A DNA stretch of 64,000 nt from Lama guanicoe. Taxonomy: Eukaryota. Below are positions 1 through 64,000 of this stretch, piece by piece; position 1 is the stretch's first letter; each line of letters starts with the position of its first letter. The stretch spans positions 651,285 to 715,284 of the forward strand of contig MU053934.1 of NCBI GenBank assembly GCA_013239625.1. Reading direction: 5' to 3'. A program made the position numbers and the translations under genes. The notes under the pieces were generated by a model. It did no database searches. It saw only the letters and a program-made list of their open reading frames with translations, and was not told the DNA's origin.

Positions 1-87
1 GCTCCGCCCTGGTCGCGCTCCGCCCTGGTCGCGCTCCGCCCTGGTCGCGCTCCGCCCTGGTCGCGCTCCGCCCTGGTCGCGCTCCGC
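1..87. repeat. 16-bp tandem repeat (GCTCCGCCCTGGTCGC) x5.4, inside the L1 5' UTR
   Basis: Five perfect copies at 1-80 plus a partial copy; truncated by the window edge. Confidence 0.95.
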
Positions 88-335
88 GGGTGGGCTCGGG
101 GAAGACCTAGGGGCAGCCTCGTCCCTGCTCCGAGCCAGACCCAGCTGCTTGTTTGTCTTTGTGGAGCAAGTTCTCAGATTTTTGGCGTCTTTATCTTTTG
201 AAGAGGGCGATGATCTGTCGGAGTTCCGCAGGTGCTCTGGTTGGCTGAGTGGGTCTGTAGATGTGGGTCTTGGTGTATTTGTGGGAGAGGGTGACTTACA
301 AGCGTCCTTCTACTCCGCCATCTTGCCTGAAAGCC
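1..335 (-). mobile_element. 5' UTR (promoter end) of a young LINE-1, continuing off the left edge
   Basis: Reverse complement begins GGCTTTCAGGCAAGATGGCGGAGTAGAAGGACG, the typical L1 5' end with YY1 core (GCCATCTT at 317-324); CpGs are intact; right flank reads TT/AAGA on the minus strand, an L1 endonuclease-like site. Confidence 0.85.
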
Positions 336-439
336 ACGTAATGTGTCTTAATTTAGGGAAATCCCCATTATTTTGGTCTTGGTAGGAGGTAAGTTTCCAA
401 CTTTTGATGTGGAAATTAAAGAGGGATGAAGATTGACAA

Positions 440-716
440 ATTGTTGGCCATTGGCTGTATATTCGACCTCCAGCCCATCTCTCCTCCCTGGAGGTCAGGG
501 GGTTGGGATTGAAATTTCCAACCTTCTAATAACACAGTTGGTTTCCTGGCAACCAGCTGCCATCCTTAGGTGCAGTCCAAAAGTCATCTCATTAACATAA
601 CAAAAGACGCTTTTAATCTCTCTTAGATTCTTAGGAAATTCCAAGGATTTTAGGAGCTCTGTGCCAGAAATGACAAAGACTAAACAGAAATTTCTTTTTA
701 TGAATCACCATATCAA
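440..716 (-). mobile_element. MER21-like LTR fragment
   Basis: GGAAATTCCAAGGATTTTAGGAGCTCTGTGCCAGAAA...ATCACCATATCA matches the reverse of the MER21 5' end as I recall it. Confidence 0.7.
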
Positions 717-1199
717 ACTGTCCATCCTCACTAAATTTGCAGCATAACTGACAGCTGAAGGCCTTAAGGGAAATTTGGAGAGTCCATTGTCCACGGAAGG
801 TTTTTGGTCAGTGGCCATAAATGCATGTCCAGCAGGAAATAGCCTGAAACAGTATTTCCAAGTCTGCTCCCTTATCACTCCTAGCCCAGAACACCAGCTC
901 ATTGTGAAATATTTGTTTATAAAACACTCCTAGGCTACTTCATACGCCCTTCCAGGGAAAGTGATCCCAGGAGGCCTGATTATTCTCAGCTCTCTAAAGC
1001 AAAGCAAGCAGTCTGCAGACTACTCACATGCTGGTCATGCAGAATTTCTGCTGTACAGACGGTGTGCGGTCCCTACTGCCAAAGCCATTCTCCCTTCATC
1101 CTTGCTGGCAAAGTCCCCAGCTCCAAGGAGAAATCCTTATGACTCTCAATTTACCACTGAGGCCCATACACCTTGCCAGAAATTGGTTCAGAGATGCAT

Positions 1200-1576
1200 C
1201 TTAAAGCAGTTCTAGCCAATGAGATGTGAGAAATAGGCTGCAGCTTTGGGGCGTAGGCTTCATTGCTGACAAAAAGGGACACAGGAGAAGAGACAGCCCC
1301 CTCCTTCCTTTGGACATTTTGGTGTTTGTATGTAAGGCTGGAAGTGGCAGCAGCCAGTCTAGGACCACGATTTCACCAAGCACATAGCTAATATGGTGGG
1401 ACAGCTGAAAATTAGAAGAAATGTGGTTTCATAATAATGTCAATAAACCTTGAATTCATCCATTCTGAAGACACCTCACCTCAGGATGCTTGCAATTTGA
1501 AATCTGAAAACTCCCTTACTGTTTAGATTGGTTGCATCAATGTCACGTGTTACTTGCAGCTGAATGCATCCCAACA
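1200..1576 (+). mobile_element. old MaLR LTR (MLT1-like)
   Basis: CAGTTCTAGCCAATGAGATGTGAG and terminal GTTACTTGCAGCTGAATGCATCC are MLT1 hallmarks. Confidence 0.6.
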
Positions 1577-2379
1577 CATGCATCTCAAGAGCCATCCACC
1601 CAGGCCTCTCCATCACCCCAGGTGGAGCTATAATGTCAATTGCATAGTTTTTATAATTCTCTTATGTGTGAAAGTGTTTCTGTTTGGTAGCTCTCTGGGA
1701 CCACCTGCCTAGCACTCAAAATTACCAGTATTACGTGGACACCCCTCATGGAAGTCCTGACTAGAGGTACAAGGGGCTTAAGTCGTGGAAATAACAGTAT
1801 TGCTAACAACAATAACAACACACACACACATATGTCTGCTATGTTCCAGGTACTGTTCTTTTGCATTTGGAGAAGTTTTGCTATTAAGAAAGAGATAAAT
1901 AGAGCAAGTGGCTTGCAGGTCAAGAAAGGGTTTCACCAAGATAACTCATAAGATCGTGCCCGCACTAACCCAACATCCACATAATTTTCAAACACGTCAA
2001 TCCTCAGTCCTTGGAGCATCTACTCCAAGCAAAGTTATGTTTAAGACCCCAGCCCTTAGTCTGAACTCATGTTATAGCTGCCAAAAGTCATAGTAGAGGA
2101 TCTTATCAGGGTAAGAGGGACACAGGAGGGAAACTCTTTCTTCGTTAAGCCTTACTAAGGTGACAATCATTCTGTTCTGGGAGAACAGAATCCAAACCAT
2201 TTGAAATTTGAACTCCATTGAGAGAAATCTCTCATCAAGTGGTTAATTTTGACATTATCTATCTGCTATATTTGAGGGAGGGAGATTGACCTATGCCTAA
2301 TGTCTCTGCTCTAAGCATGGGCAATTCAGATGTGTTTGCCTTATTGAAAAATTTAGAAATGTTTGATGGCCTTTGTTAC

Positions 2380-2638
2380 CTCCAATTCTTCACCCACCAG
2401 TCACTCTTTAAACCAATCCCTTCCACCACCACCCCAAAAGCTTCTGATACTAGTACTTTATGGAAAATGGCTCTTGTTAAAGTCACTATTGACCTCCATC
2501 TTGCTGGATCCAGTTCTAGTCTTACATGACCTCTTCACAGTAGGAATGGTGTCTACTGGACTTACTGAGCATTCTTGATGCCTAGCAAAGGTCTAGCACA
2601 TAGTAGGTGCTCAACAAGTATTTGTGAATGAATGAATA
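2380..2638 (+). mobile_element. L2 fragments including the 3' end
   Basis: GCTCTTGTTAAAGTCACTATTGACCTCCATCTTGCT and AGCACATAGTAGGTGCTCAACAAGTATTTGTGAATGAATGAA. Confidence 0.7.
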
Positions 2639-5600
2639 TGTATTCTCTGTCACATGATGTGTTGGGGGCAGAAGTTAGTTCTGTAATTCAGAGTCCAGAG
2701 TTCTTGCTACTAAAACATACCTTGACGGAGCTTTACATGGTGAGATGGAGGTGTCTCACTTCAACATTTTCTAAAGACCAGAGCCAAACACCACTTTTTC
2801 TTCTTTGCTTTTATAAACAACTAAATCCAGGAGCACGTTGAGTCTCAGAATAACTTTCCCTTTTCAAACATTTTCCCCAACAAAATTTCATTGCCCAGTA
2901 AGCAGGTGCATGATGGAATATGTTCAGAAAATTTCTCACATAGGCATCAGTTTTGTTTTGAGTTCTATACCCTTCCTCAGCTCTCTCAATAATGCTCTGA
3001 AAGAACAATTAAACCCTAAATTTTTGACAAGGGGACAGGAAGGGAAAATAATCTGTTTTAAGAACCCGGTTATCAATCACATAAACTGCCAACTAATTAT
3101 TACAATGTACCAAATAGCCAAAAGTGATGAGTATCGTTTGTTGAGAGGTTTCAACAGCCAAGAACAGGGCCAGAAGACCCAGCTGGGAGGCCCTGCTGCT
3201 CTAACCAAAGACAAGCCACAACGTCCACATAACATCCAAATTCACCACTTGGGAAGCCAATCTGGTGGGTTTCTTGTTTTGTTTTGTTTTTGCACAAAAC
3301 CTCATGAAATCTCAGCTAGAACACAAAGGCAACAGACTTCACAGTTTCTTTGGAAGCGAATGGCCTCGTGCCACAGCCAGTCTTTACGGGAAAGATAAAT
3401 GTTAGTTCATTCAAGAGAGTGACAATGATTGCCTATCAATCCTCTTTTCCTGGAGACGCCATTCTAGTGCCCAGTGGCCAAAAAGAATTGGAAAAGGTAT
3501 TTACCCACAGCATCCAGAGGCCAAGTAGCTGGAAATGGCTTCTGAATGTCAACCAAGGTCATAGTAAGGAAAGAGGGAAACAGTGACGGAACATTAAGCC
3601 TTCAAAATGAACCTCGGCCATCACCAGGAAAGAGTGATGAGATTGGGACCAGGTTGGAATGCAATGTACGGAGAGGGCCTGGGAAAGAGGGTCAGAACCA
3701 AGTAGCACTGGGTCTTGGAGGTCCAGGTGTGTGAATGCATTAAGGAGATGAGCTCTTGCAGGGCTGACTGTCAATGGCCATTTTCTACTAGAAATGTTTC
3801 TTCTTCACATCTTGGGACATTGACAAGATGCAGCCAATCCAGTGACACCTACTCACCTTTGCAGGTTTCTCTTCACCGCAGAACCAATGAAGGAAGACAT
3901 TCTGGTGCTTGTTCAGTTTCCACCAGTGTCCTGGTTGCCTCTGGTATAAAAAGAAAAATTTGCCTGATACCAGTAGGTGACATTTGACTTTTTGGGAGTT
4001 ATTTTCTCTCTGAAGGACAAATACATCCTCAAACATATTTCAGCCACGGCTTCCAATGCCCTGTGTTCTGTAAACGCCATGACAGCTATACAGTAGCTAG
4101 TTATGCCTATGGGTAGAGCAAAGTCTGAAATTTAGGGTAACAAAGTAGGGCATCTCAAAATCAGGCATCTTCTGAATTAATAACCTATTTTGGGTGATGG
4201 TTTTTTTACGGTGACCTCGCTAAGCTAATATCATACTTTTTGTATTAAAACAGGGGCTTTGGGGAAACCTGAACACTCACATTTTGCACAGACTCATTCA
4301 GCCCTTGGCCTTGGTGTTCCCAAGGAACAGGGAGAACACAGGCGTCCCCACGGTGATGATGACGATGAACCAGAACTTGAGGAGGAGTTTGAGGGTGCTA
4401 CACTGGGGATCCAGCTAGATGTGCTTGTTACTTAGTAAGACCGGGGAAGGTGAGAGGGGAGTTAATAAAGCTAAATTAATATCATTTTGGGGGGAATGGA
4501 GCATCACCTAGTGCTGAAGGAAGGCTGCATCCTAATATCCAAGTCCTCCAGTCTGCAGGGACCACCCAAATATTCAGGTTTCCCCACAAATGGGTAGAGT
4601 GTAGCTTCTGCAGTTTTAGACACGGCAATAAACCAAAAGGCCACGTAGGTCGTCACTTTCTAAGAGTTCCATGAGCAGGTATTGAGCCTCCAGCATAAGG
4701 TGAGGCTCAAAGAGTAGGATGTTTTGTTCTTCGAGGGCAAAGGTTGTGTTCTGATTCATCTCAGAATCCCCAGGGAGTTATTTGTGAACAGACAAATGGA
4801 TGAACCACAGGGAAAACGGTGCAGAGTGGGCCTTGCCCCAGTCATAGGTTGGGAGTGAGATCCTAGGCATATTATTGGAACAGAAGCTGGTGACTATAGT
4901 ATCTACATAATGGGTCACTCCATGGGGTTTCTTGCTCAAGAATAGGACTGGAGCCCAGATACCCAACAGGAGCAACTCATCCGATTCAGACGTGCCACAA
5001 AGGGCTTGGGGCAGAATGCTCCCAGAACTGCTCCTGAGAACTGGCTACAGACGGGTGGGTGGGCTTCAAGAGGCTGCAGCTATGGGGATGAGGGCAGGGT
5101 CTCTGAGACTGGGCAGACCTTCACCTGGGATGAGCATCTGGTCTGTGCCGGGATTGACCTACTGAAATGCTCTGTACTGGCTGGTACTGTACTGAGACCC
5201 CTGAGGGCCCCTGCCAACATTCTGGCCACCCCCCGCTTCTCCCCGCTGCAGCCTTTGGACGCCCCATGATCTGGCAACTAAAGGGGTTGATTCCTGGCAC
5301 AACAGGGTCTGGATCTGCACTGGGGGGAAGGGGGAGGCTGTGCTATGCAGGTTACTATAGGTTTTGAATATCATCCTGTATTTACCCTAAGGCGAGGTTA
5401 ACCACAGGGTCTCCAATGGGTTGCGAGAGCGTGAGAGCTATTTTTGAGGGTGTTGGGTAAACAGAGGCTAGTTCCACAGTCTTTATTCTTCCTAAACTCT
5501 GAACCTCCAGACCAGTCCAATAAGGAGCAAGTCTGTGGACTCAGCCTGGTCTGAACAGCCTCGTGTTCAGACCACCACCACCTGCCCTTTTCATAGAGCT

Positions 5601-6104
5601 GCTTGTCCCCCAAGAACTCAAAGGAAAACAGATGTGCCTTGGGCCACAGCCTGTGGCCCAAGGAACTAAATTCCAGAAGGCTGAGGGTTCCTTGTGCAGA
5701 GAAATACACCAAACCCAGGATGCACGCTCTCTCTTTTCTTTTGTTCTTATTTTCCCTTCCTCTGGTTACAGATTCCCTTTTCGCTGTATCCTGCTCACTC
5801 ACCCCTGCAGTCGGACACTTGGCTCTCTAAGGGCAATCAGGTCCTCTCTCAGAAAAATGAAGGGTGCTAAAATTAATCTGACCCGATCCCCTTAGGAGGT
5901 CCTGTGTCCCTATTTCCAGACATGCTGTCTGATTGTCCGATTCCATCTCTGATTTGCGGAGTGACTGCATTGTCCTTCCAACAAAGCTCCCTTCCTTTTT
6001 TTCTGTTGCTCACATCCTGAGAATCCCGACCAATAGATCCAGGGAGTAAGAAACAAAAATCACAGGAAAGAGACATAAGTGGAGCCTCATTAAAAACCAC
6101 ATAG

Positions 6105-6240
6105 GGAGGAGGGGTTCGCTCAGTGGTAGAGCGTGTGCTTAGCACGCACAATGTCCTGGCTTTAATCCCTGGTACTCCACTAAAAATAAGAACTGTATAA
6201 ACCTAATTATCTCCCCCCGCGAAAAATAAAAGTGAGTAAA
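6105..6240 (+). mobile_element. tRNA-Ala-derived SINE (camelid Vic-1-like)
   Basis: tRNA-like head GCTCAGTGGTAGAGCGTGTGCTTAGCACGCAC with degenerate B box, AAACCTAATTATCTCCCCC tail, A-rich end; TSD TAAAAACCACA(T/G)AG at 6091-6104 and 6241-6254. Confidence 0.9.
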
Positions 6241-7244
6241 TAAAAACCACAGAGATAGTTATTCTAAACTAGTATAGACACAAGGACCTGGAACCCGTCA
6301 ATAGTTCTGTTAGTTGGATTTGAGCTTCAGAGATTATGGAATGAAGTGTTTCTGCATCCAAAACACTGTCGGTGGAACGTTTCTTAAATACAGTTACACT
6401 TAAAATTAGCCTGACTTCTATGCTGTGCTGCCATTGTCTTTTTGTCACTTTGGCAGAACCTTAGGGAAAGAACAAAAAGGGGGTTTTATTGAAGGGCTGA
6501 ACGTTGAGAGACGGAGCCACAATGAGCCAGCCCATGTCTGACATCCTTTCAGGGAACTCGAACTAGTTTTTCATGTTCTGCAGGAGCCATTTACTTCGAG
6601 CCTTTCTCTTATCCTCAGAGGAATTTGGGGGTGACAAGCACCTTCCGAGCTAACTCTAGGGGCTCAATTCAGGAAAAAAAGAACTCGTGGGAACAGCAGT
6701 GGGGGAAATTAGCAAGGGTGAATAACTCGAGTTTACAAAACAGTAAATGGAGAAACCAGCGATTCAGGACGCTGATCGTTGATTTTGACAGGTGTAGTTT
6801 ATCTCTGCTCATTTATAATAATTATACATTGTGGAGACTCATTATCCTGCCCCCCTTCTGTCTCAGTGCTGAGAGCAGTTAAAAGTAAATTTGGCAAGTC
6901 TGTTGGGGGGAGGGAGATAATGGGTATTAATGACCAAATGGGAAATCTATACTTGGGCCACTTACTGTGAGGGTTGTTGAAAGGGTGCAGTCAGGCTTTG
7001 AAATAACATTTCTAAACTCTTGATTTTTTTTTTCCTCCCATCAGTGCTTCGTTGGGATTAAATATGTTCAAAGGCTCACTTTCCCTTTTCTTGTTACTCT
7101 TTCTCCTCCTAAGAACACAGAATTTCTTGGATTCAGAGCTGAGAATCATCTTGGTTTGGGGATGGAAGTCAATATAGATGTTTTGGAAAATCCTGGAATG
7201 TTTATTATTTTGACCAGGGATATTGGGGAAACAATGTAATCACA

Positions 7245-7470
7245 TGGATCTTGGAGCCAGATTGTTTCCAACTTCTGCTACTTACTAAATGTGTTCATTA
7301 CAACTCGGTTCTGCTATCACACCGTTAATGTTGGGGTAATAATAGTACCTACCTCAAAGGTTTGTTTGGAGGATTAAATTAGTTCATATAAATAAAAGTG
7401 CTTAGAACAGTGCCTGGAACTTACTACACACTGTATATTATTTATTATTATTATTGCTATTATTATTTAT
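7245..7470 (+). mobile_element. MIR SINE
   Basis: GGGGTAATAATAGTACCTACCTCAAAGG...GAGGATTAAA...GTGCTTAGAACAGTGCCTGG core. Confidence 0.8.
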
Positions 7471-8889
7471 AAGAGAGAGGCAGTAACAGTATCTACCTTA
7501 TGGACTACGCTGTGCAGGTTAACTAAAATACTTCATATGGAGCTCTGGACAAAAATTAGTTATTTTTAGTATCCATTCTGACTTTGTAATAGTAAAACTC
7601 TGAGCTCAGAATTGTCTTAGAACTGAAACTTTCAATGCACAGCATATTGCACAGTTTTTAGTTCAACAAGCATATTCCACGTGTCCATTTATGGTCAAGT
7701 CCTGGGAATACAAGATGAATTACACCACCATCCTAACCCTCAGAAAGGGAAGGGAAACAGAGAAGTGAATACCGTAGTGGAGCTAAAAGAGATGTTGAGA
7801 GACCCTCCACTACTCCACGTAGAGTTGAAGATAAAAATATCGTAATTTGCCTTTTTTGAAAAGACTTGTTAAAAAAAAGCGGTTGACCCTTTAGAAGCGT
7901 TTAAATAACCGGGTCTCTTTCTCCACCTTTCACCTGCATCTCTCTTCCCACCAGTGAGGTCCATGTCCTCCCACTTTACACAGATGAAGAGTGCTCTGCT
8001 GCCTCTAGGACATATGCTCTGGTTTTGCTTTCAAGCGTATTCACTCAGGACCACCATTAGCCTGAATTTTGCCTTAGTTCAAATTAGAAACAGGATTCCT
8101 TGTCCTGGATGCCCTGGCGCAGACGATCTTGCACAAGTTGAACGTGACAGCGCCATGTCTTTCCACGTTCCAACTTACTTTGTGGGCATGTCAACTCTGG
8201 GTAGCTCTGCAAGTGAAGACATCCTTTGAAATCTAACTGCTTAAGAACTGCTGCTGCTCTAGGGACGCTTTCCAAAAAGGCAAAGTTTGCATTTTTTAAA
8301 AGAGAGGGAGCAAGAAGTATGTTATATGGGGAAGGTTTTACAAAGAGGCTCGATATTGGAACTGTTGCCTCTAACTTCTATGTCCTCCAGCCTCAACCAC
8401 CCAGTTAGAGGATGGGGTCACTTCACACTTATGCCCAAATTACAGTGGCTGGAATGCTCTCTACCCACATCTTCTCATGCAGGAATGTGGGCCATTTGGG
8501 GGTGAATTCCTTAAAAGGTCACTCTGGAATCTGCCTACAGGATCCCTGCAGCTGTCACTGTTCCCCACACTCAGCATGACGCTTCTGGACTCCACACAGG
8601 GTGGAGTGACTCAGTCCTTTCCCAACTTCCAGGGCTCGGGGTGTGGGCTTCTGTGCAGAGGTGGGAAGAGACATCTCATAATATAACCCATCATGGCTTT
8701 TAAGGAGGCCCCCAGAATTGGTAAAACCATGACAATCTGCCTCCCACAGCTAACTATCCACTAGGTTAATCCCTAAAGGGGGTCCATCATGAAAACTGGT
8801 ACCTCATTTTCCCCTACAAGACCCCCAGCACTGACCCCATTATGCCTTCTATCCCTTGTTACCTCAGTCACCACCACACTCCCAAGCCT

Positions 8890-9915
8890 CTTAATTTTTG
8901 ATTTTCTATCTCACTTGGCCTCTTAGGAGCATCGGACACAATGGATCATTCTTTCCTTCTCAAAATCCTTTCTTCACTTGGCTTCTGAGCCACCCCATTC
9001 CTCCTATTTCCCTCTTACCCGACTGGCTGCTTCTTCCCAACCTCCTTTGCTGGCCTTTCCTCCTCCTTCTGACTCTACAAGATTCAGAATTTCCCAGGAC
9101 ACAGTTCTGTTCACTCTCACTTCCTTTGTGAACTCACTTAGCCCTGTGGAATTAAATGTCATCTATATTCTTAAGACTTCCTTTTTTCTTTCTCTACTCT
9201 CATCCCTTCCCTGAGCTCCAGGATTCTGTATCCAGCTGTCTATTTTGGATTCACCTACAGAGGTGATTTTCTAAATGGTATAAGCAGACCTCTTCATTTT
9301 ATCTCCCAGTCCTCTTCTCCTCCATCAATAAGTGGCATCGTTATATGCTCAGTTTCTCAGGCTCCAAACTCTACAAGTTCTCCTTGAATTCTCACTTTCC
9401 CCTGGCCCCAGTTCCAATCCAACAGAAAATCCAAAACAGGTCACGTTTTACCACCTCGTCTTTACCATTCCAATCCCAGATGCTATAATCCCTGGTGGCA
9501 TGATACAACAGTCTCCTGACTGACTTCCCAATGCCGCTCTGGCCACCTACATTCAATTCTCCACACAACAGCTGGAAGGGTCTTTTAAAACCACAAACAG
9601 TTCATGGTGCGCTTTTGCTAAAAACCTACTAAAGATTCCTCAGCATCTCAGAATAAAATCCCAGACTCCTCACAATTGCCTCCAAGGGCACATGGTATAT
9701 TCAGCCCCTGGTTATCTCTGTGAACCCATTTTCTACTATTTGGTGCCTGGAATGTTTCATCATGGTTTTGCATAGTTTGGTCCATCACTTCATTTAAATC
9801 TTTACTTAACTGTTATCTCTTCAGAGAGGTCTTTCTTGCCCACTCTGTTTGAAATAGCACTTCCCTCTTATTCCCTCTAAATTGTTTATTTTTCTTATAG
9901 CATTTATTCTACAAC
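8890..9915 (+). mobile_element. L2 (3' portion), interrupted by an L1
   Basis: Pyrimidine-rich L2-type sequence (CTGAGCTCCAG...TATCCAGCTG; CTCAGAATAAAATCCCAGACTCCT; TTCAGAGAGGTCTTTCTTG); resumes at ~10675. Confidence 0.75.
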
Positions 9916-9938
9916 ATATATATATATATATATATATA
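9916..9938. repeat. (AT)n microsatellite
   Basis: ATATAT run at the L2/L1 junction. Confidence 0.85.
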
Positions 9939-9984
9939 ATGTGTGTATATAACACATATATATTTATGTATATGTCTGTGTTTA

Positions 9985-10667
9985 AAAACTCAGTATAATT
10001 GATAATATTAACAGAATATAAGAAGAGTCAACGAACATGCCAATAGATGTAAAAGCACATTTGACAAAAGTTAATACCTAGTCATAATAAAATCTCTAGG
10101 CAAACTAGGAATAGAAGGGAACTTCCTTAATCTGTTAAAACACACATTTAAAAAAATCTTACAAATAACATGATAATTAATAGTAAAATATTGAATTCTT
10201 CCACCCTTAGATCAAGAATAAGGCAAACATCTCCACGATCTTGGATCTATTCAATATTGTATGAACAGCTTAGCCTTAGCAATAAGACAAGATGAAGAAA
10301 TAAAATGCATAAGGATCAAAAGGGAAGAAGTAAAACTGTCTCTACTTGCACATGTCATGATTAATTTTACATAGAAAAGTCTAAGGAATCTACAAAACAA
10401 CTACTAGAAATAGTAAGTGGATTTTACAAGGGTGCATGATTCAAGATCAATATAAACAAATCACCTATGTTATATATGTGGGCAGAATATAATTGGAAAA
10501 TGAAATTTTAAAATTATACTTATAATAACATTTAAAACATACTTAGAACTAAATATACCCAAAGATCTGTACTCTAAAAAATTATACAACATTGTTGAGA
10601 GAAGTAAAATAACTAAATAAATAGAAATGTATACCAGGTTCAAGGATTGGAAGACTAAAAAAAAAAA
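9985..10667 (+). mobile_element. old L1 ORF2 (RT region) fragment inserted in L2
   Basis: GCAAACTAGGAATAGAAGGGAACTTCCTTAATCTG; GAAGAAGTAAAACTGTCTCTA; GGATTGGAAGACT followed by an A tract; frames disrupted. Confidence 0.85.
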
Positions 10668-10674
10668 TACATAT

Positions 10675-10826
10675 ATAGTTCATGTTTATCGTCTGCATCT
10701 CCCACCGGGACGTAAGCTCTTTGGGAGAAGGAATTTTTTTCCTGTTTCATTCCCTGACGTATTTTTGGTGTCCATTAACAGTGTCTGACACACAGTAGTT
10801 GCTCATTAAATATTTGCTGAATAAAT
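10675..10826 (+). mobile_element. L2 3' end (continuation of 8890-9915)
   Basis: GTAAGCTCTTTGGGAGAAGG...ACAGTAGTTGCTCATTAAATATTTGCTGAATAAAT. Confidence 0.8.
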
Positions 10827-13121
10827 TTCTATACAAGGCTCCAAAACAGTTTTGATTTTGCTTAGAGTTTCATAAAGTTTCTCAATAAAACAATCCTATC
10901 TGTCTTATTCCTCTAGCAATAGGGACCAAAATTGACTCTAGTGGCCTTACAGATAGAGACTATCCCCTTCATCATCTTCACATCCTCTTCAATCCCTGGC
11001 TCCCAATCAGAACTCAAGCCTCTACTATTAGTCTCTGAAAATAGGCTCCCAGAGTAAATGGGGTGCAGAGACTCCTTGCAGGCCAAAGCACCTTATTAGA
11101 GCAGGCAGTATCTGCCAGTGGTGGAGAGGAATAGATTCAGGTCTTGTAGCAAGGTTGGGTAGTCCTGAATAGTTACCCTAAAACAACAAGGAATCAGAAA
11201 TAGGACACCCAAATGGAAGCTGAATTCTGTAATGGTTCCCAAGGATGCAGATTAGAATTGAGAGACAAAACCAAAAACAAAAAGTCAGAAGCCATACAGA
11301 TAGACTCTGCAGAGGGGGAGAATGCAGGACAATTGTTATGACCAGGCTTGACCCTCTTCTGAGGAGCTTATCTAAAAGGATTGGAAACCCCCAAAAATTT
11401 GAAGTCAGTTATGGGTTTAAAACCCAGTAGTATGCATGGAGAAAGCTCTTGCTTTCCCTGAGGTTTACTTTCTTTCTTTATAAAATAGGGATTTTAATAT
11501 TTGCCATGCCTACCTTGTAGGATCACTGTGATGATCAAATGAGACCAGTGTCATAGAAAGACTATTATTATATTAGCCAAGACTTATCATTATTTAAGCT
11601 CTGAAGGAGGCTCAAGTTTAAGTCTTCATGGTTTGTTATCTAATTTGACCTGAATTCTCATAATATAAGCTCCTTCCATATTCAAATATAAATATAAAAA
11701 TCCCTTTTGCTGCCAAATGTATGATTGTAGGGAAGACAATTTATGTCTTTGGTTACCTGCGATCTGCAGTGTCTATGCCATCTTCTCATATGGTTGAAAA
11801 GCATCTCTTCCACACTTGGTCTTATTTTCTAGCTACATAATTCCCTTCAGAGGCTCTTTTATAAATTATTCAAGAAAAAAAGCATTCGGTAAATACAAGA
11901 TTCCAATGAAGGGGCATCCAATACCTGGAATAAAGACAGAATTAATTCAAAATAATTACATAGATCTCCCATTTAAAAACTTCAACATTAGGTTTATATT
12001 TAGCCATAATATTAAGTAGTTGGACCATGTTCAACTTGTTTTTATAATGAAATCTTGTTGGTAAACTAAATTACTTGAAAAAAAAAATAAAAGGATGGTC
12101 CTCCTGGCTTATATAACAAGCACAAAATAACTAAACATTATTAAAATTAACTACACGTCATGCAGAAATAGAATATTTAATACTATTGAGTGCTTTGTCA
12201 CACATGGAAGAGCTGTTAAGTAGGTCAGATCAATGACAAGAAACGTCACATCACTCTAGAGCTGCTCAGATAGGCAAGTATTCTTCTCAGCATCTCTTAT
12301 CTTCTGCCTTGAACATTGCTTCTCATCACTGTTTTCTCTTAGCAAATTTACCTGACTTTAGGTCAGTCTCTGCCCTTGTCTACAATGAAAAAAGACAATT
12401 CACCCAATATGATTCCCCAGGAACTGTTAAATTCTAAACCATTGTTTCTGTGGCTCTGCGAGGTAGAAAAGTGAGACTAAGACATATGAGGGAAAGGAAG
12501 AACACGTTCCTGACTTGTCTAGATTCTAAATGATACTGAAACACGAGCCATATGGCCAAGACCTCAAAGCTAGGAAGTGGCCACGCTGCGATTTTAGCTC
12601 AAGTCTGACTCTAAACATTGTTCTTTTCTACAGACACAGCCCTGTCTCTTGTGGCAAGAATTACATAATGCTTAGAAAAGATTTGGATGGAAACGAGTGA
12701 CAACCAGAAACGTTACAAAAAAGCCATTTCACACAATGGTTTGAAATATTCCGTCCCCATTTGATACAGGGATTTGTGATGGTCTCTATGACCCATCACA
12801 TCAGTGATAAAAATAACCATTGGCCCAATTGCTTAGAGCTGGAAATAAATCAGACAAAGGCAATCAATCAGTCAAATATTTCAAGTGTCTTCTGTTTGCT
12901 CAACACTGTACTCGGCTCTGTGGGAAATGACAGCTTGCACATCAAAGCTCTTTGACAAGCAAGAAGTGAATGTGAAATAGTATTATTAGAGAAAAACTAC
13001 ATGAGGTGGTCCAGCTTCAAAGAACTTAAAATTTTAATGGGGGGTGAAGGGGGTTTTCAAATAACAATAGATCTCCACCATCATAAACAGCACAGAAAAT
13101 GTATTTAACTAAGGATTAGAC

Positions 13122-14192
13122 CAGGGGCAGGCAAACTTTTTCTGCAGAGTGAGATAAAAAAAAAAAATTAGGCATCGTGGGACATACGGTCTCTGTTGTA
13201 ACTACTCAGTGTGGCTGTTGTGTTGCCGAAACATGGCCTCCGTACCCCGTTTACTGAATTGAGACTCGAGGACAGAGTTTTGGATGAAGTAGAAAAGGCA
13301 GCTTTATCTGTTTTCCAGGCAAAAGAGGTCTCAGTAGGCTAAAGCCTCAACGACTGTGAACCTGCTAGGCAGACAAGGCAGGGAGTTTTATAGTAAAAGT
13401 TAGAGAATTCAAGAGGTGGAGCTAGTTTCCATAGAGACAGCATACAGGGCAACAAATTGTTGCAAAGTTGTTCTTGTTTTTGCAAAAGCAATGATCCCCT
13501 TCTTTTTGCTGGGTATGACCCTCACCGCCAGCTTTGGGACTCTTCTAATATTCTTGTGTCTGGAACAAAGGGTCTTAGGAAGGGGGTCTGTGGAAAAATG
13601 CTTTAGAGAAAAATTTGTGCAGTTTAAAGTCAGGTTGATAAATGCATCTAGTATTTCAGGTAGGCTGAGTCCTGAGACCACTTGCTACAGGCTGAGACCT
13701 GCATGTGGAACAACAGAATACAAAGAAGTCACAAAGGGCTAAAAATAACTGCAGACATGTGCAGCTATGAACAACAAGGTGCACAAAACACTTAACTACT
13801 CGCTCTGAGGTGTCGGGGTCAAGAAGAGAGCACTTGGGTCAAAAGCAGGACACTGGAGGCAAAAGCAAGGCTCTGAGAATGATCCTTGCACACAGCATCA
13901 CAAGGGGGTTGGGTGGACCACCCAGGCCTCCCTCCTTTCCAGCCCAACCTTAGTCAGCAAGAGCATGAGAGAAAACCCTTTAAACTATCATACAGTTGAG
14001 CAGTTACAAACACCATTACAGGTATCAGATGGTCACTGATGATGACAATAGGGTTCTGTCTGGTTACAGTTGTAGTCTGAAAGCAACCATAGATGATAAA
14101 GTAAAGTGATGAGCTTGGCTGTGTTGCAATAAAACTTTATTTACAAACACAAGTGTATTTTTGATACACTGATTGTGCTTTGCTAACTCCTT
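13122..14192 (+). mobile_element. MER58A hAT-Charlie MITE split by an LTR (halves 13122-13220 and 14069-14192)
   Basis: CAGGGGCAGGCAAACTTTTTCTG...CATACGGTCTCTGTTGTAACTACTCA then GTTGTAG...GGCTGTGTTGCAATAAAACTTTATTTACAAA; near 8-bp TSD GATTAGAC/GTTTAGAC. Confidence 0.85.
13221..14068 (-). mobile_element. ERV1-type solo LTR
   Basis: TG...CA ends; 4-bp TSD GTTG at 13217-13220 and 14069-14072; minus-strand CTATAAAA TATA near 13386-13393. Confidence 0.85.
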
Positions 14193-14582
14193 GTTTAGAC
14201 TGACTGTGAGAGAAGGCTGGAGAAAAACTGATCACTGTCGAACAATCAGGGAAGCCTTAGTTATAATCACCTTTTATTCAGGGCTGACCCTTCTCCCAGG
14301 TCCTCTATGTAGCACAGCTCATTGAGTTTTGAGGCCCCCAGTGTAACTTGCCCAAGGTTACACAATGTAGTAAGAAGCTGACCTAGATGTCAACCCAGGT
14401 CTACCTGACCTCAATTCTCTACCCTTTTACCACAATAAATTATCACCATAGGCAGACCTGCCCATTCCCCGGCTCCCTGCCACTGTACATCTTCAAGAAC
14501 GTGGGACTTGAGCTATTAATAACAGAACACCCTAAAGCATAATCCAGGGTGCTCACCCAGAATGCAATGGTCCCTTGGAGAA

Positions 14583-14761
14583 CTGGTTCTCACACTTTGC
14601 TGCACAATATATTCTCCTAGGAGTTTTGGAAAATCCTACTGCCCAGACCATACACCCTGTACCAATTAAATCAGAATCTCTGGAGGTAGGACTCAAGTCA
14701 CTATTATTTTTTTAAATGTTGCCAGGTGGTTCCAAAGTCCAGCTAAGTCTGAGAACCACTG
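14583..14761. mobile_element. MER5-type hAT-Charlie MITE
   Basis: Inverted termini TGGTTCTCA...TGAGAACCACTG; internal CCAATTAAATCAGAATCTCTGG. Confidence 0.8.
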
Positions 14762-16146
14762 CTCTGAAGCATAATGTTGCCATCTATGTGTGTCATATGT
14801 AAATGATATCCCTTGGACTTGTGTAAGGTGATTGATGTTCCTGGCAAAACCTTGCTGATTAATTAAACACATGTTTTAGTTTAATAATTTATTAAATGTT
14901 TATAAAGCACCTTTCTTGGTGCCAGTCATGAAGAAACAGTAAAATGGGACAAACTGGTGATGGAATAATCAGAAATCAGTCCTTGAATACCATTGTATTT
15001 CTTGAGTTCTCTTTCTTTCCTGTCTCTGCTAGTATTTAACAAAGCATTTTGAAAATTCTAGGCTACCTTCTTTTGCTAATGGAAAACAGTTCTACCACAT
15101 TCCACTTAGAGTAATAATACAACATTTATTATGACATTTATTGATCACCTATCATCCCGCAAGAGAGTGTATGTGCATCCAGTCACAACTCTGAGAATCG
15201 TGTTTGCTCTGTGAATCCCTGGTTCACACACAGTTAAACGGCTTCAGAGAGTTGCCCAAGGCTACTTGGGGAGTAAAGGTCGGGTTTATATCCTGATCTG
15301 CTTGATTCCACAATCCTGGTGCTTAACCACGAAACAGTACTGCCTGGGTCACCTCCATGAACGTTGGCCATCTATTGGAATCATGAATGAATGAGTGAGT
15401 TAAAGAAAAACCTTTCTTTTGCATCAGACCATTCATTAAGGAGGAAAAACATTCCCCTGAGAATGATGTCAGGATGACAATGACTAATAATGGGAAAAAA
15501 AAAAAAAAGAATGTAAGAATGTCTTTGACTGTCAACTGTTTGCCCACCTGGAAGATTTCATTCCAGAATTTTTCACTATTCAAATCCTTCAATTTGCATT
15601 TTGGATTAAGTAGCAAGGCTGTTTCATTAAAGGCAGAGCCTTGAAGAATATACAGAATCAGCATGGATGGACAGGAGAGTATCTTCCAGGCTCAACCACT
15701 ACCATTTCAGCAAGGAATTCCTTTTGTTTTTTTCTGTCCTCACTTTTTCCAGCCATCTAAGACAGAATAAAAAGTTTTCTCCTTTTAGAATCCAGAGGAC
15801 TTCACTCCTACCCAGAGCATATGGTCCTCATCATGGCTATTTTGAATTGCTATTATTATTTTTGACTTCTCTGCTTTCCCCATTCCACTGTAATCTCACT
15901 ATGAGCAGATGTAACGTTATATGAAGCTATATTTTCACTAGTCCATCTTCAGCCTCCCATGGGACCAGGCACAAACTACGTAGTTAATTAAATTTTGCTC
16001 TATTCTGGAGGCCACGCTTTGAACATGTAATAACAATCACTTCCAATGTGTGAGTGCCAACTATGTGCCAGGCATTGTGATACACACCTGCATCCTCACA
16101 ACAAGTTTGGAATATTTTGTATCATTATTCCTCTGAGAGTGTTTGC

Positions 16147-16552
16147 TGTGTTGGTGCCGGATTGTCCTTTTCTGGAATAGCTCACTATGCATGGTCATGG
16201 TGGAGGTAGCATCCTGCTCCCATGAGGGAGGCTGAAGAGGTCTCTTTTATCCTGGCAGAGTCAACAGCAGCATGTGAATCATGCAGCAGTCAGAAACAAG
16301 GACTTTGAATCCTGAGCCAGTGACCTCAGGACAGGCGGCCAGAAGCACTGATGACCTCTAACCAGACCACTGCTACCACTCAGCCTTTCCATGGCTCCCT
16401 CCGCTTGGCTGTCTAAGAACTTTCCAAACCTTAACCAGTTTTCCAAACGTGTCTTCTGGTCTTTCATTGACTCCGTAAGTGACCCTGGTACTTCTAATAA
16501 ATTGCACTTTGGGTTAAGATTGCTGAGTCTTTTTATGTTGATTGCAACCATA
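16147..16552 (+). mobile_element. old ERVL-type LTR (LTR16/LTR33-like)
   Basis: 3' end CTTCTAATAAATTGCACTTTGGGTTAAG...TGATTGCAACCA resembles LTR16/33 termini. Confidence 0.45.
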
Positions 16553-16899
16553 AGCCCTGATAGATGTACCCATTTTGAAGATGAGAAGGTAGGTTGTTTA
16601 TCCACAGTCACATAGCTAATAAGGAAAAAATAGCCTTTCAGACTACTTCGATCTGATTCTAAAAACCCATGGGCTCTCTATCTGCTACTGTGTTTTGCAC
16701 GTAGAGGGTGCCCAATATATGTTTACTGTTATAAAGCCGCTGACGATATTCGGAGCTAACGGTTTTCTTTCTTACAACTAGAGCCACTTAACTCTTTATT
16801 GCTCTTGTATTTTCATGCCTTAACCCAGTGTCTGATGCTCAGAGAGTATTTACGTACAAGATGGTGGGTTTTTTTTTTTTTCTCATTTATTTCTAACCT

Positions 16900-17130
16900 T
16901 TGTTAAGGGCTTACCCTGTGACGGGCATTGCGCTAGGTGGTTTATTCTGTTACCTGATGTAGACGTCCCAATAACTCTATGAGATACAATTTATTTTCAT
17001 TACTCTCACCTTACAAATGAATAAATAGGGGCTAAGAAAGATTCGTATCCCTTCCAAAGGTCATGCACTGATATATGTTGGATCCAAAATTCACTGAGGA
17101 CCAACTCCCAAAAGGATGCTCTAACCTTTA
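16900..17130 (-). mobile_element. MIR SINE
   Basis: CTCACCTTACAAATGAATAAATAGGGGCTAAG...CCAAAGGTCATGCA, reverse MIR core. Confidence 0.65.
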
Positions 17131-17838
17131 CGTTTCCTTGAATTACTAACTTTAACCCAATGTACATTCTGAAAAGAGTCGGTTTATAATATTTCCAGAT
17201 TAAAAGCAAACGTCGAGGTCATTGCTGTTGCAAATATTTAGCTCATGCTGATTTGTAACTCATCCGCTCAACAAGATCTAGCCTGATAACTCTAACTTCA
17301 TTTCAAAGGTCAGAAAAAATTTCTCTCGGGACAAATAAAGTAAATGGTTCGCTCCCCTCTCGAGTGAATCAATGAAGGTGAAGAAGAACTCAGCAATCAC
17401 ACTGTACATACCATTCTATCTATAGATTAGTTTCTTGATGGTGTTTTTAATTATTTAAGCATATTGAGAAAAAGTACAAAATGATAGTTTTTTTTTTCCT
17501 TTCTCTTGCTGGTTTCTGCCTCTTCTGGGCTGTCCATTAAAGTCACTTGGGGTTGGTTACCTAGGAAATGGTTGGCAGACTGGGGCTTTTAGATTGATCA
17601 CCAGATTTATAGCAGGAAGGTGAGTCATGTGACATGAATTTAGTCGCTTCTAAGTGGAAGAGCAAAAATTGCTGAGCATTAAAAAAAGAATCACCGGAAC
17701 ATTCCCCCACTGCTTCTTAATTTTAAAGATGAAACAAATGATCTTCTTTCAGGAAGTCACAGAGAGCTAAATTGATCTCCAGAGGAAGGGAGTCTAATGA
17801 TTCCATGACCATCTCAGACTTCACGGTTATAAGGAGGG

Positions 17839-17866
17839 GTGTGTGTGTGTGTGTGTGTGTGTGTGT
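17839..17866. repeat. (GT)14 microsatellite
   Basis: Perfect GT run. Confidence 0.95.
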
Positions 17867-18710
17867 CCATGATAAAAGCAAACTCAGCTATCTCCTAAGT
17901 TAATGAAAAATGATGTGTTTCCTACTTTCTTCACAAGGATAAGGACTGAGATACCTGCAGCTTCTTACTGCCTCTGAATAGCCCTGCAGTGTGTTGTTTT
18001 AGAGAATGTCTGGATAGAGCGGAGTGAGTTTATTCAGCAAAACCAGCTCTGTAGCTAAAACAGTTATCTGCATGATAAACAGAGGAACTGACAGTTATCA
18101 GAATAAAAAAACTGGTGAAATTTGGCGTTTCTTAATAAAAAATGTCAGGCACTTAAAAAATAATATATGGATTCAAAAAATGAACATTTGCTGACTCGCA
18201 ACTGTGAGCTAGGTACTTTCACTCTATATCTCATTTAATCCTACAAAAAGAAAAAAGGTAGGTAGTATAAAAATTTTAGAATTCTGTTCCACGTATACTT
18301 GTTGAGCACTTAATACGTGTCTGCACCAAGGTTCAGCGAAGATGAGTGACTAGTCCAGGATCAGAACCCACTTCTGTTCTGCTCCCAAGGCCATGCTTTA
18401 CCTGCTTCATTGTATTATTTTTCTCCAGGGTATTTTTATATCAGAAAAGAAGAGTGAACATTAAACAACTAACCTGGACATTCTATTGTAAGAAGCTATC
18501 TAAGCTGCAAAACTCAGATGTGCATGCGTGCTCACACACAACTTTCCTTTTTCCCTGACTTTCTCTGGCAGGCCAAAATCACCCTGAAAATTGCCTCTAT
18601 CTTGCATTTGCCTGCAGTGATATAAGAAAGGTTTACTAATAAAAAGCAGCAAACTTCTATGAACTATTCATGTGTGCTAGGCAACCTACCTGATGCATAA
18701 TCTTTAGTCC

Positions 18711-19181
18711 TATAACGGAGCCGGACCCAGTGGGGCCTTCCCGGGACAGATCCCTCCCCGATATCCTCTGCTATAGCTCCTTTCTGAAGTACCCAGATAC
18801 TAGTACCTCATGTATATTTCCTGGGTTTTTCAGATGCTAAAATCCACCACCAAAGGGAAAAAATTAACTACTTGATGATTGAGAGCAGGTGGCCCTAGAC
18901 CTTCTGGCGCCTGGGGGTTGATGGTGTTGACTGCCCCGTTACTTCACATCAACCAATCAGAGAATTGTGCACACGCTGATCGTGTACCCTGTGACCCCCT
19001 CCTCCCTTACCGGCCTTTAAATATGCTCTGCTGAAACCCTTCGAAGAGTTCAGGGTTTGCCTGGGCGTGAGCCACCCCATCCTCCTTGCTCTGCCCTGCA
19101 ATAACCCTTTCTCTGCTCCAAACTCCGACCTTTCAGTTTGGCCTCATGGTGCGCCGCGCACATAAGGTACCTTCGGTAACA
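18711..19181 (+). mobile_element. ERV1-type solo LTR inserted in a MIR
   Basis: Starts TATAAC (TG mutated), ends GGTAACA; 4-bp TSD GTCC at 18707-18710 and 19182-19185; CCAATCAG box, TTTAAATA TATA-like site, AATAAC polyA variant; reverse MIR halves on both sides. Confidence 0.88.
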
Positions 19182-20236
19182 GTCCCAACCCAACCCTGTG
19201 AAGGAGGAACTATAGGTACCCTATGTTACAGATCACAGAATTAAGCATTAGAACAGTGACTTCCCCAAGGTCACACAGCTGTAAGTGGTTGATTAATTTT
19301 GTTCATTTTTTTCCAAACCCAGATCTGTCTCCAGAGCCCATTTTCATAATTGTTCAATATTTTCTTCTCCTTTGAGCTAGAACTGATTTTCCTAGCCAGC
19401 AAGCACTGGTGCTGAACGTCAAAGGTTTAAAAAGAAAATGGGAGAAAAATTGAAAATCCTCTTTACTCACATTATTTCTTCTGCAAATGAGAAATTAACA
19501 TTATTCAATTTGATCAGCAGAACATCTTGATTCAGAGTATAAAACGTTAAGTGTTTCACTGCAGTGCAGTTTGGAAAGCTCTGGGCTGAACGGACCCACA
19601 TTGAGTGTAGAATTCTCAAGCATGCTCATTGCCCTAGGGGACAGGTTTCCTTCTGTTCTCTCCCATGGCATCAGGGCAGGTACCGCTCATGACTAGGGGG
19701 TTGGGGTGGGTAGATAACGTATGCGCGGCGCCTGGAAGAACGCTTGTCATGAAGTGCACATCAACACGTGGTAACACTCCACGTAAAGTAACGACCACTG
19801 TGTCTAATATAACATTTATATCATAATAATATGCAAATACTGTCATGATTTTGAGACTTAAGATAACCACGTCTCCCTCATCCTCTAAAAAAACAACCAC
19901 TGGCTCTGACATTCCACCATCAAAGCTTTATTCCTTTCCCTTTAGGCTTTGATGCTGCCTAAAATGCAGCTACTGCTGGGGAGTTGTCAGTCATGCGTAC
20001 CTCTGAGAACCTGGAGGATTTCACACTAGGCTTTAATGGAAGGGAAGGGAGGGGAGATCGCAGGAGCAGAATGTTAGCGCTGGGAGCATCGTCATACCTG
20101 CTTACCACCTGCCAGATGGGGAAACTGGGCCATAGAGAGAGTTAGCAAGTTGATCTTTCTTCTTCAACATTTGCCCCACTTTCCACCATGGGTGAACGCG
20201 CATACGTGTGCTTACCTGTTACATGCATTGGGGAAT

Positions 20237-20775
20237 GTTCCAGTCACTAATGCTGCATAATGAACCACCCCACACTGACTGGTGTAAAGTGATGACCATG
20301 TTGTTTAGCTCACAGATTATATGGATCAGGAATTCAGGCAAGGAGCCAAGGGCAGGGCTTGTCTCTGTTTCACAATATCTGGGGCTTCACTTGGGGAGAA
20401 CCAGATGGCTAGTGGTGATTTAGATACCTGGGAGGTGGGATCAGCTGGAGGGCTGGTCTGGTACCTGGGCCGGGGTGATGCATCCAGAGCATCTGTTTGT
20501 GGCATGGCCTTCTCACAGCACGGTGCCTGATTTCCAGGTGGGAGTGTGCCCAGACCAAGCAGTTCATGAACACCAGATGGGAGCTGCTTGGCCTCTTCTG
20601 ACCCAGTCCTGAAAGTCAGAGACACATTCTACCAGTTACAAGCAAGTCATGAGATGAGCTCAGGTTCCAAAGGAAGAATTCCATCCCACATCTTGGTGGA
20701 GGAGAGTCTAGGTCATGTTGTAGAAGAGCTTGTGGGATGGGAGAAATTGTTGCAAAAATCTTTGGCAAGTACAAT
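20237..20775 (-). mobile_element. MaLR LTR (MLT1H-like)
   Basis: GCTGCATAATGAACCACCCC...GCTCACAGATT...GGATCAGGAATTCAGGCAAGG...GGGCTTGTCTCTG. Confidence 0.75.
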
Positions 20776-23312
20776 CCGCTCTGAGGAGGAAAGCAGCAAT
20801 TTGGAGCTTTTCCCTAAACCCTTAAAATGTCTTTCTTTCTATTCCCGAGGCCCCTAGCTCCCTCTCTAGGCATCTTCAGGTCTGGCCCCCATTGGGTTAA
20901 GTGAGCCCATGAATGCTGGAAGCCTCCCATTCAAGCCTGGTTCCTAAGGGGGGCAGGTCCATTGAGCAGATTTCCAGAGAGGGTCCACGTGGCTTTGTAG
21001 GGCACCAGGGACCCTGCTGATCTAGAACAAGTGACACGCTGACATGCGGGAATTGGTGGGAGTGGAAGGGAGGCTGAGAAGCAGATGCCAAAAATAAAGT
21101 GAAGATCTGACATTGCTGGGGACTGGAATGAAATAAAATTGTGTATGTGTGCATGTGCGTGTGCGTGTGCGTGCGCGTGCGTTGCTGAGCCTAGGGGTAG
21201 GAGAGGAGAAAACCTCAAGGAGATGAAAAGGCACTGGAGTCAGGCTAGCAATGCTGGAGAATCCTAGAGTGAACTCTCTCAGGGCAGCACTCCCTCAAGA
21301 AAGGATGGACACCAACAGGGGCAGAGGACCAACTAGGTCTCAGGCACTCTATTAGAGACTTTATATAGATTTTCTTACTTCAACTGTTGAGGTTGCCCCA
21401 GCTAGTGAGCAAGTAGAATGGTGAGCGTTTGAACAGAGATCTAGTTGACTCCAACATACAGGTGAGGAATCTAAGGTTCGGAGAGTGTCAGCAGGATGTT
21501 CAAGTTCAAGGCCAAGATTTATGTCCAGATCTGTGCTCTGTATCTGTATTCCTCTGCATCACACGTTTCACCAAGGCCAACTCCATTTCCGATAATAGTG
21601 ACCATGGTTGGCTGAACAGTAAAATAAGTATGGGGACCAGTTCTCCTGACTTGAGGCAGCAATTTAGGAACAAAACTCTTCCAAAGAAGTTGCTGAGCAA
21701 ACCTGACACCTCCTAGGAATATCAAAAATGTAGTATAGTCAAAAGGATTGGTACCCACCTACTATGATTTGTCTAACATTTATACCTCCTCTTAGTTACA
21801 TTCTTGCTGGAAATAAATAGTGTTGTTCTGAAGTACTGAAAGAAATGTTTTTACAGTGGAAATACCCATTTATTTCCATAATAGAAAATTGACTATGTTA
21901 TTGATCAAGATGTCCCATCTGCCAAGTCTTCCTAATTACAAATTTGAAAGGTGCACCCAGTAGCATAGTAACTGTCAAAGAATTATTGATGGGAAGCTAT
22001 TGTTACATGTCTTGATATGGGTTCCTCTAAAGACAGACCGACACAGAATGAGACACCAAATTAAATATGTTTCATTTACTAAGTAAAACGTCTTTTGTCT
22101 GATTCTGTCTCCGAAGAGTCGATTAACAAAATAATCCTGTGAATTGTTTTATTCCTCAAGAGACACTGGACCTCACTAAGCACCAGCCCTGAACCATGTT
22201 TACAAAATTGATACCTCACATCCCAGATTAATGCTCTTTTAATTTAAAACCTTGATTGGTGTATGGAGCTCTTTATTTTTGTTATCTGGTCAGCGGTTCT
22301 TATAATCCCCAGTCCACTTCGCTTTATGAACAATAATTTTCTCACTTGCACGTCAACATCTCCAATAAATACATTCCAATATTACCCAAACAGACTGTTA
22401 CACGACTTTTTTCCAGCATTTTGCATATTTTATATGCAATAAAGGATCTTAGAGATGATTCCTTATCTTGATTTCCCCTCTAATTTGGCAGGGATGAAAG
22501 CTTTTGCTTATCCCGGGCCAAGACTGTGTCAAACGGGATGAACTTCTGATGAACACACACTACTGAGACTAATAAACTCTAATTACACCACAGGCCTCTT
22601 CTGAAATGGGCACTTCCAGTTCCATACACCACAAATACTGGCCCAGAATCAAGGATGAATTCTGAACTGATTGCATTTCAGGTAACGAAGAAGTTGCATT
22701 GAAGATGAGAGAGAAAGCAGACTTCTTCCATATAGGGATAAGCCTAGTATAAATGGTAGGGGTGAGGGTGGGGCACCCAGTTACCTGTGATCACCTCACT
22801 TGCTAAGCACTGACATGTTACATCAAAATACCGTCTTCTCCATTCCAGGCTCATCATTCTTGTCCCATGGTGTCTGAAATCTTGTGTCTTTCGTTAACTC
22901 TGGGAAATGTCTTCTTGTTCATTTTTAAATGTTTTCCCCTGTATTTCCTCCACTCACTCTTCTAGACTTCCTGTTTGAAGATGTTTGGTCTCTTCAAGAT
23001 ATTTTCCGTATCTTAATCTACTTTCTTTTCTATCTTTTTCTTCTTTTGCACAGCATTCTGGGAGAATCCCTAGGCTTCATTCCCTGTGGATGTCCATCCC
23101 GCTCTTCAGACTATCAAATCTGTTTTGAGTTTTAGGATGTTATCCATGGTGGCTATTGGGTCTTACCGCTTAAGAGCCTCTTCTTATTTCATGGATATCT
23201 TCCCTCGTCCCTGTGAAAATACTTTTTCTTTCTTTTAAAATCTTTTTTTTTTCCCTCTTGTATTTCCTCAGGCATTAGTTCTTCTATGTGTTGAGCTTGG
23301 TGTTTCTGTCTT

Positions 23313-23470
23313 ATGTTGGTTCCTAGGGCTGCCATAATAAATGGCTGTAAACTGGGTGCTTAAAACAACAGAGATGTGTTTGCTCACAGTTCTGGAGGTT
23401 AGGTAGCTGAAATCAAGGTGTTGGCAGGGCCATTCTCCCTCTAAAGGCTCTAGAGAAGAATCAATCCTTT
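23313..23470 (-). mobile_element. MaLR LTR fragment (MLT1B/C-like)
   Basis: TTCCTAGGGCTGCCATAA...AAACTGGGTGCTTAAAACAACAGA...CTCACAGTTCTGGAGG...AAATCAAGGTGTTGGCAGGGCC. Confidence 0.85.
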
Positions 23471-23521
23471 CTTTTCCTCTTCTTTCCTTCCGTCCTTCTC
23501 TCTCTCTTCCCATTTCTATTT

Positions 23522-23895
23522 CTTTCTTTCTATTGTGGTAAAAAAAATAACCACACACTAACATGAAACTTACTCTCAACACAGTTATAGGTGTAGAGTG
23601 CAGTACCATTAAGGATATGCACATGACTGTCCAGCGGACCTACAGAGCTTTGTCATCTTGCATAACTGACACTCAATGCACATCGAAGCAGCTCTCCTTC
23701 CCCCTGCTCCTGGCAACCACCTTTCGGCTTTCTGCTTCTCTGAGTGACTACTTTCGATAACTCCTATGAGTGGAATTATGCAGTATTTGTCCTTGTGAGC
23801 CTGGCTTATTTTACTTATCACAACGTTCTCAAGTTTCATCCGTGTTGTAGCACATGACAGGATCTCCTTCCACTCTAAGGATGGTGGTATATACA
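23522..23895 (-). mobile_element. L1MA/MB 3' UTR fragment
   Basis: CCTGGCAACCACC...GAGTGGAATTATGCAGTATTTGTCCTTG...CTGGCTTATTTTACTTA...AAGTTTCATCCGTGTTGTAGCA. Confidence 0.85.
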
Positions 23896-24807
23896 TCTTT
23901 CAAGGTGTTGCTCTTTCTCAGAGGTTCAGTGATTTTAGGTCAGATGCCTCTTTATTTTTGAGATTCCCTAGCTTCCTGTCTGTGTATTCTCTTTTTATTA
24001 CCATGCATCTCTAATAGTCGCAGGGAAACAATAGGACACGATCCAAGAATCACCTCTCGGCAATTTTTTTCTTTAATAGGTGGGGTCTCCCCATTCTTTC
24101 TTGGTGTTACCAAACATCTTTGGGCACTATCTCAGTTCTTTAGCCAAAACACCCACACTCATAACTTCAGCCTGGATAGGAGGGTGGGACAGGCACCTCC
24201 ACTACTCACCACTTGGTATAAGAGGATATAAGACATAGAAAGGGCTAAGTGCCTGGATGCTTAAAATGTGGGCTCCCCAACCAATCACCCTGATGTTTGC
24301 TTCAGAGCCCTTTCCTGCAGTGCAAGGTGTGCATTGTCTCTAACCGTGGAGCATCCCCAGAACCTGGAATAGGCCCCTGCAGGTGTTTTAGGTTGTGTTT
24401 TCCTCCATTAGTGGTCAGATCCCATTTGCCTTCAGTCTCCCATAATCCTCTGATCCACTTGTCCTTTCCTGATTCCCCTCCCTGCTATAGATGTAGTCTT
24501 TTTCAAATATATTCTACCAGTTACAGGGTTTTGGGATGAGAGCAGGATGTAGGGCCATGTAGTTAATCTTTGCTCTTGTTTCAATTTTCTAAAACACTAC
24601 CTAAATGTAAAAGCAAACTGCCTGGCCGGTAGGTGCAAAGGGTAACGGGGAATCAAAAAAAGTAATGGCTTCACATCCCTAGACTCTCCTCTCTGTAGGC
24701 TGGTCCCAGCCCTTTAATCTGGGAAATTGGAGAGACAGTAACTAAGAGCAAGAACATGGAATCGGACAGAACTGAGTTCAAACCCAAGTTCTGCTCACCG
24801 TAACGAA

Positions 24808-25395
24808 GACGTGAAAACAATCTAAGTGTCCTTGGCCAGGTTAATGGATAAAGAAGATGTGAAATACATACATACAGTCTCACACACACAATGGAATAAT
24901 ATTTAGCCTTAACAGGGAAGGAAATCAGAAATCCTGCCATTTGCAACCACATGGATGGACCTTGAGGGTATTATGATAGGCGAACTAAGCAAGACAGCGA
25001 AAGAGAAACACTGCATGACTTATATGTGGAATCACACATAGTCAGACTCATAGAAGCAAAGAGCAGAATTGTGGTTTCCAGGGGCTGGGGTCTGGGGGCA
25101 GGGCTCAAAGTTTCAGTTACGCAAGATGAATACATTCTGGAGATCTATGTGGAGTACGGCGACTCTAGTTAACAATGCTGTATTGTATGCTTCAAATTTG
25201 CCAAGAGGATAGAGCTTAAATTAAATCTTCTCAACATACACACACGCACCAACTGTAACTGTGTAGAGGTGATGTGTAAATTAGCTTGTGCCAATTATTT
25301 CACAATGTATATGTATGTGAAAACATCAAGTTGCTCACCTTAAATATATACAATTTTTATGTCGGTGATACCTCAATAAATGTGTTCAAAATATC
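24808..25395 (+). mobile_element. L1MA-type 3' end
   Basis: AATGGATAAAGAAGATGTG...GAAATCCTGCCATTTGCAACCACATGGATGGACCTTGAGGG...TACCTCAATAAA. Confidence 0.88.
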
Positions 25396-25649
25396 TATCA
25401 AAAAGGAGACAGTCAAGCAGGAATGCTCCCGCGGGGCTGCCTGTCTCTTTGCACTCCTTTGAGTTGCGTTCATCACAGGCTGCCTATGTAAGGATGACGT
25501 GAATGTGTGCATTTTCCCCTGACTACAGCCTCTTGGTGAGGAGGGCATCTATTTCACTGATCCTAACCCAGCTTCAGCAGATAGCAGGCACTCAATGCTT
25601 GTTGCGTAAAAATCCAATTGAATTCACACTGGCCCCAGCTATTCGGTTG

Positions 25650-26443
25650 GAAGCAGCCCAAGAACCATATGGACAGCAGTGAGAGTAAGCCCAGTTCAAA
25701 AATACACCAAATATTTTTGTAAGTGCCCACCAGGTGCTGGGCACTGAGCTGGGCTCGAGGCTCCCAGCAGGCTCTGGTCAGTTTAAGGAGGCAGATAGCC
25801 AGGAAAGCAGCCAGCTTGCCGGCAGCAAGATAAGCAGGCGTGGGCCCCACAGCTCAAGCAGAGACTGCAGGGCAAGTCCCCAGAGGGAGAGAGTTTGGTA
25901 GGAACTTCTGCAGGGCCCTCCCCATTCCCACCCCCACTAAATGGTCTGTTTATTCTCCTGTCTGCTGCCTCTGTGCCGCAGGTGGGGGCATGTGCTTTTT
26001 TTTTTCTTTCTTTCGTTTTAAATTTGTCCTTGTGTGTCCAACCTCTGTTTGCAAACCTGCTGGAGGGAGAGAGCACATGCCAAATGCATTTGCACTTTGT
26101 TTGTTGCAGGTGAGTGGCTTTTAGGGTCTGACTAAGGAGGTTACCTGATTGTTCAGGATTTGAAAGACTCAAGTCAGCCCCAGGCATCCATCTGACTGAG
26201 TGGGACAATGAGAGGTGGGGCGCAAACCATTCCTGGGAGCTGCATCTGGTAGCTGGGGACCTGATTTCAGGACCAGCTCTGCTCAGTACTTGAAGACCAG
26301 TGCAGAAAATTAAAAAAGCTTCACAGGATGCATTTTGCACCCCCTTGCCCCCATTCATGATAGAAATCACTTTCTGGAGTCTGATGGGTTGTGAGGATGC
26401 CTATTCTTACAACAAATTACCTACTTTATTGGCTGGAAAAATC
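25650..26443 (+). repeat. direct repeat copy 1 (~794 bp of host sequence)
   Basis: Aligns end to end with 27650-28453; ends exactly at the TG of the LTR at 26444. Confidence 0.95.
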
Positions 26444-27649
26444 TGTTACTCAAAAAGGGGAAGAAAAAAGACCTCAGTCCTTGTCTTACCCAAAAGATAG
26501 GAATCCAGAAGGGTGATGGTGCATTGCATAGGAAAAGATTTTAAAGGATTTATTCAGCAAACAGAAAATGTTAGAGCAGGCAGATAGCTAGATATGAGTG
26601 GAGAAAGGGGGACACAGTTCAAAGGGCAAGGAATTGGGCAGAAAGGAGGGGCACAGGCGAAATACAGGAAACTACACATCATTTAAGCACTAGGGGCCCC
26701 TGGGCAGAGAAAGAAAAGCAGAAACCTCTGGGCTGATAAGCGGTCACCCATTTTGAGGGTGATGAGAGGCCTGGAGGCCTAAAAGAAAGGTGGGAAAAGG
26801 CAGGACTCTCCAGTGTCCAAAAGTAACCTCTTGCTCATTATGCCCTCATTTCAATAAAATTAGCCTTGCTGATTAGAAGTACCCATAATGCACTGACACC
26901 ATGACACTTCCTATCCAGACTAAATAAGGACAAAAACCCCTCCTCCCTTGGGAAGGTGGAGTTGGGATGAAAATTAGGGACCCTAAACCCTTCCCTCCCC
27001 AATGAATATTTCACCCATTCATTTTAAAACCCTACATAACCAACTCACCAAAGAAACTCAGCGCAGCTTCTCCCAGGAGCCTGTCTGCTGTCGCCTTGAG
27101 AGTGTACTATCTGTCCCTTAATAAGTCCCCACTCTACTTTCTTAACCTCTGCATCTCGTCTCTGAATTCCTTCTGGGACGGGACAAGAACCTGGACACCA
27201 GGTACATCTACCAGCTACCAAAGTACACCTTCAAGAACGGGAGGCGGCCTGTTCCAAGGGCGGAAAAGCGGCGGCCTGCCTTTGCCCCTTCTCTTGTACC
27301 CTCGCTTAGAGGTGGTCTTTCGAATGATTGACGGCTCTTGCCCCTGGAATGCTTAGTCATGTTCGTCCCCTTTGCGCATGTCCTTACCCATAATGCACAT
27401 AGAAAAACCCAAGGAGGGGGCCCTAAACCGCAATGCTAATTATATGACAATGAGCACTGGGTCACTTCCGGTTAGGTCCTCCTCGCCATGGCGCGGTAGC
27501 GGCTGTCGGGGTCTCACGGGTTTCTTCTGGCACTCATTTAGAGGAAGCAAAGTCTCTCTGCTGAAGGCGGTTATACCACCGTCTTCTGGACCGTCTTCCT
27601 TCTCCTCCATCTATCAGCCCGGTGCCCCGACTTATCCAACTACCTGACA
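26444..27649 (-). mobile_element. outer ERV1-type solo LTR (parts 26444-26568 and 27221-27649)
   Basis: TGTTAC...TGACA termini; minus-strand AATAAA (TTTATT at 26549-26554); reads continuously TTTATTCAGCAAACAGAAAA|AAGTACACC once the inner LTR is removed. Confidence 0.8.
26569..27220 (+). mobile_element. inner ERV1-type solo LTR nested antisense in the outer LTR
   Basis: Starts TGTTAGAGCAGGCAGATAGCTAGATATGAG; R/U5-like GAGAGTGTACT...AATAAG...CTGAATTCCTTC...GACAAGAACCTGGAC...CA; TSD not cleanly resolved. Confidence 0.8.
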
Positions 27650-28453
27650 GAAGCGGCCCAAGAACCATATGGACAGCAGCGAGGGTAAGTCCAGTTCAGA
27701 AATACACCAAATATTTTTGTAAGTGCCCACCAGGTGCTGGGCACTGAGCTGGGCTCGAGGCTCCCAGCAGGCTCTGGTCAGTTTAAGGAGGCAGATAGCC
27801 AGGAAAGCAGCCAGCTTGCCGGCAGCAAGATAAGCAGGCGTGGGCCCCACAGCTCAAGCAGAGACTGCAGGGCAAGTCCCCAGAGGGGGAGAGTTTGGTA
27901 GGAACTTCTGCAGGGCCCTCCCCATTCCCACCCCCACTAAATGGTCTGTTTATTCTCTGTCTGCTGCCTCTGTGCCCCGGCAGGGTAAGGGGGTGGATAT
28001 GAGCTTTTTGTTTTTCTTTTTGCTTTTTAAATTTGTCCTTGTGTGTCCAACCTCTGTTTGCAAACCTGCTGGAGGGAGAGAGCACATGCCAAATGCATTT
28101 GCACTTTGTTTGTTGCAGGTGAGTGGCTTTTAGGGTCTGACTAAGGAGGTTACCTGATTGTTCAGGATTTGAAAGACTCAAGTCAGCCCCAGGCATCCAT
28201 CTGACTGAGTGGGACAATGAGAGGTGGGGCGCAAACCATTCCTGGGAGCTGCATCTGGAGCTGGAGACCTGATTTCAGGACCAGCTCTGCTCAGTACTTG
28301 AAGACCCACGCAGAAATATAAGAAGGGTTCAGAGGATGCATTCTGCACTCCCCCACCCCCATTCATGATAGAAATCACTTTCTGGAGTCTAATGGGGTAT
28401 GAGGAGGCCTATTCTTACTACTTAAATTACCTACCTTGTTGGATAGAAGAGTC
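27650..28453 (+). repeat. direct repeat copy 2 (~804 bp of host sequence)
   Basis: Begins at the base after the LTR terminal CA (27649); aligns with 25650-26443. Confidence 0.95.
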
Positions 28454-28739
28454 TAGATGAGAAACTTGGCTTTGCTTTTTAGCCATTAAAAATACTAATT
28501 CCCAAGAATATTTCAGTGGTACCAATGTGATACTGAAACTAGATCTGGGACTGTAACTCGAAGTTAAATGGGCCACAGTTATCTCACCCTGGGTCCCAGA
28601 ACTTGGACAGGGAACACGTCTCTAAGATTTAGTTTTCTTATCTATAAAATGAAGAGTTGGTCTAAATAATCACTAAGCCCCTGCCAGCTTTGCCATTTTA
28701 AGCTATAAATAGATTCATAATGACAAGGACTCAAGGATA

Positions 28740-28880
28740 CCTAAAACTAACTGTGCATCTGGAGCATGTGAGGAGTGCGTTAAAAATAAAGATGTTCTGA
28801 TCCCACCCTGGAGAGTCTGATTCTCCAGGTCTAGGTGAGGGCCTAGAAATATGTATTTCTAATAGGGGATTCTGCAAAGC
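28740..28880. mobile_element. MER5-type fragment
   Basis: CCCACCCTGGAGAGTCTGATTCTCCAGGTCTAGGTGAGGGCCTAGAAATATGTATTTCTAA. Confidence 0.65.
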
Positions 28881-29411
28881 CTGTCCTCAGCCTGCCTGGC
28901 CCTTTAGAAGCCCCAGAAGTTCTAAAAGCCTTGTGCAACCAGCCCAGATCGGGCTCTTTTTAAAAGGTCTCGTTGGATAAAAATGCTGACACCTCTCTAT
29001 ACCCCTCACTCTCATCCTGGATTCTGGGTCTTGAAATTAGCCTATCTCTGTCTACCAGACTGCGTTATTCAAACTCATTTTGAGGGCACCAGGGAGAAAT
29101 CTTTGCATTTTGCATTTTTTGATTCCCTTATAATTAGAATACAGTTAGACCCTCCTACCGGGTTAGATTAGCCAAAGAAGCTTTAGGAAGGGGATAAAAA
29201 TCTCCAACTCTGACTTGACTCACCCTGTGATGCTGGACTAGGAACTTAGCCTGCTTCCAGGGTTTCCCACTATGGACAATGCCCTGGCATTGTGCTGGCC
29301 TGTCACACATGTCACATGCCGCTGGCAGAATTTTTTTTTAAAGCATTACAAATGCCTTGAGGATTAATAAGGTGCCTGGGAAAATGGCAGGTTCTAAAAC
29401 TGTGCTGTTTG

Positions 29412-30054
29412 TGATACAGGAAAAAAAATATGGCGCAAGAGGATGGCTGTGTCCCAGGTCTCAGTTGAGTCTCTGGGACGTGCCCCACCAAGTGTGAGTC
29501 CTTGGCTTCGTGCAGGACAGAATTCAAGAGCGAGCCACAGTTGAGTAAAAGTAGATTTATTAGGGAGATACATATTCCATAGACAGAATGCAGGCTGTCT
29601 CAGAAGGCAAAAGAAAGGCCACAAGGCATGGGGGTTGGGTGCTCAGCTTAAAGTAGAAGTAGACACACACTCCACAGACAGAGTGCGGGCTGTCTCACTC
29701 AGAAGGGAGAGTGGCCACGAGGTGCAATGTTGCTAGTTTTTATGAGCTTCATATGTTAACAAGATTATTCCAACTGTTTTGGGGAAGGGGCTTGGATGCC
29801 CAGGAATTGGGCCACCGCCTACTTTGTGACCTTTTGTGGTTAGCCTCAGAATGGTCATGGCGCCTATGAGAGTGCCATTTATCATGCTAAAATATTACAA
29901 TGAGCATAAAATGAAGCTCAAGGTCTGCTGGGAGTCAAATCTCCCACAATTTCGGGCCTCAAGGTCTACTGGGAGTTGAATCTCTGCCACCTTGATGCTA
30001 ATTGCTGTGTTATGCCTTGAATGGCCATGCCCTGCGCCCTTCCTTCCTGTCTCA
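29412..30054 (-). mobile_element. ERV1-type solo LTR (artiodactyl MER41-like)
   Basis: Reverse start TGAGACAGGAAGGAAGGGCGCAGGGC; TG/CA ends; 4-bp TSD TTTG at 29408-29411 and 30055-30058; minus-strand AATAAA near 29556-29561; short internal duplications. Confidence 0.9.
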
Positions 30055-30079
30055 TTTGGATTCAGCATGGATAGGGAGC

Positions 30080-30420
30080 CAGTAGTGCTGTGTGTGCTGG
30101 AAAGAGCAGAAAATCTGAGACGATCTGATTTATTCCAGAGGGCTGAAATACCTAGAAACAAAATCCAGGCGAGACCAGCCCTGGCAAAAGACAGGCAGAG
30201 TCTACTCAAAATGCAAAGCATGGGAGAGAGATCTGGAGCTGAGGATGGGGAGGTGAAGGAGATTTTGGAAGTTTGAGGAATCAGGGAAAGGACAGAGGGA
30301 GAGTAACTGACTGAGGAAAGCAGGGTAGGAGGGTCAGGCAAGACTAAGCATCCTTCTGAGTTTTGTGGATGTGAATTTAGGGCTAGTGCTGTCAGCTTGG
30401 GTGTGTGTTTTGCAGGCCAC
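30080..30420 (-). mobile_element. L2 fragment
   Basis: GGGAGAGAGATCTGGAGCTGAGGATG...TTGTGGATGTGAATTTAGGG...GCTGTCAGCTTGG, purine-rich reverse L2-like. Confidence 0.45.
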
Positions 30421-30859
30421 ATAGCACTTCCCGGGGAAGGCGCTGAGCCGGCTGAGGGTCGGGGTGACCCAGGACTGGGGTTTTGCCAGGCAAGCGTTCG
30501 GTGGAGACAAGGTAGGCAAGAGACTTGAGGGGCTATGCCTGGGAGTGACCACAGGGCCCCCCCACAGGGACAGGGTAGCCCCTTTAAAATGTACATGGTG
30601 GCAAGGAAGAGTGAAATGCCTTCTCCCCAAGATGCTGGAAGAGAACAGGGCTGGGTTATCAATTTACCAAGTGATTAAATCACCCTTCCCTTCCCAGGAA
30701 GGACCTGGGTTGGAAGTATTACCAAAATGGAGAATCCTTTACCTAAAGTAAAATTAGCAGCAGGGATGGGGAAGGGGCATCCCCGCCTCTCAAAAAACAG
30801 AACCCCTGGAGGTTGGTACAGGGAGAATTGCCGGGCCAATGGGATGATGTTATATGAGT

Positions 30860-31075
30860 GCCCTCTTCACTCAGGACCACGTTTACTTATAAATCGTGTA
30901 TGTGTGTGGACTCGGTACTAATCAGCTAAACGTGCAACACACGCAAGTATCAGACGTTAAGAAAGGAGATTAAAAATAAATATAAATAGAAGTTCTAATG
31001 TTTCCTTCTTGCTCCCCGAGAGATCATTTCTTTGATTCCCTGTGTAACTCCATTTCATTTGGAAAATAATCTAGC
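30860..31075. mobile_element. MER112-like hAT-Charlie fragment
   Basis: GAGATTAAAAATAAATATAAATAGAAGTTCTAATGTTTCC; same family as 37375-37650 and 39212-39445. Confidence 0.6.
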
Positions 31076-31220
31076 CTGTGCTTCTGCGAGAATCACCTGT
31101 GGATCTTAAAATGCATACTCTGATTCAGTAGGTCTTGAGTGGGGGCCCAAGAGTCTAACAAGCTCCCCAGGAATACCGGTGCTGTTGGTCCAGGACCACC
31201 CTTAGGGCAGGAAGACTCCA
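31075..31220. mobile_element. MER5A
   Basis: GAATCACCTGTGGATCTTAAAATGCATACTCTGATTCAGTAGGTCTTGAGTGGGGGCCC...GCTGTTGGTCCAGGACCAC. Confidence 0.75.
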
Positions 31221-31669
31221 GCTCATCACTAGTGACAGGTGAAACAATGGTGCTTTTTTAGGGGGCAGAGAATAGTAGAGAAAAAGAAGGAAGGAAAGGA
31301 GCCTAATATGGTTTGGCACCAGTTCCATAACTGCAATGAGCTATCTGTTTAATTAAAAATATCTTAATTTCATCTGACAATAATAATTACTATACCCATT
31401 TTACAGATGTAAATCCTGAACTTCAATGCGATTAAGACATTGACCTCAATTCGTATGGCAAATAAGGGCAGAATAACAAATATGAACCCAGGTCTGTTTT
31501 CACACTCCAAATATTTATTTTAGAGAAATTAGCAGGGCTTATAGGCAAAAATTAAACTCCTTTGTATTGCTACCACCCAAAAATAACTGCCACCAATATC
31601 TTGCTTTTATTTTATTTTGATTTTACAAAGAGTCAGAGTTTTTTCATGTGTGATCTACAGATCTGCCTC

Positions 31670-31840
31670 CCCACAAGTCACCAGCCTTTCTGTGCCTCAG
31701 TTTCCCCATCTGTAAAATGAGGGATAACAATAAACCAAAATAGAGTTTTTGTGGGGATAAAAATGAATTATATATGAAGTGCCTGTACCACTCCCTGGCA
31801 GGTAGAAAGTACTCAGGAAACATCAATTATTATTTTTATT
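31670..31840 (+). mobile_element. MIR SINE
   Basis: TCTGTGCCTCAGTTTCCCCATCTGTAAAATGAGGGATAACAATA core. Confidence 0.85.
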
Positions 31841-32199
31841 GCCACTAATAACAAAAAGGAGGAAGACACATCTATGACAAAAGCCATGCAGATTAGAGAT
31901 AGCAAGATTCCAGTAATTCTCAGGCTAGCTGTAGCAGGTTGGGGGAGGAGCTTGCTATATACGTAGCTCACCAGCACCCACCTCCTGGGCTCTAATTGGC
32001 CGATTTTGTTGAGGATGAGAATGTGTCAGGAATCTGCATTTTATTTTATTATTTTGTTTCAGCTCTATTTCATTTTAATTTTAAATTTCCCCCCACTTTT
32101 TTATTGAATGAAAGATTCTTTAAATTCTTTAGTGCTTTACAATTTTAAGGAGTTTCACACACATGATTTCATATAATCCCATAATAAGCCCTTTATTTC

Positions 32200-32718
32200 C
32201 CCTACCAGTATGTTGCTCCTCCCCGCCTCCCTCTCCCCACTGATAATCACTAGATTGTTTTCTATATCTGAGTCTCCTTTTTTGCTTTGTTTACGAGTTT
32301 GCTGTGTTTTTTAGATTCCACATGTAAGTGATACCATACAGTATTTGTGTTTCTCTTTCTGACTTATTTCACTTAGCGTAATGCCCTCCAAGTCCATCCA
32401 TGTTGCTACAGATGGCAAAATTTTGTTCTTTTTTATGGCTGAGTAGTATTCCATTGTGTGTATACCACGTCTTCTTTTTCCAGTCATCTGTTGATGGACA
32501 TCTAGGTTGTTTCCATGTCTTGGCTATTGTAAACAGTGCTGCTGTAAATACTGGGATATATGTGTCTTTTTGAATTAGTATTTTTGTTGTGTTCAGCTCT
32601 ATCCCCAGGATTTGAACTGCTGGGTCATGTGGTAGTTCTATTTTTAGTTTTTTGAGGAAACGTGATGCTGTTTTCCACAGCGGCTGCACCAGGTTGCACC
32701 TTTTTACATTCCCACCAA
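32200..32718 (-). mobile_element. 5'-truncated L1 (ORF2 C-terminus plus 3' UTR)
   Basis: Minus ORF contains QPLWKT...LKIELPHDPAVQILGI...AALFTIAKTWKQPRCPSTDDWKKK, the L1 ORF2 C-terminus. Confidence 0.9.
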
Positions 32719-33415
32719 TGGTGTCTGAGGGAGGAATGTGCACTTTAAGCTCCCAGGTGGTTGTGTGGCTAGTGGCCTGGGGACCCCATTTGGAGAAACC
32801 CTGCTGGCTCATGTCTCAGTGCTCCTGGCTAAGGGGGTCCTGTCTAAATGGCTTTTCCATTGTTTCGGCCTTCTCCCTACAAGCCTGCACGGCTGATAAG
32901 AAGTCTGGACGCCAGTGTGTAAATACCACATTATCATCATTTTGCTATTTATCTTAGGCAGGTGTTTTGAATTCACCTGGCCTGAGCCCCTTGCATTTTA
33001 GTGCAGCCAAGCTCTGACTCAGCTCAGCCTGGCTCCCAGGGAATGTTCCTGCACAGCTGCTCTTCAGCCCGTCCTAACCCAGGATGAGCTGGGCCGTGTC
33101 TGCTCCAGCTGCTTCTAAAGAACTCGCCCTGTCGGCCAGCCAGGAAGGCCAGTGTGCCTAGCTCACAGAGGGCAGCCTGGTGCCTGTTTGGGTTGGGATC
33201 CCCCGGGTCTCACCCAGGGCTAGGGACACAGTAGGAACTCAATTAATGCTTGCTGAATAAATGAACTGAATTGCATTAAATAACCTATACTTTCCTTTTA
33301 CAAAACCACCCGCATGCCTTGAACTGATTGTACACATTTTGTGTTAGAATACAGGTTAGGAAGCCACTGCCCTGAAGATAATTTCCAGTTTAGATTAGCA
33401 TGGCATCTTTGGCTT

Positions 33416-33451
33416 GGGGAAATACTTAGCTGAGGGGAAATACTTAGCTGA
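33416..33451. repeat. perfect 18-bp tandem duplication
   Basis: GGGGAAATACTTAGCTGA x2. Confidence 0.95.
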
Positions 33452-33589
33452 GAGAGTACTGGAGAGGGTGAGGTCACTGGTCCTGGCACACCAGGGGGGC
33501 TCAGTTGATTCCTGTCCCCTTTTCTCTGCCACCCCAAGACTCAGTAGACTAGGAATTCAAATGGTGACAGGCTCCCTGAGACAGAGGTT

Positions 33590-33720
33590 TAGTTACCAAT
33601 GAGGAAACCAAGGCCCAGAGAGGTTAAGTCACATGCCCAAAGTCACACAGCAAGTTAATGACTTAGTGGGGATTTGAATCGAGGGGATGCTGCTTTCTTA
33701 CTCCAGAGTTCTTTCTCTTT
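33590..33720 (-). mobile_element. MIR SINE
   Basis: ATGAGGAAACCAAGGCCCAGAGAGGTTAAGTCACATGCCCAAAGTCACACAGC. Confidence 0.85.
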
Positions 33721-34999
33721 GTATTTAATCAGTGGTTCCCAAAGTTGACCTAACTGTTTGCATCAAAATCACACCTACTTACAAAATGCAGAGTCAAAGT
33801 TTCCACCATATGTAATCAGACCTTCCTGGGGGTGGCCAGGGGCTGAGAATCTATATTTTCAATAAATTGAACAGGTGAATCATGTACACTAAGGTTCAAG
33901 TGTGAGGGCAAGCCAGTGCCCTCTCTGATTAAGGAGATCCCTAAATTCATCTCAGAGAAGAGCAGATAATGAACTCCACCTAATCGTTATTTAAAAATAA
34001 AAAAATTTTAAAGCAGTTGCAGCAAATGTCTCATTAAAACCCACCCTGATTTCCTGGTAGCACTGAATAGATGCACTCTTATCTAAAGCCTCCCCTTGGT
34101 CCAAATGTCACCATTTGGATGTCAGTGGCTCTCTCTCCCTCTCACTAAAGAGCAAGGGGGTGACTTTAAAAAGGCAACCAGAAACAATAAGAATTGGGTC
34201 TGGCAAGGCCCCAGAGATCTCCACCAAATTGCTTAAATTCAGACCCTGGAGTTGTGCACTGTCAGGATGGGTTCTGCTAGGGAGCCAGGGGCGTGGATTA
34301 AACCATGCATTTTTAAGAGGGTAAACTGGAAGCTGGAGTCCCCGGAGAGTTAACCTTGGGAGGGAAGTTGTATACCAGAGATGCTGCAGACGGGAGTGTG
34401 CTCAGGAAAACAAAGGCAAGGATGCTGCACTCCCCCAGCTCCTCCACAATATGCCTTCACCTGCAGTTTAGCTAACGGCGAATCTCTGGGGCTTCTGTTG
34501 CTATCAAATTTATGCCTTATGAAATGTCAAAAGGGAAGCTCTGCTTCTCCAATACAGCAAGAAATTTCTTTCTTTTTTCTATTTTTTTTTTTCATGTAAT
34601 GCCCTCCTGGAGGATTTTTGCAACCCTGGATAAATATTTCTCTGTCAACTCAAATGGAAAAGAGCTTATAACTTCTCAAGAAGGGCACTGTTGCCTGTTT
34701 TTTTGAGGCTGTTCTGCAAAACAGACAAGTTGGGCATTTGGAGGTAGCTCAAGGCTTTGAACTAAAAAAAAAAAAAATCCCTGAGTCTTAATTCATCCTT
34801 CCTGACCACACCTCCTCCAGGAAGACTACTAGGATTCCTGCAGCCCCATAGTTGCTTCCATAGGGAAACTAACAAGTCCTGAGCACCATCTTTCGGCTAG
34901 GCACCTTATAGACAAGTTCTCGTTCATTCCTTCACGCAACTCCGTGAAGTGGGGGCTGTTAAACTCATTTTATAAATGAGGAAATTGAAGGTCAGAGTT

Positions 35000-35240
35000 T
35001 AGGTGGAGGAGTTAAACAAAACTGGGGTGAAATCTCACCTCCTGCACTGTTTTGCTGGGTGATATTGGGCTGCTGAACTCTTCTGAGCTTTATGTCCTTA
35101 TCTGTAAAATAAGGATGACAGTGTACCGTCCAGACTCACGACTGCATCATTGATTGCAATGATAAGTACGGAGGGCTCGGTGCAGCACCTGGTACACTGT
35201 AGGCACTTAATAAAATTGTGGCTCTTGCTGTCACTATTGT
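35000..35240 (+). mobile_element. MIR SINE
   Basis: CTTCTGAGCTTTATGTCCTTATCTGTAAAATAAGGATGACAG...GTAGGCACTTAATAAA. Confidence 0.7.
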
Positions 35241-36178
35241 TACTCTGGAAATTTACTAAGGTAGAGAGAGGCAGAGCAGGAATTGGAACCCAGATGTTGG
35301 TGGCTCCAAAGCCATAGACTTTCCTGGGTTTACCTTGATGCCTGCATCTGTGAAGATTTCTATTATTAGGTTTTCCCATTTATGAGTTTTTCTGTCCAGT
35401 CTCTCTGAGGATGTAGCCACCCAACAGTCTTCCTTTACTGTTGCCGCGTTGCTGGGCACTGGTGTGCAGGAGACGTGCAGGGGGAGGTGACTGAACCGCC
35501 ACCCTCCCAGACTAGTGTCAACTTTCCAGTCCATTCTCTCCAAGCACTGGCATCAACGTAGTAAATCTAAAAAAATAAATAAATAAATGAAACTATGTTG
35601 GAAGATCTGTAAGTTATCTTGAGTAGCTTTTTTTTTTGAAATCACAACCTGATCAGGAGGGGAAAAAAACATTGAAACAAACCAGATTAAATAAGGTTGA
35701 ATTAATCAATAACCTCATTGTGGCGGAAGCCCCCTACCCTGACTTGCTTTGATCTATATGAGAAAGACCCTCCCCCCTAGTCCCGGAAGAAATCCAGAGC
35801 AAAATTGCAGTATATGGGAATTTTAGTAGGTTCGGTGAACTCATCTTGGCTTGCCTTTCCCATTCTTTTCTTTGGGAAAACCCACCCTTTTACAAGAATC
35901 TGAGATACCCCCTCCTACGTAGGGATATGAGGCTTTGTTTTATAGCCCCTTTGGCTTATAGGCAGGCAGTGTTGTATAGCATCAAAAACAAGGGTTCTAA
36001 AGACATTGGAACAGAATCTCCATGAGAGTAGGAATATCTGTTATTCACTGCTGTATTTCCAAGACCAGAAACAGTATTGAATGAATGAATGGGCGGATAA
36101 ACGGGCCAAGACTGCTTGGGTTTGAATTCTGGTACCACCTCTTGTTAGCTGGAAGCTCAGGTGACCTTCCTAATTTCC

Positions 36179-36809
36179 TGTATCAGTTTTCTATAATTTG
36201 AACAGATTATCACAAACTTGGTGTCTTAAAATCACACGGATGTGTTAATTTACAATTTCCATGGGCTGGGAATCCAGGTACAAGTCAGCTTAGTTCTCTG
36301 TTTACGGTCTCACTGGGCCGAAATCAAGGTGTTGGCCAGGACCGCAATTCTCCGCTGGGATTTGAAGTCCTTACATATTGTTGGCAGAATTCATTTCATT
36401 GTGGTTTGAGGCCCGAGGCCCCTGTTTTTCCTCTGAGTGTTGGCTGTGCAATGCTCTCAGCTCCCAGAGGCTACTGGTAGTTTCTCTTCCTGTAACTGCC
36501 GTGGGCAGCTCACAGCAAAACTCTTTGCCTTCTTCTCAGCCAGCAGGAACCTGTCTCTGACCTCTTTAGTTTGTGACTGCTGGACCCCCTATTAAGAGAA
36601 CACCTGATCAGGCCAGGCTCACCCAGGTCGAACTCAGACCGACCTGTTAGGAATCTTAATTATGTTCACAAGTATCTATTTTGATGCATGATGTAACAGA
36701 ACCACCGGAGTGACATCCGATCGTATCCATGGTCTCACCCACACTGCAAGGAAGAGGATCATACAGGAGCATAGGTCATTGAGGGTCGTTTGAGAATTCT
36801 GCCCACCAC
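36179..36809 (-). mobile_element. MaLR LTR (MLT1E/F-like) inserted in a MIR
   Basis: TGTATCAGTTTTCTAT...GAAATCAAGGTGTTGGCCAGG...TTGTTGGCAGAATTCATTTC...GAGAATTCTGCCCACCAC; MIR halves on both flanks. Confidence 0.8.
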
Positions 36810-37374
36810 TACTTCTTAGCTGCAGGAGGATAATAATACCAACTCCCTTATAATATCGTGACGAGGGTGATATGGCATGATGTAGATTAAATACCTGTCA
36901 TGGAGAAGTGCTCAATAAATGCTAGCTGTTGTTTTTATTATGCTGGGAGTGTGATGTGAGTCTCCAGGGTACGTACCCAGAACATCTCTCACGCTCTATA
37001 ATTTGGAACAAGTTGGATTCAGAAATTCAAGACCAGCTTCATTCACGTAGGTCCTTTGGCAATAGAACTGTTCCTCAAACTGTCTCTAATTTGCCAGACA
37101 GAGGAGTATAAACCCATACTCTTGAATGGTCTGGTCTGGTCTCTGATCACTCCTTCACAATTTCTTAGAAGTCTTATGTGAAACCTTAAACTTAAAAAGA
37201 AAAAAAAAACCATGCGGATTCAGCAATCAACTTCAAAGTATATATTTGTTTTAATGTTATGGGAAAAAACTGTGAACAAGTGTTCCCCAAGAAGATGCAT
37301 CAAATTTAAGAAAATGCTGCTTCTTGAATCCCCTGACATATGCATGTGTTTGAATATACCTGTCAAGCCCTAGA

Positions 37375-37650
37375 GCAGAGGTCTTCCCAGCTTTTTATCT
37401 GCTTGATCAGGTACCACAATCAGGAACATTTTTTGAGCACATTCTCTAATATATGTATAATTATTGGTAAATTACATGAATGTACTACAGTGTTGTATGT
37501 TACATGAGAAAACTTATCAGAAATAGAAGTTTTTAAAAGGTGAGATTAAAAAATAAACATGAATAGAAGTTCTAACATTTTCTCCCTATGCCCCATTGGA
37601 TCATTTCACAAAACCCCTGGTGTAGACACCTTGTCCTGGAGACCGCTCAC
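37375..37650. mobile_element. MER112-like hAT-Charlie element
   Basis: CAGAGGTCTTCCCAGCTTTTT...GAGATTAAAAAATAAACATGAATAGAAGTTCTAACATTTTCT...TGGAGACCGCT. Confidence 0.7.
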
Positions 37651-38001
37651 TTCAGAGATGTATTACAGATGTTGCTGGCCATGACTTACCTTCCTGCCTC
37701 ACCCTCGTGCATTAGGGAGGTGTCTTGGTGTGTGACATAGAGAGCTGCGCCTTTCCCACTTTCCTAGCACAAGAAACAAAACCTTTGGGAGAAGGACAAA
37801 GGAATAACAAAACACACGCTCGCGCTCTCTCTCTCTCTCTTTCCCTTTGCCCTCACCCTGTTTTTCTCCTTCCATTTTTTTTTCTTCGCTTTAAAGGGCA
37901 AAAAGGGCCAGAGTGAAAACTAGAGGAGGAATCTAGCACTTATTATGTACCTACTGTGTCCAGTTTTGTGCCTGGCACTCTCGAATGTATTATCTCTTTC
38001 A

Positions 38002-38215
38002 ATAGACTGGGATTTCAAAATTGTAGAACAGATAAGCAAGATTATACTGTATAGCACAGGGAAATATACACAAGATCTTATGGTAGCTCACAGAGAAAAA
38101 AATGTGACAATGAATATACACATGTTCATGTATAACTGAAAAATTGTGCTCTACACTGGAATTTGACACATTGTAAAATGATTATAAATCAATAAAAAAA
38201 GTTTAAAAAAAGAAA
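38002..38215 (+). mobile_element. young camelid-type L1 3' end (short, 5'-truncated)
   Basis: ATAGACTGGGATTTCAAAATTGTAGAA...GTATAGCACAGGGAAATATACACAAGATCTTATGGTAG...AATAAAAAAA; near-identical to the reverse of 59925-60140. Confidence 0.9.
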
Positions 38216-38987
38216 ATGAAAATTCAGCATTATGTATATAATCTAGCTACAAATATAAAAAAATTATGGCAGGGAAATAAAACTGGAAGGAAATATACCA
38301 ACCTTTTAAAAGCGACTGTGGATGGTGGGTCTAAGGCTTATTTTGATAGTGTTTTTCTAGCCTGGTGTTGTCTAATTTTGCTCAAATGCTTATGTTTCAC
38401 TTTTAGAGTAGAATATATAAAACACACTTCACTGAAATGGTGTCCCTTCTTTTTTCTTTTTATTAATGACTTGCATTGCAGAAAAGCTAATGTAAGTCAA
38501 AAAGGGAGTCTATAAGCAATATTCTTTGCTTTTTAGTTACTTCCATTTGAAACAATTTAATTAAAATGCTAGATATAAAATGTAAAAAAAAAAAAGAATG
38601 TGTTATCTCTTTCTATCAGTGCAGGAGACCCGCTGTCAGAGTCCCACATATTACGCATGTTGGGGATGGCTGGCCACGGAAGCAATTAAACAGCCCAGCT
38701 CTACACAGTAGCATGAGGATTTTAACTTCTGTTTTCTTCCAGTGCCTGAATGTTAAACACGTTACAGTTTTTGAAGAGTTTTTGCCGTTATGTTTCAGTG
38801 CTGTGAAAGAAGAGGTTGTGTATGTTGGCGGGAAGGTTAGGATTAAGTGGTATAAATCATATTCATCCTTTAAGAACATATGGGAGCTGGAGGTGTCAAA
38901 GATACTCCTCTCTTTCCCACTAGAGTGTGTAGATTGAGATTGAGCCACAAGACTCTTGCTGGAAAGGTCTTCAGAAATCACCTAGAC

Positions 38988-39202
38988 CAAGGGTTGACAA
39001 ACTATAGCTTGCAGGCTAAATCTAGCCCACCACCTGTTTTTGCAAAGGAAATTTTGTTGGAACACGGCCACTCTCATTTATGTACATATAGCTTTCATTG
39101 CTACAAAAGCAGAGTTGAGTAGTTTTGACAGAGACCATATGGTTACCAATGCCTGAAATATTTTACTGTTTGGCTTTTTACAGGAAAAGTTTACTGACCC
39201 TG
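38988..39202 (-). mobile_element. MER58A hAT-Charlie MITE
   Basis: CAAGGGTTGACAAACTATAG...GGAACACGGCCAC...GCAGAGTTGAGTAGTTTTGACAGAGACCATATGG...AAGTTTACTGACCCTG; CTAG-containing flanks. Confidence 0.88.
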
Positions 39203-39211
39203 ATCTAGTCC

Positions 39212-39445
39212 AGAAGCCTTTAAGCTATTTTGATCAGGTACTCCTCTATTAGTTAAAAAACCCACATCCTTTGTCCTACATATGTTTCTTTATAAAATAG
39301 TATTTGAATGTATTACTATTCTAATATGTTTTAAAATCATAAAACATTTATCCAAAATGGAAATTTAAAAGTGAGTTGAAAATAAAGATAAATCCTTGTA
39401 TTTTTTCTAGTTTCCCTAAGGGTCATTTTGACCCTTCTTTGGTCT
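39212..39445. mobile_element. MER112-like hAT-Charlie fragment
   Basis: TTTTGATCAGGTAC...GAAATTTAAAAGTGAGTTGAAAATAAAGATAAAT, similar to 37375-37650. Confidence 0.5.
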
Positions 39446-39664
39446 AGTGATTTGAAGGCTGGTCAAGATAATGATTTTCAAACTTAATGTCTACAGAGGA
39501 GCAATAAGGGTTCCAGAATAATGAAAGAATTGTGTCCAACAACATGATTGAAATGCAGAGACACTCCAAATTTCTCATATCTATCCCTCTGCTCTGCTGT
39601 GATTCTATGACATTATTTCATCCAAAAAGAGAATTTTGTGGCTAAAAATAGTTTAAAATGGGAT

Positions 39665-40860
39665 GAGATTCCTGTTCCTAGTCACGATGGAGTAACTGGC
39701 ACGAGACTTGCCTTCCACTGTAAACTGCTAGAAAATAGGATGAAGTATATGAAACTGTCTTTCATCATTGGATAGCAGGCAGTGTAGACTATGATTCCTG
39801 AGAGAAGTGAATCAAAAGTGTCATCCCTGCCACTGTCCTGGCTTGCTGATTGGAGGCACTGTCCTGACAGTGTTGCATGGTGGTCTTGCTGAGATGAAGA
39901 TGGGGGTACTGGAGTTCAGGAATGTTGGAGTGGCTAGCATTTAAGAGGCATAGAGTCAGAGAGAAGGAGGTGGGGGTGAAGAGAGAGAGGTACAAAGAGA
40001 GAACTCCAGAAATCTATGTAGGAATCCATCCAAGTCTTTTGTTAAGCACTAAGCCATGTGTGTAGGGTGAAACTCCACGAGGCTGGGCAAAGAGTGACTG
40101 GTGAGCTATAAGCTGAAGAATTCCTAGAGTTTACACAGGGATGGAGACATCTGAATTGTGGCCATCAGGGATGGAAAGGCCCTGGGAACACCCAGGGCAA
40201 TTTGTGGAGATCAAGAAGAGTCAAACCTTGGTAGCAAGGATAGAGTAGACCCAGGGGAAAGGCTGCTGTAGGTCTGCCCTGGCACAGCTTAAAAACAAGC
40301 CTATGAAGAATGAAGCCAAACTTGCAAGTAACATATCTGTCTGCCAGGAAACCCCCAGAATTTTTTAAGGGAAGACAGAAAACTAATCCAATAAAAATTT
40401 TTGCATGCAAAGAAACAAACACTTGACTAGGCAATCTGAACAGATCCAGGAATGACAGAGATGATGACATAATCAGCCAAAGACATGAAAAGAAAAAATA
40501 TTTTAAGTATGTGCATGGATTTAAAGAAAAATATGAACACAATAAAGAGAGTGAAATATTAGAAAGGAACCAAATGAAACCTTTGGGAATGAAAACTGCA
40601 ATGCCTAAAATGAAAAATTGACTGGGTGGGATAGGCAGATTAGGTGGTACAAACAATCAAATGAGGTTGAAGATGTAGCAATGGAAATGATCTAATCATT
40701 TAAACTGAATCAAAAGACATTAAAAAAAATGAATAGAGCTTTGGTGACGTGGGGATCTTGACATTGCGAGACAACATCAAGTGATATAACATGGATGTTA
40801 ATTGGAGTCCCAGGTAGACAGGAGCAGGGATAGAGAACATATCTGAAGAAATAATAACTG
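39665..40860 (+). mobile_element. old L1M 5' UTR / ORF1 remnant
   Basis: GATGGAGTAACTGG 5' end; ORF1-like AAGGAACCAAATGAAACC...AAATTGACTGGGTGGGAT...ATTGGAGTCCCAG...TGAAGAAATAATAACTG. Confidence 0.75.
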
Positions 40861-41035
40861 CCTCATGGAGCATACACTTTAGTGCAGGTAGGAGAAGAGA
40901 AATTAATTAACAAAACATGAGTAAATCATAGAATATGTCAAAAAGAAGATATGAATTGTGAAGAAAAGCAAAGCAAGGATGGGGATTGATAGGTGCTGAG
41001 ATTTGTTCCACGTGAAAGTGTATATATTAAAAAAA

Positions 41036-41601
41036 ATTCATCTGTTGATGGACATTTAGGTTACTTCCACATCTTGGCAACTGTGAATAGTGCTGCTGTG
41101 AACATTATGGGTAAATATAAATATATTTATGGAATACAACTCACCCATGAAAAAGATTGAAATAATGCTGCCATTTGCAGCAACATGGATAGACCTCAAG
41201 ATTACCATACTAAATGAAGTAAGTCAGAAAGACAAATATCATATGATATCATTTCTATGTGGAATCTAGACTATGATACAAAGAGAAGTTATTTACAAAA
41301 CAGAAAGAGACTCACAGACATAGAAAACAAACTCATGGTTTCCAAAGGGGAGGTGGGGGAGGAATAAATTAGGAGTTTGGGATTATCAGATACAAATTAC
41401 CATATATAAAATAGATAGATAAATAAAGTGCTTCTGTATAGCACAGGGAATGATACTCAATGTCCTGTAATAAACCATAATGGAAAAGAATGTGAAAAAG
41501 AATATGTATATAGATGTATAACTGAATCACTTTGCTGTATACCAGAAATTAACACAACATTGTGAATCGACTACACTTCAATTTTTTAAAAATGAAAAAA
41601 A
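41036..41601 (+). mobile_element. L1 3' end with 5' inversion
   Basis: 41036-41111 is reverse-oriented L1; about 41120-41601 is the forward L1 3' UTR ending GAATCGACTACACTTCA plus an A-rich tail. Confidence 0.85.
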
Positions 41602-43789
41602 GTCATTTCATGAAAGCTGTATGAAATTAAAAAAGAAATTACTCATGGAACGGAATGGGTAAGCGGATATTCTATAGACTGGAAGCCAGCTTAATATTTA
41701 GAAACTGATAACTGTGATCCTTCTCTTGAGGGAGACTCTTAAAGAGCAGGATTTGTGAGAGACCATGGACTTTAAGTACTTTCACAATTGCTCTTCATAA
41801 CAGCATCTCACAGATGCAAATGACCCTAAACACTTCAGGTTAATGATGTGGCAAGGCAAAAGGGTACCCACAGGAGGGTCATGGGGATCCAGGTGAGAGG
41901 ACATAAGGGTGATGCTCCCATGAGACTGTGTCTCATATGATGCCAGGAGGGAACCAGCCCACGTGACATGCATGGAAGGAGAGGAGGAAGGGTTCCTTAC
42001 TTTCACTGATGACCTGGAGCTGGACCTTGAGCTCACTGGAGACTGCTGCATGAAGACATCAGGTTGATGTGCTGCAGAGGACAGGAAGGCCATTGTGGCG
42101 CCCGGGCTCATGAACGCTGGTGGTGGGAGCAACACAGAAAGCACCGTCTCGGTCTTGAATAAGCACCCTTTCTACTCCCAGTAGCACATTTCAGGCACTA
42201 AAGCACTCTAAGGAAGGAAAAACTAAATGCAATTACTCATCAGATCGCCCGGGGTCCAGGTCACTGTGACTACAAAGGCATGAACCCCAACAACCCCCCT
42301 CTCTTATCCAGGTGGCTGTGTGGGTAGGTGGGCTCAGGGGCCCTGTTGAGGAATCAGTTCTCTGTCTGTCTCTCTTGTTGCCTGCCTGCTTGAGCATGTT
42401 CACCCTCAGGGTTAGAAGACAGTAGGATGCTCAGACCTCAGATCTGAGCCACACGCTCAGCATCTTATCTGAACCCCGCAGTGATGAATCAGCTTGTGGG
42501 AAGCTCTGGCTGAAGTGACAACTCGACAACCATTCTTAAGCGTCCCCTGTGTAAGCAGGCGCGGTGGTTGCCTGCTCAGGGTCTGAGCAATCCTGCGCGC
42601 ACCATCCTTTACTGCTAAGAAACATGAAGAGGTTGAGTGGAGACCTTCTACTTACCAAGAAGAGACTTCGTGGCTAGAATGGCATTTTGGAATCAGGCAG
42701 AAATGAATTCAATCCCATCTAGCCTATGAGTGACTTAACCTGAATCTCCTTTTCTGTTTAATGGGAACAATACGACTTATCTTGTCACAGGGTGGTTGTG
42801 ATGCAATTGAATGATTTTTCTGTACATAAAATCAGACACAAAGTGGAGCAGTGCACATCTATACCCTGCAAAGAACCATAAGAGTAATAATTACATTAGC
42901 ATTATTACTATTAACCAAAGAAGATACTCACGTCTCCTCGGGGTACCCCTGTTGCACAGAGATACGGTTTGGATGCACCATGACATAGCTCCTGATGACA
43001 CTAGCTTTACAGCAATGGAACCAAAGAGCAGTGGGGGTGGCACCAGATTTAGAATCACCACAAGTCTGAACTGAAGTGCCAACCAGCTCTGCCACAGACT
43101 AATTTTGTAACCCTGGGCAAGCAAGCTGTGTCTTAAAATTCCTACATGCAAATAAAAATGTTGAATATAATTATAAAAGCTCATAAGCAAGCACCCTTAT
43201 ACTACAACCCAGACCATCACCAATACCTGGGAAGACCCCTGCGAGTCCTCTTCCACCTCGTATTCCTCTCCCTCTGTTCTGTGCCCTCCCCACCCACCAG
43301 GACCGCCAGAATTTAAAACTTATCATTCCTTGAAAGCAAGCTTCTTAATTTCTCATACATTTGCTAAGAAGATGGAACAAATCTTGTATGTGGGCAGTGC
43401 AGTGCAAATGCTCATTATTACAATTACCTTGTTTTTAAATCTGTAATCATCAGGTTGCTACAGGCTGGAGATGAGATAACCACTCACTGCATTTTTGCAG
43501 CAAAATGCCCTGATTTCAACAGTCAGGTGCATTTTATTTTCTTGCTCTGTGCTCATTGTCAGAGTGGCAACTCCCATAAATTTCAACAAATCTGTTCTGG
43601 ATGAAGAAACCAGAAAAGTCAGATTTCTTAAAACTGTGAACTGGCTCTCGGTTCCCCCAAGGGTGTCCCGCCTTGGAGTAGAGAGCATGAACTTCACTGT
43701 TTGCCTTTAAAGGCATTTGCTCCCATGTTTCAGAGGAGTTTTGTTTATTCCTCACATTTGGGCCGTCTGCTGAGGAGTAGTGGTTCCCA

Positions 43790-44150
43790 GTGTTGAATCA
43801 TTCTTACATTTTCACTGCATTTGCTCATGCAGTTTATCTTTATTGTGTGCCAAATATCTACTAGTTGGAAACAGAGTTTTGAAGTATCGTTTTCCCCCCA
43901 AGAAGCTCCTGCTTTTGTGGGACAAGGAAGCCCATGGACACGCGTCCCTGTGCTATGAGAGTGGTGCCCAGATGCTCAGGGACAAGAGGAAGAGCAACAA
44001 GGCGAAGTGGTCAGGGGGTGCTTCCCAGAAGAAGTGACACTGGAGCGGGGTTCTGAAGGTGGAACAGGAGCTGGCTAGACGATGATGGCTGGGAATTGTA
44101 TCTGAGGCAGAGGAAATAGTGATAGAAAGGTGCATTCCTGAAAGAGGACT
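43790..44150 (-). mobile_element. L2 fragment
   Basis: GGTCAGGGGGTGCTTCCCAGAAGAAGTGACACTGGAGCGGGGTTCTGAAGG. Confidence 0.6.
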
Positions 44151-44399
44151 GGCGGGCACCTCCTGCAGCCTTCCTCACCTTGGCAAATGGTGCTTTTAAC
44201 CAGGGTGGTGGAGACCTGAGTGTCATCCTTGGCGTTGCCATTCGTTCATACTCTCATCAACCCACTGTATGTCCAACTACTCCAGCTTCTGAGCTGCTCT
44301 CACGTCTTCCTTCCGTATCTATGGCAACCATTCTTGCCTGGTAGTTCTCCGACCTGGGCTTCTGGAGTCACCTCCTCACTGTTCTGCTCAAGCCCACTT

Positions 44400-45000
44400 T
44401 TGCCCCCATCAGATCTGTTCTCCATCAGCCAGAGTGAACTTTCTGACACAGCAAATCTAAGTACCCTCCTGCTTAAACCCTCCAAGGGCTTCCTAGAATC
44501 CTCAGCATAAATTCCTAACATCTGTTCTCCGCCTTTGAGACCCAGCACCGTCAACCTCTGCCTTCCCCTCCACATCCCCCTCCTGCTTCTCTCCCCTTCA
44601 TCACTCACAGCAGCCCTGCTGGCCATTTTCTCTGGCTTCGTTCAAGATTTCCTCTTTGTCTTTGGTTTTCTGTCATACTGGTGGTTTTCAAGTCCTCGGA
44701 ACCTTCTAGCTCCTTCCTTTCTCAGGACCTTAGCACATGCTGTCTTCTCTGCTCCCACTTGCTGTCTCACCAATTCACAAATATCTTTCAGGCCTCGGCT
44801 TCATTGCAATTTCCTCAAAGAAGTCTTCTCTGATCCTCCAGTATTTAAAAAGTTCTTACTGCAACCAGTTTTTTCCCTTTAGAGAACCCACCATAGTTTG
44901 CAAATTAAGCATCTACATGATATTTATGTCTTTCACCACAGTCCAGGCTCCAAGAAGGCAAGGACTATGTTTCATGCACCACTCTCTACTCACAAGACTG
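44400..45000 (+). mobile_element. L2 fragment
   Basis: CAGCCAGAGTGAACTTTCT...CCCTCCTGCTTAAACCCTCCAAGGGCTTCC...CTCAGGACCTTAGCACATGCTGT. Confidence 0.75.
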
Positions 45001-45149
45001 TCTCTCCAGATTTTAGGGTGACAGTTTCTCCTACAACTTCACTTCTCTCGTAGGCCTAAAAAATGCATTGATTTTTTGGATTGGTGTAAGGATGGGAATG
45101 ATAATTTTCAAGCTGTTTACATGTCCAAGCTGAAACTGATAGCCCCATG

Positions 45150-45342
45150 TTAACTTGTTTTGAGAGCTCACCTGATTAGGTCAGGCCCACTCAGGATAAA
45201 TTTCCTTTTGCTTAATCTAATACTAGGAGATAAATTCCATTCTATTCATACATACAACCCACATTCAAGGGGAGGAGATTCTGCTAGGTGCTCACACCAG
45301 GATGTGGGAATCTTAGAGGCCATCTTAGAATTCTGCCTACTA
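45150..45342 (-). mobile_element. MaLR LTR fragment (MLT1E-like)
   Basis: GCTCACCTGATTAGGTCAGGCCCACTCAGGATAA...GAGGCCATCTTAGAATTCTGCCTAC. Confidence 0.75.
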
Positions 45343-46579
45343 TATCTTGCTAGATAGAGTAGGTGACACTTGAACTTAGTTCCAGAAAGAAGACAAGAGT
45401 AATGACCTGACCTAGAAGGTGGGAAGAGCAGGGAAGGCAGAAGGAACAGCATATGCAAAGAAGAGGGAGTGCTGAACAGATGCCATCAAATTATATGTCC
45501 AAACTCCTCAAACTGTCTACATGAAATATGTGCAGATTTTTGTGTATTAATTACACCTACATAAAGCTTAAGAAAAAGAAATCTGGATGCTGACTTCCTT
45601 TACTTTGGGATTGCATCTTGAAGTTTTGATTGGAGAAATTTCCTCAGGAGCTCACTTAGGGGACACAGATAGCTAGCCAGCAAGAATTAACAAAAAAGAA
45701 CTCTCTCCATCGATCAAGAAAATCTTGGATTATTGGTTTTGAATGTTGGGATGTCTAGGTTACTGAGACAGTGTTCCCAGTGAGCACTTGGATTTGGGGT
45801 GGTTGCATTGATAGATCTGTTGCTTCTAGAAATGTTACCACCTCGGCTTTAATGAACTAAAGATTCAGTGAACAAGGTCTTTTCATAGAAGTGTTGTGTC
45901 TCTTCAACTGAGTCTTGTTAAACAAACCTTTTCCTTATCTTTTTCCCCCAACAAACAAACAAAGTTAAAATAAAATACAACAACAACAGCAGTAACCCTA
46001 CCCTTCTTTTTTTAATCTGGGGAAGGAATTGGGGTAATTACAGATAGTTTCCTTTTTGTCATTTATATACATGTATCCTTTGTTTGGACTGTCATTTTAC
46101 TGGACATTTTTATCAAAGATGTTTACATTCCTGCAACACATTTGGAACAAATGAAGCAGCCGTTCTGTGGGGAAATGGCATTGACGGTTGCCATGGGAAC
46201 CGTGTGAAGTCACAGAAGGTAGATTATCTCATAATGCATTGCCCAGTGTCAGAAACAGGCAGCCTGTCTGGAGAACAAACTGCCAATTAACGGGCAACCA
46301 TTCAGGGCCAGAGAACAGGAACAGAATAGAAGGCCACCTCTGAAAGGTCATGTTCAGGCTAATTTATTGGTTACTTTGCTCTGCTCAAACCGATTATTCT
46401 GATCGCTTCCCACCCATCTAAATCTTTTTTAACCAGTTCAGACTTCTATAGGAGGAAACTCCAGAAAAACAGAATTGAATATTTTGGTGGAATGCTTAGG
46501 ATTAAAAAAAATCCTTTTGCTCAGTCAATGAGGTTTTAAAATTATGTATTTTATCTTTTTATTCGGAAAGTCTTTGAGC

Positions 46580-46850
46580 AGCCATAAGTGATTAAGGGAA
46601 TAGGTCCTAGCATCAAACTGCTTGGGTGTAAATTCTGGTTTTACCTCTTTGTCTTTCTGGCCTCGTACAAATTATTTTACTTCTCTAAGCCTCAGTTTCC
46701 TCATCTGTAAAATGGGAATAATAGTGTCTTCCTCTGCAATACAAATTTCCACCTCATGAGCTTGCTTTGAGGATTAAATGAAGTAATCCACTCAAAAAGG
46801 GTCAGCAGAATGCCTGCTCATATTAAGGGTTCAATATGTATTTAGCAGTG
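46580..46850 (+). mobile_element. MIR SINE
   Basis: CTCTAAGCCTCAGTTTCCTCATCTGTAAAATGGGAATAATAG. Confidence 0.88.
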
Positions 46851-48088
46851 TTTGTCTGAGGAAAGTTCCCAGACTTTTCTGGCAAAGACATCAGAAATTC
46901 AAATAAGCTCATTCTGTGAGGGGAAAAAAAAGTCTATGTTTATTGCAAATTCTAACTTAAACTCGCATCAAAATCACCTGTAAAGCCTTATCAAACCGTA
47001 GATTTTAGGACCCTACCCTAGACCTACTGCATCAGTATTTCCCGTTATGAGGCCCAGACATGGACATTTTAAATAACTTCCATAAGTGAGTCTGATTCAT
47101 TTTAGCAAGACTAATGATCATCACTCGTGCTCTTTGGAATGCATTTTTTCTAAATCACACTTTCTGAGTTTGATCAGTGCATGTGGGTGGGGTGGTGCTG
47201 CGGTCCTGAAAACATTTGCAAGAATCTCGGGGTTTGTAGGGTTGGGTCCAATGCCCTAATTAGTAATGAAATGAGAATTTCTTATCTGCATATAGTTCTC
47301 AAAACTACATAGGTAGTTTGCCAGGAATTTAAGCATCTTATTCAAAGGTCTTCCCATGAGAAACATGGATGGCTCTACTGGGAGTTTCTCTAGCTAGGGA
47401 CCTGGCCCTGACAGTAGGAAGCAACACTGAGAATACACATGTAGAAAAGGTATGAAAAGTACTTGTACTGTCAAAGAAGATGCATTCCAACGATGCTTTT
47501 TTTTCAGGAAGGAAGGGAGCTTAACTAAGACAAAGTGCTTAATAGGTTTTCAGGTTTGGGTGTTTCCTGCACCAAGACTCTGTGGTCTTACACACACAGG
47601 GAAGTTGGTTCATTAGAAACTTGCACAGATTTTGGAGACTGGCAGGAGTGGGTTTCAAATCTGCTTCTGCCATTTCCTTAGTTTTTCTTGAGTAAACATG
47701 TCCTGAGGGCCAGGGCCTGTGTGAGGTACAGGGAGATAGAAGAACGAGTAAAACGCTGCCCCCTCTTCGAGGAGTTTTCAGTCCACTTAAGAGCTGTGAC
47801 CTAGGGCAATATTTAATCCCATTGATTTAAAATGCAGGTAAAAATATCCACCCCTGAAGGGTATGGGGGTGGTTAAATGAACTGATGCAGAGAAAAAAAT
47901 TTTTAACCAGTGTCTCGAGATGCCCAGTGTGTTTGTTTCTTTGTCCATCTTTCATCCCTTGTTTCTTTGAGTGCTGTTTGGAGGTTAGGGCTGCTCAGAG
48001 GATGTGTTCTCCTGCCTGGTCCTCTAATCTGGTCAAAATGAAAGTCAAGAGCATTGAAGGGGAAATAATTCACCAAAATGTACCATGA

Positions 48089-48388
48089 TTTAGGGAGGGA
48101 ACCACTCTGTGTGATACTATAATGGTAGATACATGGCATTAAAAAATTTCCAAACCCATAGAATGTACGACGCTAAGAGTGAGCCCTACCGTGAACCCTC
48201 GGCTTTGGGTGGTGATGGTGTGTCAGTGCAGGTTCATTCACTGTAACAAATGTACCACTGTGGTGAATGATGCTGGTAGTGAGGGAGGCTGTGCATGTGT
48301 GGGGTCAAAGAGTACCTGGGAAATACACGAGCCTTCCTCTTAAGTTTGCTCTGAACTTAAAATTGCTCTAAAAAAGTTTATTAAAAAA
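48089..48388 (+). mobile_element. L1MC-type 3' end
   Basis: ACTCTGTGTGATACTATAATGGTAGATACATG...AAACCCATAGAATGTAC...GTAACAAATGTACCACT...AAAATTGCTCTAAAAAA. Confidence 0.85.
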
Positions 48389-48395
48389 TGCTCCA

Positions 48396-48518
48396 AGGGG
48401 GGAGGTATAGCTCAAGTGGTAGAGTTTCTGCTTAGCATGCGCAAAGTCCTGGGTTCAATCCCCAGTACCTTCACTAAAAATAAATAAACTTAATTATCTA
48501 CCCCCAAAATAAAATAAA
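48396..48518 (+). mobile_element. tRNA-Ala-derived SINE (camelid Vic-1-like)
   Basis: TATAGCTCAAGTGGTAGAG (A box)...CTTAGCATG...GGGTTCAATCCCC (B box); TAATTATCTACCCCC tail; 13-bp TSD AAAAAATGCTCCA at 48383-48395 and 48519-48531. Confidence 0.92.
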
Positions 48519-50003
48519 AAAAAATGCTCCATGAGGTTGGAGGAGTGCATTGGAGAATTTTTCTCGTCTGATTTGCTTTATCTGAGTATAAATCCATATA
48601 CTTGACAACTGTAAGTTTTACTGTAAAACTCCATTCATATATCACTTGTTTAGGACTTGAAACGGCTTTTCCATGAAGATGTTTTAAATGGTTTCAAGGA
48701 AATCCACAAAGGCATATTAAGTTCTCATGTAATTTCCACTAAATGAGAAGTTCCAGAGGTTCCCTTCCATGCGTGCTGAGTACTCAGGGGGATATTTAGC
48801 TGAGTCACGAAGCGAGGACTGAATAGTATGCATGGAAACCGTGTCTTAGCAGCCAGAGAGGTTATCAATAAACTGATTATCAAGATAAAAATGTGCTAAT
48901 AGTCTAGACATTGCCTGCATGTAAGCTTCAAACTTCTTGCTGTCTCTGTTTTAAAGCAGACCCTCCACTTCCCTCTCATTGCTCGGTCACCTACCAGCTG
49001 GTTGGATCCTGGAGAAGTAGAGGAGTTTTGGGGAGAGGCAACAGAGAGAAGAAGGGATGAAAAATATAAGAGGCGTGTGTGTGTGTGTATGTGTGTACTT
49101 GCATTATCAAACATTAAGGAAAGCGTTTTTTTTTAATTTTCATGTCCTCCATATAGAGATAGAAAATGTGGTGGGTGATGGATTTTGTCTTGCACCTCTT
49201 CCTTCTAATCCCACATGTGAAAGAGCAAATTTAAAGGTGGCTAGTTCCCTGTCTAGTGGAATCAGCAGGTTTTCAGCTGTCTGTGCATGCATGCATTTAG
49301 ACACTGAGCATATAATTCAGAGAAGACCAACGTCTCCACTCTAAAGCCTTAATTTATTTATTTGCACATGACATATTTAATTCCAAGGTGCTCCAGGCGT
49401 TTTTGCAAACATGAAATGAAGTGTTAATCCTCTCCATGTCTCTATACAGCAGAGACAAAAAGTCTTTTATTATAAAACATTATGAACTAAATCTGAAAAA
49501 TAGACTCAACAGGAATAGGAATAGTCAAGAGGGATGAGAAGAGAAGATGGAATATAAAAAAAAAAAAGAGATTTAGATGAAAAGAAAAATGTCTCCTGCA
49601 GTTCTCAGCCACGTAGGGAAACCTCTGTCAGATTTTCCCTGCAGCCGGGTCCCAAGCCAGCTGTCCAGCATTGCGTAAGATGATGCTGTGTGTTTGCTGC
49701 TAGATTTGCCATTTATTTGTTACCTTAGTAGCTGGATAACCTTGAGGAGGGTACCTCCCTGCTTGAAGACTGAATTTCCATTTCTGTAAAATGGGGATCA
49801 CGACAGTATTTACCTTATAGATTTATGGAGAAGGACACTTGCAATGTGTTATCTTTATAACCATCATCATCCACACCGTCGTCAACACCATCATCATCTT
49901 CATTATCATCAGCATCCTCTGTAGTCATTAAGCAGATCTCTCTCTCGGTCACTGCTGGTAAGGGATTATTTCGCCCCAGCCAAAGCTGTGTCTGGAAATT
50001 CAC

Positions 50004-50518
50004 CATGGTAGGCTAATTGCAGAAATGCCCCCTGATTTCTCCACCCCTCCTTTTTCTGTGTCCTTGACAGTGTGACTTGTCAGCTCCTCCCATTTCTATT
50101 ACCTTACCTCTTGAATTTGGGCAGGTTGTGCAACTTGCTTTGGCTGACTGGATTGAGAAGAGATGCTATTGTTTCAGTTTTGAGCTCAGACCTCAAGGGG
50201 CCTCACATGCTCCGGTTCACTCTCTTGGAAATGTGCCTTGCTACCATGAGAACCAGGCCAGGCTAGCGTGCTGGATGATAAGACACATGTGGTCCAGGAG
50301 TCCTCATTGCCCAGCCGACACTGTCCTCAGCCACCTGCCAGATGACCATAGACATATGAGTGAGGTCAGCTGATTCAGGCTAATGCCTGGCCTGCCTGGC
50401 CTAGATCAGAGAACCACTCCCCTCACCTGTGTATTTGTGAGCACTAAAGCATGGTTGCTGTTTTAAATTAGTAAGTTTTGGGAGTGATTTTTTTATGCAG
50501 CAGTAGGTAACTGCTACA
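50004..50518 (+). mobile_element. MaLR LTR (MLT1F-like)
   Basis: GACCTCAAGGGGCCTCACATGC...CATATGAGTGAGGTCAGC...GCAGCAGTAGGTAACTGCTACA. Confidence 0.8.
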
Positions 50519-51739
50519 GCTCTCCTTACAGGTTTAGCCTTCATTGATTTTGTCATAATCTTTCTTTCCTAACTTGTAAAGATTCTTAATCCATTCTGTG
50601 AATTTATTTGCTTATGGCTAACTCTGATCCTGGTCAATGAGGGGAAATGAAGATGACTCAAAGTCCCAGTTGGGTAGGTAAAACATGGCAGATGACTGTA
50701 AAGAATGGTGAAAATTGTAAAGACCATAGGAGAATTATCAATAAAAAATGGCATTCTGTGAAGAAAAAGACTATTGCTAGCTTGGGTTTGGGGCAGAATG
50801 TGAGAGCTGGTGGAAGTCAGATCAAGAAATTCCTCCAGTATCTCTGGAGTCTTACCTATCCGTCCATCCTCACTTCTCAGCCTGACTTTGGAGAGGCTGC
50901 AGCAGCTTCAGCAGCTTTCTGACTCATCTCCCTCTTTTGGTCTTGCCTGCACTCCAATCCCCTCTTCTGTCAGATGATTTTCTCTGAAATGCAAATCTGT
51001 CTACGTTACCCCTTCTACTTTAAATCCTCTGCTGGTTTCCCATTGCCTTGAGGATAAAGCCAGAACTCCACACTCTCCTTGGTCAGTCTTTCCCTTGTTT
51101 CCCTGAGGAAATCTTCTCAGGGCAGACTTCTTAATAGCAACAAGTTAGTGTGGAATTAATCAATTTTCAGGTATCCCACATTTTCTATCAATTTTCAGAT
51201 ATCCAAAGAAATCTAGCTTGGAGATCATTTCGTTATGAATTTTAAAAGCATTTTCCCTCTACTGCCTTCCAGTATCCAGTGCTGCTACAAAGAATTCTGC
51301 CTTAAGAAGTCTGGAACTATCTGCCTGAGCCCCTCACCCATCACCTAAGATTTAGCAATGGCTTTTGAGGTTTTCCTTAGGGGCAGAGTATTATACTTCC
51401 TCTTCAGGGTTTTGAACAAATTCATAAAAACAACCCAAAGGAGTCAGAATACCAAAATATCACCCCTTGTTCTGATAAGAGCTAAATTTGACAACACAGC
51501 CTGAATGAGTGGCATGGATCCTGTAATCATACAATAATTAATTAACCTCTTTGAGCCTCAGTCGTCTCGTGTGTAAAACGAAAGTAATAATAGGAGTTGG
51601 AAAAAAATAGGAGTAAAAATAAGAGTTTGCCATCAAAATTAAAGGAGTGTAATTCATGCTTAGGACATTACATGGCTCAACCTAAATGTACCTTAATTTT
51701 AGCTATAATGAAACTCTAATATTCATGCATATTGTTTAA

Positions 51740-53525
51740 AGGGTAAAATAGTTGCTTACATTAAACATGAGTTCTCTGTCTCTCTTTTTCAACTTTCCTT
51801 TCCCCAGAAGCAATAACTTTAATTTCTTTTAGTTTATAATTTTGATATTTATTTCTCTGTTTCTAAATGACAAGCTTGTATTGCATCTTGTTGCTTTGTC
51901 TCAGTTTTAGACATTATCTAAGAATTCTCATTGGTTCTACCATATATACATATTCTTGCTATCTTCCTGTTAGGATTCCTCCTAACAATCACAATTTTGG
52001 TTAGATCAATATTCTATGTTTGTATTATCATGCTATGTAAATGGTATTCACATCTGAGCAATGTAGTAAATTCTGATCACTTTTCCTTTTCCAAATAACT
52101 TTTGCTTTCTCAAGACCTGTTGCTTGTTTTCCTTTTGCTTACCTATCTATGTTCTTATCTGTAATTCAATCCCTCAATCTTCTCCGTTTATCTAAATCTC
52201 CTCTTTTCTCAAGATGTACAGACAGCTTAGGAAATTTATGTCTATTTTTATCTTTGTAAGTGATACTCTGAGCCTTCAAGCCTGATCCATCCTTGTAGCA
52301 TGACAGCCCTTTTGCGCTCAAGGCAAAGCCCTCACCCAGGAGCCAGCGATTCTGGGGATTCTTTTCTTCTCTCTCCTGGGGACTATCTCCTGTTGCTGAT
52401 AAACCGTATCATCTTTGTTGGATTACTCCATCTATCTTGCGGGTCAATTCTCCACTAGCTTCTCTAGAAAGGAGTCACTGAAGGACTTTTAAAAACAAAA
52501 AAGACTTTGGATATCTGAAAAATGATTAATTCTACACTAATTTTTGGTTGAGAGTTTAGCTAAGTATAGGAACCTAGCTTGGAAATAAATTTCCTTATGA
52601 ATTTTAAAGGCATCTTCCCTACACCACCTTTTAGTAACCAGTGTTGCTGTTAAGAAGGCTGAGACTTTTTGATTGCTCATTCTTCGGGTGTGTGCATGTT
52701 TGCACTTTCTTTTATGTCACTTGATTTGTGTTTGTTTTCATCCATTGTGCTCAGTATTCAGTAAATTTTCAAATCTGGAAAATCATATTATTTTTGTATA
52801 TTCTGAAATTATTTTCTGATTTCTCCCCTTAATTTTCGTTGTTCTCTTTCTCCACAACCTCTGTTATGTACTTAAACATCTTTACACCTTTTTCCCCTAA
52901 TGTCTTCTCAAAAGATGCTTTTAGAAAGAAATTGTATATGCCAGCATTCTGGAACTAGGAAAGAGATTGTGCCTGAGATTTTCAACATCTGAAATGCATA
53001 TGTTCACTTAATCTTCTAATATTTAGTTGGGTAACCCTGACCTTAGATAGAACTGATGTGTCCAATACTATAGATTTTCTATTTTATCTTATCAAGAGAA
53101 ACAAACCCCTTGACCTTTTCAAGGTAGAAAGTAATCACTCAACCACGTGGTGTGGGGAAGGTGAGCTGTACATCTGAAAACGTAAGTGGATTTTTCACAA
53201 TCTTACTTTGATTTCCTTGTCTCTTACTTGTAGAGTATCCAGTTACACGAATCTGAGCCTCCTGAGGATTCTGGTATCCAAGTCAGGCTGCTTCTCAGAT
53301 TTCCGTACTTCTAGCAGATGCATTGGCTTCTCAGATCGGGTAAGTCATTTGACAAGTATTCATGTGTCCTCCAGCTTTCGGAAATGTTTTGCTCCCTTTT
53401 GCTCGCCATTGTTTTGAGTGTATGCCTTAAAATGAAATACTGTAGCTGTAAGTTTAGTGGAGTTTCAACGGAGAGGAAAATAGATGTGTGTGAGAGAGGA
53501 GAAGAGAGACCTACTGTTTTTAATT
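51740..53525 (-). mobile_element. degraded old L1 (L1ME-type)
   Basis: Long T-rich reverse L1 remnant (GAGAGTTTAGCTAAGTATAGGAACCTAGCTTGGAAATAAATTTCC; TTTCAAATCTGGAAAATCAT). Confidence 0.6.
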
Positions 53526-53554
53526 AAAGCCTTTACTATGTATATTTCATGTGG

Positions 53555-53965
53555 GTATCAGGATGATCTTTAAAATACATGAATCAGAGGAATTTACTCC
53601 TAAACAAAACACTTAAGTGGCTTCTTTTAATGCTTAGAATTAATGCAAATTCCTTACCGTGGCATTACACAATCTGGTATCTCCCTACACTTCTAGCCTA
53701 TTTTCATACATCTTTCCCTTCCACTCACTGTGTTTTGGCCACCTTGGTATTCCTTCTTTTTGTCAAAGATGTTGAAATGAATTAAGCTATTAGAGCCTTT
53801 GTTCTTGTTGCCCACTGTGCCTAGGTAACTCTTTCCTGGCCTTTCCCATCTCCAGCTCCTTAGAGGCATTCAAGTCTCAGCTGAAATATCTGTCACAGTG
53901 AAGCCTTCCTCCACACTTAGGACATGCTTAGAACGGAGGTTATTGATAAATATGTTTAATTAGTG
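53555..53965 (+). mobile_element. L2 fragment
   Basis: GATGATCTTTAAAATACATGAATCAGA...CATTCAAGTCTCAGCTGAAATATC...GTGAAGCCTTCC. Confidence 0.7.
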
Positions 53966-56025
53966 TAGGAGTGAAGGAAACTGTTCACCACTACCTTCTT
54001 CTTGAAATCTTCCTGCCTGACAGATCAACATCTAGCAGTCTAGGGACCTGGAATAGAGAGCTGGGAGAAGGAGGTGAAGGTGGTGGGTAGCCCCTGGGCT
54101 TTGAGAAGTTTTCATGTCCACAGAGACTCCATGCTTGTGAGCCTACCTTCCATGGTGGGCGTCTGTGTAGCATCATTTATCTTTGATACTTTCTTGTGGA
54201 TTTTCTCTAGGTCATGGACAAGTTTGCCATCATAGCTGGGGAGGGGCAGATGCTTAAAAATAAGCATATACTTAAAAATAACTATTTAAAAGTTTTCCAC
54301 CTCCAGCTTTTTCCTTTATCATATCTCTTCTTTAGCTTAACAGTAAACTCTGAATGTTTTTGCTTATTACCTCTGAAAATAATTTTGGATAATAGTATGC
54401 CGCCTCAAGAGTTTTTGAGTTGACATCTAAATTTTCATCTTTAAGTTTTCCCAAGAATGTAATTTTCAGGAAATTATAAATATTGCTACTTAAAATAATA
54501 CTGCTACATTGTGATTTAAATGTATCCACTGAGCTCTAGCAATTAGAAACTCACTATCATATGTTAAAAATATAAAAGGATAATTTATTTTTAAATAATT
54601 GGATATTTTACAATTTTATGTAAAATTATTAGGCATGGGTCAAAATATTGCCTTCTAACATTAAGCTTTTCCCTCATCAAAAATGTTTACAAGACAGGCA
54701 AAGCAAAGCACTTGGTTCTGCATGTCCAACAGAGATTGGACAGGAGTCAGTGGTGTTGAAAAAAAGGAAGGAGGATGCTGCCAAAGCATTGATATTTCAG
54801 GACCACGGACAGAGGGGTCCCTCGACTATTTCAGTCATGCTGCTCTTAGTCCCTGGATTTGAGCCAGGTCTGGAGAAGACTCTAAGAAAGATGGGAAAAG
54901 TGGGCTGAAGTCACTGGTGAAGAACAGGCTAGGGCGAGATGCTGACAACTCCTGAGTGAGCTGGAGCCTGCATCCTGGTGCCTTCAACACCTGTTCCGAG
55001 CTGGATTATCTAAATGTTGATGGGTGTCTCCACTCCCCTGATTGTGCTGAGGCTTGGGCCTTCAGCTGTGGAATTTGTCAGAGTAAGGAGAACCAGAGCA
55101 GCCCACGCGCTTCCTGTTTAAGATTTCCTAGGGCTATAATTTAAATTGGCTTTTGTTTCCTCAGCAAACACTAAAGGACAGAGAAACAAGAGTGGCTAAT
55201 AGCTACTAGTTGGGAAATAAGGGATATTTGCAGGTGGATTTGCAATGGACAAGCCACACCCAATTAATCGAGAGTAGAGAACAACCAGAGCTTAAGTGCA
55301 AAAAAATTTTAAATCCTGTGTAAGCTGGCTTTGTAGGCTTGCTAATGGAATTTGTGCAGTGCCCGAGACGGAGGGTCAGAAAAGAAAGGGAGACATGTCA
55401 AGATAATCTTTTCTGCAGTTCTTTTTTTCCCCTCCTTCTTTCCCTTTCTGAACACTAAACTGATTTTCAACCAGCCTGATTTACGTAACATAATAATGAG
55501 TGCTATGGTAGAGTGTGTTTAGGGAGTAAAAAGACAAATTTATTTAGATATCAGGCATTTCTGGATTTGTCATTGGTTCACCATTTGCTTCCCATATAAC
55601 CCTGGGCAAGTTACTTAATTTCCATGAAGCCCCAGCCCCACCTAGTCCTTGTGCATGGCAGCTGCAGGGTCAGGCAGTGCATCATCTCCTGGCTGTACAT
55701 GCTGCCTGGACTCTCATCCTCTCATCTGAAAATGGGGGCAATATTTTCCTTGTGGGGATGTTGGGAGAGTTAAGTAGGTTGCTGCACACAAATTGCTTAG
55801 CTTGGTGGCTGACATGGAACAGGCATGCAATAACTATTGGTTATTAGTGTGGCTATGTGCCAGGGATTTTATAGGATTATTGAGTTTAATCCCCATAACC
55901 ATCCTAGGTGGCAGACTTTTCCCAAGTTCCCAGAGCTAGTAACTGAAACATTGTGGATTTAATTTAGGGAGTTTAACTGGTGTACTTTGAATAACACATA
56001 CATTTTTCTTCTTCCCTCTCCTTCA

Positions 56026-56117
56026 CTGTCTACTGTCTATCTGTCTGTCTATCTGTCCATCTGTCATCATCATCATCATCATCTCTCTCTATTGTTTATC
56101 TGTCTGCCTTTCTCTAT
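56026..56117. repeat. compound (TCTG/TCTA/TCA)n simple repeat
   Basis: CTGTCTATCTGTCTGTCTATC...TCATCATCATCATC. Confidence 0.8.
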
Positions 56118-58451
56118 CAGTCACCCATCTTACGATTGTCTACACACTCTACACACATATTTGTGAACGTATAATTAGCCCAATAATACAGAGAACAAAA
56201 CAGAGGTTCAGCAAACTTAACAGACCCCAGATAACAGAGCTGACCTTCTAGTCTAGAACTGACTCCACACCCTAGGCTGGGATTTTTTTTTTTTACTACA
56301 TCACGATTATGAATAAAGTAGTCAGCCAATTTTTTTTTCAGTCCAGACTTTTTAAATTTTACTGTTAAGAAAGAAAAATATAAAAGCGTCAACTATCTCC
56401 CTCAACTATTTGTCCTCTTGGCAAATAAGAAAGCATATTTTAATAAGAGATATTGGAGCTGACGTTTTGGGGATGGAGAGTATGTATTTTTAGGAATTAG
56501 GATGGTGCACTTATCATTCACACATTGTCAAGGGCTTGGTAGCCTTCGTGTCTGGCTGCGCTGTTCTTCCAAGCACAGCCACAAGTACTACTGTTTTAAA
56601 GGCAGCAAGCTGGCCTAGAGACAAGTGGCGCCCGGGAGAAGTGTGACATGCCCCGCACATTTATATATAGGGAGGCTATGCCGCTGACACACTTATCTGC
56701 TGTAATAGCGAGAGTTGGCAGCACACAGCATTCAAAACAGCAGGCAACCTTCAAATCACAACTCTTCAACTTTGGAAGGCATGGAATTCATTGGGATAAT
56801 TTTGCATATGATTAACTTTCCTAATTAGGCTTCCTGTAAACCAGCATGACCTCTTTAGCATCCATCTCAGCATAGATAAATCCCTCTGCAGTAGTTTCTA
56901 ATATTTTGGGAGGTGACTCCTGGTTGCCACCCTTTTCCACCTCTGCGTCAGTTGGTCCAGATCACTGCTTAAAGTCCCCTGCTTCAGTCCACCCTGCTGC
57001 TCTCAACAGACGACCTTATTCCAACCCCACCAAGAGCGTGGAGATGTGCTGCCATGATTTCTCTCAACTTCCCTCACATCCATCTCTAAAAAAGAATAGC
57101 TAAGCAGACACATGTCATAGCTTTCCTGGAAGCTCCCAGTTTCAATTATTTTGTCTTGTTTTCTTCCAGTAAACTGTAGAAAGACCTGGAAATGGCAATT
57201 ATTTTTGAGTCCAAAGTAAATCTCCGTAAATTGCCTCTCTTTGACCCCAAGTGACACAAATCTCTCCGTGTTCAGATATTTAGTTAGAAAAAAAAGAAAG
57301 GAGCACTTGCCCAAGTTTGCTCTTTTCCTTCTTGCTCAGAGGAAGAAGTGATCCCCACTCCTTTCCAAATAAATCCTCATCTTGTGTCCTGAATCCAGTT
57401 CCCTTCTAGGAGGCAACGCTATTGCTTTTGTCCTCTGTCTACTTTCCTTTCTATCTTCTTCACTGGCTTCTTCTGATCATCTTCAAGCATACTTTGAAAT
57501 TTGTACAAAATACGTACAAAAGTAAAAGCAAAGACAAAATAAAGCAAAAATTCCCCAGAATGCAACCATTCCCTCTGGCTGCTCCCTGATTTCTTCTTCT
57601 CTTCAATTATTACCTTCACCTTTCCTGCATTTTCCAACCTGCAGCCGTCCTGTTCATGCTCTCGCTCTCTTTCCATTGGAAGCACACTTTGTAAGAAGAC
57701 CAATAACCTCCATTGAAATGCTTTTTCATACTGTGTTGTTATTTTTTGACGTCTGTTTTCTCCCACTGGTCTGTTCTTTGAGATCAAAGAGGTTTATTAA
57801 TTCTGTGTTCGGGCATTAAACAGAGGGCCTAGCAGGTTGTGACTTCCCGACTAACATAGAATGAATGAGCTTGGATCCAACCTAACGGGTCCTTTTCATT
57901 GCTACTCTAACAGTCCTCTGCCGCTGACTATCCATCCTTCTTGAAATTCTCTCACATTCTGGACTCTAGGATGCACCATCTCTTTTCTTGTTCTCACTTC
58001 AGCCTGCTCCTAGAAGGAGTGTATAGGGTGTCGTTCACCCTCATATCCCCTGGGTCTCATGCGGGGTCATAATAAATTGAATGGATTAGAGGAGGGTGAA
58101 TCACACTGGATCTGTAAGAATTTTCTGTACTCTGCTTTCATTCCAAGGAAGGTATTACCTAAATAGGTTTTTAATTCTGAGAAATCTCAAGTCTCTCCAG
58201 TATGTGGTGGTTGGATTATAAGACACTTGCTGCTAATAAATATGGAATACTGTCTTTGTATTTAACCTTAAAAATTTTTTTTTGAAATAGGTAGCCTAAA
58301 GAAGCTTTAAATCTAATTTCAGCTAAAGAATCTGATTGAAGGTCAAGTGCCTTATCTCTTCTGTAAGAGGAAGCAATAAATGTGTCTAAAGCTACCTGTA
58401 AAATGAATGGTTAATATGAAATTAAAAGCTAGACTTATTGCCCCCAAAGAC

Positions 58452-58925
58452 TATGGGATAGATTGATTACAAAAATTGCCTCAATTCTTTACTACTTCCT
58501 GTATCCTCGCCCTCTGTAATGTGATTTTTCAGTGACACACCCCCACCCCCTTGAATCTCAACTGGCTTTATGACCTTCTTTAGCCAATCGAATGTGGTAG
58601 AAGTGACTTTGTGAAATTTCCAATTTCAGCCCAGGGCTCAAGAGGTCTGGCAGGCTTTTACTTATCCTCTTAGAACTCCGTTATCTCTGTGTGAACAAAG
58701 CTGGACTAGCCCATTGGAAAGGGGGAGATCATGTGAGGCAGAAATGAATCACTGCAGCAGAGACCACCCTAACCAACCAGATGACTGCCAGGTGACTACA
58801 GACATATGAGCTAGCCCAGGAGAGGTCAGCCAAGCACAGTGACACCACCCAGGGGACCCGCAGATTTATGAGCTAAATACATAATTGCCATTGTTAGACA
58901 CTGTGTTTGGGGATGGTTAGCATGT
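58452..58925 (+). mobile_element. MaLR LTR (MLT1F/G-like)
   Basis: TTGATTACAAAAATTGCCTCAATTCT...TTAGCCAATCGAATGTGGTAGAAGTGAC...TGTTTGGGGATGGTT. Confidence 0.75.
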
Positions 58926-59032
58926 CCAAAGGAAAGGACTGGGTCAAAAATGTCTGATTGGTGTATCTGGCTATCTTAATGATGCAATGACAGTTGTCTG
59001 ACCGAGCCAATTGATTGTCTTGATTGATTTTT

Positions 59033-59905
59033 AAGAAACAGCTTCATTGAGATGTAATTCGCATATCATACAATTCATCTATATAAAGTATATAATTCAA
59101 TGTTTCTAGTGTATTCAGAGTTGTATAATCACCAAATCAATTTCAGAATATTTTTATAGCCCCTCAAAGAAACCCCATACCTATTAGCAGTCATTCCCAA
59201 CTTTCCACCACTCCTTCCCCCCAGCAACTTCTAATCTACTTTCTATCTGTTTAGCTTTGCCTGTTGTGGAAACGTCATAAAAATATGGAATCGCACTATA
59301 TGTGATCCTTTATGACTGACTTCTTTCACTTAGCATAATGTTTTCAAGGTTCAAACATGTTGTAGCATCCTTCAGTACTTATTTCATTTGACTACCAAAT
59401 AATATTTCATTATATGGATATACCACATTTTATTTATCCATTCCTCAGTTGATAGACATTTGGATTATTTCTTCGTTTGCACTGTTATCATTAGTGCTTC
59501 TGTGACATTTATGTATAAGATTCAGTGTGAACATGTGCTTTCATGTCTTTTGTGTATGTAACCAGGAGTAGAATTGTTTGGTCATATTGTAACTCTGTGT
59601 ATCATCTTTTGAGGAGTGGGAGACTGTTTTCCACAGTGGCTGCACCATTTTTCATTCCCCCAAGCAGTGTATGAGGGCTCAGATTTCTCCACATCCTCAC
59701 CAACAAGCTGATTTCTTGATTTTTATCCTAATGGGTGTAAAGTGATATCTTACTGTGCCTTTAATTTGTGATTCCCTGATGGCTAATGGTGTTGAGACCT
59801 TTTCATGTGTTTATAGTGTCCGTTTGTGTATCTTCTTTGGAGAAATGTCTGTTCAGATCCTTTGCCCATTTTTTTTATTGGGTTGTCTTTTTATTATTGA
59901 GTTGT
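59033..59905 (-). mobile_element. L1MB-type 3' portion
   Basis: CAGCTTCATTGAGATGTAATTC...CTTTCACTTAGCATAATGTTTTCAAGGTTCA...CTTCTTTGGAGAAATGTCTGTTCAGATCCTTTGCCCATTTT. Confidence 0.88.
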
Positions 59906-59924
59906 ATCTTGATTAATATTTTTC

Positions 59925-60707
59925 TTTATTTTAACATTTTTAATTGATTTATAATCATTTTACAATGTTGTGTCAAATTCCAGTGTAGAGCACAATTTTT
60001 CAGTTATACATGAACATATATATATTCATTGTCACGTTTTTTCCTCTGTGAACTACCATAAGATCTTGTATATATTTCCCTGTGCTATACAGTATAATCT
60101 TATTTATCTATTCTACAATTTTTAAATCCTGGTCTATCCCTTCCCACCCCCCACCTCGTTGGCAACCACAAGTTAGTATTCTATGTCTATGAGTCTATTT
60201 CTGTTTTGTATTTATGCTTTGTTTGTTTGTTTGTTTTAGATTCCACATATGAGTGATCTCATATGGTATTTTTCTTTCTCATTCTGGCTTACTTCACTTA
60301 GAATGACATTCTCCAGGAGCATCCATGTTGCTGCAAATGGTGTTATGTTGTCAGTTTTTATGGCTAAATAGTATTCCATTGTATAAATATACCACATCTT
60401 CTCTATCCAGTCATCTGTTGATGGACATTTAGGCTGCTTCCATGTCTTGGCTATTGTAAATAGTGCTGCTATGAACATTGGGGTGCAGGTGTCTTTTTGA
60501 AGTAGGGTTCCTTCTGGATATATGCCCAGGAGTGGGATTCCTGGGTCATACAGTAAGTCTATTCCTAGTCTTTTGAGGACTCTCCATACTGTTTTCCACA
60601 GTGGCTGCACCAAACTGCATTCTCACCAGCAGTGTAGGAGGGTTCCCTTTTCTCCACAGCCTCTCCAGCATTTATCATTTGTGGACTTTTTAATGATGGC
60701 CATTCTG
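59925..60707 (-). mobile_element. young camelid-type 5'-truncated L1 with open ORF2 C-terminus
   Basis: ORF 60236-60613 ([31 protein letters not shown]...KQPKCPSTDDW); perfect 16-bp TSD TTGATTAATATTTTTC at 59909-59924 and 60708-60723. Confidence 0.95.
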
Positions 60708-61809
60708 TTGATTAATATTTTTCATGTAAAAAGCTAACATTTCCATTGAAATTCTACTGCCCACTATCTTTGAGTATATACCTTGACCTAGTTTAGTCAT
60801 TCCCAATATGGCTGACCATCAAATATATTTTGAGAGACCTTTAAAAAACAGAACGTCTTGGGTCCTACCCTTGGAAATGCCAACTAGTTAAGATGAAGAA
60901 AGTTCAGGAATTTGTATTTAAACCAAAGTATGCAGCCAAATTTAGAATCACTACCTTGGCCCATATATTATCAGGTGAATTAATGTTGAGAAATAAGAGG
61001 ACTGACTTAGATATTATAGGTTAATATCAGGGGAAAATAAAAATTTCCAGCTCTTGCACCTGGTGTATTTTTTTCAACACGTAGGAAGGCTTAATAAATA
61101 AAGGATGGTAGCAATGGGCAAAGGATGCACAAGGCTCAGCTGTAACACTTTATTAACTGCTTTTGAAGAACACAGACTCTACTTTCTATAGATTGTAACT
61201 CACAGGCCCCAGGAGATAAACTAACAAGACCTCAAAGGGAAAAACAAGTACTTACTGCCCTCTGCTGTGTTCAATAGCAGTGGTCCACACAGACCTCTAA
61301 CTGGGAGATGCGGAGGGGAGCAGAGGGAAGAAGGTATTGAGTAGACTGTGGAGGGCACATTAAAGCTAGATGGAAATCAGTGGAATGCTCTCGAGCATTT
61401 AAAGTCAGGGTGTAGACATCAGCCCAGCATCATTAGCTTCTGCATCCTGGATTCAAATTCTGGGAGGAAAGCTCTGTCAGAGTCCCTGTGACCAAAGGAT
61501 TGAGAAGGACTCCAGCTTTTGGATTGGACACCATCCCTTGCAAGTTATAAACATATGTATTATTTTCACTTTGCAAAAATTCTTTACAAAGAGATTTGTA
61601 GCAGAGTTAATTATGTAGCCTTTAAAAGCAGGCTATAAATTTGTATGTAAGCTGTGGTTATAATCTGCTTAAATAAGGGTAGAAAAAAGCCTGGAAGGAA
61701 GTAAAGCAAAAGATTAACACTCTGTACATTCCAATTTCCCCCAAATGAGTATAAACTGTTTTTTTAATTAGCAAATGTCTTTTTTGAGGTAGGTAATACA
61801 TTTAGATTT

Positions 61810-62045
61810 AAGTGTACAGAATCAAAAACCAGGATGCCTGGGTTTAAATTCTAGCTCTGCTACTGATTATCTGTGTGGAAATGGGAAAATTAGCACCATC
61901 TTGTGTCTCAGTCTCATCATCTTTAAGACAGGCATAATAGTGGGACATTCCTTGTAGACTTGATGTGACAATTAAATGAGCTAAGCTATTTATGTCTTTC
62001 CCACATGTACCTGGCATTTAGTAAACACCAGACAAGTGTTTGATG
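61810..62045 (+). mobile_element. MIR SINE
   Basis: TGCCTGGGTTTAAATTCTAGCTCTGCTACT...GTCTCAGTCTCATCATCTTTAAGA...ATTAAATGAG. Confidence 0.8.
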
Positions 62046-62379
62046 TGATCGTTTTGATGGCTTTCACTTTGTTGGTTTTGGACTGATTCCTTTGTTTATT
62101 CATTCAAATGTTCATTAAGCATCTTCCATGTGCCAAGGTCTGTGCTCCTAGGCATTAACAGTACGGGGGATAAGAAGTTAGGAGGTCCTTGTTATCAAGC
62201 TCATGGGAGTTCCAATAGAAAACCCCACTCATTTTCTCCTTTATTTGGTAGAGTGTTCACAGCTCCAGGCTTGTGACTGGTCTAGAGGACCCACAGGGCT
62301 GGTGCTGTGCCCATTTTCTGAACAGTACTTTCTTCATTGTACACATACAATAGTACCTTCCATTCATTGTTTGTTTACC

Positions 62380-62570
62380 GCATGCCATGCCATGAACCAT
62401 GCTGAGTGTTTTCCACACATCATATTTGAGATTTACCTTTGCCCTTTAGGGTTAATATTGTGATTTCCATTCTACAAATGAAGAAAACAAGTTTCTGAAA
62501 GGTCAAGTCACTTGGCTGTCATTTGCTACTAACTGTGACCCCAAAGCAGATGCCTTTAATGACCACATAA
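62380..62570 (-). mobile_element. MIR SINE
   Basis: TTCCATTCTACAAATGAAGAAAACAAG...GAAAGGTCAAGTCACTTG. Confidence 0.65.
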
Positions 62571-64000
62571 TTTTCCCTAAGTTCCAGTTTATATCTAGTG
62601 GAACCAGCCTTTGCATCAGCCTCTCCAGCAGTAGCTTCTAGTGGACTTGCTGTTGGATTTTGCATGGAACTAGGCTTGGAGAGGAGGATGTGAAGGTTGA
62701 GGAAATGTCTGAGTCAGAAGCAAGCATTCATCAAATGACTCATGAGTTTGCTGCCACAGAAATGGAGTTAAAATTCTCCACGCACAGAATCAAATCTTGA
62801 TAAATTACAGTCCTACATCTTTCAAACCCTTCCCATCCCCTAACTCCAAAGTAATGAACCATTCAGAGAAAACTCAGGATTCTTCAAGGTAGAGGGCAGA
62901 GCATTCCTTTTGGTAGGAGGTATGTACCAGAGCTTTTTGAAGAGGGATGGCCCTTTAAAGCCATCTCTGATTGAATTTGCCCCACATTGGGAGATAAATA
63001 TCATTTCTTATGTTGACGACAAACCCTAGCCGAGCTGGTGTTCCTAGCCACACAGTCTCCCTGTGCTTTGGAAGACTGCCACATGCCTCTCTAGCTTCAC
63101 GAACACACAGCGTTAATGCCACAGCCTAAATGGGTTTTTTAAAAAGAGGAAATGGATCTTTGGTGGTCTGCTGAATTTCAGTTTGGAGAAGGTGATGAGG
63201 GAGCGCTTCTGTTTGCTGCTCTGCCTCAGTGCATTTGGTGCAGGTGTTTAACTTCTGTGGGGTCTTTCACACCCTAAGCAATATATGCTGTTTTGGGTAT
63301 CATTGTTGCCATGGAAATTGTTTGAAAACCGTAAGGTAACACACAAACAAAAACAGAACTTTGACTCACATGGTTGATTCCACATTCTTTTCCTTTGGAC
63401 TTTTTTTTAATATATTAATTATTGCGTCCATCTGGCATTGTCTTTTTGCATTTATATCAATTCGGAGAGCAGTACCCCTGATTCTCTGCACTTCTTAACC
63501 TGGTCTGAGCCCCTGTGAAGATTGTGTCTTAGTAGGAATTACCTTTTATCATCTCTCTTCTGTACTTGATCCATTCATACCAAGGTTAATTCTTTCTGTC
63601 TGTCTATCATTCTTGTGGATTTAGAAAGAGGTCTGGCATGAGCTGGAAATAAAACTTAAGGTTTAAGCTTTATGGTAGGACTTGATTAAAATTATGTTTA
63701 TAGTGGACTTTGAGGTGATATGACAGGTCAGGAAGCAGAAATTATGGTTCAAACTTCATTTGAAGTTAAAAAAAAAGGTTGAAGATTGGGTCTGGCCATT
63801 TATGGAGACTGAATGTTGTTTTTATGAATCAAATTTGAAAATGTAAACATGATGTCTATAAAACTGTTATGATGTAACGGAAGAGCAAAGTCTTTCTAGC
63901 TCTGGGAGCAGGTGAGCCGGTTGAAGTGAGAGAGCTGGGAAGAACTGAAGTGTAATCCAATGACTATTTCCTGTTTTATCACCTCTAAAAGAGATACGTT

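Follow-up and report, generated by a model that had tools for sequence, protein, structure and literature searches.

How a solo LTR can come to lie between two copies of about 0.8 kb of host DNA is the question raised by positions 25650 to 28453 of the window, by which we mean the whole stretch of 64,000 nucleotides of Lama guanicoe DNA that was analysed. Self-comparison of the window showed that its sole long recent repeat was 25650-26444 versus 27650-28454, and that the two copies shared 93.4% identity over 808 columns. The 1206 bases separating the copies consisted of two LTRs, one nested in the other. The parts of the locus were as follows.

25650..26443, plus strand: copy 1 of the duplicated host segment (794 bp), from self-comparison of the window
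26444..27649, minus strand: outer solo LTR of about 550 bp, split into 26444-26568 and 27220-27649, with both termini intact
26569..27219, plus strand: inner solo LTR, younger and nested in the outer LTR, TSD AAAA/AAAG
27650..28453, plus strand: copy 2 of the duplicated host segment (804 bp), from self-comparison and contigs in DNA run X7

The ends of the outer LTR were fixed by 28 relatives, with the terminal TG at 26444 and the terminal CA at 27649, and its minus orientation was suggested by a minus-strand AATAAA near 26550. The direct repeat adjoined both of these true termini. The original prediction of a direct duplication of about 0.8 kb abutting the LTR on both sides was thus confirmed, with breakpoints on the termini set by the family members. 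Its statement that the outer LTR lacks a 4-bp TSD agreed with the flanking 4-mers, AATC and GAAG. It had also counted three other LTRs of the class that we take to be named ERV1, all with clean 4-bp TSDs; this stood for one element (29412-30054, TTTG/TTTG), while the TSD of the inner LTR was imperfect and a crude repeat library gave no others. The element at 29412-30054 was LTR-like, with TG...CA ends and an exact 4-bp TSD, and lay 1 kb to the right of copy 2, within the intron described below. Most of the 28 outer-LTR relatives showed a 4-base overlap at the nesting point of the inner LTR. The starts of the two copies were exactly 2000 bases apart (794 + 1206), which looks coincidental.

The repeated unit was host DNA lying outside the element, and it was absent from the flanks of 79 family loci. 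In its own genome, the unit was present only in these two copies and in two small contigs, which were copy 2 again (240/241 and 1050/1050 identical). Both small contigs ended about 48 bases into a block where the two copies are identical, as assembly contigs would if they broke at a real repeat.

Among the 24 sequencing runs listed, four that contain the sequence are recorded as RNA; three RNA runs (X15 and X16 of study P7, labelled reproductive system metagenome, and X19 of study P9) and one DNA run (X7) were compared here over 26444-29300. All four carried the LTR. In X7, one contig linked 26444 to the 33 bases that close copy 1, and a second, identical to the window over 27416-27729, passed from the LTR across its end into copy 2. 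The X7 contigs of the blocks where the copies are identical had depths of 18.4 and 17.7 and carried 0 and 1 other letters; copy-specific contigs had a depth of about 10. The doubled depth indicated that the identity of the blocks was not an assembler's copy, since two identical copies collapse there too. Both LTR junctions and the double block depth in this independent DNA run ruled out a simple assembly artefact, which the original prediction had already considered unlikely. Tandemly assembled alleles were ruled out by the divergence of 11-15% at the edges of the copies. Cover in X7 was little or none in most bins to the right of 28460, which proves nothing. Fourteen DNA runs (six studies, three organism labels) contained 0.89-0.94 of the words of 27221-29300; these were chosen because they contain this sequence, and one of them may be the source.

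Comparison with the LTR families showed that the locus was exceptional. In the outer family, 3 or 4 of the 4 TSD letters matched at 21 of 28 loci and 2 or fewer at 3 of 28, and the termini were not found at the other 4. The TG...CA termini and the 4-bp TSDs of the family are ERV1-type traits. A flanking repeat abutting the termini was found at none of the 79 other loci of the two families (28 + 28 + 23), and 4 of these 79 had unrelated distant flank matches. The rate here was therefore 1 in 80 family loci, the one locus having been picked for its repeat. At another locus of the genome (L024, G000:C7577:5050-5723), the match of an inner-family LTR extended about 18 bases into outer-LTR sequence, which may reflect a separate insertion event that hit an outer-family LTR at nearly this place.

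An integration-site matrix was built from 118 half-sites, which came from loci whose TSD was usable (39 of 52 in the outer family, 20 of 28 in the inner); at -2 the letter T, and at +6 the letter A, stood in 75% of them. With the letters of copy 1, the right-hand site of the outer LTR, which is the start of the segment (TG/GAAGCA), scored 6.6 bits and exceeded 96.6% of real sites. The score dropped with the G of copy 2 at +6 (1.36 versus 3.93 bits over positions 1-6). The left-hand site, which is the end of the segment, scored 0.9 bits and exceeded 23.7% of real sites and 89.9% of background. The junction at the segment start looks integrase-made when the letter of copy 1 is used at +6.

Alignment of the two copies showed that their differences were strongly clustered. 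Along copy 1, there were 5 substitutions in the first 50 bases (25650-25699), 1 in the next 257, 4 in 57 together with several gaps, 0 in 234, and 26 in 193. A smooth divergence gradient along the copies had been considered and was replaced by this mosaic. Three parts of the mosaic were distinguished.

25700..25956 (partner 27700-27956), unstranded: homogenised block 1, 1 substitution in 257 bp
26016..26249 (partner 28025-28258), unstranded: homogenised block 2, 0 differences in 234 bp
26250..26443 (partner 28259-28453), unstranded: unconverted 3' edge, 26 substitutions in 193 columns, K2P 0.151

The two blocks together held 1 difference in 491 bp, between edges that were 11-15% diverged. When the 45 differences were permuted 100,000 times, the longest identical run averaged 74 bp and attained the 234 bp of the real copies once; the sum-of-squares clustering statistic was never attained. 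Blocks 1 and 2 are likely gene-conversion tracts. In such a process, non-crossover exchange between copies 2 kb apart would keep the interior alike in patches of 230-260 bp while the edges diverge by about 15%.

The age of the duplication was estimated from the 3' edge, where the non-CpG K2P was 0.146 (191 sites, wide error). The outer LTR differed from its 28 best-matching members by a K2P of 0.131-0.199 (median 0.170), and the members were a median of 0.148 apart; the inner family was younger, with the corresponding medians at 0.139 and 0.118. The edge divergence fell within the spread of the family, so the duplication would be about as old as the outer insertion, with the same wide error. 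The core idea of the original prediction, that an LTR event created the duplication, is supported by the exact termini, by an edge divergence equal to the family age and by the independent DNA run. The ancestral state would have been a single copy of the segment without the LTR.

Aberrant integration is the probable origin of this structure. Integrase would have attached the LTR end that today lies at 27649 to the segment start, and the other end would have been joined 800 bp further on, through host repair or a second, uncoupled strand transfer, leaving the segment on both sides. The provirus would then have collapsed to a solo LTR, into which the younger LTR inserted. At the left junction, the LTR shared only 1 base with the host, and both LTR ends were whole, at a divergence of 15% that blurs any homology; whole ends and one shared base fit two integrase-made ends as well.

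The crossover route of the original prediction supposes instead that two normal insertions of the same subgroup and orientation, 800 bp apart on different alleles, recombined, so that the solo LTR is a hybrid and the duplication a side effect; the conversion and the later use of the LTR in RNA would have come afterwards just as under aberrant integration. It would explain the whole termini, the lack of filler and the homology of at most 1 base, and T stood at -2 at both of the outer LTR's sites, as in 75% of family half-sites; recombination routes to 'pseudo-TSDs' are also discussed in PMC5488345. However, the subfamily switch that had been proposed as its mark did not appear, as 10 columns were linked among 50 family members and the outer LTR agreed with a single subgroup at 9 of them, in a test that is blind to a crossover between LTRs of one subgroup. 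A correlation of -0.58 between the distances of the two LTR ends, taken as a candidate hybrid signal, came from pooling two search sets and vanished within each. The crossover also requires that two insertions of one subgroup lie within 800 bp of each other and co-segregate, and the left site matched the family pattern weakly. With no subfamily switch and with one junction fitting the site pattern of the family, aberrant integration is favoured, and the crossover is judged unlikely. It is extremely improbable that a tandem duplication came first and that the LTR inserted at its junction, or replaced it, by chance or repair. Tandem duplicates undergo conversion too, but insertion at the exact junction base without a TSD of its own would be needed, the edge divergence equals the family age, and the segment start fits the integration-site pattern.

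For the identical blocks, the alternative to conversion is purifying selection on an enhancer in both copies. The RNA runs bear on this point, as their contigs carried 11-13 other letters in about 270 and must come from a related organism and not from the species of the window. The RNA-run organism differed from the window by about 2% in the right flank (16/792 in X16). If neutral blocks had last been homogenised before the split of the two organisms, the probability of seeing no more than 1 difference over their 491 bp would be P = 0.0006 at a rate of 2% and P = 0.044 at 1%, so the conversion was likely recent. Block 2 differed at only 1 of 181 bases in X19, as selection would predict, and constraint may add to the identity of this block. 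Block 1, however, differed by up to 5/179 between species, in a low-depth contig of X15 (depth 4) that may hold errors and that differed from both copies by 6/193 in all, though the two copies are identical over those 179 bases. A block-1 contig that differs from both copies, here a single one of low depth, is as concerted evolution would predict; block 2 is uninformative on this point. Selection would, moreover, have to reach near-ultraconserved constraint for 0 changes over 234 bp in both copies beside edges diverged by 15%. Selection without conversion is thus very unlikely, and gene conversion is retained as the likely reading of the blocks.

RNA contigs across the right-hand LTR junction showed that, in the related organism, the outer LTR forms part of a spliced transcript, with the following features.

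27416..27684, plus strand: exon part covered by RNA, made up of outer LTR sequence in antisense and the first 35 bases of copy 2; runs X15, X16 and X19
27685..27690, plus strand: splice donor in copy 2, AGG/GTAAGT, used in RNA runs
25685-25690: matching site in copy 1, AGA/GTAAGC, weaker
53234..53339, plus strand: next exon, first 29 bases from the RNA junction, 3' end predicted from GTAAGT at 53340

In X15, X16 and X19, contigs of depth about 50 ran from 27416, 27423 or 27444 to 27684, with a contig ending at exactly 27684 in all three runs. Behind this position, X16 and X19 had 29 identical loose letters, and X15 had 29 unplaced letters. The 29 loose letters matched 53234-53262 with 1 mismatch, and 100 shuffles gave 0 matches. 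Position 53234 was preceded by a pyrimidine tract and AG, and the region was single-copy in the genome. The intron was thus a plus-strand GT-AG intron of 25,549 bases, opposite in orientation to the outer LTR; the contigs show neither the start, the strand nor the level of the RNA, and the strand is taken from GT-AG. A processed DNA copy as the source of the junction was rejected, since the exon-2 region had one genome match and X7 was unspliced across the donor. To the right of the donor, RNA cover had a depth of 2-4.5. In X16, the depths at 27680 summed to 168, against 50 for the exon contig; a further short contig must therefore lie over the junction, and alternative downstream exons are possible. 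The RNA contigs crossed the junction of the LTR with copy 2 and that of the inner with the outer LTR, so both insertions would predate the split from the RNA organism.

Two of the five differences between the copies at the 5' edge fell in the donor, and two of the five were CpGs present in copy 2 only. The original prediction held that the duplication doubled any regulatory element within it; the analysis recovered a single splice donor, which the RNA uses in copy 2 and whose counterpart in copy 1 is weaker, and this does not show such a doubling. A conversion block starts 10 bases beyond the copy 2 donor. The edges of duplicates escape conversion anyway, so the closeness of this boundary to the donor is no evidence of selection.

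Where the transcript begins was approached through the base composition of the outer LTR.

27220..27649, unstranded: CpG-rich part of the outer LTR, 430 bp, 23 CpG, observed/expected 0.74

This count of 23 compared with 0-18 in 50 whole family members, and with a mean of 7.1 and a maximum of 14 in the matched stretches of 28 members. The stretch also contained matches to what we take to be ETS, NRF1-like, YY1-like and GC-box motifs. Retention of the CpGs over a divergence of 15% suggests low germ-line methylation, and 27220-27649 is likely an unmethylated promoter. The transcript likely starts in the LTR, as judged from the sequence and the contigs. The CpG-rich end of the outer LTR would then stay unmethylated in the germ line and fire antisense, perhaps aided by read-through from the inner LTR.

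A less likely but serious alternative is that the LTR stretch is an internal exon or sense read-through from the inner LTR, the CpG-rich outer LTR not being a promoter. RNA contigs covered 27099-27389 in all three runs, an AG followed a pyrimidine run near 27077, and a large CpG island lay about 46 kb upstream. The inner LTR is in sense orientation, and the canonical poly(A) hexamer, present in 25 of 28 members of its family, was missing from it. However, the CpG excess was confined to the outer piece (the inner LTR had an ordinary 6, versus 0-10 in its family), and no upstream loose end was found at the contig 5' ends among the loose ends listed. Each of the three RNA runs also showed a step in contig depth over 27390-27445, where it rose from 14-23 to 48-50, though this is only a weak hint.

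Coding potential was assessed in the known part of the RNA. The frame from the ATG at 27488 was closed by stops, and the ATG at 27669 gave, read by eye, 12 codons across the splice junction. Pfam searches, which as partial screens can miss short exons, gave no match above the cut-off among 59 of the 71 frames listed in the window, among 150 and 149 frames of the first 100 kb downstream, or among 121 splice-flanked frames (from the best 150 of 256) to 300 kb downstream. No coding gene downstream of the exon at 53234 was found in these partial screens to 300 kb. The upstream 250 kb gave no match above the cut-off among 150, 128 and 99 frames, with one sub-threshold DUF3915, and a 310-aa upstream frame had no Atlas match. 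On these partial screens, the RNA probably codes for no protein or forms a long 5' leader.

Over about 600 kb around the locus (G000:C1972:401285-1015284), the partial screens gave no Pfam match above the cut-off, despite several CpG islands on the left. A large CpG island about 20 kb left of the window (L075:9000-10000 and L074:1-2000) had, by look, a minus-strand first exon with a donor; the LTR transcript points away from it. Rfam analysis of the window revealed only two tRNA-like matches, 6111-6179 and 48401-48473, in repeated segments, and these are likely SINE heads. Positions 1-87 of the window were a perfect 16-bp tandem repeat of 5.4 copies in CpG-rich DNA, with an assembly gap within 10 kb to the left; this CpG-rich DNA resembles what we take to be an L1 5' end.

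The whole reading, in which one aberrant integration produced the duplication of about 800 bp, patches of it were later converted, and the LTR is linked to a likely non-coding transcript, is given somewhat better than an even chance. The duplication did not create the transcript, because a normal insertion at the same site also places the donor 35 bases behind the LTR. Its effect would be that the upstream flank and the segment were left uninterrupted as copy 1. A bolder reading makes the botched integration a non-disruptive promoter swap, in which the LTR took over a transcript through the copy 2 donor while copy 1 kept the ancestral element, and in which selection holds the structure against precise excision and halted conversion 10 bases short of the donor. 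This is distinctly unlikely; if true, the locus would document in nature how selection sets the limits of conversion within a target duplication.

The locus would widen the range of long retroviral target duplications, in length to about 800 bp and in age to an old insertion. The duplication survives although recombination between the copies would cleanly delete the LTR, and the link of this anomaly to a spliced RNA of a related species offers a testable reason for its survival. The raw identity of 93% understates the age of the duplication by about half, and loci of this kind may lead dating and presence/absence phylogenies astray. None of the three processes (long target duplication, conversion, promoter activity of LTRs) is new in itself; their combination, a long target duplication with conversion and a spliced LTR RNA, was not found in the open-access literature, as judged from listings.

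The closest likeness is to HERV-K (HML-2), for which PMC5488345 describes long TSDs of 13-450 bp, including TSDs of 111-450 bp, and a recombination route to pseudo-TSDs. There too, a solo LTR with whole termini is abutted by a long direct repeat of host DNA, and the same two explanations are debated. The repeat here is about 800 bp, whereas the scan in PMC5488345 ended at 500 bp; the family here has 4-bp TSDs, and the copies are up to 15% diverged with mosaic identity, against 0-3 mismatches there. PMC5041404 describes aberrant, one-ended HIV-1 and ASLV integrations that host enzymes complete, with duplications of hundreds to thousands of bp; the aberrant end is often truncated and usually shows short homology. 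A large host duplication beside the provirus and one integrase-made end are shared with the present locus, but here both ends are whole, and the event is old and in the germ line, with no drug or mutant induction. For non-allelic gene conversion between duplicates, a mean tract of 250 bp is given in 10.1101/135152; tracts of about 250 bp, with diverged parts escaping, are alike in both cases, whereas the exchange here is between the halves of a target duplication, across an LTR. For the transcript, ERVs are enriched at lincRNA starts (PMC3580499), and at FABP7 an antisense LTR2 uses a non-TE donor (PMC5134097). In both the FABP7 case and the present one, the LTR is read antisense, with a donor in adjacent host DNA and a distant exon; here, in contrast, the donor lies within the duplicated target.
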